Source: Ginglymostoma cirratum | Taxonomy: Eukaryota | Direction of reading: 5' to 3' | Length of the DNA stretch: 64,000 nt | Assembly: GCA_024137785.1 (NCBI GenBank) | Contig: JAHRHZ010000092.1 | Span: forward strand, 625,770 to 689,769 | Part shown: positions 1 through 64,000 of the stretch, in pieces | How the letters are laid out: each line of letters opens with the position of its first letter | Position numbering within the stretch: position 1 is the stretch's first letter | Program-made: the position numbers and the translations under genes | The notes under the pieces: generated by a model | Seen by the model: only the letters and a program-made list of their open reading frames with translations | The model's database searches: none | What the model was told of the DNA's origin: nothing

Positions 1-6
1 TTCTAA

Positions 7-220
7 GATAACAAGGTATAGAGCTGGATGAACACAGCAGGCCAAGCAGTATCAGAGGAGCAGGAAAGCTGATGTTTCGGGTCTGGACCTTTCTTCAGAA
101 ATGCATTTCTGAACCCTTCTTCATTTTTGAAGAAGGGTCCAGACCCGAAATATCAGCTTTCCTGCTCCTCTGATGCTGCTTGGCCCGCTGTGTTCATCCA
201 GCTCTACACCTTATCATCTC
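7..220. mobile_element. Penelope-like element terminal fragment, head-to-head (hairpin) pair
   Basis: 7-100 is the reverse complement of about 126-220. Both arms carry (C/T)TGAAGAAGGGTCCAGACCCGAAA-type motifs, the same family as the GIY-YIG-bearing copy at 7657-8628. Confidence 0.75.
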
Positions 221-572
221 ACATTATCACACGGTATATTTTGTGTCACAAGAATTTTCTGCCTCCATTTCTTCTCAATACCTTATTAAGCAATTGGCTT
301 GGAATGTTGCATTCTATAGCCAACTGGTGATATCGGCTATTTTACACCTGGTGATGAGCAATGAGTCAGCATTAATCATTAAACCTTACAAAAACTGCAG
401 GTGATAATGCCTCCAATAGGATGATGTTGCAACTTTAATTTGAAAGGGGTAGTGTGGATCTAAGATTAGAGTAAGTTTTACATCTGAATAAAGGTAGATG
501 TAAGGTTATAAAGGGAGAACTAGCTAAAATGAGCATTTAAACTAAACATATTAAACTATACTAAACTTGCAT

Positions 573-895
573 GGCACAGTGGCTCAGTGGTTAGCACTGT
601 TGCCTCACAGCGCCAGTGACCCGCGTTCTATCCCACCCTCGGGCGACTGTCTGCGTAGAGTTTGTGCATTCTCCCCGTATCTATGTGGGTTTCCCCCCGG
701 TGCTCTGGCTTCCTCCCACAGTACAAAGATGTGTAGGCTAAGTGAGTTGGCCATGCTAAATTGCCCATAGTGTTCAGGGATGTGTAGATTAGGTGGGTGT
801 ATAGCGGAATGGGTTGGGTTGGGGTGGAATGCTCTGTGGGTCGGTGCGGACTTGTTGGACCGAAGGGCCTGTTCTCACACTGTAGGGATTCTATG
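573..895 (+). mobile_element. tRNA-derived V-SINE (HE1-like)
   Basis: tRNA-like head GGCACAGTGGCTCAGTGGTTAGCACTG, V-domain-like GAGTTTGTGCATTCTCCCCG...GGCTTCCTCCCACA, and a CR1-like tail GAAGGGCCTGTT...GGGATTCTATG. Confidence 0.85.
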
Positions 896-1668
896 ATAAA
901 GATATCTCAGTCGATATGCGGCAGCTGGTTTTAAAGGAGAGATTGAATTACTCACAGCAAAATTTCATCCCAATGAGGAAAAACAAGGCTTATTAAGAAA
1001 GAATATTTATTCAGAAATATATAAGGAAGTAAAAGATAGTGTCAAAATTTAAACAAAGACTGTCAACCTTTGCAAAATTTATTTTAAATAGAAGATTGGT
1101 CACATTTTAAGAACCATGAAAGAATCAGCAAAATCATGGAGAAAGTAAAGTATGAGTGAAAGCAAACGTAAACATAATAAAAACAGACTTTGTACAAGTA
1201 CTTGCACAGGAAAATAATAGCTAAAGCTAATGTTTCTCTTCTGGAGTGTGAGCCTGGAGAATTTACAATGGAAAATGAGCAAATACTAGAAATATTGAAC
1301 AAGCGTTTGGGTATGTCCTCACAACAGAAGATACAAGTAACATCCCAGATATACTAGCAAATCAGGAAGGAATGGGGGGAGGTTCTTGAAGCAATTCTAA
1401 TTGTCAGGGAAAATATGCGAAGAAAACTTGGACCTTATGACTGGCAAATTCCCAGGATCTAATGGCTTCTATCCTAGGGCCTTAAAATAACTGTCTACAG
1501 ATGTCATAGGTACATGGTTTATCAATTTCCAAATTTCATCAGACTACAAAAGGATCCTAGCATTTTGTAAAAATAGGTAATGTAACATGTTTGTTCAAGA
1601 AAAGAGGGAAACAGAAAATAGGAAAGTTGGCCTAACATTCGTCATAATTGCTACTATCTTTTATTAAG

Positions 1669-2315
1669 TGTTGTAAAAATTTTTATTTTTACTTAACTAA
1701 TAATGAGACTTGACTCCAGCTCTCGTTCTAAGCAGTTTATTTTCTTACTTGGTACCAGGGAGAGTGAGTGTCGATCTCCACCGGCACCCGACTCTACTAG
1801 TACAGAGTATAACAATCTCGTTCATACCATTAACTTCAGAGCAGGGTGTTGCCGTGACATCTTGTGTTTGTTGATTCATTTCATTGTAAGTTTAAAGAAA
1901 ACAGACGCTGCTCGAGGTAACAGGAATTCTGTCTTACAGATACCTTAATAATTACTTCTTCAAATGACCTTCGGCATGAAGCTAGCATAGGGAGTGATAC
2001 ACAGTTTGATTGAAACTCTAGCTTATCAGTATCTAGGCTCCACGGGGATACAAGGGACATTTCTAATTTAGCCTAAAACCTTGGTATAGTGACGATATAT
2101 CAAAAGATCCTTCTCTAACTCTAGCTAAGATAACATGTACATAGTGTTAACACAGTCTGAGTAACTACCTCCCGACTTCTGCTAAGCTCGGTAAAATCCC
2201 ACATGCTAAACTAATTAAAATTCTTTCTCTAAGTCATCAGTTTCTCCCATGGTTGCCTTTTCTGTCTTGGCCTAAATTCCCGTCTACCCTTGCAATGTAA
2301 AATTTTTCTTCCACA
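1669..2315 (-). mobile_element. Solo LTR (647 bp)
   Basis: TG...CA termini flanked by a perfect 5-bp TTAAG duplication (1664-1668 and 2316-2320). AATAAA on the minus strand at 1736-1741. The surrounding CR1 sequence resumes across it. Confidence 0.75.
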
Positions 2316-2473
2316 TTAAGGAAGTTATATTGGGATATCTAAAAATTAAAGATATGATCAGGTGGAGTCAATGAACTTGAACGTTTTGTGAAAGAGAAAT
2401 CTTTTTTAACTAATTTAATAGTCTTTTTCACTAGGAACAAGCAAAATGTAAAAAGACGATCCCGTTGATACGG

Positions 2474-2572
2474 TGAGATAACAAGGTGTGGAGCTGGATG
2501 AACACAGCAGGCCAAGCAGCATCATAGGAGCAGGAAAGCTTGACGTTTCGGGCCTAGACCCTTCATCAGAAA
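2474..2572 (-). mobile_element. Penelope-like terminal fragment with minimal hammerhead ribozyme motif
   Basis: Minus strand 2542-2569 reads CTGATGA-A-GGGTC-TA-GGCCC-GAAA-C-GTC. An imperfect flanking duplication ATCCC(G)TTGATA(C/T)GGTG is present. Confidence 0.7.
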
Positions 2573-4559
2573 TCCCTTGATATGGTGTCTGGGGTTTCAA
2601 AAGTACAGTTAGTAAGGTTCCATATCAAGGGCTATTACATACTATAAGAGCACATGCTATATGGAATAACATCTTAGCACGCATGCAAGATTGTTTGGCT
2701 TGGTGTTTTTGTGTTGCCACGCTGTAACTTGTACAGCACCACAGGATCAGTTTTAGTATATGAACTATTTACTATCTGTGTCAATGACTTGGATGAAGAG
2801 GTAGTTAAATTTTTCAATGATACAATGGTAAAAAGGAAATCAGATTGCCAAAATGAGATGAACACATAATGAAAATGGACAGTATGACAAATTAAGTATA
2901 ATATTGGCGCATATTAAACTGCCCTTATTCACAGGAATAAAAAAAATGTACACTCGACGAGGAGAAAATGCAGAATGGAACAGTGAAGAGAGATTTCAGT
3001 GTCCTGGTGCAATGAATCAAAAAGTGTCACTTGCAGGTATAGCAAGTGATTAGGAAGAGAAGAGGTAAGTTGGAATTTCTTACAATCAGGTTGGAACAGA
3101 AAAACAGAGAAATTTTATTTCAACTGCGCAGAATTTTGATGAGACCGCACCCGAAATATTGCGTATAGTTTTGGTCTCCTTATACTAAAAATATTATTGC
3201 CTTGGAAACTGACATAGAAGATTCAGGCGAATATTCCTGTGTTGAAACTGATATTTTACGAAGGTTGAATAGGTTGGATCTACACTCGTTAGAGCTTAGA
3301 AGAATGAGACCTGATCTTGTTAAAATAAAAAGCTATTCAGGCAAATAATTAGGATGGACACAAGAAAGACAGATGAGGAGTTTTCTTTTCTTCGAAAAAG
3401 TTGATAATTCGTAGAATTTTCTTTTCAGGAAAACAGTGGTGAATGAATGAATTAGATTAACTAACTAACTAACATTAATTCAAAGGATAATTTTGATACG
3501 GAAGGTAACTAAGCCTTACGCAAGGAGAGACAGACGGGAAGCCGATCTTATGCCATATGATCTTCTTGATTGGAAAGTGAATCCAAAAGACCCATTTCAA
3601 TCTGTGTTTCCGGGTTAACCTCTCTTCAAGAACGAGGTAAATGAAGTTGGTGTCGGTATTAATTGCTCCCCTGCCTCGGAGATGCTGTCCCTGGCCAGTT
3701 ACTAAGGGCGCATGAGGTAGATAAAGCTCTGAATCTGTAATGCTTGTTGTACTGAAGGAGGGACGGCGCCGAGGTAAAAATACCCTCAAACATGTGAATA
3801 TGTTCGTGATAATCTTAAGAAAATCTTGAATTAAGCTGGGGCAGCATTCTCGATGAGTTTTGAGGAAGGGTCACTAAACCTGAAACTTTAACTTTTCTCT
3901 CCGCAGATGCTGCCAGACCTGCTGAGCCTTTCCAGCAATTTCTGTTTTTGTTCTAACATTCTCTCCGCATGAGCAGACTAGTTTTGGCTCCGAGTTTTCC
4001 CCTTGAAAGCTTCTTGACCGCTTTTTGGGTGACTTTAGCAAATGATTGATTTGATGTCATAGTCATAACCACCACCTCAATCATTTCATTTAAATTCAAT
4101 AAATTCAAGTCATTGTGAACAGCTCTGTCACAGGAAGATCAAATCTTAATCTCTAACAAGGGAATGTTCCATTTCGTGTCCTCGAACTCCACGAAGGTGG
4201 TGTACTGTCTTAGGAATGGGGTGGAATGTGGGTAAGGCAGGAAGTGTACATATGCCTGCTAATTCCGACTTTGTATCTGATATGTCATCAGCTAGGGAAT
4301 AGCTCCAAAGGTGGTCTTGAGATCTATTCCCTCACACATCGAGAAAAAATCGACTGAATTCCTCATCTAACATTGATGCTATCACTAATCCCACGTAGGT
4401 CAAAACAATAAATATTTACAGATGCCTTTGTAGGGGTTTGCATCATAATGCCAATTTTCATCTCGCTGGTGGCGCTGTTGCTGCTGAGTTCAACGCTGTT
4501 GGTGCCGACAGCTTCCCTTGACTGTTGAGATCACAATCTTGATTGATATTCAGGCCAGT

Positions 4560-4930
4560 CCCTCAGTAGTGTGACACCCAATACTTAAAACGGGTCACCA
4601 AAGATCACCAAATTTCCTCAGACAGCACCTTCCAAACCCACGCCCATTTCCGTCTAGAAGGACAAGGGCAGCAGATATATGGGAACACCACCATGTCCAA
4701 GTTCCTTTCCAAGTCACTCACCATCCTGACTTGGAAATATACCGTTCCTTCACTGTAGCTGGTCAAAATCCTGGAATTACCTCCCTAATAGCTTTGTGGG
4801 TCAACCCACAGCAGGGAGAATGCAGCGGTTCAAGAAGGCAGCTCACCACCACCTTCTCAAGGGCAACGAGGGATAGGCAATAAACACTGGCCCAGCCAGC
4901 GACGCCTACATACCACGACATGAATAGAAA
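4560..4930 (+). mobile_element. 3' end of a non-LTR retrotransposon
   Basis: CAGCACCTTCCAAACCC...AGAAGGACAAGGGCAGCAG...TTCAAGAAGGCAGCTCACCACCACCTTCTCAAGGGCAA...AATAAA followed by an A-rich tail. Related fragments occur elsewhere, e.g. about 52220-52310. Confidence 0.6.
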
Positions 4931-6489
4931 AAAGAACTGATAGATTAATAGGGGACTTCTAGAAAGTGTGCTGAGGCAGTATGTTACCCAGAACTAATAC
5001 CAAAACAAAAAAAAACAGTATAGTGGTTATTTATTTATTGCGGTTAGTGGGAGCTTGCACTACTGAAATTGGTCACCCGGCATATCAATCACTATACTTT
5101 GACGAACTCACACGGTGGTAAAGATATTTGGTGCTTTCTGAAGTCAGCAGTGATACTTTCGTGATGTAATTTGTAGTTTCTCCAAACATTTTCTCTGTTT
5201 CAATCTATAATTGACTAAAATGTGAATCTAACGGACGTACAATTTGACGGGAATACTCGCCTCTTCCGTGGCGCAGACACCTCCTCAGCTGTCGATGACA
5301 CCAGGGAACTCAGGCACATCCAGAAACACGCCGGTGTTGGCCTAAATATTGGCCATGCCATTACGTTACGGTATGACAAGAACCAAATCGGCCGTTAGGA
5401 ATATTGTTTCCAATTACACCTCCGAGACTTTTAAAACAGTCTGAACCACCAGCACGCTGTTTGATCTGGAAGTGAGAGATGCCCCTTTGTCTCACACTGA
5501 TGTGTACTTCTGTGCTCATTGTATCACATAATATTCGAAGCTCATTTTCTTTCGCCTTGGATGGATACAGGACGTTCAGAGTTGATTCTGTCCGTATGAA
5601 TGTACCAATGTTTCCAAACATGTTCACATTGTCTTAAACTCTGCCCTTTCCCCATAACTCAAGGTTTCAATTCGTGAATCTTTCTATTTCCCTTATCCTT
5701 GAATCTGTTTACTGCAACCACTGTGATCCTGCGTTCCAAAACGAGCAACTCGTAGCATTGAAAAGTAATTCATCATACTCCAGTGATTCCGTGACTAAAC
5801 ATCTTAACATACTAACAGCATTTTTAATGATTTTCAACGTCTCCATTACATCTGCCCGTAACATTATGTGCTGCCACGAGAAAAAAATGCCGGCTTCTCC
5901 AATCGCTCCACTTGAATGAAATTCCTCATCTCTGGTTACTGTACTAATCAACCTGCTCTCTACTTTTTCTTAGGATTTGTCATCTTTCCCAAAGCTTAGT
6001 TCCCACAACGCAACGCAACAATTCTGCTGCCGAAAATGGTAATTTCTAATGGCTCGGCGCAACTCTCCCGTTTTAATCTCTATTTCGTTTTGTATAAAAC
6101 CAAGGTTGCGTTTTTTAAAAAAAAGTCTCACCTTGTACTCACATCTGCAAAAACGTCAGTACATAGAAGGACAAAGGCAAAATACTAATGGAAACATCGC
6201 CAATCTGCTTTTCCAGTTACACGCTATCTATCCTGGAACTATGTCCGAGTTCCTAATGTCATTGCGTCACGAATACTGTAGCAGGAACGATGGGCGGAAA
6301 GGCCTAGTTCAGCTCTTATTTTCTATGTCAATACTTAACAGGTGTGGACGTTGCTGAGATGATCATAGAAGACACTTAGGGCATTCCCTTTAATGTCATT
6401 TTTAGCATATTTTATTGCAACAATATGCCATTAACAGCATATGACATATGACATGGATTTTATATGCTTATTTAAAACAGCACAAAAAA

Positions 6490-9400
6490 TAACAATACAG
6501 AAGAGGAACAGGCTCTTCAGCCCTCCAAGACTGTGCCGCCACTTTCTGCCCTTCCGTACTAAAACTGTCTTTTCACTTACAGGACCCGTATCCCTCTATT
6601 CCCTTCCTATTGTACTCGTCCAAGTACTTCTTAAATGATGTTACTGCGTGTGCTTCCACCACCTCCTCTGGTAACGCGTTCCAAGCACTCACCACCCTTT
6701 GTGTGAAAAACTTGCCCCGCACATCTCTTTTAAACTTTCTCCCCCCTCCCCGCCCCCAAACACCGCGCCCACCCCCCCCCCCCCCCCACCCCCACCACCT
6801 TGAACATCTGTTCCCAGTAATTGACCTCTCCACCTGAGAAAAAAAGCCTCATACTTGCCAGGCTATCCACGCCATTCACAATCTTATAAACTTCAGTTAG
6901 GTCGCCCCTCAACCTCCGGCATTCCAGAGAAAACAAACCCAGTCTATCCAATCTTTCTTCATAGCTAAAATCCCATATACCAGGCAACAACTTGGTAAAC
7001 CTTTTCCGTACCCTTTCCAAATCACCCACATCCTCTGGTAGTATGATAACCAGAACTGTATGCAATAATCCCAGAGTGGCTTAACTAAAGTTCTATAAAC
7101 CTGCAGCGTAACTTGTCTATCCTTGTACTCAACGCCCCTTCCAATGAAAGCACGCATGCCGTAAAGCCGTTTGTACTACCTTATCTATTTGGGCTGCCGC
7201 ATTCAGTGGCCTATGGACCTGCACATCCAGAACCCTTTGCATTCAATACTCCTAAGGGTTCTGACATTCACTGCATAATTTCCACCTGTACTTGACTTTC
7301 CAAAATAGTTCGCCTCACATTTGTCCGGATTAAACTCCATCTGCCATTTTCTGTCTATGCCTCCAACTGATATGTATCCTGCTCTTTCCTCTGACAATTC
7401 TCTTCACTATCCGCCAATCTTTGTGATAGCAGAAACTACAGATGCTGGTCAGAGTTCACCAATCTTTGCATCGTCTGCAAACTTACTAATTTGATCAGCT
7501 ACGTTTTCCTTCAAATCACTTATGTAGACCACGAGCAGCAGAGGTCCCAGCACTGATCGCTATGGAACACCTTTAGTCACACCCCTCCATTCTGAAAAGC
7601 ATCCTTCCACAGCTACTCCTTGCCTCCTATAACTAAGCCAGTTTTGTATCCATCTTTAGAGCAGGAAAGCTTGACGTTTCCGGCCTAGACCCTTCATCAG
7701 AAATGGGGGAGGGGAAGTGGGTTCTGAAATAAATAGGGAGAGAGGGGGAGGCGGATAGAAGATGGATAGAGGAGAGGAGGCAGACAAGTCAAAGAGGCGG
7801 GCATGAAGCCAGTAAAGGTGAGTGTAGGTGGGGGGGGGTGTAGGGAGGAGATAGGTCAGTACAGGGAGGACGGACAGGTCAAGGGGGCGGGATGAGGTTA
7901 GTAGATAGGAGATGGGGGTGGGGCTTGAGGTGGGAGGAGTGGATAGGTGAGAGGAAGAACAGGTTAGGGAGGTCAGTTCGCAACAAACAACTGCACCTCC
8001 CAGTCGCGAACCATTTTAACTCCCCCTCCCATTCCTCAGACGACATGTCCATCCTGGGCCTCCTGCAATGCCACAGTGATGCCACCCGAAGGCTACAGGA
8101 ACAGCAAATCATATTCAGCCTGGGAACCCTGCAGCCCAATGGTATCAATGTGGATTTCACAAGCTTCAAAATCTCCCCTCCCCCAACCGCATCCCAGAAC
8201 CAGCCCAGCTCGTCCCCGCCTCCCTGACCTGTTCTTCCTCTCACCTATCCCCTCCTCCCACCTCAAGCCCCACCCCCACCGCCCCGCCACCCACCACCCC
8301 ACGCCCCCTTGACCTGTCCGTCCTCCTGGAACGACCCTTCCCCCCCCCTTCCCCCCCCCCACCTACACTCACCTTTACTGGCTCCATCCCCGCCTCTTTG
8401 ACTTGTCTGCCTCGTCTCCACCTATCCTCTCCTCTATCCATCTTCTATCCGCCTTCCCCTCTCTCCCTATTTATTTCAGAACCCTCTTCCCCTCCCCCAC
8501 TTCTGATGAAGGGTCTAGGCCCGAAAAATCAAGCTTACCTGCTCCTATGATGCTGCTTGGCCTGCTGTGTTCATCCAGCTCCACACCTTGTTATCTCGGA
8601 TTCTCCAGCATCTGCAGTACCTATTATCTTTGTATCCATCTTGTCAGCTTACCTCGATACCATGTGACTTCACCTTTTGTACCAGTCCTGCCATAAGGGA
8701 CCTTTTCAAAGGCTTTACTGACCTTCATGTAGACAGCATCAACCATTTTTCCCTCATCAATCATCTTTGTCACCTCCTCAAAAAAACTCTATCAATTTAG
8801 TGAGGCAGGACATCCTTCGCACAAAACCACGCTGTCCATCGCTAATAATTCCATTTGCTTCTAAATGCGTACAGATCTTGTCCCTGAGGATCTTTTGCCA
8901 TCATTTCCTTGCAACCGACTTGCGTCTCACAGGTCTGTCATTTCCAGGATCATCCCTGCTACCCTTCTTAAACATTGGGACAACATTGACTATTCTCCAG
9001 TCCTTTGGAACCTCGCCTGTGGCCAAATAAGCTGCAAAGATGTCTATCAATGCTAAGGCAATATGTTCTCTTGCCTCCCTCAATATTCTGGGATAGATCC
9101 CACCTGAACCCGGGGACTTATCTGCCTTAATACGTTTTCAGATAGTCAACACCTCTTCCTTTTTAACGGTAACTTGGCTTAGAAACTCGACTCTTCCTTC
9201 CCTGAAATCATCCTCCACCAGTTCTTTCTCTTCTGAGGACACTAACACAGTATTCATTTAGGACCTCTTCTGGTTCCACATATAGCTTCCCTTCTTTGTC
9301 CTTGAGTGGGCCAACCCTTTCCCTGGCTACCCTCTTGCTTTTTATATATGCATGAAAAGCTTTAGGATTCTCTTTAATCCTATTTGCTAGTGACTTTTCA

Positions 9401-9695
9401 TGACCCCTTTAACCCTTCTCATTGCTTGCTTAAGTTCTTTCCTACTTCCTTTGCATACTTCAAGGGCTTCGTCAGTTCCCATCCTCATAGACTCTATGTA
9501 AGCTTCCTTTTTCTTTCTGACTCAAGGTTATAACACCCCTGGCTATCCAAGGTTCACGTAATTTGCCATACCTATCCTTCATTCTCGCTCCTGAGCTCTT
9601 ATCAACTGCCATTTGAAATACTCCCACAAGTCTGATGTAGATCTACCCACAGCCAGCCGCCTGCAATCAAAATTCTCCAGTTCCTGCCTAATATT
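6490..9695 (-). mobile_element. CR1-type LINE, 5'-truncated, fragmented ORF2
   Basis: Translated fragments FFTQRVVSAWNALPEEVV, RLGLFSLECRRLRGDL, WQMEFNPDKCE, VPKDWRIVNVVPMFKKG. Interrupted by the Penelope-like insertion and a C-rich tract at 6741-6800. Confidence 0.9.
7657..8628 (+). mobile_element. Penelope-like element (GIY-YIG endonuclease C-terminal relic) with inverted terminal duplication
   Basis: ORF fragment HLPVANHFNSPSHS...RRLQEQQIIFSLGTLQPNGINVDF. About 7659-7970 is the reverse complement of about 8225-8545. A 14-bp target-site duplication TTTGTATCCATCTT lies at 7643-7656 and 8629-8642. Confidence 0.85.
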
Positions 9696-9704
9696 GTTGT
9701 GATC

Positions 9705-9995
9705 ATAGAATCCTTAAATGTGGAAACAGGCCATCTGGCCCAAAAAGTCCACACCATCGCTCCAAAGAGCACCCCACCCAGACCCAATACTCCTGCATTT
9801 CCTTGTCTAACCCAAACATCCCTGGGCAATTTAGCATTGCCAATCCAGCTAGCCTGCGCATCTTTGGGAGGAAACCCACACAGACAGAGGGAGAATATGC
9901 AAACTCCATACAGACAGTCGCTGGAGCCTGGAATCGAACCCAAGTCCCTAGCGCTGTGAGGGAGCAGCACTAACCGCTGAGCCATCGTGCCGCCC
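9705..9995 (-). mobile_element. tRNA-derived V-SINE (HE1-like)
   Basis: The reverse complement begins GGCGGCACGATGGCTCAGCGGTTAGTGCTGCT...GGGTTCGATTCC and shares the core of the 573-895 copy. Confidence 0.85.
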
Positions 9996-10239
9996 GAAAG
10001 GCGCCTTCCCCCCATTTAGCACCTGCATCCGAAGACTGCTGTTATCCCGAACAATGAGTACCTTAAAAATCAGGGCATTATGGTCACTACTCCCGAAATG
10101 CATATATTACCACATCTTTTGTGGTAATTCTGGCATCTATTTTTCTCTTCTCTGTGTTAGCTGGATGGAGAAAATGAGGTAGGCACAAGAACAATTGGAA
10201 GACGTTGCAAACAACATGCTGAGTAAAATGATCAACTAT

Positions 10240-11160
10240 CCCGTTGTTGAGGCTGCCTACGGAAACTACATTACTTGGTATGAAATTTGAGACAATGTGC
10301 ATTAGATGACTCCGCTTTAGTGGGGAAGTTATTAACCACCTCTATGACATCTTGCAGGATGGCCAGAGCTAAGCTCAAAACGCCACACCACTTATCAGTG
10401 GCAATGAATATAAACGCGGCCTCCAATTTTGAGTCATAGAGATCATTACAGTCAAGCTCATGCGAACCAACTCACACAGAGCTTTGAGGGCTCCTATTCA
10501 CCAGGTATCTGTCATTATCTACCAAAGATTACAATGTCACTAATTTGAGTATGTCCTCAGAACACATGTGCAAGCGCCCACCATATTCGATATGAATGTC
10601 AGTTTCCCTAATTTATTTAGGTCTTTGGTTGGACAACATATTCATTTGAAGGTACCAAACCATGAGTTCGTTTCACACAACAAGAAAAAAAGGCCTCCAC
10701 TTGCAGATGCAATGACTGTTTTCGATGAGCAGATGTAGATCCTCGGTGTAACTCTCTGTCCTCCTCTGTTCAGGTTGCCAGGGAAGTCCTTACCACCCCT
10801 TCGTCCTCAGGAACTCAGTATTGCAGCAAACAATGAGTGCTTCGCATTGAAGTTCAGGACGGTTACTGGGTGACAAGGGTACTCACTGAAAATGTGGTTT
10901 ACAGCACAGTGCCACAGGACTAGCCACCCAGTGCAAGAATAATGCAATTATTCACATTGCTCGACACATCTCATGTCTCAAAACGTCACATAATGCAAAA
11001 GGACATCTGCCTGTTGAAATACTTTTCTCGTATCTAAAAATTCAGGGTACAGTTTGATGAGCTCTCCTAATGAGGCGTTGAAACCTGCATTGGAATATTG
11101 TGTGTTTTACTGATTTGCCCTCCAGGAAGGACTCGATCTCCACCCGATGATGTCAAGATG
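10240..11160 (+). pseudogene. PIF/Harbinger-type (HARBI1-like) transposase relic
   Basis: From about 10858: G-R-L-L-G-D-K-G/(frameshift)Y-S-L-K-M-W-F...QE*CNYSHCST...LLK. This matches the Harbinger LLGDxGYPxxxWL...E.YN..H..TR...FG.LK block. Multiple stops and frameshifts. Confidence 0.55.
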
Positions 11161-11544
11161 CTAGAAGTGAACCAGGTGGAGCTGGTCCATCTACAGCCTG
11201 TAGCGTGTCTTGATGCAGACGTGACTCCTGGAATGTATAGCAAAGTCAAAGATTCACTAAAGACTGGTAAATATGTTCAGCTTCTAGACAACTGGTAAGA
11301 AATGTCAGATGGCTGGTTCTGAACCTATTCATTTCGAGATTCCTGTCATGTGTTTCTTAAGCTTCAAACAACACTACATTAGTAGATGGTAATATCGCAG
11401 CACGTAAACTTAATTCTGACTAAATTGCAAAGATTTCATTCCCGATTAATGGAAAATGGGCAAGAATTGTGTGAAAAGGTGGCGAATGGAAAATAAAGGA
11501 TGTAAGAAGAGAAAAACGAAAGGAGCGAACACGGACTAGGACGG

Positions 11545-11640
11545 ATTTGCAAAATAAAGTACGTCAGCGGCATTAGTTCCGGCAGCCGGTTCAGTCACGT
11601 GATTAGCCCGGCAACTGTCAATCACTGCTCACCAATCTGG
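11545..11640 (+). promoter_or_regulatory. Putative promoter of inverted V gene 1
   Basis: Within about 170 bp of the ATG: octamer-like ATTTGCAA (11545-11552), CRE half-site TACGTCA (11560-11566), E-box CACGTG (11596-11601), CCAAT (11632-11636). Motif match only. Confidence 0.45.
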
Positions 11641-11717
11641 TGGCTTTTCTATTACGATCCTTTGTAAACACTGTCTTATCGATCAGTAACGCTGGCTATC
11701 AGTTCCTGAGAAGGGCG

Positions 11718-11781
11718 ATGGCAGTGTCAGTTCAAGCGATCACGGTCTGTCTCACCCTTTCGCTCGGACAATGGATTCAAT
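11718..11781 (+). CDS. TRBV: Leader exon of inverted V gene 1
   Basis: MAVSVQAITVCLTLSLGQWIQ is a hydrophobic signal peptide. A phase-1 donor T|GTAAGT at 11782 splices in frame to 12079. Confidence 0.85.
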
Positions 11782-12078
11782 GTAAGTATTAGAGGCCGAA
11801 CTCACCTCTCGCAACAGCGAAATAGGAAATATCTTAATTATACCCAGTTGGGAGGATAATCAATACTACGTTTCAAAATAAATGGAATTGAATCAGTGCT
11901 GAGAGAGGAAACCAAGTGTTAATACGTAAGAGCGGAAAGGTAAATAAAACTAATCAGATCGCTCTCGGAAACCGCCGCCGCAGGAAAGATGGGCCGAATT
12001 ATCGCTCTGTCAATTGAAAAACTTCTTCCGAATGGTTGTCTTTACCTATAACTTTACCCTTCTCGAAATATATTCCAG

Positions 12079-12375
12079 GGATTCGGGCTGCGCCGACTGT
12101 AGTCCAGTCTGCAACAAGGGCCGCTATTCCACACGGAGAGCCTTTCACTTTGACCTGCAGTTTGGAGGGAGAGAGCATGGGCAGCTATACTATGCACTGG
12201 TACCGCCAACAGGGGACAACAATAGAGTGGCTGTGCAATGAATATAAAAACTGTGCATCGGGTTTAGACGACAGGTTCGAAGTGCAACACGTCTCTTCGA
12301 ATAACCGATTTACCCTGAAGCTGAGCAACACCCAGTTGGCAGACTCTGCGACCTACTACTGTGCAGCTAGTATGG
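12079..12375 (+). CDS. TRBV: V exon of inverted TCR V gene 1 (open frame)
   Basis: Acceptor TTCCAG| then (W)IRA-APTVVQS...LTCSLEGESMGSYTMHWYRQ...DSATYYCAAS, with the canonical Cys, Trp and DxAxYYC, followed by an RSS. TRBV is assigned from locus context, not sequence similarity. Confidence 0.9.
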
Positions 12376-12414
12376 CACAGAAACACAACCCGCTTATAGA
12401 CTAATACAAAAACC
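12376..12414 (+). other. 23-bp-spacer recombination signal sequence of V gene 1
   Basis: CACAGAA (12376-12382) + 23 nt + ACAAAAACC (12406-12414, perfect nonamer). Confidence 0.92.
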
Positions 12415-12944
12415 TTCCTGCTATCCCAGCACGTACCTAGCTCCACCTGTAACCAGTGCGGTCTAGGGAGTTCAGTAAACCCAAGAGAATGTTGATATTC
12501 GTACGGTTATATGCGAGATCCGAACATTACAATACACGTTGCAGCCAAACAAGGAGTTATTGCAGCACAAACAGAGGCCATTCCACCTATCTAGTCCGTG
12601 AAAGCTCTCTGTGGAGCAATCGTTCTATTCCTCGTTCTATGCATGAAGCTCCACAGACTCACTATGCATTAAGTTTCACGTTGTTATGACTCTCAGAGTG
12701 AAACCGTTCATCCCCGAATTCGGTCCGCATCTCTCAGGCAAAACTTTACATCAATATTCCATCATCTCTTCATCACGAGCTAATGGGAATAGTTTTTCTC
12801 AGTCATCCTTCTTTAAACCTGTTCTAACATTGTCCCTTATTTAAACCTGTCCTAACTTCGTCCACCTCTATCAAGCTTCCGCACGATCACTTTGCTCTAG
12901 GAACAAACCCAGATTTTTATGTTGCCTGATTTTCGGAATCATTT

Positions 12945-13020
12945 TGTGTTTGAATTTGTCTGATGCAGTTTTGTACCACTGTGCCGTATTTGCAGAGCAG
13001 AACTAGTCGCAGAGTCTGTC
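12945..13020 (-). pseudogene. Orphan V 3'-end fragment with 23-RSS, opposite in orientation to the two V genes
   Basis: Minus strand: ACA GAC TCT GCG AC- TAG TTC TGC TCT GCA AAT ACG G, then CACAGTG (12977-12983), a 23-nt spacer GTACAAAACTGCATCAGACAAAT, and TCAAACACA. Clearly homologous to the V2 end and spacer (GTACAAAACTGCAACAGACAGAT). Confidence 0.85.
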
Positions 13021-13603
13021 CTTTGCGCCTACTGATGATCCCTCTTATGTTTCCTAATGCGTGCTGACCAGAATTGGGCGAGTCTCCTCGTTGTGGCTGG
13101 AATAACTTTACAAAAGTTCAGGATTACTTCCCTTTTTTGAGCTCAGCACCTCTATATAAAATCATAAGTTCCAATCCGTAATTTTTCGCCGCCACGCCTT
13201 AGACGTTTAGGTAAAACCACAGGAAACACGGCAGGCAACATTTCTAGATCACTCCCACAAAATACCAATAGAACATGCAAATAATGTTTTCTTTGCAGAT
13301 CTCAGTTGAGAGCTAGACTTTGCTAAAACAGCATTCACAGCCAGGTTTGTTCTTCTGACTTCAGAGGTGGGTTTTTGTATAGTTCGGGATAGTGCAAAAT
13401 CCAATAGCAACAAATGAAATACTGCTCACTTGTTTGAGATATTGATCTGGCTATGTTCCAGTACACGATTGGTTGGTCCATCTTCAGGCGGAGTTTGTTC
13501 TCAACTCATGCATTTCCGCTCAGTGGGACATCTTGTCTTGATAACACTCATCTTAGTAACACATAGTCGTTCATCAGCTTTGGGTTGCTTCATGAGAAAA
13601 ACA

Positions 13604-13670
13604 ATGGGTGCCACATCTGGAATACGCTTATTCATCTTTCTCTCTTTATTATTCGTACGGTGGATCTACG
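13604..13670 (+). CDS. TRBV: Leader exon of inverted V gene 2
   Basis: MGATSGIRLFIFLSLLFVRWIY, with an in-frame alternative ATG at 13592. Phase-1 donor G|GTAAGT at 13671. Confidence 0.85.
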
Positions 13671-13949
13671 GTAAGTGTTGAACAGCGGAAAACTGTTTTG
13701 CAAACTGTAAAAACTGGAGAAAAAAGTCTATATACAAACTGAAGGTGATTCAGTCATAACTTTAAAGAGAATATTGGATAAATAATTGAAAGAGAAAATT
13801 GTAGAGCTGAATGAAAGATAGGGTACTGGGACTAAATAGATAGTTCTTTTAACTAGTTGACAGCTTCATGATGGGCACAATGATAGACTTTTATGCTAGA
13901 TTATTCTATTATTCGAACTCATTTATCTTTGTTTTTTTTTTCAATTTAG

Positions 13950-14246
13950 GAGTGAAGTCTGCACCTAAAGTGGCCCAGTTTCCTCCCGCGGCTGCGATTT
14001 CACTGGAACAGTCTCTCACTCTTGGCTGCAGTTTGGAGGGAGGGAGCATGAGCACCTACACCATGTTTTGGTATCGGCAAAAGGAACGCCTTTTCGAGTG
14101 GATATGCAGTGGGTATGGTGGCTGTGGAACCGATTTTGAGAAACGATTTACCGTTCAGCTCGAAGCTGGAAGCAATAAATTCAGCCTGCAGCTGAACAAC
14201 TCCGAAGAGACAGACTCTGCGACCTATTTTTGCGCTGCGAGTAAGG
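13950..14246 (+). CDS. TRBV: V exon of inverted TCR V gene 2 (open frame)
   Basis: Polypyrimidine tract + TTTAG| then (G)VKS-APKVAQF...LGCSLEGGSMSTYTMFWYRQ...DSATYFCAAS. Aligns to V1 without gaps (46/94 identical residues by manual count). Confidence 0.9.
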
Positions 14247-14285
14247 CACGCCGGTACAAAACTGCAACAGACAGATACAAAAACG
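14247..14285 (+). other. 23-bp-spacer recombination signal sequence of V gene 2
   Basis: CACGCCG (14247-14253; CAC intact, the rest divergent) + 23 nt + ACAAAAACG (14277-14285). Confidence 0.85.
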
Positions 14286-14570
14286 TTCTTAGAGCATACC
14301 CCAAAGCGCATTTATAAGCTTCTGTGGCAATTCTCTGCCATCAGTATTCTGGCATTTCTGTGATACTTTGCAGACTATGGGACATTCTAAAAAGCCCTTC
14401 CATCCATTGAATCGTCTCTTTTGATGTTCGTCACTGTTTTAATCTCGGAGATAAGGCAGAAAAATACACGACAAGCTCCCAAGCATAACAAACAAGGGTC
14501 AGAACATCGCATTCATATTACATGAGGGACAAAAAATTCTCTAGTTATACACACTGACAACAACGTAAAA

Positions 14571-14573
<3 letters not shown>

Positions 14574-14606
<33 letters not shown>
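14574..14606. repeat. Poly-C homopolymer (33 nt)
   Basis: Read directly from the sequence. The length may be unreliable in assembly. Confidence 0.9.
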
Positions 14607-14607
<1 letters not shown>

Positions 14608-15854
14608 ACACCCTACTGCACTGGTAGCCAATGGGCATGCCGCAAATCCCCAGTATTATTTCGTAATATCAGACTAGATATTGCTGATGTAGTCTCTAAA
14701 TGTGACTTTAACCCACAATCCTACAACTAGGAGAGTGCTGCCAACTGAAGCACTCTACACTGGATATGATTTGATGTTACCGAACGCTTCTGTGTCACCA
14801 GAGACTTTTTACCAAGTTAAATGCTCAATATAGGGTACACGTTATATAAGAGGTGGCAAGAATTGCCGGTGCTGGAGTCAGAGATAACACAGAAAAAAAA
14901 GGGTCCCAACACGAAACGTCAGCTTTCCTGCTCCTCTGATGCTATCTGGCCTGCTGTGTTCCTCCAGCTCCACACTGCGTTACACATTATATAATGTTTC
15001 TTGTTCACAATGTAGTGTGAAATCCAAACCCAGTCAAATTGAACCATGTTTAAAACTGTCAAAAGAACCCTGAACATCACCACACTTCGTGGATCTGATG
15101 TGATGGCACCTGACAACATTACATGAGAAAAGTCGTCATTTTTGGAAGCAACCATTGACTACGGACCCGCGCTGAAGTTCACTCAGAATTGAAGTAATTC
15201 ATTAATTTCAACAAACAGTTCTGGCATTTTCTAACCAGATATACAAATAAATTGTAACAAAAACAGAAATTGCTGGAAAAGCTCAGCAGGTCTGGCAGCA
15301 TCTGTGGAGAGAAATCAGAGTTAATGCTTCGGGCCCGATGACCCTTCCTCAGAAATATATTGTTTTGGACTACTTCTCCAACAGTGTAGATATCTTGCAT
15401 GGGAATATACTAATGTCTAGGGAATAATGCGCCCAGTTTTCTGGCCATAAAACGCTCGGTGGATGTGTAAGCTGTGAGGATAGAAAGAGACTGCAAAAGA
15501 CTGTAGTCAGGTCAAGTGAGTAAACACAAGGTGAAAAGTGGGTATGTAATGTGGGCGTAAGTGTGGGGCTATTCAGTTTGTTACTAAAATTGGTCAAACA
15601 AACCATTTGTAATGCTTGAAACGTTTGAATACTGATTTTCAAAGAGACCCGGATTGTACTATTACACGAAACAGAGAAAGCCAGGAGGCAGTAAGCGAGT
15701 GGTGTGCAAGGAAATGGAAGCATAAGAGTCAGACACAACACAGTGTGGAGCTAGAGGAACACAGCAGGCCAGGCAACATTAAAAGAGCAGGAAGGTTGAT
15801 GTTTCGGATTTAAAGAAGCCTCCCGACCCGAAACGTCAACTATCCTGCCCCATG

Positions 15855-18420
15855 ATGTAATGCCAATCAAGCAGACTGCTTTGTCCTGGATAGTGTCAAG
15901 CTTTTTGAGTGTTGTTGGGGCTGCATTCATGCAGGCAAATGAGGAGTATTCCATCCTACTCCTGACTTAAGCCTTGTAGGCGATGAACAGGCTTTGAGGA
16001 GTCAGGAGGTGAGTTCCTCGCCGCAGAATACCCAGCTTCAGACCTGATTTTGTAGCTATTGTGTTTTTGTGGTGAGTCCACCTGAGTTTCTGGTCGGTGA
16101 TAACCCCCAAGATGTTGATAGTTGGGGGGCTCAGTGACGGTAACACCGCCGAATGCCAAGGGACAGTGTTGTATCGTCTCTTATTTGTGGTCGTCATAGT
16201 CTGACATTTGTGTGGTAGAAATGTTACTTGCCACTTGTCATTCCAAGCCTGGATATTGTTCAGATCTTGTTGGATTTGAACATGGACTGCTTTAGTTTCT
16301 GAGGTGTCACGAATGGTGCCAAACATTGCGTAATCATCGGCAAACATCTCCACTCCTGACCTTATGATGGAGGGAAGGTCGTTGATGAAACAGCTGAAGA
16401 TGGTTGGGCCTAGGACACTATCCTGAGGAACTCCTGCAGAGATGCCCTGGAGCTGAGATGATTGACCCCCAGCAACCACGACCATCCTCCTATGTGTCCG
16501 ATATAACTTCAACCACTGGAGAGTTTGCCCCCTGATATCCATTGATTCCAGTTTTGCTGGGGTTCCTTGATGCCACACCTAGTCAAATATAGCCTTGATA
16601 TCAAGAGCTGTCACTCCCACCTCAACTCTGGAATTCAGCTGTTTTGCCCATTTTGAACCAAGGCTGTAATAAGGTCAGGAGCTGAATAGCCGTGGTGGAA
16701 CACAAACGGGGCGTCACTGAGTAGGCTATTGCTGAGCAAATGCTGCTTCATAGCACTGTTGATGACATCTTCCATAACTTTACTGATAATCAAGAGTAAA
16801 CTAATAGGGCAGTAGTTCGCTGGGTTGAATTTGTCCTTATTTTATGCACATGACATACTTCAGCAATTTTCTGCATTATCGGGTAGCTACCAGTGGTGCA
16901 AGTGTACTGGAACAGCTTGGCTAGGGGAGCGACAAGTTCTGGAGCGAAGGTCTTCAGTACTGATGCTGGAATGTTGTCAGAGGCGGTAGCATTCACAGTT
17001 TCCATGGTCTCCAACCATTTCTTGATATCTCATGGAGTGAATCGAATTGGCTGAAGAGTGGTATCTATTGTACTGGGGACCACTGGAGGAGGTCAAGATA
17101 GATCATCCACTTCATCGTTGTTGAAGCCCACCTGCCACTTTTCATTAGTAGTTTCTGTTTGTTCTCTGGCACCTGGCAGGGTCTGACGCAGATCCCAAAC
17201 GATCACCCTTCAGCCTTATCTTTTGCACTGATGTGCTGGGCTCTTCCATTTTTGAAAATGGTCATATTCGTGAAGACTCCTCCCCCGGTGAGGTTGTTTA
17301 ATTGTTCACCACCATTCACGCGTGGATGTGGCAGGACTGCAGAGCTTAGATCGGATCCATTGGTAGTGGGATCACTTAGCTCTGTCTTTCACTTGCTGCT
17401 TAAGCTATTTGGCGTGCAAGTGCTCGTGTTTGGTGGCTTCACCAGGTTGATGCCTTATATTCAGGTATGCCTAGTGCTTCTGGCATACCCTCGTGCACTC
17501 TCCATTGAACAAGTGTTGATCTCCTGGCTTGATGGTAATGGTTGAATGGGAGATATGCTGGGCCATGACGTTACAGATTCTTCTGGAGTACAGTTCTGGT
17601 GGCCCACAGCACGTCATGGATGTCCAGTCTTGAGTTGTTTGATCTGAGAGAAGTCTGTCCCATTTAGCATGGTGACAATGCCACACAATACGATGGGGAT
17701 TATCCTCAATGTGAAGGTGGGACTTCATCTCCAAAAGGACTGTGCGGTTGTCACTCTTACTGATACTGTCGTGGACAGATGCAAGTACGCCTGGTAGATT
17801 GGTAAGAATGAGGTCAAGTATGTTTTTCTCTCTTGTTGGTTCCCTCACCACCTGCTGCAGACACAATCTAGCAGCTATGCCCTTTAGGACTCGACCAGCT
17901 CGATCAGTAGTACTGTTGCCGAGCCAGTCTTGGTGGTGGACTTTGAAATCCCCCACCCAGAGTTCATTTTGTGCCCTAGCCATCCTCAATGTTTCCTCCA
18001 AGTTTTGTTCAACATGGATGAGTACGGATGCATCAGCTGAGGGAGGACGGTGTGTGGTAATCGGCCAAGTTTCCTTGCCAATGTTTAACCTAAAGCCATG
18101 AGACTTCGTAGCGTCCAGAGTCAATTTTGAGGACTCACAAAGCAACTTCGTCCCAACTGTGCCGCTATCTCTGCTGTGTCTATCCTGCCGATGAGACAGG
18201 ATATATCCTGGGAGGGTTATGGTGGTGTCTGAGACATGTCTGAAAGGTATGAGTCCGTGACTATGACTATGTCAGGCTGTTCCTTAACAAGTTTATGAGA
18301 CAGCTCTCCCAATTTTGGCACTCGCCCCCGAATGTTAGTGAGGAGAACTTTGCAAGGTCGACAGGACTATTTCTGTCGTTATGTTTTCTGGTGCCTAGAT
18401 CGATGCCATGAGATCCTTCC
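15855..18420 (-). mobile_element. Non-LTR retrotransposon ORF2 relic (APE endonuclease + RT; CR1-group)
   Basis: WVGDFKVHH...PTREKNILDLILTN...SDNRTV (APE) and GVPQDSVLGPTIFSCFINDL...MFADD (RT), with frameshifts. Confidence 0.9.
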
Positions 18421-20044
18421 GGTTTCATTTCTTTGAGAATTTGTAGCGATTGGTACAACTGAATGGCTTGCTAGGCCAATTCAGAGAGCAATTCAGAGTC
18501 AGCCACATTTGCTGTGGGGTTGGAGTCACATGTAGGCCAGACCAGGTGAGGATGGCATTAGGTAGGCCAAACCAGGTGAGGAAGGACATTAGTGAACCAG
18601 GTGGGCTTTTTTCCGACAATCGACAATGGTTTCATGGTGATCAGTAAGCTCTTAATCCCAGAGATTTTATTGAATTCAAATTCCGTCATTCGCCGTGGCG
18701 GGATTCGAGCCCGAATCCCCAGAACATGTAGATTCCATGCAATTCTACCGAACAAAATGCCAAAATGTGGAAAAAGAAGTGCCAGTTACAAACACAAAGA
18801 ATTCTGAGGATTAACTTGAGCGTTTAGGATTAACATTAACTCTGTTTCTCTCTCCAGGAATGCTGCCAGTCCTAATGAGTTTGTCCAGAATTCCTCGCCT
18901 TTGTTTCGGATTTCCATTATTCGTAGTATTTTGCTTTTATGTAATAGACGAGCCAATTAGATGGATGCTTTCCGTCGCGACATCACCTTAAAAATTCCTT
19001 CGTAATTAGAGGAGTTAAGCAGAGGGCCTGGAATCACAGGCACGTGTAATGGCTGATTATCGCCAACAAGAAACAGCGTAGATTTTGTTTTGAAGCATGT
19101 CACTGATTGCTTCTAAGCGTACGATTCCTATTTAACTAATTGAAGCAGTTTTAGATCTGAATCTGGTCTGTCTGCAAGATCTGCAGCAGAGAAATACCAG
19201 TTTGCCACCACGTCGCTTCGTGATTGCTTCCAGTTCATTGCTATTTTTAGCGGAAGAACAGAAATGAGCATCAACGTCCTTACAGTTTGATTTTATTTGA
19301 TGCATTGCAATTGTGAACCAAATGCCGCGTTCCTACCTCGACGATTATTTCATTTCTATTATAATTTAAGGAAGGATGTCCAGACCTCAGAGAGATTGTA
19401 GAGTTAAGTTTGCAACAATGGAGTGACGGATAAGGTTCCATTATTATAAGGCGTGATGGAAGAGGCCAAGGCGGATTTGAAGGGGAAAATAACTGCAGAT
19501 GAACTTCGAGATGGGATAACTAGTTCATACAGAGAGAAAGAGAGAGAGGTTGAGATCCGGAGGAAAATAACCAAGGTGTTTGAAACAGAAGGACGCCTTT
19601 CAAATTCTCTAACTTGTTACACCAGAAGACTTTCTTTTTGACATCCTCGCCAAAAGTTAGAATGTTTCTCTCTTTTGATCATCTGAAAGATCACATATGA
19701 TAGCTACTTTATCTTGCACCCTCAAAGAACTAAAATGTCAGCAGTAGGCGAGAAGATACTCTCTGATCGACTCATGCTGTTCCACACATACATTGTGCAC
19801 CATAGCATACAAACTGTTCAACCACCTAAATCAACTGCTGAAACAGAGGGAAAGAACAAGAGAACGACGGACCAATTTCAGCAAGGGATCCGTGACCGTG
19901 AAATTTAAAAATTAAGGGGTAAATCCCCTGTGTTTGCGCAAAGAATTGAGAATCTGGTTGGAAATACTGTGTAGAACAGAATATGGGGGGAGAACAAATG
20001 AACACGTTACCAAAGCCTACAGACTGGTGCTTTTGAACTGTAAA

Positions 20045-20800
20045 TAAAAAAACCAACGAACTGCTGAAGCTGGAAATCAGCCACAAAATCAGAAATTACT
20101 GGATAATCTTAGCGGGTCAGACAGCATGTATGGGGCAAGGTAGAATTAACGTTTCGGGCTCAGTGACCCTTCTTCAGAACGGATGGTAGCTAGGGAAGGG
20201 TAGAGAAGGAGTGGGGCGACGAAGCGCAGACTAGGTTTGTAGAACGCTTTGACTGCAAACATGACCCTGAGCTTTCCGTTGCCTGTAAATTCAACACACC
20301 ACCGCGTTCACTGGCCAACTTCTCTGCCTCGGGCTCGCTACAGTGCTGCATCGAAGTATCAGCGCAAGCTGGAAGAACAATACCCTATTGTGTGCTTGGG
20401 AACCCTGCAACCGTCTGGACTCAATATCAAGTTCAATCATTTCAGCGCTTAAGCACGTTCTCCCATGTCTTTAACATTACATCCACACACCAGACCTCGT
20501 CATCACATGGGCTACCACCACAAACAACTCACTAACAGCTACTAACAGTCCCCATTCATTCACCCAGGCTGACTTTACCCATTCCTTTGAGTGCCCAACT
20601 GTGTTTCTGACTGTCTGGACTTCATCTGCACCTATCGTTTACTCCCCTCCCCCCACCTTTCCCACCCATCCTCTAGTGTAAATATCAAACTTTTACTAGC
20701 TTCCATCAGTTCGGAAGAAGTCACTGAACCCGAAACTTCAAATCTGCTTTCTCTCCGCAGATGCTGTCAGACCTATTAAGTTTTTCCAGTAATTTCTGTG
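20045..20800 (+). mobile_element. Second-family Penelope-like element relic with inverted ends
   Basis: RKLEEQYPIVCLGTLQPSGLNIKFNHF (20249-20452 ORF). About 20085-20180 is inverted relative to about 20700-20800. Confidence 0.7.
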
Positions 20801-21861
20801 AAGTTGAAAATGGAACTGTGGTTCCCCATTATTTTTTCCACCACCCATAACACCAATGATTTTGTTGTCTGTGTCTTGCTGTGTGAATGAGTTGGAGTTT
20901 CAAAAACGTCTTAGAGTTGCAACTAGTAGAGATATGTGTTGATAGCTCATCGTTCTTCGAATTAGAATTAACTTTTTCTGCCTTAAGTAACAGTTATTGC
21001 CAAGTACGGGAGCTTGGTCAGAGTTTACCGTTAATTGGATTCCATCAGACAACTAAATTAGTGATCTTCTTATTTAGATTGAATTATTGACTATTGTGTC
21101 GACCCCAGGAATGGAGCTTGAAAATCAGCACACTTACGCCTCACTGGTGAAAGTAAGAGCTACTCTTGGATAGCTAACATTTTTCAAATTGGAAATTTAT
21201 CTCGTGGTCAACCATTGTAATCATTACAAAAGTGTCAGTATAACCCATTATGTGAGGACGCCAAATCTGAGTCAGGTATTCCTGACTCTTGTTTTCACTT
21301 AAGAACATTCTTCATGGATCTTCACACATCTGTGTCCTGGAATAGTCTAATCTTACTTCCTCTCTTTTCCTTTCATACCTTTCCCAGATGGTTGTGCGTG
21401 TCTGTAGGGCACTGTTCTATTCCACATGCATAATATTACGTTATTCCAAATTCAGCATAAAACTCAAACGGAATTCCAATCTCTCAGCACATCCAAGATG
21501 TAGCTGAAGCCGTAGAGTTTGGTCTATGGTCCTGGAACTTGCGTAGATCCACCTGTAACATACTGACCGTTATTTTCTTCCAACCGGCATTCAACTTAGC
21601 TCACTAGATTACGACTAATATTTCTGGTATCGACCTGGTAGCAGTAGTCCTGAGATACCTTTGCAAAAGATTTTAAAATTTGTATAGACATTGAATGTTT
21701 GCCTTCCCTCATCCTCTGCTTTGGTTTTGCCGTGGCAATCTGACTAATGCACAACGTGGAATCTTTTATATTGCTGTCAGTTCCTTGCAAGGGCCTCCAT
21801 TTTCAACTTTACTGAACAATGTGATCGGGAAAGAATACACAAGGTGTTACTCTTGGTTGGA

Positions 21862-22145
21862 GCAGCACAGTGGCTGAGTGATTATCACTGCTACCTCACA
21901 ACACCAGGGACCCGGGTTCAATTCCACCCTCGGGTGACTGTCAGTGTGGAGTTTGCACATTCTCCCCGTGTCGGCGTGGGTTTGCTCCGGTTTCCTCCCA
22001 CAGACCAAAGGTGTGCAGGCTAGGTGGATTGGCCATGCTAAACTGCCCCTAGTGTTCAGGGATGCTTAGATTGGGTGAGATACTCTGGGGGTCAGTGTGG
22101 ACTTGCTGGGCCGAGGGGCCTGTTTCCACACTGTAGGGATTCTGC
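21862..22145 (+). mobile_element. tRNA-derived V-SINE (HE1-like)
   Basis: GCAGCACAGTGGCTGAGTG...GGGTTCAATTCC...GGAGTTTGCACATTCTCCCCGTGTC...GGGATTCT. Confidence 0.85.
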
Positions 22146-22549
22146 CATTTATTTTCTGAAAGAGTGTTTCTTCCTGCGTGAATCCTGGAGTTTCTAAATC
22201 CTTCACTATTCTGAAGGAGTACTGGTTGTTTCCACCTTTTGCCGTGACTCCTGAGCATTAGACCTGGGACTAATGACTTTCGGAAAAGACAGGGCCGAAT
22301 TCCCTTGAGGAACAGGGAAGTGGAATTGGGAGCACATGATCTTATTGATGGGGACAGCACTAATCCTGTTCCCGTGTCTCTGCTCAAACGATGTTACTAA
22401 GCTAATGTCGGTTCCCTTCCTCGAAAGAAAAAGGAATATCAAATTTGTTAAACATGAAATCACTATATGAATCAATGTTGGAAGTCCATAAAACAGCCAT
22501 CTTTATTCGACAAGGCATATAAAACAAAAACAGAACAGTTTAAAGAATG

Positions 22550-23090
22550 GTGATAACAAGCATGGGGCTGGATGAACACAGCAGGTCAAGCGGCATCATA
22601 GGAGCCGGANNNNNNNNNNNNNNNNNNNNNNNNNNNNNNNNNNNNNNNNNNNNNNNNNNNNNNNNNNNNNNNNNNNNNNNNNNNNNNNNNNNNNNNNNNN
22701 NNNNNNNNNNNNNNNNNNNNNNNNNNNNNNNNNNNNNNNNNNNNNNNNNNNNNNNNNNNNNNNNNNNNNNNNNNNNNNNNNNNNNNNNNNNNNNNNNNNN
22801 NNNNNNNNNNNNNNNNNNNNNNNNNNNNNNNNNNNNNNNNNNNNNNNNNNNNNNNNNNNNNNNNNNNNNNNNNNNNNNNNNNNNNNNNNNNNNNNNNNNN
22901 NNNNNNNNNNNNNNNNNNNNNNNNNNNNNNNNNNNNNNNNNNNNNNNNNNNNNNNNNNNNNNNNNNNNNNNNNNNNNNNNNNNNNNNNNNNNNNNNNNNN
23001 NNNNNNNNNTGCTTGACCTGCTGTGTTCATCCAGCCCCATGCTTGTTATCTCGGATTCTCCAGCATCTGCAGTACCTTTTATCTCTGATA
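22550..23090. other. 400-N assembly gap (22610-23009) flanked by inverted Penelope-type repeats
   Basis: GATAACAAGCATGGGGCTGGATGAACACAGCAGGTCAAGC lies left of the gap and its exact reverse complement lies right of it. Confidence 0.9.
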
Positions 23091-24824
23091 CAGTTTAAAG
23101 AACGGTCACTGGATGTTGACTCTGCTTTTCTCTCAACAAATACTTCCAGACACGCTGAGTTTCTCCAGCTATTTCTGTTTTTGTTATATAACATTAACTC
23201 TATACTTTTTTCAATAACTGGTATCAATGAATCTATATTTTCGGTTCTTTCAGCGATTTATTTTAAAAGATGGCAATCAATCTCGCGTTACTGTAAACTG
23301 CTACAAATTCGGTGACAAAAACAGAAGCTGCTGAAAAATCTCAACAGGTCTGGCAGCATCTGTGAAGAAAAAAATCAGAGTTAACGTTGCGGGCCTGGTG
23401 ACCCTTCCTCGAGCTGCAGTTCTGAGGTACAGATGCCGCCAGACCTGCTGAGCTTTTCCAGCAACTTCTGCTTTTGTTCCTGATTTACAACATCCATAGT
23501 TCTTTCCGTTTTTATACAAATTCAATGGTGAATCGCAAAAATCTGACCCAGTGGCCTGAAGACCTCGCGGGTGCCAGCCGTCAGGACCGATTCACCTGCT
23601 TTCAAATTATTAAACTTAATCTTAAACAATATTTGCATCTATTCTAATATTAAACGAATTATAACGTAAGTACTAAAGGCTCGCCTACATCTTCAAGAAT
23701 GAAAATTGATGCAAAGTGCTCATTAAATACTTGCTGTACACTCATACCTTTGTAACATCTCCTTGAATATTCTCAAATGGCCCAGTCCAGCGCTTCTGAA
23801 TTATCTCGATGTTCTGAGAAGCCTTTTGGATGTACTAGTTATGTTAAATGTGCAATTCAAATACGAGTTATTCTTGTTTGCTTTCGCAACACGGACATTA
23901 CGCCTCCAGAGGGAGACGTTGACTAAGAAACGCGGCGAGCCTTTTGGCGCAAGACGCTTCTAACGAAAGATCTCTGCCTTCCACTGGGATGTTCACTCAA
24001 ATTGTGATTTCTTATTTGCACATACAAGAGGCAATTTGTGAGATTTAATGTGGAAGTATATTACCTAAAAGAGGAGTATAGGATAAATTGGCAGAAGCAA
24101 TGATAAGTGCAACTGAGTGAGCGAGCGAGAAAGAGGGACGCAAAGGAGGGAGAAAGAGAGAAATTAAGGCATAAATGTATGGACAATCAGAAAGAGATGG
24201 AGATACAGAGGGCGAGAAAATGAGATTAGAGAAGAAACTAGGGGAAAGACAAATTAAGTAATACAGCAACAGGGGCCGAGAGATAGAGAGATACTGGGAG
24301 AGAAAACCTTTGCTTGTATAAATGTTTCTTAACTTCGCCTATACATTCCGTAAGTTTTGCAGCGCAGCAAATTGTATTTCTGCATTTACTACTTCTCCTT
24401 TAACCTCGTAAGAGTTTTGCCGACAATATTTACACTTGTACAGATAACATTACCATAAAAAAGGCCAAGATTCAGGGCATGTTAATAAATAGCGATATTA
24501 CACGGAGGCCTGGCGTTTAATGAAAGCCACATTGTTTTAAATGAAGATAAGCTTTTTCTTCTAAGGGTTTGGAAAGCTGTTTTCAAACTTGCCCATTTGT
24601 GAGAAAGGGGTGGTTTTTTTTTTAATGATAATAGATCTCTTGTATTTGTGCCTGCCTCTGTTCAAAGTCGCACAAAACTATCGTCCAGCCGGTTTACTGA
24701 CCCGAATTTGCTCCGCGCGGAAATTATTCAATTTCAAGTATATTATCTTCAACTCCCAATCCATTTATGACCCAATCGCTACCTTCACCTGAAATCACAT
24801 TCGGCCCTACAACCGTGCATGTGT

Positions 24825-27800
24825 CCCTATGACGTAGGAGCAGAATAAGACCATTCGGCCCACCGAATCCGCTCCGCTACACAGTTAGATCATGGCTGCT
24901 CTGATAATCCTCACCTTCACTCTCCTGCCATAACCCTGGCTCTCTTACCGCTTAAAAATCTCTCTACCTCAGCCTTGAATATAGCTAAGGACTCAGCCTC
25001 GACAACCCTTTTCAGCTGGAAAATTATAGCTTCGTCACCCTCTTAGAAAGAAAACTCCACATATCCATCTTAAATGGGTGAGTCCTTACGCTAAGATTAT
25101 GCCCTCAGGTCCTAGACATTCACATAAGGAAAAACAGCCTCCGTGCATCTACCCTGTGCAGCGCCTAAGCATCTTATATGTTTCAATAAGGTATCTTCAT
25201 ATTCTTTATGTACATTCTTCTAAACTCCAATGGTCACAAAGCCAACCTACTCAATCTCTCCTCATACCTCCAAATCTAGATCAACCTAGTGAACATTCTC
25301 TGAACTGCTTCCAAAGCCAGCACATATTATCTTTGATAACAAGATGAGAATTTATTCACAATATTCCAATTGTGGTCTGATTTGTGCCACTATAATTTTC
25401 GTGAGGAATCCCCATTTCTACTTTGAAATAACAGTTAATATTCAATTTGACTTCCCAATTACCCAATGAACTTAGAGGCTAGCTTTTTGCGATCATCGAC
25501 TGTAAAATTCCTCTTTGCTGCAGATTTATCAAAACTTTTCTCCATTAAAAAGAACTATTCAGCTTTTCTACTCTTCCTGCCAAAGTGCTTAATCTCATAC
25601 TTTCCCACATTATATTCCATTAGTTAAGTTTCTGCCTATTCATTTAATCTGTCTATATCCCTCCACAAACTGCCTGTGTTATCCCCACTGCTTGCCTTTT
25701 CACCTGTTTTTGTGCCAGCAGCAAGTTTATATTTACTTCTGTGATCAAAGTCATTAATATATATTGCAAATAATTGTGGCACCAACACTGAGCCTCTGTG
25801 GTACTCCATGAGTTACAGATTGCTATTCTGAAAATACCCCACTATCCCAACTCTCTGTTTTCTACTGGTGAAGTGATCCGCTATCCAAGCTAATCATAGA
25901 ATCAGACAATAGAGAAGAGGTCCTTTGGCCCATTGAGTCAATAATGCTAAAAATACACGAAGTCTGCTCTGGTCCTCTTTTCCAGTGCTAGGCACATAGT
26001 TATAAATGTGATGACACTTCAGGCGCTTTTCCATGTACTTTTTAAAGGCTGTGAGTTGCCTGCTTCAACGACTCTCCAAGATAGTGCATTCAAGACCCAT
26101 ACAACCTCTGGGTTAAAAACAAAATGTGTTGCTCAAGTCCCCTCTAACCCTTCTGCCTTTCACCTTAAAAGTGTGCACCCTTGTTGTTGACTCTTAAACT
26201 GAGGGAAACAGCTACTTTCTATCCACCCTATTCATGCCCCTCATAATCAAATACACTTCCCCACTCAAACTTCTCTGCCCACAGAAAACAAGCCATGCTT
26301 ATTCAACCCCTTTTCATAGCTGAAATGTTCCAACTCAGGCAACATTCTGGTGAATCTACTCTGCACACCCTCCCCAGTGCAATCACATCTGTCCTAATAT
26401 GTGGTGACCAGAACTGAAAACAATAGTCCAGCTGTGGCCTAACCAAAGCCTTGTATAGCTCCAACTTAAATTCTCTGGTTTTAGAATCTATGCCTTGACT
26501 GATAGAGGCAAGTGTTGCCTAGGCCTTCTTAACTACCCTATTACGCTGGCCTGCCACCTTCGGGGATCTGAGGACAAGCACCCCAAGACCAAGAACACTC
26601 TGTTCCTCTGAGCTGTTTAGCGTCATGCCATTCATTGCATTCTCAATATTCCTTCTTCCAAAGTACATCACCTCACACATATCAGTGTTAAATTCCATTT
26701 GCCACCTATCTGCCCACTTGGTCAATCTGTCAGTACCCTCATATAGTCATGTCATAGAAATAGGCTTTTTGGTCTACCATGTCTGTGTCAATCAACAAAC
26801 TCCAAACTTCACTAATCCCTTTTACCTGCACTAGGCCATAGCCTACCAATCCCTAGCATTTTTGATGCTTAGGCAGGTGCTTCTTAAATGTTGTGAGCAT
26901 ACCTGCTCCTATCACCCTCTCAGGAAGAGTGTTCCATATTTCTAGTAACCTCTGAATGAAAAATAAACCTTTCCTCAGAACTCCTCAAAACCACTTACCC
27001 CTCACCAATGTATGCCTTCTGGTCTTAGATTCATCCATTACAGGGAGAATATTCTCACAATCCACCTTGTCTACATCTTACATAATGTTGTTTACCTCAA
27101 TCATATCCTGCCCTCTACCTCCTCTGTCCCAAGGCAAACAAACCGAATCTAGCCAGTCTGTTCTCTAACTAGACTTTCCAACCCAGGCAACACCATGGTG
27201 AATCTCATTTGCACCCTCTCCAGTGCAATCCATGTCCTTCCAACAGTGTGGTGACCAAAACTGCTCACAGTATTCCATCTGCTAAGAAAGTTGAAACAAA
27301 AGTTCTTTGCTTTTATGTTCTATACTTGTTAATGAAGATAAGCATCCAGTGTGTCTTCTTCACCACCCTGTTTCTCTGCACTGACACCTTCATGGATCTA
27401 AGGACTTGTACACCAAGGTCCCTTTGTTCCTCAGTATTCCCTGATTACCATTGTGTAGATACTTCCCTAATCAGATGTCCTAACATGCATCAACTCACAT
27501 TTATAGAGTCATGGAGTCACATAGCAAGGATACAGACCCTTCAGTCCAACTCATCAGCGTTGACCAGACATCACAATCTGACATTGTAGAATTTGTCAGC
27601 ATTTGGACCATATTTCCTCTAAACTATCCCTCTTCTTATTTATATACCCATCCAGATACCTCTTAAATGTTGTAATTGTGCCAGCCTCCAACACTTCCTC
27701 TGGCAGCTCATTCATGTACACACCACCCTCTGTGTGAAAATTTACCCCTCAGGTACCTTTCAAATCCTTCCCCTCTCACCTTCAACCTATGCCCTCTAGT

Positions 27801-28057
27801 TTTGGACTCCCCAACCCTATAAAAATGGCCTTGGCTGTTCAGTCTATCCATGCCCCTCATAATTTTATAAATCACTTACAATGTCACCCCTCAGCCTCTG
27901 ACACTACAGGGAAAAAGGCTCCAGCCTATTCAGTGTTTCCATATAACTCAAATTTCATCTGCCATCAACATCAGACAGTAGTCTGAGACAATCCTCCTCA
28001 CTATCAACAACACCACTAATTTTTGTGTCATCTGCAGAATTAATAATTACACCTTTT
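24825..28057 (-). mobile_element. Nested, decayed CR1-type LINE fragments
   Basis: KWADRWQMEFNTDMCEVMYFGR, SADDTKISGVVDSEED and several CR1 3'-UTR tails. Confidence 0.75.
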
Positions 28058-31000
28058 TGGAAAGGATGGGACAGAGGGCTGAAAGTTAATGATGATATTT
28101 GACAGCTGCATGTGAAAATAGATTGTACAGGATTGGAAAGTAGGCTGGGAAAGTTTAGAATAATATTTGACAAGCTGCATGACCTTGAATGAGTCCTGTG
28201 AACGTTCCTTTATGAGCCAAAGATGACACCTGCACTTGTTTTCTGTACCAGCCAGCAGTTTTGTCTTTCTGCATCTGCTTTCTTTGTGCTGGCTGTTTGT
28301 CATACTGTATAAGAGAGAGAGAGAGTTTTCACTCCAAGCTGCTGCTGCTGCTGCTGTGGGACTTCACCTCAGCTCAGAATCATGAATGGTCCCGGGAATG
28401 AACCTAAGCCTATGGACCAGCCATCAATCGAGGGGCTCCTGATGGGAAGAAGGGCGTGAGACTTGTTGCTTTTCTAGAAGGGCGTGAGGCTTGTTGCTTT
28501 TTCTCTTTTCTCTTCCATTTATTGTTACCACTATAATCGTTTGTTATTACCACTATAACCATTATTATTACTTCATAAACATTCATATTTAAGCAAATTG
28601 CTGTGGTCAAGCCTTCTCTTAATTATATTTACCCAAATCTGGAAAGAGCCACTTGGATACACATTGTGATCCAAGACATTTTTAGGCGACAAGGATGGGA
28701 ATCAGGAAAATATTTAAGAAATCAGAAAGGCAACCTTATTTTCTGGAAACCTTCTGCATTCTAGGATGGAATACGGTAGACTCTGGATTTGTAGGTCTGT
28801 AGCTAACATGTTACCACAATCAGGGCATCCGAAAGGATGGGGTACAGTTATAACCAGAAAAAAAGAAATAACTAGAGGCCAGGTTTCTGCACTGTTCAAG
28901 TACACTGAACCTTGTAGAAGTGTTAACTCTTTGTGGTCTGGTTTGAATGCATCTTTGTTCGTTGATTGCTAAATGTTGTCTGGTACAATTTGTCTCTTTT
29001 TGCTCCCTGGAGTTCGAGATCTGGGGATACTTCAAAGTTTTAGTTTGCATTTTGGGAATGTTTGGTGATTTGAAAGTGTGGTGTGTGCTTGTACTAATGT
29101 GAGACATGTATGGTTAACATAATGTTCTTTTAAGATATCATCAGTGGTTGTGTAAAGCGAAAAAGTCTGTGAATCATTGATTCAAAAATTGGGTTTGGAA
29201 AGCTTGGTAAAAATTTACCTTTTGGAATTGGCTCCGTGTTGTGTTTGGACTTGGGTAAATTTTAATTCCAGAAATTACCATATATCTGGAATTTCATTTT
29301 CCAATCAGACTGAACTTCCAAATAATGTTTTAACATGGGTGAACCTTTAATTCCCGATAATAAGATTAACTCATTGGTAATATCCAAGTGATAGGGAAAT
29401 TGGAATGTTAAAAATACAACTCCCTGTTGCAAAGAGCTTCGGAAAGGCAAATTTAACGAAGGCGTGGACTTTTCCGTCCTTCAAGGAGGAGGAGAGACAG
29501 ATGATGTAATTACATACAGGAGTTTACACCCATCCCCTATATTGAATCCGTACTAGCTTAATACTAATTAACCTATTCTGCTTGATGTGGAATGGGTGGG
29601 GCTTGTTCGTCTTTTTTAGAAATTGGAGACACTGAAGGCTGATCCCATTTGCAGAACCTCAGTGTTGTAATACAGTGATGAATGGGGCACCCTCAACCCA
29701 TTAAGACCTTCATCAATGACACATTTCAGTGTTGGGGAAGTACTGTGGAAATATCAATTGTAGTGAGTGTCAGAAATCTCAAAACCACTGAGCCCAGGTA
29801 CACTTAAGCATATAATGCCAAAAACTAAGTTAAGATTCACATGCCCTGGTATTCTAGTACATTTAAATGGAATTGTTACCTGAAAATTTGAAGGGATTCT
29901 GGGATAAAGAGCATTCACACAATCTCAATGGTTTCAATACCTAAGAATGATTAACGACTTTAAGGGAGTAAACAGAATATTGAATTCGGACAAAGTTACA
30001 TAGAGATATATCACATATCTAGAATGAGTTATCAAGTAACTTTTAAAAATGTGCGTCATCTTAGAGAACAAACAAAGTATGTTGTGCCTGAATCAAACAG
30101 AAAAAGTTTGACTTCTGTTTTAAAATGTTACAGGATTATGTTCCATGGGCTACAAAATGCTACAGATCTCTGGAATTAGATATGGTGGTAATAGTTAATA
30201 CACAGAATTGGATGAGATGAAGTAATTAAGGGTGGAGACTGGTGGCAGAAGACAAAAAAAATTAGAATAATGGGTTGAAGCAGCAATTCAGGTTAAAATG
30301 TTGCAGGAGTGAAAAGGAGGTTTGGATGAGAGCGCAAAACTGATTTGTCTTGGTGATTTTTGAGTCCTTGTCTTTTCTTCTAAGGGAATTGAACTGGTGA
30401 TCAAGCTACTACCCAAGGCATCAAGACCGTAAATGGAGAGATAAGTAAAACCTCATAGATCATTTGATAAGATCATATGGGAGTCAAAAATGCGTGACGT
30501 GGTCTTGAGATACCAACATAAGTGCACAAAAGTGAATATTACCTCAGAGGTAACAAACATGAGACTGCACTGAAGAATGGGTCTCAGAAATAGACACTTA
30601 CTTGTCGAAAGGATTAGTGGGGTTTGGAAGAGCACAAAACATAGTTTAAACGATAAGACACTGACATGAAATCCAAAGAGAAACTGACTTTAAAACAATG
30701 AAAGTAGTATTGGTGAAAGGGATATAAAAGAAATTACAATCAAAATAAAAATTGTGGTTGGCTATTATGTCAACATTTTGCAGAAATGAAAGAATATGGA
30801 TTCTAGGAGGAGTAATAATGGACTGTGTGAAAGGGCTCATTGGATGACATACAGATACCCCGTCTTGAGTGTTTATATTATGCATGTACTCCAGTGCTTA
30901 CCATGTATATTGTAGCTCAAAATGGGGTACCTGCATTTGGAGGTTGTTACCTCACAATGATACAATCATTCATAAAATTGGCCAGGAGGGAAACATATTG

Positions 31001-32111
31001 AAGAAGTATCCTCAAGTCAGATACGGATAAAGAGGGCTGGAGAAATTTTGAGTCCATGCATGATGTTATTTTACTGTTATTGGGTGAGGTGATTTGTGAA
31101 TAGAAAATTGGAGAATAAAAATAAAACAGAAATAAAGGAGCCTGAATCTGGTATATACTGAATTTTAGTGAACAGCATGTAAATATATTGACTGAAAAAG
31201 AATGTAGACAATATTCTGGTCACCTCAATTAGATGGCATGACTTGTTGGTTCCATCACGGCCTTGAGCAAACGTCAAGGGTAGTATATATATATATTTAG
31301 GGCTCGGTCCCCAAAGGCCAGTGCGATCATTAATTTGATGATACACGTTATTGTTGTTTATTTGTAATGATGATAGCTATTTTCATTGTAGTTTGAATTT
31401 TTTTGGTGCAGATTACATACTTTTATTATACATTCTCGTGCAGCTTTTGCTGATTTGCATCTGCATTTGCAGTTGTAACGTGCTGTCAAATATCATCGGG
31501 GTGGAATGTATAGGATAGGCGGAAGGGCTAAAAGTTAATGAAGGCATTTGACAGCTGTATTAGAAAATAGATTGTACAGAATGGGAAAATAGGCTGGGAA
31601 AATTTTAGAATAAAACTTGACAAGCTTCATGACCTTGAATGAGTCCTGTGATCATTCCTTTATGAGCCAAAGATGACACCTGTATTTTTTTTTTCCGACC
31701 TGTGTTTTCCGTACCAGCCAGCAGTTTTGTCTTTCCGTATCTGCTTTCTTTGCACTGGCTGTTAGTCACACTGTATAAGAGAGAGAGAGTTTTCATTCCA
31801 AGCTGCTGCTGCTGCAGGACTTCGCCTCAGCTCAGAATCATGAACGGTCCAGGAATGAACCTAAGCCTACGGACCAACCATCGATCGAGGGACTCCTGAT
31901 CGGCAGAAGGACACGAGATTTGTTGCTTTTTCTAGAAGGACATGAGGCTTGTCGCTTTTTCTCTTTTCCCTTCCTTTAATTTTATTATCACTAAAATTAT
32001 GTATTATTACCATTATTATTACTTAATAAACATTCACATTTAAGCAAATTGCTGTGGTCAAGCCTTCTCTGCTGGAAAGCACCGTTTGTATACACGCTGT
32101 GTTCCAAGACA
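28058..32111 (+). mobile_element. Two-LTR retroelement (ERV-like), internally deleted and decayed
   Basis: Direct repeats 28058-28678 and 31507-32111 (TG...CCAAGACA). PBS AGGCGACAAGGATGGGAA at 28684-28701 matches 15/18 to the complement of the tRNA-Ser(GCT) 3' end. Purine-rich tract GGGGTGGAA at 31498-31506. Inserted in a CR1. Confidence 0.85.
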
Positions 32112-35100
32112 AGTATACATTCACAACCGACTTGTTAGTGTACATAACAAACAGTAAAGGTATAAGCACTGATCCAATAGGTCCACCACAGGTCAAAGGC
32201 TTCCAGTCACAAAAACAACCCTCAAATCCAGTTTACCATCTTTTGGACCAGCCTTCCATGTGGAACATTGTCAAAGGATTTACTGAAGTCCATGTAAACA
32301 ATATCAACTGCATTACCGTCATCAATATATTAAATTATTTTTTTCAAAAAACTCAATTAATTTAATCAGGCAGGATCTTGCTGTAACAGATCTGTGCTGA
32401 CTATCCCTGATCAATCCCTGCTTTTCCAAGAGCTGAATAATCTTGTCCCTCAGAAGTTTTTCCAATAATTTTCCTATCACTGATGTCAGACTAACAGGTC
32501 TGTAATTACATGGCCTGTCTTTGTTCTCCTGATTTCTTACTTAAGCACACTCTACATTCTCTTTTCTTTTGAAGGGTCTGCCCTGTCTTTAATGTTCTGT
32601 GCCTAACATGTGTTTCCTCCTCAAAAAGTTCTGAAGAAGGGTTACTTGCCTCCCCCAGTTTAGACTTTTAACCTCTGCATTACCTCCATCACTTTTCATG
32701 ATAATTTTGCAACTTACAGAATTATGGCCATTATCCCCAAAATGCTTGGCCACTAAAATCTCAATCACTTGACTGGCTTCATTCCCTAAGATAAGGTTTA
32801 GCACTGTACCATCTCTAGTAAGACTAACTCTGTACCAGCACGAAAAGCTCTCCTGGATCCATTTAAAAAATTTTAGCCTGTTTAATCCTTTCATGATTAG
32901 ACAATCCCAGATGATGTTCACGTAGCTACAACTATAAGCATATTCCACTCACACCTTTCTGTGATTTGTCTACATATCTGCTCCTCTATCTCCCTCTGAA
33001 TGTTGAGAGGCATGTAATATAATGACAGTTAAGTGATCACCCCTTTTTTCATTTCTAAGTTCAACTCAGATGGCCTCATTTGAAGAACCTTATAAGATAT
33101 CCTCCCTCATTTCTGCAGTGATTGTTTCCTTTATCAATAAGGCAATGCCCCCATCTTTCTTATATACCCTGCTATCACAATTGAAACTTCTATAGCTGGA
33201 ATGTTGAGCTACAAGTGCTGCTCTTCCTTGAACCATGTCTCAGTGAGAACAACAATATAATATTCCTACATGCTGTTCAATGCTCTAAGTTTGTCCGCCT
33301 TACCAGTCAAGCATATTACATTAAAATCAATACAATTTAGTTGCCAGACTTCCCATATTCCTTATCATGCCATGTGTTCTCCACCTGTTTGACTGTCTTA
33401 AAATTCTTTCGGCATCTGATTGGACCTTGCTCCTGATTTTACATCTACTCTGTGACCCATCCCCCTGCCAACTGAGTTGAAAACCTCCACTACAGAACAA
33501 GCAAATATCCCAGCAAAGATATTAGACCGATTCTGTTTCAGGTGAAACCTGTTCAGCTTGGACAGGTCCCACCTACAACAAAATCTGTCCCAATTATCCA
33601 AAAATCTAAAACACTCCCTCCTAAACTATCCCTTTAACTGAGTGTTCATCTGACTTATCTTCCTATTCCTATATGCAGCAGCAAGTGGCACTGGGAGTAA
33701 TCCAGAGATGCCAACTTTATTTGACCTCTTCTTTAATCTACCACCCAACCCTCTAAATTCCTGTTGCAGGACCTTATTTCACTTTTTAACCTATTTCATT
33801 GGCAATGACTACTGGCTTGTACATCCTCCTCCTTCAGAATGCTCTGCAGTTGCTCTGTGACATCCCTGACCCTGGTTCAAAGGAGGCAACATAACATTTC
33901 TGAGTCTTGTTTGCTGTCACAGTTCCCCTTACAATTGAGTCCCCAATAACTAAACTGCTCTGAGTCTTTTTCCTCCTCCTCTGCAATGTTGCAGAGACAG
34001 CCATGGTACGACAAACTTGATTGTTGCCACTTCCACTTGATGGACCATCCACCCCAACAGTACTCAACAAGGTTTATCTGTTTGAGTGGGAGTGACCATG
34101 GAGGACTCCTCACTACCTGCCCATGCCTGCTAGTCTTCCTAGTGGTCACACAACAATTTCTGCTTGTGTAGCCTTCAATTGTGTGATCAGCTCACTAAAC
34201 ATTCCATCCACAATGCCCTCAGCAGAGTGAATCTATCTGCAGCTTCAGCCAAAAGATGTGGTCAATCAGGAACTGCAGCTCAATACATTTCATGCATACA
34301 TTGTCACCATGAATTTCCCACAAATGACAGAAGGAACATTCCATGGGACCAATTTCTCCTGCCATTGTGATCATTACTAATAACAAACAATAAACTAAGA
34401 ACAAATCACTCAACCTCAGCCATTACTTAGCAAATCAGATTTTTCTTTCTCACTCTGTCTCTCTCTATTTTTAACAAATTACAGTCTCTGGATTCATTGA
34501 AGGTTCATTCAGCTCTGCTTCTATCCCATTGTTGCTCTGACTGAGCTTGATGTGGGCCTTGCACCTCAGGCTTTTATCTGGGAACTCTATTGTCACCATT
34601 CACCCCTAAGTTCGCTCTATTCCACTCCTCTCCTGCTGAATAAGCGTGATCTGGATTCTGCTCCTCAGGCTTCTACTTGGAATGTTCACTGCTACATTCA
34701 TCGCTCTGCTCCACTTCTCTTCTGTTACCACTCTGATAGTAACCTAAGGCCTTCTTCCTCACTGCCAACAACCTTCCGATATGCCACTGACACCAGCCCC
34801 CAGTCACACAAACAGCCTTCTTATCGCTACCCTCTGTCTCCTGCCACTAAGCCAATTTTGGATCTAACTTGCCAAGTTACCCTGGATTCCATGTGCCTTT
34901 ATCTTTTTTATGACTCTCCCATGTAGTACCTTGATGAAGGCTTAACTGAAATCCCATATAAAGCGTATAAACTACATCACCTGCACTACTCTCACCTATA
35001 CGCTTGGTCACCTTCTCGAAAATTCAACCAGATTTGTTAGGTATGACTTCCCGTGGCAAAGCCATGCTGATGCTTCATGGTCAAACCTTGCTTCTCTAAA

Positions 35101-36520
35101 TTGAGATTAATTTTCTTCTTCAGAATGTTCTCCAAAAGTTTCCCTACTACTGAAATGAGTTTCAATGGTCTATAGTTTCCTTGTCTATCTCTACCACCCA
35201 TCTTGAAAGTGAAAGCACATTGGTTGTCCTCTTATCTTCTAGCACCCCACCTCTAAGGCAAGAAAAGAATTAAAAATTTGAGTCAGGGCCTCTGTGATTC
35301 CTTTCTTGTCTTCTCCAGGAGACTGAGATACAACTCATCTGGACCTAGGGATATGCTCCCTTTTAGACACACCAAAACCTTCAATGCTCTGGGTCCATGC
35401 ACAAATCTCCTCATTTGTCCCTAATGAGCTCTATTCTTTCCCTCATTATTCTCTTCCCCTTGATAGACTGGTAGAATATCTTGAGATTGTCCTTAATCTT
35501 GCCTGTTAGTGCTTTTCATACCCCTCTTTTGTTTCCTAATTGCTTTCATGAACATCCCTCTACACTTTCTATACTCCCCTAGGGCCTCCATTGATTTGTT
35601 GCCTTTACACATGTTATATATCGCTTTTCCTTTCTTTCATAGACATGCTTCTAGGCACACAGGGTTCTCTGGGCTTTTTCCTGGTACCTGTCACCCTAAA
35701 GGGAATATGTTGGGCCTATACTTTCCCCTGTAAATTTTTGAGTATCTACCTCTGTGGATTTACCCTCAAGTAGCTGATCACAACCTATTTTGGCCAGCTT
35801 CTGCCTTGCTTTAATAAAATATGTCCCAATCCAATTCCACAAACCAAAATATATTTTTAACAGGTCTATTTTTTCCTTTTTTCGTAACATTATTACAATG
35901 TTCAGTGTTGTGGTTGCTATCACTAAAATGCTCCCCCACAGAAAACTCAAACTCCAATCTAGCTTTGTTCTCAAAATTAGGGCAAGAATTGCAATGTCCC
36001 TTGAAGGACCATCTTCAAGTTGATACAAAAGGCTCTCTTGAATACATTTCAAGAAATATGCCCCCTCTAAACCCTTTATATTATACTTATCCCATGTAAT
36101 ACTGGGGTAATCTCCTTATATAATTGCCCTATTATTCTTTTTACACACCTCAATGAATTGACTGGAAACTGTTCAATTGCCTGCCGACTATTTTGGGGGT
36201 ATATCATACACTCCTAACAGTTTGACTGCCCTGTTTATTATTTCTAATCTCTACCCACAAAGCCTCATTTGATGACCCTTTCAAGATATCATTTCTCCTT
36301 ATTGTAGTAACTCATACCTTAATTAATAATATGACAGCACCTTTTCTATTACAACCCTTGCTGTCTTGTGTGAAGATTCTATATGATGGAATGTTGTGCT
36401 GCTCGGCCTGCCCCTCCCTCAACTGTGTCTCTTTAATGGCAACAACGTCACAATTCCATATGCCAATCCACACCCTTAACTCTTCCGTCTTATCTATAAA
36501 TGCTTTTTGCAATAAAGCAG
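32112..36520 (-). mobile_element. Decayed CR1-type LINEs (two copies, including APE and ORF1/esterase relics)
   Basis: LVIGDSIVRGT (CR1 ORF1 esterase), CDVVAIKETQL (APE), TRDGTVLNLILGNE. Confidence 0.75.
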
Positions 36521-36874
36521 AGGATCTCCAGTTTCACCTTACTTCCTTGAGACGTGGCATGGATGAACTCTCCTGACTAGGTTCATTTTCTAAGGTACAC
36601 TTACTTAATTGTCTACTCCAAACCATGGGCTCTTATCTTATTAAGTAGCCTTATGTATGATACTATTTTGAATGCCCATTAAAAACCCAAGTCTATCACA
36701 CTTACTGGTTCTGCTTTACCTACACTGTTTCTTACCTCCACAAAGAATGGCAATAAATTTGGCAGGAATGATTACTCCCTCATAAAGCTATGCAGATTCT
36801 GTTTGATTATATTTTGCATATCTAAATGCACTGCTGTCGCATATTTATAATACACTCTAACACTTTCTTCAACT

Positions 36875-38430
36875 AAGGTGGCTAGGTCCCCAGGACCTGA
36901 TGGTATCTACCTCAGGTTATTGACAGAGGAAAGAGAGGAGATTGATGGTGCCTTGATCAAGATCTTTTTATCCTCACAAGCCACTGGACAGGTCCTGGAG
37001 TACTGATGTGCAGTAAATGTTGTTCTGCTGTTCAAGAAGGGAAATAAGGATAATCTAGGGAACTATAGACCAGTGAGTCTCACATTGTGGTTGGGAAGCT
37101 ATTGCAGAAAACTCTTAGGGATAGGATTTTCATGCATTTGGAAAAGCTTGGTCTAATTAGAGACAGTCAGCATGGTTTTGTGCAGGCAGGTCATGTCTTA
37201 CTAACTTGATTGAATTTTTCAAGGAGGTGATGAAGGTGGTCAATGAGGGTAGAGCAGTGGATGTTGACTGCACAGATTTTAGTACATCCTTCAACAAGGT
37301 CCCTCAAGGTAAGCTCATCCAGAAGATTACGATTCATGGGATCAATGGTGACTTTGCCACTTGGATTCAGAATTGGCTTACATATAGAAGGCAGAGAGTA
37401 CTGATGGAGGGGTGTTTTACTGGCTGGACGTCCATGACTAGTGGTGTTCTGCAGGGATCCATACTGGGACCTCTGCTTTCATGATATATAAAAATGACTT
37501 GGATGAAAATGTTGATGGGCGTGTTTGTAAGTTTGCAGACTATGCAAAGATTGCAGGAGTTGTGGATAGTGTTGAAGGTTGTCAAAGAATATTGCGGAAT
37601 GTAGGTCAGTTACAGTTATGGGCAGAGAAATGGCAGATGGAGTTTAATCCAGATAAGTGCACTTTGGGGAGACCAAATGTTAAGAAAAATTATATAGTTA
37701 ATGGCAGGACCCTGAACAGCATTGATATATAGAGGGATTTTGGGTTCAAGCCCGTAGCTCCCTGAAAGTGGCCACTCAACTGGATAGGATGGTAAAGAAG
37801 GCCTATGGCATGCTTGCTTTTATTGATTGTGGAGGAGAAGAGTCAGGATGTCTTGTTGCAGCTTTATAAGACTTTGTTTAGGCCACACTTAAGAGTATTG
37901 TGTTCATTTCTGGTCACCATTTTACAGGAAGGATGTGGAGGTTTTGGAGAGGGTGCAGAAGAGGTTTATCAAGATTTTGCCTGTGTTAGAGAGTATGAGC
38001 CATAAGGAGAGGTTAGAAAAACTCGGGTTGTTTTCTTTGGAGCAGCAGAGGCTGAGGGGAGACTTGATAAAGTCTATAAAAATTTGAGATGAATAGATAG
38101 GGTTGACATTAAGATTCTTTTTCCCAGAGTTGAAACGTCTAACACTAGAGGACATGCTTTTAAGGTGAGAGGAGGAAGTTCAAAGGAGATGTGAAGGGCA
38201 GCTTTTTTTTTTACACAGACAGTGGCAGAGTCTGGAAGACACTGCCAGGGGTGGTGGTGGAAGCAGATATGAAAGGGATTTTTAGATAAGCACATGAATA
38301 TGCAAGGGATGGAGATATATGGATCAAAGGCAGACAGAAGGGATTAGTTTAATTTGGCATCATGTTTGGCACAACATTGTGGGCTGAAGGGCCTGTTCCT
38401 GTGCTATGTTCTTCCATATTCTATGTTCTA
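36875..38430 (+). mobile_element. CR1-type LINE, 5'-truncated
   Basis: SGVLQGSILGPLL, KFADYAK, WAEKWQMEFNPDKC, and a 3' tail TTCTATGTTCTA. Confidence 0.9.
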
Positions 38431-40754
38431 ACTCTACGCTGTTGAATTTTCTCCAATCGTTATTTCTACCATTGATTACCTTTACAATTAAGAAGAACAA
38501 GAGAAGACCTCATTGAAATGAGCACAATTTTTAAGAGCCTTAATAATATGGATGCTGAGAGGACATTCCAACTTATGTGAAGCATTTAAATTTTTTAAAT
38601 AATTCATTCATGACTTGTGGGTGTCAGCATTTATTGCCCATCCCTAATTACCCAGAGCAATTAAGACTCAACCACATCGTTGAGAGTCTGGAATCATAGG
38701 TAGGCCAGAGCAGCTAAGGATAGCAGCTTCCTTTCCTAGCAGTTATTAGTGAATCTAGTGTTTTTCTTTCCCTCCAGACAATTGACATGGTCATCTTTAA
38801 ACTTTTAAATCCAGATTTTTTATTCAATTTAAATTCACCATCTACTATGGCAGAATTTGAACACAAGTCCCCAGAACATTCCCTGGGTCTCTGGATCAAT
38901 GGTCTAGTGATAATACCAATTAGGCTGTGGCCTCATATCAATTTTAAATTATGTTATGCTTCAGGGAAATATATTCGATGTTGTGCTATGTAAGTGCAGT
39001 TCACTGTTGTGACTCAGAGTAGCTGCAGGAAGTTGCAGCATGAGGCATGTTATCGTTGCCTTTACGTCTGTCTTTCAGTGGAGAACTGACAAAAATACTT
39101 TATTGATCCTCAGGACCTGATTTACATGGTTACTGACACCATTGAGGTGTTAAAAGTCAAATTGTGAGTCACATGCAGACATTTTGCTCAAATAGAATAT
39201 CAACATCAATGGTCTATTCACACAGTTGAAAGCTGTCCAGGTTTTCATGCCCCATTAAGAAGTGATGGTGAATCTAGACAGGGGAAACGACTAAAGTCCT
39301 GCATTGGCAGTCTCTGAATTTTCATATCTCCTCAATGGGCAATAAAGCATTTAGGAAAAATGAAGTGGAAATACAGAGAGAGGTGTAAATAAGAGATTGC
39401 AGTGGAAACAAAGGCACACAGGTGGAGAATTTTTAAGGTAATGACATATACAAACACAGATAAATAAATAGGGAGATAATTCAAAGCAAGAGAAACAGTG
39501 ATATGAAAGAGGTACAGATAGGAAAACAGCAAGATGGAAATTCCGAGAAAGAGATGAAAAGAAAGAAACCCACAAAGATTGACAGAAAGAATAACAAGGA
39601 GAGAGATATGACTAACAGAGTAATATTGTTAGGTAGAGTGAACATTAGACTTAGAAAGGATGAGACAGTACAAATGGCTGAAAAAGGAAAAGGGTGTGCC
39701 TTATAGAGAAATAAAGCAAGGAAACTCATACTCACAAAGACAAAGATTTTTAACAGAGGCATAGAGGCAAAGGAAACAAAAAAAAGAGCAGAAGAGACAT
39801 AGAGGGTATAAGTGAGAGAGATCTACAGACAGGTACAAAAGTACAGAGAGGAGTGGAGATACAGAAACTACTGGACATATGGAGAAAGGAACAAACTGAG
39901 ACAAGGTGAAAGGGAGGGAGAGACAGAGAGAGGAAGAGAGAGAGAGAGATAAAGTCAAGGACTAACAGGATGGTTGTGAGTGCATTACGCTTATTAATTT
40001 CATGTACGTCCTACTCCAGAAGTTAAAGAATGACTTTGTCCATTGTGCAACATTTTCTTAAACTTTCTCTCCTGTTCTGTCCCTACAAATCTGATTAGCA
40101 TTCCACTTTCAAGTATTTATCCAAATCCCTTTTCAAAAGCTGCTTTCAAATTTGCTTCCACCACAGTTTTAGGCAGTGCTGTCAACTGGTTGTGCAATTT
40201 TAAAAAAGAAATTTCTTTCCTTCTGGTTCTTTGGTCTACTACAATAAACCTGCTGTCTCCAGTTGCAGACTGTATCAAATGCAGTTTGTAAGACATGTTC
40301 TATGACTAACTCAATCAGTAGCATGTACCATATAAAATGGGCTGTAGCAACTTGTTTCTGGACAGCCCAACAACATTGAAGGCCAGAAATGTTTTGGAGA
40401 CTCTGTATTATTACCGGTCAAAGCTTCCACCTAAAATGCTGTTGACTCCTTTTAACCGGACTGCCTGAATGGCAGCTGTGATCTAATAGTACAATCACCA
40501 TACAATTCTAGTTTAGCAGGAGACTCTCCAGTTCTTACAAACTGCCATGAGTACATCAGATAAACAAGTTGAGTTGCTTATGTTATATCTTCCCTGGCCA
40601 TTAAGTCCTGAGGTAGATTTTGAATACATATCCAAGCTTAAGGATAATGATGCTATCGTTGCTACATAAAGATCTCCCTCCTACTTTTCTGAGATATTTG
40701 ATTATTTTAATAAGTTAAAAAGTCTATTGCTTATGAGTAAGAGTTAAAATATTA

Positions 40755-41360
40755 TTCATCGGCTGGGGCATTGAGTTTAAAAATTGGCAGGTAATGTTGC
40801 AGCTTTATAGAACCTTAGTTAGGCCGCATTTGGAATGTTGTGTTCAATTCTGGTCGCCACACTACCAGAAGGATGTGGTGGCTTTGGAGAAGGTACAGAA
40901 AAGATTTGCCAGGATGTTGCCTGGTATGGAGGTCATTAGCTATGAGGATAGTTTGGAGAAACTTGGGTTGTTCTCACTGGAACGACGGAGGTTGAGGAGC
41001 GACTTGATAGAGGTCCAGAAGATTATGAAGAGCATGGACAGAGTGGACAGTCAGAAGCTTGGAAGGGTCAGAAGGGTGGAAGAGTCAGTTACCGTGGGTT
41101 TAAGGTGCAAGAGGCAAGGTTTAACGAGGCAGGTTTTTTACACAGAAGGTGGTGGGTCCCTGGAACTCACTGCCGGGGGAAGTAGTGGAAGCAGATACTA
41201 TAGTGACTTTTAAAGGGTGTCTTGACAAATATATGAACAGGATGGAAATAGAGGGATATAGTCCCCGGAAGGGTAGGGGGCTTTAATTGTGATGGGCAGC
41301 ATGTCGGTGCAGGCTTGGAGGGCTGAAGGGCCTGTCCCTGTAATGTAATTGTTCTTTGTT
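40755..41360 (+). mobile_element. CR1-type LINE 3' fragment
   Basis: LYRTLVRPHLECCVQFWSPHY...LGLFSLERRRLRSDLIEV. Confidence 0.9.
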
Positions 41361-43709
41361 CTTATTATTTTATTTCTTCAAAATGAAACCTGTACTTTTG
41401 CTTTGGAACTTATGTTAGGTATACAATAAATGATCTATTCAACTTATGTATTGTGATAAACTGCAGTTTCCACCAGTTGTTCCCTTTACAAAACTATGTA
41501 ATTCAGTACCTCGTTTGAAGATATTCACAATGTGAAACGAAGGACTAGTGGAAATGCACAATAAGGGCAGCGTCAAAATAAAGCTCAAAACATGGGAAAC
41601 TCACAGCAGGTGTCGGACCTAATCTTTAAGAAATCACAGGCAATATTTACATGATAAAAGCTTTAAAATGAGAAAGCGCCAGCTGTTAGAAATTCACAGT
41701 AAATACAAGGACTGGAATGTGCCAGAAAGCAGTGGAACCCACACAAGATAAAGATAAAAGTAAACCTGCCAACTGAGCTCACTGAACCTCTTCCAACACA
41801 AGGTGTACAGTCTGTAAACAAACAACTTAAGAACTTTTATAGCACTACTAATGAATTGCAACGCCCAAATGCCTTCACATTTCCATTAAAAATGATAAAT
41901 GTTTCACAAAAATTGATAATAGGTCAAAAGTTCAAAAAGTTGGTCAAACAAGTTTGAAGGAGTTGTATCACTGAGGAAGTGACATCCAGGTGCAGGGAGC
42001 CATCAAAAGGCAATAGAAAAATGTAAAAACTGAAAGAATTGCATATGCTGTAACCAGGAATGAAAACAGAGGTTGTTGGAAAAGCAGAGGTTGTTTAGCA
42101 GCATCTGTGAAGAAAAAAATCAGACATAATGTTTCAGATCCAGTGACCCAGTGGAAAGAAGTAATTGAGTAGCCCAAGAGGCCAGAGTTAGATGAACTCA
42201 AGAACATCAGCATGTCAGAGGTTTGTGGACCTGGAGCAAGTTGCAGAGTCAGGGAACATTTCAAATATTTCAAAACGAGTACGAAGATTTTCAAAGATGC
42301 TGACATGTCAACAAGCTAGCTCATTTTGGTTGGATGGCTAGTTTTGCATTGCAGAGTGAAGACTACAGTGCAGGTTCAATTCCCACATTGCTGAGGTAAC
42401 CATGAAGATTACCATGTCAGTGAGGACTAGGCGGATAGGAGAATGTGACCAGATGCAAGTTAAGACTTAGGTGACAGCCCATTGGAATAAGATCAAGTTT
42501 GTAGAAAGTAGAAAGTAAGTGAGCAACCAAGAAAAAATGTAGGAAACACACAAAGGATACAAGGTCAAAATGGCAAACATAAATAGGTCAAAGCACGCAA
42601 AGGAAACACATTTCTGGAGGAAGCAATAGAATTGGTACATTACCATGCTATATAAATTCAGGATTACGTAATACAAGAGACAGCACAGATAATTAATGAT
42701 GGGGTGGGTGACAGCACATCAAAGTAATTGTAATTACGTCACTCAAATAAATGTTGGGACACAGAGCATTGAGGGGAATGATGGAAATATATTGGACTAC
42801 TTGCCTTAGTGGAGAATCTGGAGGTGGGATACAAGGTGCACACATACTTAGGTGCTTATGGCATTAGTAAATGCTTGAATTTTTCAGTCACTATATGGCC
42901 ATGTGTAAAATAGAGAATATATTGCCAGTTCCATTGCTCTTGAAAAGACAATTATGATCCACCTTCCTGAGCCAAGCAATGTGTCATAAGTATAGATCTT
43001 CCTAACAGTTTTACGGCTTTCTCTTTCATTTCTGAAAGCAACCACATAGTTGAGAGTCTGGACTCATAGACCAGACCATTTATGGCAGGCAAGTTACCTT
43101 GTTTTAGGGACATTAATGAAGTATTAATAAAAGAAATTAACTTTCTCTAGAATTTAGAAGGTTAAGGAGTGATCTGATTGAAGATTTCAAGATATTAACA
43201 TGCAAATACAGGGTAGATAATGATAGCTATTTCCACTAGTTGAGGATTCTAGAACTAGGTACCATAATTTGAGAACTAGGGCCAGACCATTCAGGAGACA
43301 TGTCAGGAAGCACATCTACACATGAAAAGTAATAGATGTTTGGAAGTCTCTTCCAGAAACAGCAATGAATCTAGGATCATTTGTTAATTTTAAATCTGAA
43401 ATTGATAATTTTATATAGCTTTACAGCTCAGCCGTGATCTCATTGAATAGTGGAACAGATTTGAGGAGCTGAATGATCTCCTCCTGTTCCTATGTTCACA
43501 TGAATTTCTGAGATAATCTACGGAACCTTTCCAAAATGAGTTTGTAATATCAAAGCTGCATTCACTTATAGAAATTAAATTATCTGTCATGGTAGTTTTT
43601 GATCTCATATCTCAAGATTATTAACTCACACATCTAGATTACTAGTCTAGTCAAATGACCACTCTTTAACGTAACTTACCCTTTAACGTAACATTCTGCT
43701 TCGTTTGCT

Positions 43710-43950
43710 CTGGTGGAAAAACACAATGGCTGTGGGTTGGCTTCTGTAATCAGCATGTTAAACCCACACACCAGGCTGACGTTCTGTTCATATTGCACCT
43801 GTTGACCTATTTAAATCTTTTGCAGCTGTTCTCTGATAAGCACACATCCTGCCTGTTTGTATTCTGTTTCTGCTTTCTGTGTAATTTGATTATGTTGCTG
43901 TATCTTATCAAAAGTTTCCTGATGAGCATTAAAACCGAAAAGTGCAGACA
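43710..43950. promoter_or_regulatory. Candidate TCR-beta 3' enhancer (cluster A)
   Basis: Non-repeat island containing CAGCTG (43823), TGATAAG (43834), CACACATCCTG (43841; = CAGGATGTGTG, ETS/RUNX-like), TGTGGGTT (43731), AACCCACA (43761), TGACG (43777) and CACCTG (43796). Confidence 0.45.
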
Positions 43951-46659
43951 AATTTGCAGGTGTTCAAGCCGATTAATTGAAATGATGGAACAGATGGAAG
44001 ACTGGGACTTGCTGAATTGCTCCCACCTAGTACCAGCATTGACTCAGGGTCAGAATGGTCTCCTTCTGTGTTATAACCATTCTTGTCACATAAAGAGGCA
44101 GAGAGAGAGTGCTTCCTCTGCTGCAAGAATTTTTGTAAGATCCTTAATCATATGTTCAGGAGCTCAGAAAATTATGTTCCTAATATTTTCTTTTGTGGCA
44201 TTGCATTACTTGGAGTTTTCAAGATTCAAGGATGATCAAATAATTTGATAAGTTAAGCAGAAAACAAATAACTGTTCAGGGTGGGATGTAGAATAAAGGA
44301 GAATATCTTTAAAATTAGAGAGGGTCATCCAAAATGATGTTATGAGGTGCTTTTTTCAGACAAGAGTAGAGGTAAACTAGAATTTGATTCTCCCAGTAAG
44401 TTCTTGAGGCTGCACAGTATCTTGAAAACATCAAAATGAAGATGTTTTAAAGACAAGGTTTTAAGTGTGACAGATGAGCTAAAGTTGAGCTAAGATGGAA
44501 GCAGACTATAATGTATTCAAATGGCAGTAGATGTTCAAGGGACTGAGTGGTCATTTCCTGTGGTCATGACGCTAGGGCAGTTGGGTGACAGTTTGGAAAC
44601 CCAGCAACACAATAAGGAAATTACCCTGATATGCACTTGTCCACAGTATGCATCACCTCACATGGTTGCTCACTATTAGTCTGATAGACTGGCTGCATCA
44701 TTGTCACAGGTTGTACAGCCATAATAATAGAAGTTCTGGCAAACATTTACTCATGCTTAGATGAGACATGTTCTGCTTGTTCATTATTCCCCAAGTTCAC
44801 AACTGCAGTCATCAAACAATACAGCACAGAATGAAGGTCAACCTAAGAGAGACCTATTCAACTAGCAAATAGCCCTGTGCTTAGCATATACGTATCAGAT
44901 TCATTTTCCAAAGTTATTTTTCAACCTCCAAAACCCTTTCAGAAAATGCATTTCAGACCACAACCTCAAATTATGTCATTTATTTCCTACATGCCACCTT
45001 TGGTTCCTTTACCTAAAATCTGTGATCTGTTGACTGTCTGAACTTCCAAAGAAGCAGCTTCTCTCTAATCTCTCTATCAAATCGTATTTCAGTAGCTCCA
45101 TCACGTTCCTCCACCTTCACTCCTTAATTTTACCATTCTAAAAGAATAATTGCTGCCTTTCTAATCCATCCAGCAACTGGAAGACCCTCCATGCTGGTAC
45201 CATTCTTGCAAATGCCTTCTATATTCTTGCTAAGACATTGAAGTCCTTCCTAATCTGGAAGAGCAAAGTAACTACTATGTTATATTCCTGTCAGCCCAGT
45301 GCCAATCTGATAAAAGGCATCAAAATTTTCTATGCTCCTAGCAAAACCTCAGTTTTCCCACCGTGGCAGATAAGTGATGCTTCCCTGTAACCTTAGCCCC
45401 CTACACCTTGCCCCAGTACCAGTTAGGCAATCTCCAGTAGGTTTCTTTGTTCTGAATGACTGAATAGTAGTTTCTCCAGCTTCTCTATAAAACTAAAATC
45501 CCTTATTAAATCAAGAATGTAGAATTAATGGGGCAACCAAGGCTGTGTGACACAGAAGACAAAGTAATCCTTTGCATAAACAGCAAAGCCAATACCAAGC
45601 ATTGTCCTCGCAGGCAACTTCAGAGTAACAGTCACAACTTCTGTTCCAATTTTTTTTTTCACAGACATGGCCAGATAATTTATATAAAACTAATAAAATG
45701 TATTGATTATTAGCTAGTGACAGACAAAAACACTAACAGGTTTTCAGGACTTACTACTAATTAAATAGATCTGTAGGTGTGAGTATTTCTGTACCCTGAC
45801 ATTGTAGTTCATGGTTAAATCCTGGCTCTTTTTCAGACTGCCTATCTCTCTTATTATTGCTTGGCAAATTTCAGTACCAATATCTATCTATCTAGACCCT
45901 GATTTACCCATGTATCTATCTGTCTGCCAACTGATCACTCTATTTATCTAGTTCCCCAACTCTTGTTGTCTCTTTCACTTTCCCTCTGTCCCATCTCTTT
46001 CTCAGGGTCTAATTTTCTCTCTGTTTTACACATAGCATATCTGAGATGACAGGAAAGTAATTTGAAGAAACCATAATTTGAAATGTGTGTTCATCCTGAG
46101 ATTCAGTAACAAAGATAAGCTGGGAGAATCAAAGCATGAAAATAAAAGCAATTAAGACTTTTTTTTTTGTAGGTGAAGGAGAAAAAGAAAATACTGAGGG
46201 GACATTGTAAGAAAGGAAGAAGTGACGAGGCACACTGGTCTGAATGATTTAAATGCAAGGAAACCAAAAAAAGAAACAATGAGAAAAGTAGGAAACAGAG
46301 GCCAAAACAGCAAAATGTAATGGAATGAAGGCATGAACGTAAAGCTAAAAGAAAAGCAAATAACTAGAGAGGAAAATAGAGATAAATATGAAAGAGAAAG
46401 CGAAGGAATGAAAATAATAGGCAAAGATTTGATAGAAGCAAAGTAGGGCAGAAGGGGAAAATGTGTTTTTGTAAAAGAAATTAAAAAGTGGAAACAGAAG
46501 AATCTAAAATGAAAGTTATGAAAACCAAAATGGACAGAGAAGGTGATTTTATGGAACTAAAGAAACGAAAATAGGAAAGTTATGATTAAATATAAAAAAG
46601 GTAACCATGGTCTTTAGCTGGAGAAATGTATCAATGACTTTTCAAAACACCTTCACATG

Positions 46660-46910
46660 GAGGTGGCACGTGGAAAGGACTCATTATTCTTATCACCAAG
46701 CAGGAGAAGACAGAACACTATCTCAGTCAGTAGGCCTCCTGACAAAGAGCACCATGACTGCAGCTAACCCATTCTGTTAAACCACAGAGCGAAACTTGTG
46801 TGCAATGACCTACTTTTGAAACCTCTCAGCAGAAAGCTGTACCACACCATTTAAACGCTCAGATCCCACAATTTCCGTTCAACCTGTTTTTCAGCGCAGC
46901 TGTGTGATGG
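46660..46910. promoter_or_regulatory. Candidate TCR-beta 3' enhancer (cluster B)
   Basis: CACGTG (46667), AACCACA (46780), ACCACA (46841), CCCACA-ATTTCCG (46865-46877), CAGCTG (46897). Confidence 0.4.
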
Positions 46911-47659
46911 CTTGTTTTTCTTTTCACTTGCAATTCAAGTATTATTTTGAAACAATATTTTTCAGAGATATCTGATCAACTTCAGTGATGATCCTTGATA
47001 TCATCTTTAAAGTCAGAAAACATGATCACCTTATCAAATTTGGCACTTAGTTGATAGCTTTCACAAAAATAAAATTACTCTTTACCTTTAATTATGGAAT
47101 ACCAGTAAACCTCTTGACTCTTCCTTCTTCCACTGTTATTGCTGACATTTGTTGAACTTTACATTTCACTTAAAGAAAATGTTCAGAGTGACTAAGGGAG
47201 CTGGGGCAGGTTTGAGTGTGGTGAATAAGATGACAAGAGGGTATTAATTGGAAGAGAGGTTACATGATTATAAACCCAACTGAATTCATGCAAGAGAGTG
47301 TGGCGATGGTGGACAGGGAGAGGAACAGAAAAAGTAAAAGACTTGGATATGCAAGGAGGGATAGCAAAAGAAAGTCAACGAGAGGGGAGGGGGAGAGGGA
47401 GAGAGAGAGAGAGAGAGAAATAGACAAACAAGGCTAGATGTGGAAAGAAAGAGCTGAAAACAAAAGGACAGTATGATTCATTCAGAAACTTAGATAAGAA
47501 AAGGAAATTAAAGATAAACTGCACAAAAGTAGGAGATAGAAGGAGACTGAGGGCAGGCATTGAAAAAGAGACAGAGAGAGACATGTTGGATAGACAGAGA
47601 AAGAAAGGAAAAAGAGACAGAGAGAGGGAAGGTGACAGTGAAAGGAAGGCAGATAGTTA

Positions 47660-49435
47660 GAAACAGAAAATGGAGCAGAAGCAGGCCATTCAGCCCTTCA
47701 AGTCTGCTCACCCTTTCAACATAATCAGGACTGATCATCCAACTCAGTACCTGTTCATGCTTTCTCCCAATATTCTTCAATCCCTTTAGCCTTGGGAACT
47801 GTTTATTGAAAACCTTAAATGTTTTGGCCACAGCCACTTTCTCTGGAAAAGAATTCCACAGGTGAACCTTAACACTAACCCCTCACCCTAATCCTAACTC
47901 TGTCACAGGCTTCCCATTCTCTGGGTGAAGAAATTTCTCCTCATCTCAGTGGCCTACCTTGTATCCTAAGACTGTGAGCCCTGGTTCTGGACTGTCCAAT
48001 AATTGGGAACTTACTTCCTGCTTTGCCACTGTAGTCCTGTTAGAATTTTATAGGTTTTTATGAAATACGACCATCATTCTTCAAAATGACATTGAATATA
48101 GTCACAATCAATCCAGTCTCTCTTCACACATCCAAAAAATTAGTCTGCTAAACCATTAGTGCAATCACCCAATTGTTAGAACTTCCTACCTTAGACAAGA
48201 AGTCCAAAACTGTACATAATATTCCAGGGTGTGTTCTTACCAAGGCCCAATAAAATTGCAGTAAGACATCTTGCTCCTGTACCCAAATCCCCTTGCTATG
48301 AAGGCCAATATACCATTTGTTTTCTTCACCTGCATGCTTACTTTCAGTAACTGATATACAAGGTTATCTTGTTATCATTGTACCTCGAGTCATAGATACA
48401 TACATCACGGAACCACGCCGGCCACGTTTCCCAAACCAGACCTGTTCCACTTCCCTGCATTTGGCCCATATCCCCCAAAACCTTTCCTATTCATGTTCCT
48501 ATCCAAATGTCTTTTAAATGTTATAACTGTAGCTGTATCTACCACCTCATCTGGCAGTTCATTCCACATATGAACCACTCTTTCTGTGTAAAAGTTGCCC
48601 CTTTGGTCCCTTTTAAATCTTTCTCTTCTCACCTTAAAAATATTCCCCTGGTTTTCAGCTCACCCACCCTAGGAAAACGACCTTTGTTATTTATCTTATC
48701 TACGCTCTTCATGATTTCATAAACCTCTATAAGGTCACCACTCAACTTCCCATGCTCTAGTGAAAAACACACCAGCCTATCCTTGTAACTCAACCCCACC
48801 AGTCCCAGCAACATTCTAGTAAAATCTTTTTGGAACAATCTCCAGTTTAATAATAACCTTCCCATGGCCTCCCACTCTGTCACTCTTCAGGTAATAATCT
48901 GCCTTCATATTTTTGCTACCAAAGTGGATAACCTCACATTTATCCATATTATACTTCAAGCATGGTGCATTTGCCCATTCACTCAGTTTTTCAGAAAATC
49001 ACACAGCCATCTCTGCTTTCTCATTACGGCTCATCATCCTCCTAGATTCGTTTTGTCTGAAATCATTTTAGTTTCATATCTAAGTCATTATTACGTATTG
49101 TAAATGTCTGGGGTTCAGCACAGACCCCTATGATACTCTGCTAGTCACTGCCTGCCACTCAAAAATCAGTATATTCCTATTCCTATCTGTCAACCAGTTT
49201 TCTACCCAAGTTAGCACACCATCCCACATGCTCTAATTTTATACACAAACGTAAATCCAATGTCTTATTTGGAAACCTATTGTGGGTGTTCTGAAAGTCC
49301 AAGTAAACTGCAGGATCTGGCTCACCCTTAGCAACTGTAATAATTATATCCTCACAAAAACCAACAAGATTTGTCAAACATGATTTCCCTTTCCTGAATC
49401 CACGCTGACTCTGTGCATTTCCATCACTGTTTTCC
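47660..49435 (-). mobile_element. Nested CR1-type LINE fragments
   Basis: FYTERVVHMWNELPDEVV, GDLIEVYEIMK, TNLVGFCED...VYLDFQ. Confidence 0.8.
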
Positions 49436-49759
49436 TAAGTGTTTTTCATAATTATCATTGGACTCTTAACTCTAGATTTTATTTTAAGAATTCTACCTTC
49501 TGCCATAGTAGAATTTCAATGCAGGTCCCCCAGAATATTATCGTTAGATAATAAGGCAATGCCACTAGACCATCACTTCTTTTGGAAATGCGATGAAGGC
49601 AACTTCCCTGTATATCTCTTCTCATGTGTTATCCTTTGATACTTTCATTGACAACATTCAACATAATATATATTGGAAAATGGCTGGGAAATGTAATGCA
49701 AAGGACATGGGGTAAAATTCAAATAATAAATGAAAAGTCAAATTATTTTTCAAAACATT

Positions 49760-49765
49760 TTTATT
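49760..49765 (-). terminator. Candidate polyadenylation signal of TRBC
   Basis: AATAAA on the minus strand about 700 nt after the stop codon, followed by T-rich sequence. Confidence 0.5.
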
Positions 49766-50466
49766 TCTTAAACAATTAACAGGTAGCAATATATACAGAG
49801 ATCATACGTGACATGTCTATACTAGATCTACTGAGGACTTTGTGACAAATAATGCATGATTCTATTCTCCATTTTCATTGCAATCTGCAAGGTGATAGCA
49901 TTGATATTTGCATTAAAGGGATTTTGAGTTACAAAGGCTTTCTACTGCCTCATAATATATATGGCTTTACAAAAATATGATTTGGGATGTAGAAATTTGC
50001 TTGCATAGCTGGATTAGAGAAACTGGGATGGTTGACCTTGTAATTAATTGGAACTGATTGACACTGAAAGAACAGGCACATGCGTAATTGGTTGAATATT
50101 CTCCTCTTGCATCTAATCTCTCTAATTCTATTTAGAGATTTTGAAAAAAGCTAGCATTGGATAATGAACGACAGACTGGTACAGGAATTGTGCAACTTTG
50201 AAATTTAATCTATTCAAACTACTGACAAAGAAATTAAACAATGAAAATAATTATTCTAGTTGAAAAAGGAAGATCAAGGCATAAATTTTTCTGATAATCT
50301 CAAGCAACACTTGAGAGTCAGGGGAAAGGTCAAAGTTACACTAGTACAGCAGGAATGGACCGGATAAAGTTACTCATCGATATTCACAATACACTGGTTT
50401 TGTCTCTCCTTCTGCTTTCATGTGTTCTGCTGTTATCCATCCACTGAGTTCACTGCTTTGTAATGG

Positions 50467-50493
50467 TCAGTCAAACCTTTTTCTGGAAGTGAC
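50467..50493 (-). CDS. TRBC: TCR beta constant exon 4 (cytoplasmic tail)
   Basis: AATAG|GTC ACT TCC AGA AAA AGG TTT GAC TGA = VTSRKRFD*. Phase 0, matching the exon 3 donor. Confidence 0.85.
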   Translation of the reverse strand, partial: VTSRKRFD

Positions 50494-52633
50494 CTATTGT
50501 CCAATAAGAAAACAGATGTATAACCATCAGGAGGATCATACAATGACTGAGCACTTGATGATGTTGTTTGGTCCATCATATCCCTACTAGTACTTTGAAT
50601 GAGCTTTCCAGTTATCCTGTTCTTTCCCTACTTTCCAAATTCTGTCCCCACTCAAAGCACTTCTTCTGCTCTTATTAGAAAATTAGAAATTTATCTCCTT
50701 TCAAGCAGTACTCTCTAATCACAACATTTGTCTATTTAGTAAAATAGCTCTCATCTTTCTCATTGCTGACTGCTAATGCTATTCTTAATAAGTTTCCCAG
50801 GGACATAGTTTACATGGCCCTCAGCCAGGTCTGACCCATCTCCCACACTTCAGCCCTCGCCTCTTCCTTGCCTTACCTACCATCCCATCAACATCCACAT
50901 TCAGAGGATCATTAGCTACCATTTCTGCCACCTCCAGTGGGATACCACCACCAGACACATATTCCCCTCCCCTCTCTTCTCAGTCTTCAGCCTTCAGGAC
51001 ATCCCGGTCCACTTGTCCTTCGGTCCCAACTCCCCCCACAGCTCCATGGTGTCTTCCCCTGCAACCACAGAAGGTGCATTACCTGCCCATTTACTTCCTC
51101 CCTTCTCAGGTGTATCAGCACTTAGCCCATACTCCATTCAATCTGCAGAAGGGTCACTGGGCCTGAAACATTAACTCGGATTTCTCTATAGACCTGCTGA
51201 GATTTTCCAGCAATTTCTATTTTAACTTTGTGAAGTTGGTAGGAAAGGAGTAAAGTAAAACTTTAATTAAATTTTAAGGTACTGGAAAAACTTGGTATTG
51301 CAGGTGATCTAACAGTCCTTGTGCAGAATTAAACTAGTTAACTTGCAGAGAGAGCAAACAAATAGGATTGAAAATCACATGTTGACTTTTACTTCAAGAG
51401 GATTTGAGATTAAAAGCAAGGATGCCTTGCTGAAACTCTTTAGGGAACTTCTGGAATACCACAAACCATTTTGGTTTCTTTGCAGAGAGATAAAACCTGC
51501 CTTAGAAAGGCACAAAAAAACCCCCAAAACAACACAACTGAGACAAAGGTAGCCCTTCCATGGAATTATGCTCCAATGAATTTAGAAGAATGTGAGCTAA
51601 CCTTATTAAAACAAATGCAACTCTTACATGATAGGTGTCTGAGCATGTACCCAGACATAACAAATTAAAGCACAGGAATTAACAGAATGAAAGACTAGAG
51701 GATTGGACAGGATTAGCCATTATTTAATAAATGGAAGAATGAGATTGAGGGAATCAAAATAAATTCCGTTTCTGTTTTTCATTTTCATCTGTAATGGCAA
51801 AGAGTTACTGAGGGGAAAACATAGACACTTTTATTTGTAAGGTAGGAAAATGCCTAAGGGCTAAATCACTAGAAAGTTTACTTGATATAAGAGCAGGTGA
51901 ATGTGTATATGAACACTGAATGAAACAAGCTAGGCCAAATGATCTGTGTCATTCACTCTTCATAATTCTACCACTGAATAGATGAGTTTCCACAATAACT
52001 TCATAGACATTGCGCATTCATTCCAACACCCAATGTGGAATTTTCCAATTACTTGGAAAAATCCATAGCATGGCATAAATTATATATGTCAGCCAGTGAA
52101 TCTGCACGCAAGATTATAGTCACTGCTCTTGTCATCAAGGCAATGTTGGACCGAGGATACCACAATTAAGCACTAGCAAAACTGAAGTCAATGGATATCA
52201 GGGAGAAATAAAAACTGCAGTGTTTCAAGAAGGCAGCTCATCATCAGCTTCTCCAGGTCAATAGGATTATTCAATAAATAGCCTTGTCAATACCCACATC
52301 CCATGAATACATTTTTTCAAAAAATCTGTTGAATGAAATTCATAGAATCATACAGTACAGAAGAGGCCCTTTGACCTATTAAATCTATTTCACCAAAGCT
52401 ACATTAAATCTATACTAATCCCACTTTGCAGCACTGGACCAACAGTCTTGAATATTATAATATTTTAAGTTCTCACTTTTTAAATGTTGTGAGGTTACTC
52501 ACCTTGACTACCCTCACAGGCAATGCATTCCAGACACCACCACTCTGAGTAAAACATGTTTGTTCACATTTAAGAGTACTCAGCTTAAATATATCATGCA
52601 TATTTCTAGGAATGTAAGTCAGTGCAATCTTAC

Positions 52634-52740
52634 CTTAGTTTTCCAAGCAAGAAATGACACAAACAATGCATACAAGATGCTTTTGCAGAACAGGATCAAA
52701 TACGTCAATTTTGCTGCTCCCATGCTTTGTAATTTTTCTT
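52634..52740 (-). CDS. TRBC: TCR beta constant exon 3 (connecting peptide + transmembrane)
   Basis: TTCACAG|...|GTAAGA, 107 nt, encoding EEKLQSMGAAKLTYLILFCKSILYALFVSFLAWKTK. It has the TCR-beta TM pattern Y-x5-K-x3-Y with an intramembrane Lys. Confidence 0.95.
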
Positions 52741-53927
52741 CTGTGAAATGATTATATTAAACAATATTTAGATTCTCTCAAACTTTGTGGAAAAACTGTT
52801 CAAAAACAAAACAGATTTGAACTTCAGAAGTCTACTGTTAGTGTCAATTTGTAAAAACTTATCAGGTCTACTTTTTACAAGAGAAACATCTCTAGGCCTA
52901 CTTCCCTATAGCAAGTTTATGTCAACAAGGTGGGGGGCTCGGACACAGTGGTAAAGTCTGTACCTCTGAACCAAGATGCCAACGTCCCATTGAATCCAGA
53001 GCTGAGTAATAATGTCTCTGAAACATGATGATTAGAGAACATCTACTCCAACAGCACATCATATCTAATTTTGAACACTCTGCTTGCTTTGGGAATCTTT
53101 GAACTAAAGTAATTTGTACCTAAAAATGTGAAGGAATGTCTGAAATAGGAACTCTGAAGTGTGTGAAGTAAGAGTCATTAAAATCTGTGATCCTTTCTAG
53201 GAGTAATGAAATATGTTCAAGCCCTTCTCAGAGAAATGAGCTTCATTATCCAGGCCAACATTCCTATTGCCCACTAAGAGGGAAAGCTGAAATTTGAAGT
53301 AGCCTCTTTAAAAGGGGAGATGTTAAAAATTGAGATTAAATATGAATTTTAAATACAAGATCTTGAAGCAGTATTGAGTTTTCCTAGGCGAATACCCATC
53401 CACAAAACAAGATCAGCAAAAATAAAACGACATGATTACTTAAAAGTCTCCTGGCACAAAAGGAGACATTCAGCCCAATGAATATTCTCTGCAGAGAAAC
53501 CAGCTAATTCCAGTCTGCATTTCTAATACATTTGTTTCCTTCAAATGCTTCAACTTCTTTTTGAAATTATTGGTCTTCCCCATTTCCACAACAGTCTTCT
53601 GCATTACCAGACCATTACTTTGTTCTGAATCATAAACATCCATGCACTTCACTGCCCCTACCCGATCCTGATTCTTCTAATATTAGCTCATGAAAACAGA
53701 TTTTCTTTATTTGCCTTCTCAAAATCTGTAATAATCTTGTTCTACTCTGTCAAATCTCTTCACACTCTCCTTTTCTTCAAGGAGAAAGCTGTCTTCTTGA
53801 ACTGGTTAGATAAAATTTTTCGTCACTAGAACTATCATGGAATATTTCCCCTGCTTCTTTTAAAGGACCCTCCCATCCTTTCTAAAATGTGTTGTCCGGG
53901 TACAGGTAGAAGCAGACAGAAACTCAC

Positions 53928-53948
53928 CTTTGCCAACACCACAGGCTC
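53928..53948 (-). CDS. TRBC: TCR beta constant exon 2 (hinge with interchain Cys)
   Basis: TTTTTAG|GA GCC TGT GGT GTT GGC AAA G|GTGAGT = (G)ACGVGK, 21 nt, phase 1-1. Confidence 0.92.
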
Positions 53949-54219
53949 CTAAAAAGAAAAAAGACACACAAGCATTTAACATTATAATACTTTATGTATC
54001 AATTAAATAGATGTAGATAATCAAATTGTAAGTCCCAATGCCTTATCTAATCATTAAGTCTTTTAAGTTAGCCTTTAATTTGACATTTACCATGACAATT
54101 GTAACCCAGGCTATATTTTTCTTGAATTATCTATTGAGGTTTTTTAATTGAATGTCTGGAACTATATAAATTCTTTGTAACTCACAGAAGATGGTGATGA
54201 ATTTCACTCAAGGACCTAC

Positions 54220-54561
54220 CAATGCTGATGGTTACATTTGCACTGTGTATCTGTTCCTTTTTAGAAGTATAATGATTCACTTTGCACTCAATAGTTTGAG
54301 GCTCAACCAAATCAATGGCTTGCAATCTTAACCGACTGCTGATGCTGTAGGACTTATTCCCATCCACTGGCTTGGAATTGAGATCAGTCAGAATCTTTAC
54401 ATCATTGTCCAGCTGAGGCCTGTTATTAATGATCCAGGTGATCTTGATATTGTCTGGGTAGAAGTTAGATATTAGGCAAACCACAGTTGCCTTCCTCTTC
54501 TCATTAATCTCTTCTGGAGAGGGCAGAAACATAGTGATGGTAGGATCCTTAACAGCGCCTT
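54220..54561 (-). CDS. TRBC: TCR beta constant exon 1 (Ig C1 domain)
   Basis: CACAG|(E)GAVKDPTITMFLPSPEEINEKRKATVVCLISNFYPDNIKITW...SYSISSRLRL...IECKVNHY...SI G|GTAGGT. The PS.EEI..K.KAT.VCL...FYPD and SSRLR motifs are TRBC hallmarks. Confidence 0.95.
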
Positions 54562-56159
54562 CTGTGAGGGAATTAAATAAAGATTACTGCAAAGAACATG
54601 GATGAAGATGAAATTCATGTCTGAATTTTAAGAAATAGGCCTTTCAATCTTACCCGGAATTATTAAAACCTTTGAACTTTCAACTGAAGCTAACTAATTC
54701 TTGCCACGTTAACTATTATGAATAAATTATCTAATCACATTAGAAACAGGAGCATTTTAAGTTAATTAACCAGGGATAGCAAAAGATGATAATCTGAATA
54801 TTTTCTTGATCCAGTTCTTTCTGTCTCTTGCCTGTGAGTTTTCTTATTAATTTGAAATTTTTTAACTAACTTCTGGTCCAACATGATACCTTACTTTTCT
54901 TATTTACTGGACTCCCATTCACCATATTTCATTGGCCAAGGCACTTTCAAATACCACTTTTGTCTGTTACTTGAAATATGACCTTAAATATAATACATCC
55001 AGCCATGGAATGATACAGCAACGAGGGAAGATATTAGACAAATTGGTGAGCTGTGGCATAGTGGTAGTGACTGAACCAACAGACTAATGTCCTGGATGGA
55101 ATTTGAACTCAGCTAATAACACTGGAAGACAAATCTAGTTTCAGAAGTAATGACCATGGGACTATCATTGATTGCTGTGGGAAGAGATGACAATGACTTC
55201 TCAGGATAGATATCTGCTATCTTTATCTAGGCTAGTCTACATGAGACTTCAGACCCATAGCAATGTGTTTTCATCTTAAGTGAATTCTCTGAAATGACCT
55301 AACCAGCCATTCATTTTGAAAGGCAATTTGAGACAAACACAGGATACAGAATTAGAATAAAGAAAAGTAAAGAACATGATTCATTTTTGGTAAGATATTC
55401 AAATAATCACTACTCTACTGTCCTGAAAAGCCCTGCAAATGAAATTCAATAGAATGTCCATAATTTCTTTTGTGAAGTTTACTTTTTCTTTATTTGTTTT
55501 GGTATGCAAGCGTCATTGACAATACCAAAAATACTTCTCACCTCAAATTTCTCTCAGATGATTGTGAGTGGCTGCCAGCCATTTTAAAGGACAGGTGCCA
55601 GTCAATCACATTGGTGTTAGACTGAAGTCAGAATAATTTAGACAGTGTACGCATTTCAGACGCCCTTCCCTAAAGGACTGAATGGAACAAAATGTGTTAT
55701 GAAGACAATCCTCAACTTTCAAGGTCATCATTGCTGAGTGGGACTAGTATTTAATTCCAGCATTGCAACTTATTTCATTTTAAATTTCTCAGATACCGTC
55801 ATGGGATCTAAGATCTTGACTCTGAACATTTGTCCTGGCACTTCCATTTGGAAAAGTCCACAACTAAAGTTTGAGTTTGGTCCGAATAATTGCACTTTTA
55901 CTGGGATCTTCCCCCTCAGATTTGCATTTCTGTTCTATGGCTGCAATTAGTATTTCTTTGAAATTTGTTCATGGGATGTGGGTATTGCTGCCTGGGCCAC
56001 AGAAGCAGGAAAGAGTCAAACACATTGGTATGGGCATGGAATCACACGTAGACCAGACCAGAATAAAGATGACAAATTACCTTCCCTAAAAGGCAATAAT
56101 GAACCAGATAGGTTTTCACGACAATCAGCAATAGTGGGCAATAGGCTAGCTTTTAGTTT

Positions 56160-56700
56160 AGGTTTTGGTCCTTACTTGCGTAAGGATGTAATTCGATGGC
56201 GGCAGTTCAGATAAGGTTCATTTCAGAAATGAAAGGCTTGTCTTGTGAGGAGAGATTGAATAGTTTATGCCGATACTCACTGGAGTTCAGAGGAATGAGA
56301 TGGGATCTAGTTGAGCTACATAAAATGCCCGGGGGGTACTGACAAAGTTGATGTAAAGTAGTTGTTTCCCTTTGTGGGAAAATCTGGAATGAGAAGTCAT
56401 GGATTTAGGTCACAGGATAGCAGGTATAAAATAGTGATGAGATGGAATTTCTTCTCTCGTAGGATCATGAATCTGTGGAATTCACAATCCTAGAGTAAAG
56501 AAAACACTAGGACAGTAAACAAATTTAAGGAAGGGATAGACATTTTTAATTAGTAACAGGTTAAAGGGCTATGGAGTGCAGGCAGAAAAGTTGAGTTGAG
56601 GCCAAGATAAGATCAGCCTATTCGTATTAAATGGCGAGGCAGACTCAAGGGCCTGAAATGCCTACTCCACTTCCCAGTTCTTCTGATCGTATGTTCTTAT
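56160..56700 (+). mobile_element. Decayed CR1-type LINE 3' fragment in the J-C intron
   Basis: TTTTGGTCCTTACTTGCGTAAGGATG, TACTCACTGGAGTTCAGAGGAATGAGA and a CR1 3' UTR. Confidence 0.7.
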
Positions 56701-58129
56701 CAAATTCAAAGGCCATCATTTGCCATGGTATCCTTCATACTTGTTACCGTTACTACTTACTTATCTCAATACTTTATTATCAGAACATTATAATTGTAAC
56801 GACAACTTCAATTTCCACTTCACAGTCTCTGCTTTAAAGAGAATGATCCCAGTTTCTTTCATACTTTTACAAAATGGAAGCCTCTCCACTCTGGACTCAT
56901 TCCAGTAACCAGCTAGATACCTCTTGCATGGCCACCGCACCTTACCTAAATTGAGGTGGCCAGGAATTTGACATTATGCTGAGGAGAGGATAAACCATGC
57001 TTTGAAGGGCAAATACATCCGCATTTAGCTTGTGCTGTTAATGAAATACAGATTTCACAAGGATATCAGCAGCAGGCCATGTCGAGCAACAACTTAATAC
57101 TGGGTCAGAGATATTTTGGACACCTTACCAAAGCCTTGGTCTTATGATGTTTATCAATACAAAAAGAGAGTTAGATAAATCGAGATAGAGACCCAACAGA
57201 CAGGCATGGCAAGGTTTATGGAAGGAATCCCAAAGTTCAGGTCCCAAAGTTTTGAACATAAGGCTCCAAATGTAGGATATATAGAGAAGGAAATGCACGA
57301 GAGACCAGAATTAGAGATCACACAAATTGTATGTTCTTATTATTACTGATCCTCCTTGCATTTAAAACACTTCATGACTTTGAACACTTCCATTAAATCC
57401 CTCATTCAGCAGCCTCTGTCCTAAGGAAAACAATCTCAGCCTCTCCAGTGTGTCCATGTAATTCAAGTCTTTTGAATATATCTCCCATTAACATTTTTAG
57501 CCATAAGGAGATCCTATGTATCCATTCATCCTTGGTAAAATTCTGGTATTTTAATGAAATGATGGAACAGATTCCAGTGATGAGTGATTACTTCCTGGCC
57601 TTATATTGCTTCTTCTGGTTCATTAGAAAGGACTACCTTGGGTTTGTTGGTTCTTTTCAAAAGCTGCTGGTTAAGGGTTATGGCTGTTATCAACTTAATA
57701 GCAGCATGAATTTCATTTGATTTGATTTATTGTTGTCACATGTACCAAGATACAGTGAAAAGTATTGTATTACATAAGGTATGATTTGTCTGATAATAGA
57801 GTAATAGGGTAATAGAGAATAGGGTAATAGAACAGAATGCAAAACATAATGTTACAGCTACAGAGAAGATGTGGAAAAAGATCAACTGTAATTATAATGA
57901 GAGGTCCGTTCCTAAATCTAACAACAGCAGGGAAGAAACAGTTCTTAAATGTCTAATTTATGTGTTTGGTATTTGAAATAATCATGGCAAGTTAAGAATT
58001 GTCTTTCTGTTGCCCCTCTTGTCACCCTAACAGCTATTTTGACCAGGAGATCTGTTGTCTTATATGACCCTATTGATACTTTGTTAAAAATGTATAATTT
58101 CAGATTGATCATCAGAAGAGTCATAGAGT

Positions 58130-59935
58130 TATAGAACATAGAACATAGAACATTACAGCGCAGTACAGGCCCTTCGGTCCTAGATGTTGCGCCGACCTGT
58201 GAAACCAATCTGAAGCCCATCTAACCTACACTACTCCATTATCATCCATATGTCTATCTAATAACCATTTAAATGCCCTTAAAGTTGGCGAGTCTACTAC
58301 TGTTGCAGGCAGGGCATTCCACGCCTTTACTACTCTCTGAGTAAAGAACCTACCTCTGACATCTGTCCGATATCTATCATGCCTCAATTTAAAGCTATGT
58401 CCCCTCGTGCTAGCCATCACTATCCGAGGAAAAAGGCTCTCACTGTCCACCCTATCTACTCCTCTGATCATCTTGTATGTCTCTATTAAGTCACCTCTTA
58501 ACCTTCTTCTTTCTAACGAAAACAGCCTCAAGTCCCTCAGCCTTCCCTCATCAGACCTTCCCTCCATACCAGGCAACATCCTGGTAAATCTCCTCTGCAC
58601 CCTTTCCAATGCTTCCACATCCTTCCTATAATGCAGTGAACAGAACTGTACGCAATACTCCAAGTGCGGCCGCACCAGAGTTTTGTACAGCTGCAACATG
58701 ACCTCATGGCTCCAAAACTCAATCCCTCTATCAATAAAACCTAACACACTGTACGCCTTCTTAACAATCCTATCAACCTGGGTGGCAACTTTCAGGGATC
58801 TATGCACATGGACACCGAAATCTCTCTGCTCGTCCACGCTACCAAGAATCTTACCATTAGCCCAGTACTCTGTATTCCTATTACTCCTTCCAAAGTGAAT
58901 CACCTCACACTTTACCGCATTAAAATCCATTTGCCATTTCTCAGCCCAGCTCTGCAGCTTATCTACGTCCCTCTGTAACCTGCAACATTCTTCTGCGCTA
59001 TCCACAACTCCACCGACTTTAGTGTCATCAGCGAATTTACTAACCCATCCTTCTATCCCTCATCCAGGTCATTTATAAAAATGACATACAGCAGTGGCCC
59101 CAAAACAGATCCTTGCGGTACACCACTATTAACTGAACTCCAGGATGAACATTTCCCATCAACCACCATCCTCTGTCTTCTTCCAGCTAGACAATTTCTG
59201 ATCCAAACCGCTAAATCACCCTCAATCCCATACCTCCGAATTTTCTGCACTAGCCTACCGTAGGGAACCTTATCAAATACTTTACTGAAATCCATATACA
59301 CCATATCAACCGCTTTACCCTCATCCACCTGTTTAGTCACCTTCTCAAAGAACTCAATAAGGTTTGTGAGGCACGACCTATCTTTCACAAAACCGTGTTG
59401 ACTATCCCTAATCAAGTTATTCCTTTCTAGATGATTATAAATCCTATCTCTTATAATCCTTTCCAACACTTTATCCACAACCGAAGTAAGGCTCACTGGC
59501 CTATAATTACCAGGGTTGTCTCTACTCCCCTTCTTGAACAAGGGGACAACATTTGCTAACCTCCAGTCTTCTGGCACTATTCCTGTAGACAACAACGACA
59601 TAAAGATCAAAGCCAAAGGCTCTGCAATCTCCTCCCTAGCTTTCCAGAGAATTCTACGATAGATCCCATCCGGCCCAGGGGACTTACCTAGTTTCACACT
59701 TTCCAGAATTGCTAATACCTCCTCCTTATGAACCTCAATCCCGTCTAGTCTAATAGCCTGTATCTCAGTATTCTCCTCAACAACATTATCTTTTTCCGTT
59801 GTGATTACTGACAAAAAATATTCATTTAGCGCCTCTCCTATCTCTTTGGACTCCACGCACAACTTCCCACTACTGTCCTTGACTGGTCCTAATCTTACTC
59901 TAGTCATTCTTTTATTCCTGACATACCTATAGAAA
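58130..59935 (-). mobile_element. Young CR1-type LINE, 5'-truncated, RT nearly intact
   Basis: 305-aa and 259-aa ORFs ([12 protein letters not shown]...NDLD; LVRPHLEYCVQF) are separated by a single frameshift near 59053. 3' tail (GTTCTAT)n at 58130-58152. Confidence 0.95.
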
Positions 59936-59939
59936 GCTC

Positions 59940-60680
59940 TGAAACAGACCCTTTGGACCAATTTGTCCACACTGACCAGGTATCCTTGACTAACAAGTCC
60001 AATTTGCCAGCAATTGTTTCATATCCCTCTAAACCTTTCATATCCACGTACTTGTTCAAATATATTTTAAATATCGTAATTGTACTCACTTCTACCGTTT
60101 CCCCTGGCAGCTCTGTTCCATATATGCCCCACCCTTTTTTGTGTGAAGAAGTTGCCCCTCAGATCCCTTTTAAATCTTTCCCCTCTCGCCTTAACCCTGT
60201 GCTCTTCATTTTTGGACTCCCATACCCTGGGGTAAAGATCTTGGCTACTCAACTTATCTATGCCCCCCATGATTTTATAAACTTCTAAAATGTCACCCCT
60301 TGGTGTCCTATGCTCCAGGAACATAAGTCACCTCTTTGTCACCTCTTCAAAAAAACTCAATCAAGTTTGTGAGGTTCAATTTCCTATGCAGAAAGCCACG
60401 CTGACTATCACTAATCAATCCACATCTTTCCAAATGTATGTATGTCCTGTCAATCAGAATCCCTCCCTCAACTTACCCATTACTGACGTCAGGTTGGCCA
60501 GTTCGTAGGTCTCTGAATTTTCCTTGCAACCTTTCTTAAATAATGGCACAACATTAGCCACCTTCCAGCACCCCACCTGTGGCTATTGATGATACAAGTA
60601 TCTCTGCTAGGAACCCCACAATTTCTTTCCTAGTTTCCCATAATGTCCTGGGACACACTTGATCAGGCCCCAAGGATTTA
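59940..60680 (-). mobile_element. Older CR1-type LINE fragments
   Basis: RGDILEVYKIM...RDLRGNFFTQ and RT-region DNA similarity. Confidence 0.75.
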
Positions 60681-61092
60681 TCAAAACCAAAAGAACTGCA
60701 GATGCTGTAAATCAGGAACAAAAACAAAGTTGCTGGAAAAGCTCAGCAGGTCTGGCAGCATCTGTGGAGGAGAAAACAGAGTTAACATTTCGGGTCCGGT
60801 GACCCTTCCTCAGAACGTTCTGTGTTAGTCATGGAAGGGAAAAATCTTGCATTGAATAGCATTTAATAGATTGATTGTGAGCAGTAGGAATTTCAGAGAA
60901 TAGATCCACCCGTTTAGGGCATCTCTACTTGAGGCTGAATGCAACAATAACCATGCTACTCTCAAAGCAAATCATGATTACAAAGCCAGCTTTAAACTAA
61001 GAGCCAAACGATGAATTGAACCCATGCCACTGCCCATTAGAGATAACTTAAGAACAATTAAAGTCATGCAATGCTTCGAATCCTTCACCTAC

Positions 61093-61140
61093 CTGAAACT
61101 ACTAACATGGTCCCAGCGCCAAATGTAATAGTTATTTGAG
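61093..61140 (-). CDS. TRBJ: TCR beta J segment (apparently functional, C-proximal)
   Basis: QITITFGAGTMLVVS + G|GTAGGT. 12-RSS: CACAGTG (61141-61147) + 12 nt + GTTAAAACG (61160-61168). Confidence 0.92.
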
Positions 61141-62188
61141 CACAGTGCTACAGGATGATGTTAAAACGGTCAACTATTTAAAATACTGTCTTCAGAAAAG
61201 ATTCTCAAATGACAGACTTACATCCTATTAAACTTTAATTTAAAGATGGTCAGAAAATACATTACACCACATTTTGCATTTCATATAAGGTATTGAATTT
61301 CAATAAATAAGTGATGCTCCACAGCAGTCTTGACAGCCAACATTTAACAACCATACACTTACGCGTATGAAAATCTTAAAGAGTTAGTCAAACTAAATGG
61401 ATAGTGTGGTGCGGAAATTTAGGGGCTATTTTCCAGTATTGAGTATCTTAGCAGTTGAGAACATAGCCTCAAATGGTGGAGAACTCAAAATTGAGTAAAC
61501 TCAGCCTGAAGAGACAAAGAGGTGGGAATGGGGGGAATGAGGGAGATTGCAGAATTGGATTGTAGTTCAACTTCAAGAATTCTGGAGGAACATCATAACA
61601 TAGAGTTGAGGAAATACAAAATCTTCTACAGCAGGGAATGCCTGAGATGAAAAACTTAGCACTTAAAATAAAGCAGATAAAGAGAGGACATAGGAATAGA
61701 AGGGTAGGTTGATAAAGTGAGATAATAAAAAAAAATTATCAGAAGGATGTGCATCTCGAGGATTGTGTTCAGTTTGGTATGACATGTTTCACCAATTTCT
61801 GGACATGAATAATCCACAAGATCTATAATCCATCTTTGGGGAAGTGAGCAAACATCTTGAAACTTTCTTTTTAACAATGTTCTTAATGTCCCCAAAATAA
61901 TGGACTCCAGCATTCAACAGGGCAGATCGCCACCAACTTCTCAAGGACACGTAGCTCTGGGTGATAAATGTTAGCTTTTCCAGAGGTCCTTGCAACAGGC
62001 AAACAATCAAAAATGTTCTTTCCATTATTCATATTGAAGTCACACATTAATATTTTCAATGAATTTTAAAATGGATATTGCCCACCAGAAATATTTGTCT
62101 TAGAAAAGTTGCAGAATGCTGAACTTCCAATCCCTTTATGTATTTGAAAAACAAAAATCATAGTCACATTTTTTAACTTTCAACTCAC

Positions 62189-62241
62189 CCAGAATGGTCA
62201 GTTTAGACCCTTCACCAAAGAAATAATCATAGCTTCCAGAG
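62189..62241 (-). CDS. TRBJ: TCR beta J segment, intact coding sequence but RSS split by a LINE
   Basis: SGSYDYFFGEGSKLTIL + G|GTGAGT. Heptamer CACAGTG at 62242-62248, with no nonamer at +12 because CR1 sequence starts at about 62257. Confidence 0.9.
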
Positions 62242-62256
62242 CACAGTGTTTCATTC

Positions 62257-62870
62257 ATTTTTAGCTTTCATTAATAGCGGGATTGAGTTCAAGAGCCGTG
62301 AAGTTATGCCCCAGCTATACAAAAGCCTGGTTCGGCCACATCTGGAGTCTTGTGTCCAGTTCTGGTCACCTCATTACAGGAAAGATGTGGAAACATTGGA
62401 AAAGGTGCAGAGGAGATTTACCAGGATGTTGCCTGGAATGGCGGGAAGGTCTTACGAGGAAAGGTTGAGGGAGCTAGGGCTTTTCTCTTTAGAAAGATGA
62501 AGGATGAGAGGTGACTTGATAGAGGTGTACAAAATGATCAGAGGTATAGATAGAGTAGACAGCCAGAGACTTTTTCCTAGGGTGGAGGTAGCTTTTACAA
62601 AGGGACATAGTTTTAAAGTGAAAGGAGGTAGATATCGGGGAGACATCAGAGGTAGATTCTTTACTCAGAGAGTGGTAGGGGCATGGAATGCATTGCCGGA
62701 GAGGATAGTGGAGTTGGCCTCATTAGGGGCATTTAAGCGGCTATTAGATAGGCATGTGGATGATAGTATAAGGTAGCGGTGGAGGTTAGATAGACCTTAG
62801 GTTTCGGTTAAAAGTTTGGCACAACATCGTGGGCCGAAGGGCTGTACTGTGCTGTACTGTTCTATGTCCT
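62257..62870 (+). mobile_element. Young CR1-type LINE 3' fragment inside a J RSS spacer
   Basis: LYKSLVRPHLESCVQFWSPHYRKD...FFTQRVVGAWNALP, tail CTGTTCTATGTCCT, and ATTC on both sides (62253-62256, 62871-62874). Confidence 0.92.
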
Positions 62871-63171
62871 ATTCCGGTTACAAAACTGTTCCAGCTTCCA
62901 AAGAATTGGGGAATTTTGGATTCGTAATAAAATTAGCCTTTTGATATCTCTCAGAATCCATATGGCAGGAAAAAAAGCTTTCTTTAAAATAGCTTTCCTT
63001 TTATACAATTCTACGATCAATGTTGACCCGTGTCTGTCTTTCAGGTCTGATCCATGTCCTAAATGCACTGAATGCAAAAGGTATTTCAGCAAAGAAATTA
63101 ACATCTTGACCCTCTTTCTTAGCAATTTTAACAGCACATTTTCCGAGTTAACCCAACATTTCTAGGGTCAC

Positions 63172-63221
63172 GTATTACAACCAATTTAGAGCCACTTCAA
63201 AAATAATATTGAGTTCCAGAA
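63172..63221 (-). pseudogene. TRBJ: TCR beta J pseudo-segment (stop in FGXG)
   Basis: SGTQYYF*SGSKLVVI, with TGA at 63197-63199 in place of Gly. Weak donor GTGACC. 12-RSS CACAGTG (63222-63228) + 12 nt + CAGAAAACA (63241-63249). Confidence 0.85.
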
Positions 63222-64000
63222 CACAGTGTGAGACCCTTTTCAGAAAACATCACAAGACAAAGTGTTTTTTTAAACCAGTCTTGCAATTGGCCACTGTTGA
63301 CTTGGATGATTGTTTATTTCATCTCATTAATTTTAATCCAATGCCACATTAAAAAGGTAATAATTATAAAGCAGAAAAGGAGACCTATAAGTCAATAAAA
63401 CTTCTAAAGACACAATCAACTAATTTCACTCACCTCTCTTCTTTCTGCATAGCCTTGTAAATATTTTTCAATAAATCATTTTTATATCCAGTTTCCATTA
63501 AGCAAGCTTCCACCACAACACATTCCATATCAATTCAATGTCCTCCATGAGAAATGACTCTGCTAGGTCTTTTACCAATTAGCGCAAAATCAGTATCATT
63601 GGTCACCGGCCATTCTGCCACAGTAAGCTTTCTGATTGTTTACGCAAGATCTTAATTAGTTTTGAAAATGTTGATTAAACCCCCAGTTGTCCCTTACTGA
63701 TCTGTAGAGAATTATAGCAAATTTCAGGTCCACACAGTTGTCTCATGTCTGGTACCATTTTAGTAAATCATTACTGTTCCATATCCAAGGCTTGAAAAAC
63801 AATCTAATGCATTTTGTTCAAAAGTGAACACATTTCATCAGCTGTGACCCAACCACTGATTCCTAAAAGTTGATCAAAATTTATTTTCTTAACTCATCTT
63901 AAATCCTCAATGAGTGACTTTCTGCACCCTCAATTCTTCCTTCCAAATATTTTGAGTATTTACTAACATCATTGTCCCTCCATCCCAGTCCCACGTTCTC

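Follow-up and report, generated by a model that had tools for sequence, protein, structure and literature searches.

The 76 nt at 12945 to 13020 (−) are an inverted copy of the 3′ end of the V gene V2 and its 23-RSS (14209 to 14284), lying within a TCR-beta locus. Positions are those of the window, the whole stretch of 64,000 nt that was analyzed, and are called extended where they continue beyond it along the same contig. We consider it quite probable that this sequence (here, the stub) is a V2 copy lodged in a CR1 relic, likely produced by germline template switching, that has likely drifted neutrally since and is subject at most to rare, purposeless RAG cutting. The copy is real, but likely an ordinary relic. 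As such its importance is minor, but it illustrates the gain of an orphan RSS through short templated copying and provides an old marker common to two species.

Structure of the stub and its kinship to V2

Read on the minus strand, the stub consists of 37 nt copied from the 3′ end of the V2 exon (12984 to 13020), a heptamer, CACAGTG, equal to the consensus (12977 to 12983), a 23-nt spacer (12954 to 12976), and a degenerate nonamer (12945 to 12953) with three mismatches, among them C at position 6 of the A-tract and A at position 9. This is the layout given in the preliminary description of this DNA, which had also noted a frameshift and a stop in the coding part; these proved to be the loss of 1 nt and an in-frame stop at the place of a Tyr codon. 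Within the 64-kb window, the stub aligned to the donor stretch (14209 to 14284, +) over 76 columns with 81.6% identity (E = 3e-14). Agreement with V2 was 21/23 in the spacer (12/23 with V1), 4/7 in the heptamer, and 6/9 in the nonamer, and the RSS and coding parts are equidistant from V2 (31/39 and 31/38). When the 4.36-Gb genome of the same organism was searched with a 161-base DNA query, two places matched, the stub and V2, so that the only other genomic match of the stub is 14209 to 14284, a nearby template. The stub is a copy of V2, not a chance resemblance.

Compared with the consensus, the heptamer has no mismatches in the stub, two in V1, and three in V2, and the stub heptamer is therefore the nearest to consensus of the three, as had been noted. 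The copy ends, on its 3′ side, within a base of the end of the nonamer. Upstream of the 37 coding nt no V sequence was detectable (best local score, 32; shuffle mean, 30), and a search beside the stub for remnants of a leader, promoter, or framework regions 1 to 3 gave no match above shuffles.

A mirror-image TCR-beta locus

The map covers the window, a further 100 kb and 200 kb to its right, and 100 kb to its left, with window coordinates extended along contig C92. On this contig, from about 570,000 to 978,000 (window −55,700 to 352,000 extended), we found a mirror-image TCR-beta locus with two D-J-C clusters facing apart. Cluster 1 comprises the C-beta 1 (C1) Ig-domain exon (54200 to 54550, −) with a transmembrane exon near 52700, J segments (~61100 to 69200, −), and D1 (extended 69692 to 69705, −), which carries a 12- and a 23-signal, with its 5′ 12-RSS at extended 69706 (+). 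The mirror cluster has D2 at extended 194910 to 194921 (+), J segments to about 203300, and C2 at extended 214172 (+), which is 50% identical to C1. Judged from sequence, the C and transmembrane exons of C2 are open, and they share a contig with C1. A third D-J-C cluster occupies 807,000 to 826,000 of contig C150 (L043 to L046), with one D, five J segments by motif, and a C that is 49% identical to C1. That contig also holds a stop-bearing C-like exon on the other strand (854,116 to 854,412) and a V at 714,608.

Across the 464 kb we counted 35 V hits: 13 lie left of C1, the space between the clusters contains 8 that point in both senses, and a further 14 lie right of C2. The two outer arrays face inwards (12/13 hits on the left and 14/14 on the right), and their outer ends lie beyond the mapped span. 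The stub lies between two genes of the left array, V1 (exon and 23-RSS, 12069 to 12414, +; RSS at 12376 to 12414) and V2 (open-frame exon, 13949 to 14246, +; 23-RSS at 14247 to 14285), which share 48% protein identity. The V2 leader intron (13670 to 13948) is spliced in a contig of run X1, which was taken as RNA by guess. A third member of the V1/V2 family (L022, extended 260,960 to 261,180, −) lies in the mirror arm; its 5′ exon is deleted, it has a stop and a decayed RSS, and it has a promoter-like stretch in common with V1. The preliminary description had made the stub itself the third family member. Kinship of a partial kind is there, in the form of a 76-nt copy inside CR1, but the real third member is this mirror-arm pseudogene, 248 kb away.

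Assignment to TCR-beta is based on D segments with 12/23 signals, on the J and C layout, and on the D-beta motif. Searches of the PDB returned generic Ig/TCR domains only, with TCR beta chains among many hits to the C domain, and a search of a protein database for homologues of the V2 protein gave no candidate.

Several minor features of the locus were recorded. In both V1 and V2 (12069 to 12375 and 13949 to 14246), the CDR2 region has a pair of additional cysteines separated by six residues. Left of V1 lie two more stop-bearing V pseudogenes (5259 to 5516, +, and extended −1842 to −1567, +), and one of the 13 hits in the left array is a wrong-way V fragment. The cluster 1 J array includes a J-like segment on the opposite strand (extended 68,316, +) and, at 63222, a J whose FGXG motif contains a stop.

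Origin of the stub in a CR1 relic

The stub interrupts an old CR1-like relic. Based on nhmmer searches with a profile built from 21 local CR1-like copies, the left part of the relic spans 12668 to 12915 (−; profile positions 174 to 397; E = 5.6e-4) and the right part spans 13047 to 13161 (−; profile positions 482 to 602; E = 1.9e-5). Each match is weak singly; the two are colinear and run in one direction, with the stub inside the 131-nt gap between them. The earlier phrase “embedded in CR1 debris” is accurate in that there is debris on both sides, but the pieces are those of one colinear element interrupted by the stub.

Immediately beside the stub, 29 nt at 12916 to 12944 (+) form a CR1 piece that is inverted with respect to the remaining relic and ends at profile position 442. 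In an orientation test of the stub flanks with a profile from 114 local hits and 200 shuffles, this piece, when reversed, matched the missing part of CR1 with a score of 17.0, reached by 0/200 shuffles, versus 9.5 in the other orientation, reached by 89/200; a weaker earlier test with poorly anchored copies had given 23/300. The local inversion that had been proposed from the sequence is thus supported by an inverted CR1 piece adjoining the stub. The stub itself did not match the CR1 profile in either orientation (156/200 and 27/200 shuffles). On its other side, the 26 nt at 13021 to 13046 gave no clear match to CR1 forward (149/200) and a doubtful one in reverse (2/200, one of six such tests). 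Removal of the stub in silico left the two CR1 hits unmerged, and the junctions appeared by eye too decayed for microhomology to be read.

Based on its position inside a colinear CR1 element and beside an inverted piece of that element, the stub is likely a templated insertion and not a V gene that decayed in place. The simplest history that we infer is a single repair event, involving three template switches, by which the stub entered a preexisting CR1 relic. Synthesis would have proceeded along CR1 to about profile position 397, switched strands, and copied ~29 nt of the same CR1 backwards; it would then have jumped 1.3 kb and copied V2 backwards, starting at the end of the nonamer, before returning to CR1. 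An insertion followed by a 105-nt micro-inversion would yield an equal product and fits too. The end of the copy within a base of the nonamer end is not predicted by a random switch. Among people, complex templated insertions are frequent as germline variants (PMC8421209), and the stub resembles these MMBIR-type events in being a short reverse copy of nearby templates with more than one switch. It differs from them in its age, in the unreadable microhomology at its junctions, and in that a two-step history fits it equally well.

The perfect heptamer may be the family's old state, kept in the stub, or may have arisen by one CpG transition, and the heptamer of V2 itself would have drifted. A comparison of V1, V2, the stub, and the mirror-arm pseudogene suggests that the old heptamer of the family was plausibly one CpG transition from the consensus, a form that occurs at other V genes of the locus.

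The best surviving alternative, though an unlikely one, is that the stub remains from a complete third V gene, inverted where it stood, whose 5′ part was later lost. V1 and V2 are tandem paralogues, the left array contains the other wrong-way V fragment, and the family has a deleted pseudogene in the mirror arm, all of which would suit such a history. Against it, no trace of a leader, a promoter, or a framework region was found next to the stub, and a later CR1 insertion could not yield the single colinear CR1 that runs across it. Two other origins were rejected. The stub could have been split from a V2-like pseudogene in the mirror arm (extended 260992 to 261096) that appeared to end where the stub begins, but a decayed 3′ end and RSS belonging to that pseudogene itself were found. 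RAG transposition does not agree with the sequence, in which the coding flank is still joined to the heptamer and so no cut was made at the signal end.

Quality of the orphan signal

We scored signals with a matrix specific to this locus that covers the heptamer and nonamer and ignores the spacer, trained on the RSSs of 17 of the 35 V hits plus the 23-signals of the two D segments (n = 19). The 18 hits left out of training were stop-bearing copies, fragments, and three open V exons (two with odd spacers and one with a non-CAC heptamer). With 13.9 bits, the stub RSS fell below all 19 leave-one-out scores, which ranged from 14.5 (V2) to 29.0, and by this heptamer-plus-nonamer matrix it is not a strong canonical RSS. 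Its place as the lowest holds for the 19 RSSs used, since the three excluded open exons would score under it. Neither C at nonamer position 6 nor A at position 9 occurs among the 19 training RSSs. According to a single-molecule study of a 12-RSS with mouse RAG, a broken A-run in the nonamer lowers synapsis and paired-complex formation in vitro (PMC7337519).

Taken purely as RSS-like letters, the stub is modest, since sites with its score are expected by chance at 0.33 per simulated 64 kb (30 simulations). Scanning the 464 kb, we found 28 sites of at least 13.9 bits, of which one besides the stub has a geometry that would delete C1. This chance 23-RSS-like site at 25705 to 25743 (−), used here as a control, scores 16.7 bits compared with 13.9 for the stub; it has an intact A-tract, lies beside CR1 debris, and has no V sequence upstream. 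On the far side of the locus, the 150 kb 3′ of C2 (~30 kb of them N) contained no 23-RSS-like site of stub-level score and matching geometry. Separately, a V pseudogene at extended 248,971 to 249,114 (−), deleted from CDR1 to the signal, retains a near-perfect 23-RSS of 28.0 bits. This noncoding signal is stronger than that of the stub, and its joining to D1 would delete cluster 2.

Conservation in a second species

Runs X12 and X14 of a second species (organism B) each contain the stretch in one contig. Between 12885 and 13190, the two runs were identical to each other and differed from the window at 24 positions, 21 of them listed, with no gaps. Changes numbered 2/39 in the RSS (nonamer position 1 and spacer position 2), 3/37 in the coding stub, and 19/230 in the flanks, the flank count taking the 3 unlisted differences as lying at the ends of the interval. 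For this one species pair, at low power, neither the difference between RSS and flanks nor that between RSS and coding stub was significant (Fisher p = 0.75 and 0.67). The point estimate of the RSS change rate, 5%, is below the 8% of the flanks; against a background of 8%, 16 bases could all be conserved without the result reaching significance. The stub RSS shows no sign of excess conservation, and constraint on its 16 bases is compatible with so weak a test. By the same kind of comparison, the V1 exon was constrained relative to its flank (15/292 versus 17/142, p = 0.017, among 40 of 213 difference rows).

The heptamer is unchanged in organism B, although the chance of 0/7 changes at the flank rate is 0.55. 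At the site of the stub's stop in this genome, organism B reads Tyr. Its nonamer has the consensus base at position 1, which would raise the stub to 16.8 bits, the low end of real V RSSs. The other two nonamer mismatches are common to both genomes, and the break in the A-tract is therefore old. In the same species, read depth dips within 14187 to 14267 of the window by the equivalent of about 7 missing bases, where the V2 end or its RSS may be damaged.

Deleting geometry and possible use

The preliminary description had proposed that the orphan signal might serve as a C-beta deleting element, with a 12-RSS in cluster 1, that of the C-proximal J (61141 to 61168, +; nonamer with 4 mismatches), as partner. 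The geometry behind this proposal is correct. The stub signal faces away from C1, the 12-signals of the cluster 1 D and J segments face the opposite way, and C1 lies between, so that the stub heptamer at 12983 (−) is in position for deletion of C together with either the J 12-RSS at 61141 (+) or the 5′ 12-RSS of D1 at extended 69706 (+). Such a join is predicted to retain the signal joint in the chromosome and to excise a circle carrying V2 and C1, of 48.2 kb with the J at 61141 or of 56.7 kb with D1. In a study of mouse TCR-beta, cryptic and pseudogene sites carried D in ~70% of joints, like functional V genes (bioRxiv 10.64898/2026.09.01.748595), which makes the D1 5′ 12-RSS the likelier partner of the two.

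The function itself found no support, and we judge it very improbable that the stub is a selected element whose 23-RSS joins the D or an unused J of cluster 1 to remove C1 and close one beta cluster per cell. In favor of such selection, the geometry would be kept after inversional joining of a V to DJ1, because on the map the stub and C1 invert together. The heptamer is perfect in two species, the copy stops at the end of the nonamer, X1 contigs cover the stretch, and isotype exclusion would be of use where there are several D-J-C clusters. These points are offset by the lack of excess conservation in the low-power comparison, by an A-tract broken in both species, with one more nonamer change off consensus in this genome, by a chance site that scores better than the stub, and by the empty search for a counterpart in the 150 kb 3′ of C2 (~30 kb of them N). 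Moreover, inversion can bring V1 and V2 to D1 and deletion can bring them to D2, and ordinary deletion joining a left-array V to D2 would already remove C1. If RAG used the stub, a circle would take V2 and C1 away and leave clusters 2 and 3 in place; given the mirror cluster and the third cluster on C150, loss of C1 would not silence TCR-beta.

The stub has been likened to the kappa-deleting element. According to two reports, mouse RS is a canonical 23-signal whose heptamer and nonamer are placed 5′; it lies 25 kb 3′ of C-kappa, joins like a J, and is shown to be used in vivo, its use silencing the locus (PMC2118853; bioRxiv 10.64898/2026.04.12.717890). What stands of the resemblance to mouse RS and the human kappa-deleting element is position: in each case a signal with a 23-nt spacer lies 3′ of the constant exon, and use would delete C. 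Orientation, RSS strength, and locus silencing differ. The stub's signal points away from C and not toward it as in the J-like orientation, the signal joint would be retained on the chromosome, the nonamer is poor, and other C genes would be left.

In T cells, the TCR-delta constant region is deleted by the noncoding RSS elements deltaRec and psi-J-alpha, a dedicated pair that flanks the whole delta locus and leaves its signal joint on the circle. Unlike these, the stub is a lone relic without a dedicated partner. It would act as a deleting element only if used, and it is not a member of that class.

A variant that we rate equally improbable is a deleting element of a new geometry, in which an accidental copy was kept because, after a failed or self-reactive cluster 1 rearrangement, it would excise C1 as a circle, leave its signal joint in the chromosome, and pass the cell to the mirror cluster, which would enforce a single beta chain despite three beta clusters in the genome. 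Should joints be found, the stub would count as a TCR-beta editing element, with relevance to the maintenance of one chain per cell in animals with several beta clusters.

Rare, functionless RAG cutting at the stub is nonetheless plausible by analogy with mouse. Contigs of run X1, from the same organism, cover the stub continuously from V1 to the V2 leader, although a contig is not a single transcript, and this coverage suggests that the stub stretch may be open to RAG. The raw RNA runs X16 and X17 gave 0 reads over 12885 to 13190, which counts neither for nor against use. The stub resembles pseudogene and cryptic RSSs of mouse TCR-beta, which are nonfunctional, lie in an open locus, and are rarely used by RAG. 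In that work, the frequency at which cryptic sites rearranged in thymocytes ranged from <1 to about 1,365 per million cells, with most joins made through D, and likeness to an RSS was no reliable predictor of use (bioRxiv 10.64898/2026.09.01.748595). Those assays scored coding joints of forward-oriented sites, whereas the stub faces the other way.

Still less probable is a role through pairing, in which the inverted copy would anneal with the V2 end in read-through RNA or single-stranded DNA and so tune the use of V2. A long duplex is predicted between the stub and V2 arms (−99.7 kcal/mol, a value with no shuffle control), and X1 contigs lie on both sides; any inverted repeat of 82% identity would give a comparable duplex, conservation does not exceed that of the flanks, and the contigs do not demonstrate one transcript. 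An assembly artefact has virtually no likelihood, being refuted by single contigs that span the stub and its flanks in organism B (X12 and X14) and in the same organism (X1).

Comparison of the locus with other TRB loci

To a specialist, the locus map, with its mirror clusters, outer inward-facing V arrays, and third cluster, is probably more useful than the stub. In the literature searched, which omits most subscription journals, we found no description of a shark TRB genomic map of the mirror type. A study of salmonid and pike TRB describes a similar core of two head-to-head D-J-C clusters facing apart with V genes between them (PMC10464911). The amniote TRBV genes known to be 3′ inverted (PMC11754216) resemble V1 and V2 in lying 3′ of C in the opposite sense. 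The locus described here differs from both the salmonid/pike and the amniote arrangement in the long, inward-facing V arrays outside both C genes.

Follow-up and report, generated by a model that had tools for sequence, protein, structure and literature searches.

IMGT places J pseudogenes of antigen receptors whose recombination signal (RSS) is defective in its ‘ORF’ or pseudogene class. RAG nicks DNA at the edge of the RSS heptamer. Spacers of 12 ± 1 or 23 ± 1 bp are given for RSSs in passages of PMC2193808, which also describe cryptic signals that have a heptamer, lack a clear nonamer and can nevertheless recombine. The named CR1/L2-group LINE family of sharks and rays is HER1, the partner of the HE1 SINE (passages of PMC3747384), and zebrafish L2-type LINEs make short target duplications (about 5 bp) and acquire extra 5′ bases templated from flanking DNA (passages of PMC4760211).

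Here, we describe a TRB J segment of Ginglymostoma cirratum, J62219, whose RSS is interrupted by a LINE. J62219 resembles the RSS-defective J pseudogenes in that an open coding region and a splice donor are combined with an apparently unusable RSS, with functional J segments around it, but its defect consists of 618 bp inserted into the spacer and not of a point change or small deletion. No published case of a spacer insertion in a J RSS was found in the literature searched, which is weak evidence of rarity. The insert shares with 5′-truncated CR1/L2-group LINEs the 3′ end of a reverse transcriptase (RT) ORF, a 3′ UTR, a microsatellite tail in place of poly-A, a likely short target duplication, extra 5′ bases and thousands of related copies, and shows no structural difference from such insertions. 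From sequence comparison, we consider it probable that this is an old, fixed LINE insertion that pseudogenised one redundant J segment.

An Interrupted J Segment in a TCR-Beta Cluster

The stretch of DNA that was analysed (64,000 nucleotides, G000:C92:625770–689769; hereafter, the window) includes, on its minus strand, the 3′ half of a TCR-beta D-J-C cluster. Its constant gene is represented by an open TRB-type constant Ig exon (54220–54561, minus strand) and an open transmembrane exon (52634–52740, minus strand). Three J segments, named here after the positions of their Phe codons (61123, 62219 and 63202), lie in the window, and beyond it there are four more in-line J segments (64916, 67269, 68559 and 69202) and a D segment with a 5′ 12-RSS at C92:695474. 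The downstream neighbour of the interrupted segment, J61123 (61093–61140, minus strand), has an open frame and a GT donor. The upstream neighbour, J63202 (63172–63221, minus strand), is a pseudogene in which a stop replaces the first Gly of the FGxG motif; its RSS (63222–63249) is uninterrupted. J64916 (L046, about 3956–4010) has a GC donor and a poor heptamer and nonamer, and neither the GT donor nor the second Gly is left in the orthologue of J61123 in a related species (organism B, see below). Judging from these segments, C-proximal J segments of the window cluster are generally decaying in both lineages. An inverted J-like segment with a GT donor and no recognisable RSS, PAPIHFGAGTKLTVL, was also seen on the plus strand between two in-line J segments (L046:7363–7416; G000:C92:694085, window coordinate 68316).

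J62219 itself occupies positions 62189–62241 of the minus strand, has an open frame and reads SGSYDYFFGEGSKLTIL. It carries an FGxG motif, a GTGAGT splice donor (62183–62188, minus strand) and, on its 5′ side, the consensus 12-RSS heptamer CACAGTG (62242–62248, plus strand), and, as a TRB J segment should be, it is flanked on one side by a D segment that has 12/23 signals and on the other by a TCR-beta constant gene. The heptamer is followed on the plus strand by the first eight spacer bases (62249–62256), which end in the left copy of a 4-nt ATTC repeat (62253–62256), the likely target-site duplication. The right ATTC copy lies at 62871–62874, half of it (the first two bases) overlapping the LINE tail. 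Next to it are four bases (62875–62878) that, by the junction models described below, would be the last of a 12-bp spacer, and then the putative displaced nonamer, TACAAAACT (62879–62887, plus strand). The two ATTC copies are separated by 614 bp, and the insert has shifted the nonamer 618 bp further from the heptamer. The flank of J62219 has no second copy in the 4.36-Gb genome (one match only). An earlier note on this DNA, made from the letters alone, had laid out the J segment, heptamer, spacer, both ATTC copies and nonamer in this way and had called the coding region and donor intact; each of these elements was found in its place.

The Insert Is a 5′-Truncated LINE

Homology to the LINE family begins at 62261 in 26 of the 29 nearest family copies and stops at 62872 in 23 of them, which places the CR1-like, 5′-truncated element at 62261–62872 (plus strand, antisense to J62219). 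Since LINE homology begins only at 62261, the four bases ATTT at the 5′ junction (62257–62260, plus strand) are extra bases that do not belong to the element; they are unlike the LINE family and form a near-copy of the adjacent ATTC. What the insert retains of ORF2 is the C-terminal end, interrupted by an in-frame stop (62498–62500) and closed by the normal stop (62774–62776); a 3′ UTR and a two-unit microsatellite tail (62860–62872) are also present. By itself the insert gave no Pfam match; in a longer copy, L025, an ORF that shares the sequence of the insert extends 5′ into an RVT_1 domain (E = 6e-34). A first look at the genome retrieved 6072 candidate relatives, 40 of which were scored; all 40, the insert itself included, matched at 94–100% identity, and family copies reach further 5′ (up to 1357 bases ungapped). 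An RT-encoding dispersed family, together with 5′ truncation and an intact 3′ end with its tail, identifies the insert as a LINE. The claim that a LINE had landed inside the 12-RSS spacer of a TRB J segment was thus borne out by the boundaries drawn from the 29 copies and by the RT domain of L025. We tentatively take the element to be a CR1 from its ORF2 C-terminal motifs, and any link to HER1 is presumed on the same ground.

Three of the 29 related copies (L017, L023 and L028) are truncated at most two bases from the truncation point of the window copy. Truncation may favour this site, or these copies may form a short sub-family, and the query’s own start could bias the observation.

Reconstruction of the Recombination Signal

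A strict consensus RSS search returned no hits in the 64-kb window, and a local nonamer matrix was therefore built from the signals of 18 other J and two D segments in the three TRB clusters of the genome. The matrix is somewhat circular, the training signals having been picked partly by nonamer likeness; left out of it, the 20 other signals score from −6.3 to 8.8. On this scale, the displaced nonamer scores 3.1, a value that 2.2% of window 9-mers equal or exceed. Its register is weakly fixed: because of an A-run, neighbouring registers are nearly as good, with starts one and two bases earlier standing at 3.0% and 3.6% of 9-mers.

Excision of the insert together with one ATTC would leave a 12-bp spacer and a nonamer that scores like the genome’s other signals. 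Among the junction models tried, the one with the longest direct repeat (4 nt) is also the one that yields the 12-bp spacer; an alternative model with a 3-nt repeat gives a spacer of 16 bp. The arrangement in which the longest repeat gives both a 12-bp spacer and a well-scoring nonamer appears to be more than chance. Both the 12-bp ancestral spacer and the 4-bp duplication are reconstructions from the filled allele alone, and it is in this sense, with the empty allele unseen, that the restoration of heptamer, 12 nt and nonamer proposed in the earlier note stands.

In the present allele, the bases between the heptamer and the element (62249–62260) likewise number precisely 12, which puts the nonamer position in LINE sequence. 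At this position, the filled allele scores −7.3, which is below all 20 other 12-RSS nonamers, and matches two of the nine consensus letters. The scores are −7.6 at 11 bp and −10.6 at 13 bp, and remain between −7.3 and −10.6 when 23 bp is considered as well. A nonamer at 12 ± 1 bp from the heptamer, by which a functional 12-RSS is recognised, is therefore absent from the present allele. Since a nonamer 618 bp away breaks the 12/23 rule, J62219 should be disabled, in line with the inactivation that had been suggested before, and the insertion likely abolished its recombination. J62219 could have been little used before the insertion.

Age of the Insertion

Compared with the majority sequence of its 29 nearest relatives, the window copy has 20 differences in 612 sites (3.3%, CI 2.0–5.0), the 29 being best hits and thus a biased sample. 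Their own mean distance to the majority is 2.9%, and that between any two of them is 5.3%. CpG sites hold 8 of the 21 differing columns of the window copy, and six of its substitutions or gaps are absent from all 29 copies. The closest other copy is 95% identical (the best among the 40 scored of 6072 candidates). With the mutation rate of 7e-10 per base per generation given for the epaulette shark in passages of PMC10587355, the insertion would be 1.4e7 to 4.7e7 generations old, a rough order of magnitude taken from another species; the six private differences alone would correspond to about 1.4e7 generations. In a simulation, 65% and 60% of such J segments stayed intact at 3.3% and 4% neutral change, so that the intact state of J62219, being expected under neutral decay, is no sign of recency. 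We conclude that the insertion is likely old. The description of it as recent does not agree with its distance from the family majority and from its nearest copy, with the in-frame stop, or with the probable sharing with a related species described below.

Distribution of the Insertion

Seven of 24 listed sequencing runs were compared (X1, X2, X4, X11, X19, X21 and X22). X1, X2 and X4 are contigs from three studies of Ginglymostoma cirratum, and one of the samples could be the reference animal; contigs lose rare variants, and a rare empty allele could escape. At least 31 letters on each side were required for a junction to be called bridged. Contigs of X1 span the 5′ junction (L046 907–1378) and the 3′ junction (1912–4578), and a contig of X4 spans the 3′ junction (L046 1912–2246), all with 0 differences. 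An X2 contig agrees at 22 of 22 letters beyond the 5′ junction (through L046 1348), where 4 of 22 would be expected from an empty site. Among 15 of the 19 joints, none skips the insert. The reference genome and the contigs of X1, X2 and X4 are all filled, the empty allele being seen nowhere in this small sample, and empty and filled alleles were therefore not found together in one species. An assembly artefact was ruled out, independent contigs bridging both junctions.

Organism B (X11), a related species, is 7–8% diverged in the flank. One of its contigs (depth 5) aligns without gaps to L046 864–1347 with 39 differences in 484 positions, and the next contig has 61 in 834. The first of these contigs runs, in the part seen, 21 letters past the junction, which is under the 31-letter bridging rule; the next base, where it has already ended, is a position that sets the window copy apart from its family. 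Its 39 differences in 484 fit the 61 in 834 (p 0.67); an empty site would mean 22 differences in 463 (p 0.08), and the count by itself does not exclude it. Because a contig from an empty site would be clipped near L046 1326–1331, we read organism B as filled, and this single contig makes it likely that the species carries the insert. The dates agree: each lineage has changed by about 4% since the two species separated, against 3.3% for the window copy. In organism C (X19), there was no orthologous contig at 80% identity, only repeat matches. The possibility that the insertion is polymorphic, raised in the earlier note together with a search for the empty allele in other haplotypes and relatives, is not supported: contigs of all three studies have filled junctions, and the joints listed include none that skips the insert. 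One related species is probably filled, and another yielded no orthologous contig. If sharing with organism B is confirmed, the insertion would be a presence/absence marker for that shark lineage.

Expression and Use of the J Segment

The end of an X1 contig at the J67269 donor carries the first letters of the window C exon, and an X1 contig spanning from the D segment to the J69202 donor has 27 further letters; the window cluster is transcribed and spliced in X1. X1 has no spliced or rearranged contig on J62219, and neither has it one on the uninterrupted J61123 (three contigs aligned, none in part). Since contigs show presence and not absence, those of X1 are silent on the cause of the missing J62219. 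RNA reads of X21 (about 24 of 100 sampled) gave almost no depth outside repeats, and X22 gave 0 reads. None of 20 longer and three near-length protein matches is an expressed chain with the window C exon, and J62219 is absent from the 14 of the 20 longer matches that were inspected.

Origin and Consequences of the Insertion

Repeats make up 40 intervals and 21,347 bases, about a third of the window, by a minimal self-comparison. The chance that a repeat hits a given 12-bp spacer would be 0.8% per J segment, 13% over 19 J segments and 78% over an assumed 200 Ig and TCR segments, figures compatible with the remark, made previously, that insertion next to a RAG site may be chance. RAG-guided insertion was considered and rejected: chance suffices, and the cut lies 4–8 bp inside the spacer, off the heptamer edge.

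We propose that the copy arrived long ago by ordinary retrotransposition, likely at a time when this species and organism B had not yet separated. Target-primed reverse transcription at a 4-bp staggered cut would have generated the ATTC duplication; the LINE tail shares two bases with the target, and the extra bases would have arisen during 5′ end joining. Because the nonamer has moved off by 618 bp and nothing replaces it at 11, 12, 13 or 23 bp, RAG could not use the signal efficiently, and by the 12/23 rule D-to-J joining should skip J62219. The loss would have been tolerated thanks to the other J segments and two more D-J-C clusters, and would have drifted to fixation. Since there are at least 18 other J-like segments in the three clusters, the effect of the insertion on the repertoire is probably small. 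If the preferred reading holds, the case matters little: long ago, an ordinary retrotransposon put a single segment out of use in a set of at least 19 TRB J-like segments.

The clean junctions and the intact J62219, heptamer and donor would also be seen if the insertion were recent, still segregating and altering the TRB repertoire between individuals, and the few individuals available were viewed via contigs that lose rare variants. We regard such a recent origin as extremely unlikely, since the copy lies 3.3% away from the majority of its family and none of the 40 scored copies exceeds 95% identity to it, its six private differences amount to about 1.4e7 generations at the rate given in passages of PMC10587355, and junctions are filled in three studies and probably in organism B; an intact J segment is in any case expected with a frequency of 60–65% at 3.3–4% neutral change. 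Another reading makes the LINE a passenger in a J segment that was already dead or hardly used, in one version with an original spacer of 16 bp, as the 3-nt repeat model yields. J63202 with its stop and J64916 with its GC donor and poor signal decayed with no insertion at all, and the J61123 of organism B lacks the donor and Gly. Prior death of J62219 is nevertheless unlikely: the longest repeat yields exactly 12 bp, the heptamer is consensus, the frame and donor are intact, and the displaced nonamer shares its final AAAACT, register included, with that of the C150 J segment at 813375.

The persistence of a consensus heptamer, an open frame and a donor, in a D-J region that is transcribed and spliced to the window C exon in X1, might instead mean that J62219 is still used at a low level from its lone heptamer, independently of a nonamer, and that this use preserves it; a heptamer without a clear nonamer is common among cryptic signals (passages of PMC2193808). 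However, the persistence of the J segment is expected neutrally, and the bases at the nonamer position match only two of the nine consensus letters. Such residual use strikes us as very improbable, and we give equally little credit to recombination from a lone heptamer that preserved J62219 in two species over tens of millions of generations. If this were true, nature would have provided, fixed in the germline, a test of V(D)J recombination without a nonamer, and in the most ancient group that has RAG-based immunity. Under the preferred reading of an old, fixed and disabling insertion, it is a clean natural RSS knockout, which could reveal residual in vivo activity of a heptamer-only signal.

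Other TRB Clusters and Neighbouring V Segments

At least 19 J-like segments are distributed over three TRB D-J-C clusters in the genome, the two clusters other than the window’s having at least six and at least five J segments (40 kb scanned at each). The three TRB C exons are located at window positions 54220–54561, at G000:C92:839941–840225 and at G000:C150:825513–825797; the other two are 51–56% identical to the window’s, with J segments upstream of each and D segments at two. Among named sequences, the window C exon is closest to TCR-beta chains of sharks or to gene models of this form. Nurse shark TCR-beta cDNAs P0013–P0015 and P0017 represent the same chain type as the window (D core, 12-RSS J and C exon), but the window C exon is about 50% identical to theirs, compared with 65% to Chiloscyllium P0001. 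Because of this identity of about 50%, the window cluster is separate from the cluster of the cDNAs. Only the C150 C exon matches the nurse shark cDNAs retrieved, and it is identical at 115 of 115 positions to the product P0015, which points to the nurse shark or a very close relative as the source of the genome; the two other C exons find closer relatives among gene models of the whale shark (P0002, 73%) and of the bamboo shark (P0001, 65%). The split of the three C exons looks old, as judged from these identities.

No description of shark TRB J clusters or of three C exons was found in the literature searched, outside of which subscription journals lie. Passages of PMC5931798 and PMC13433984 hold no germline TRB J map. 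Three J motifs occur in none of 11 of the 19 supplements of PMC10322711, the other eight of which might hold shark TRB tables; the table named in passages of that paper concerns TRA of another species. Three divergent TRB clusters, one of them losing its C-proximal J segments, are probably more interesting to comparative immunologists than the insertion.

Several V segments with a 23-RSS are located downstream of the window C gene in inverted orientation (L012–L015, G000:C92:585771–625770, and window 5250–14317); four of them end in a YYCAWS-type motif and at least one has a stop. In mammals, an inverted TRBV30 stands behind TRBC, an arrangement that these shark V segments recall. A run of 400 N is present at window positions of about 22610–23010. 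Two unusual V segments (window 12018–12404 and 13853–14317, both on the plus strand) have an extra cysteine pair after WYRQ, and their sequence matches in the PDB are generic antibody V domains.
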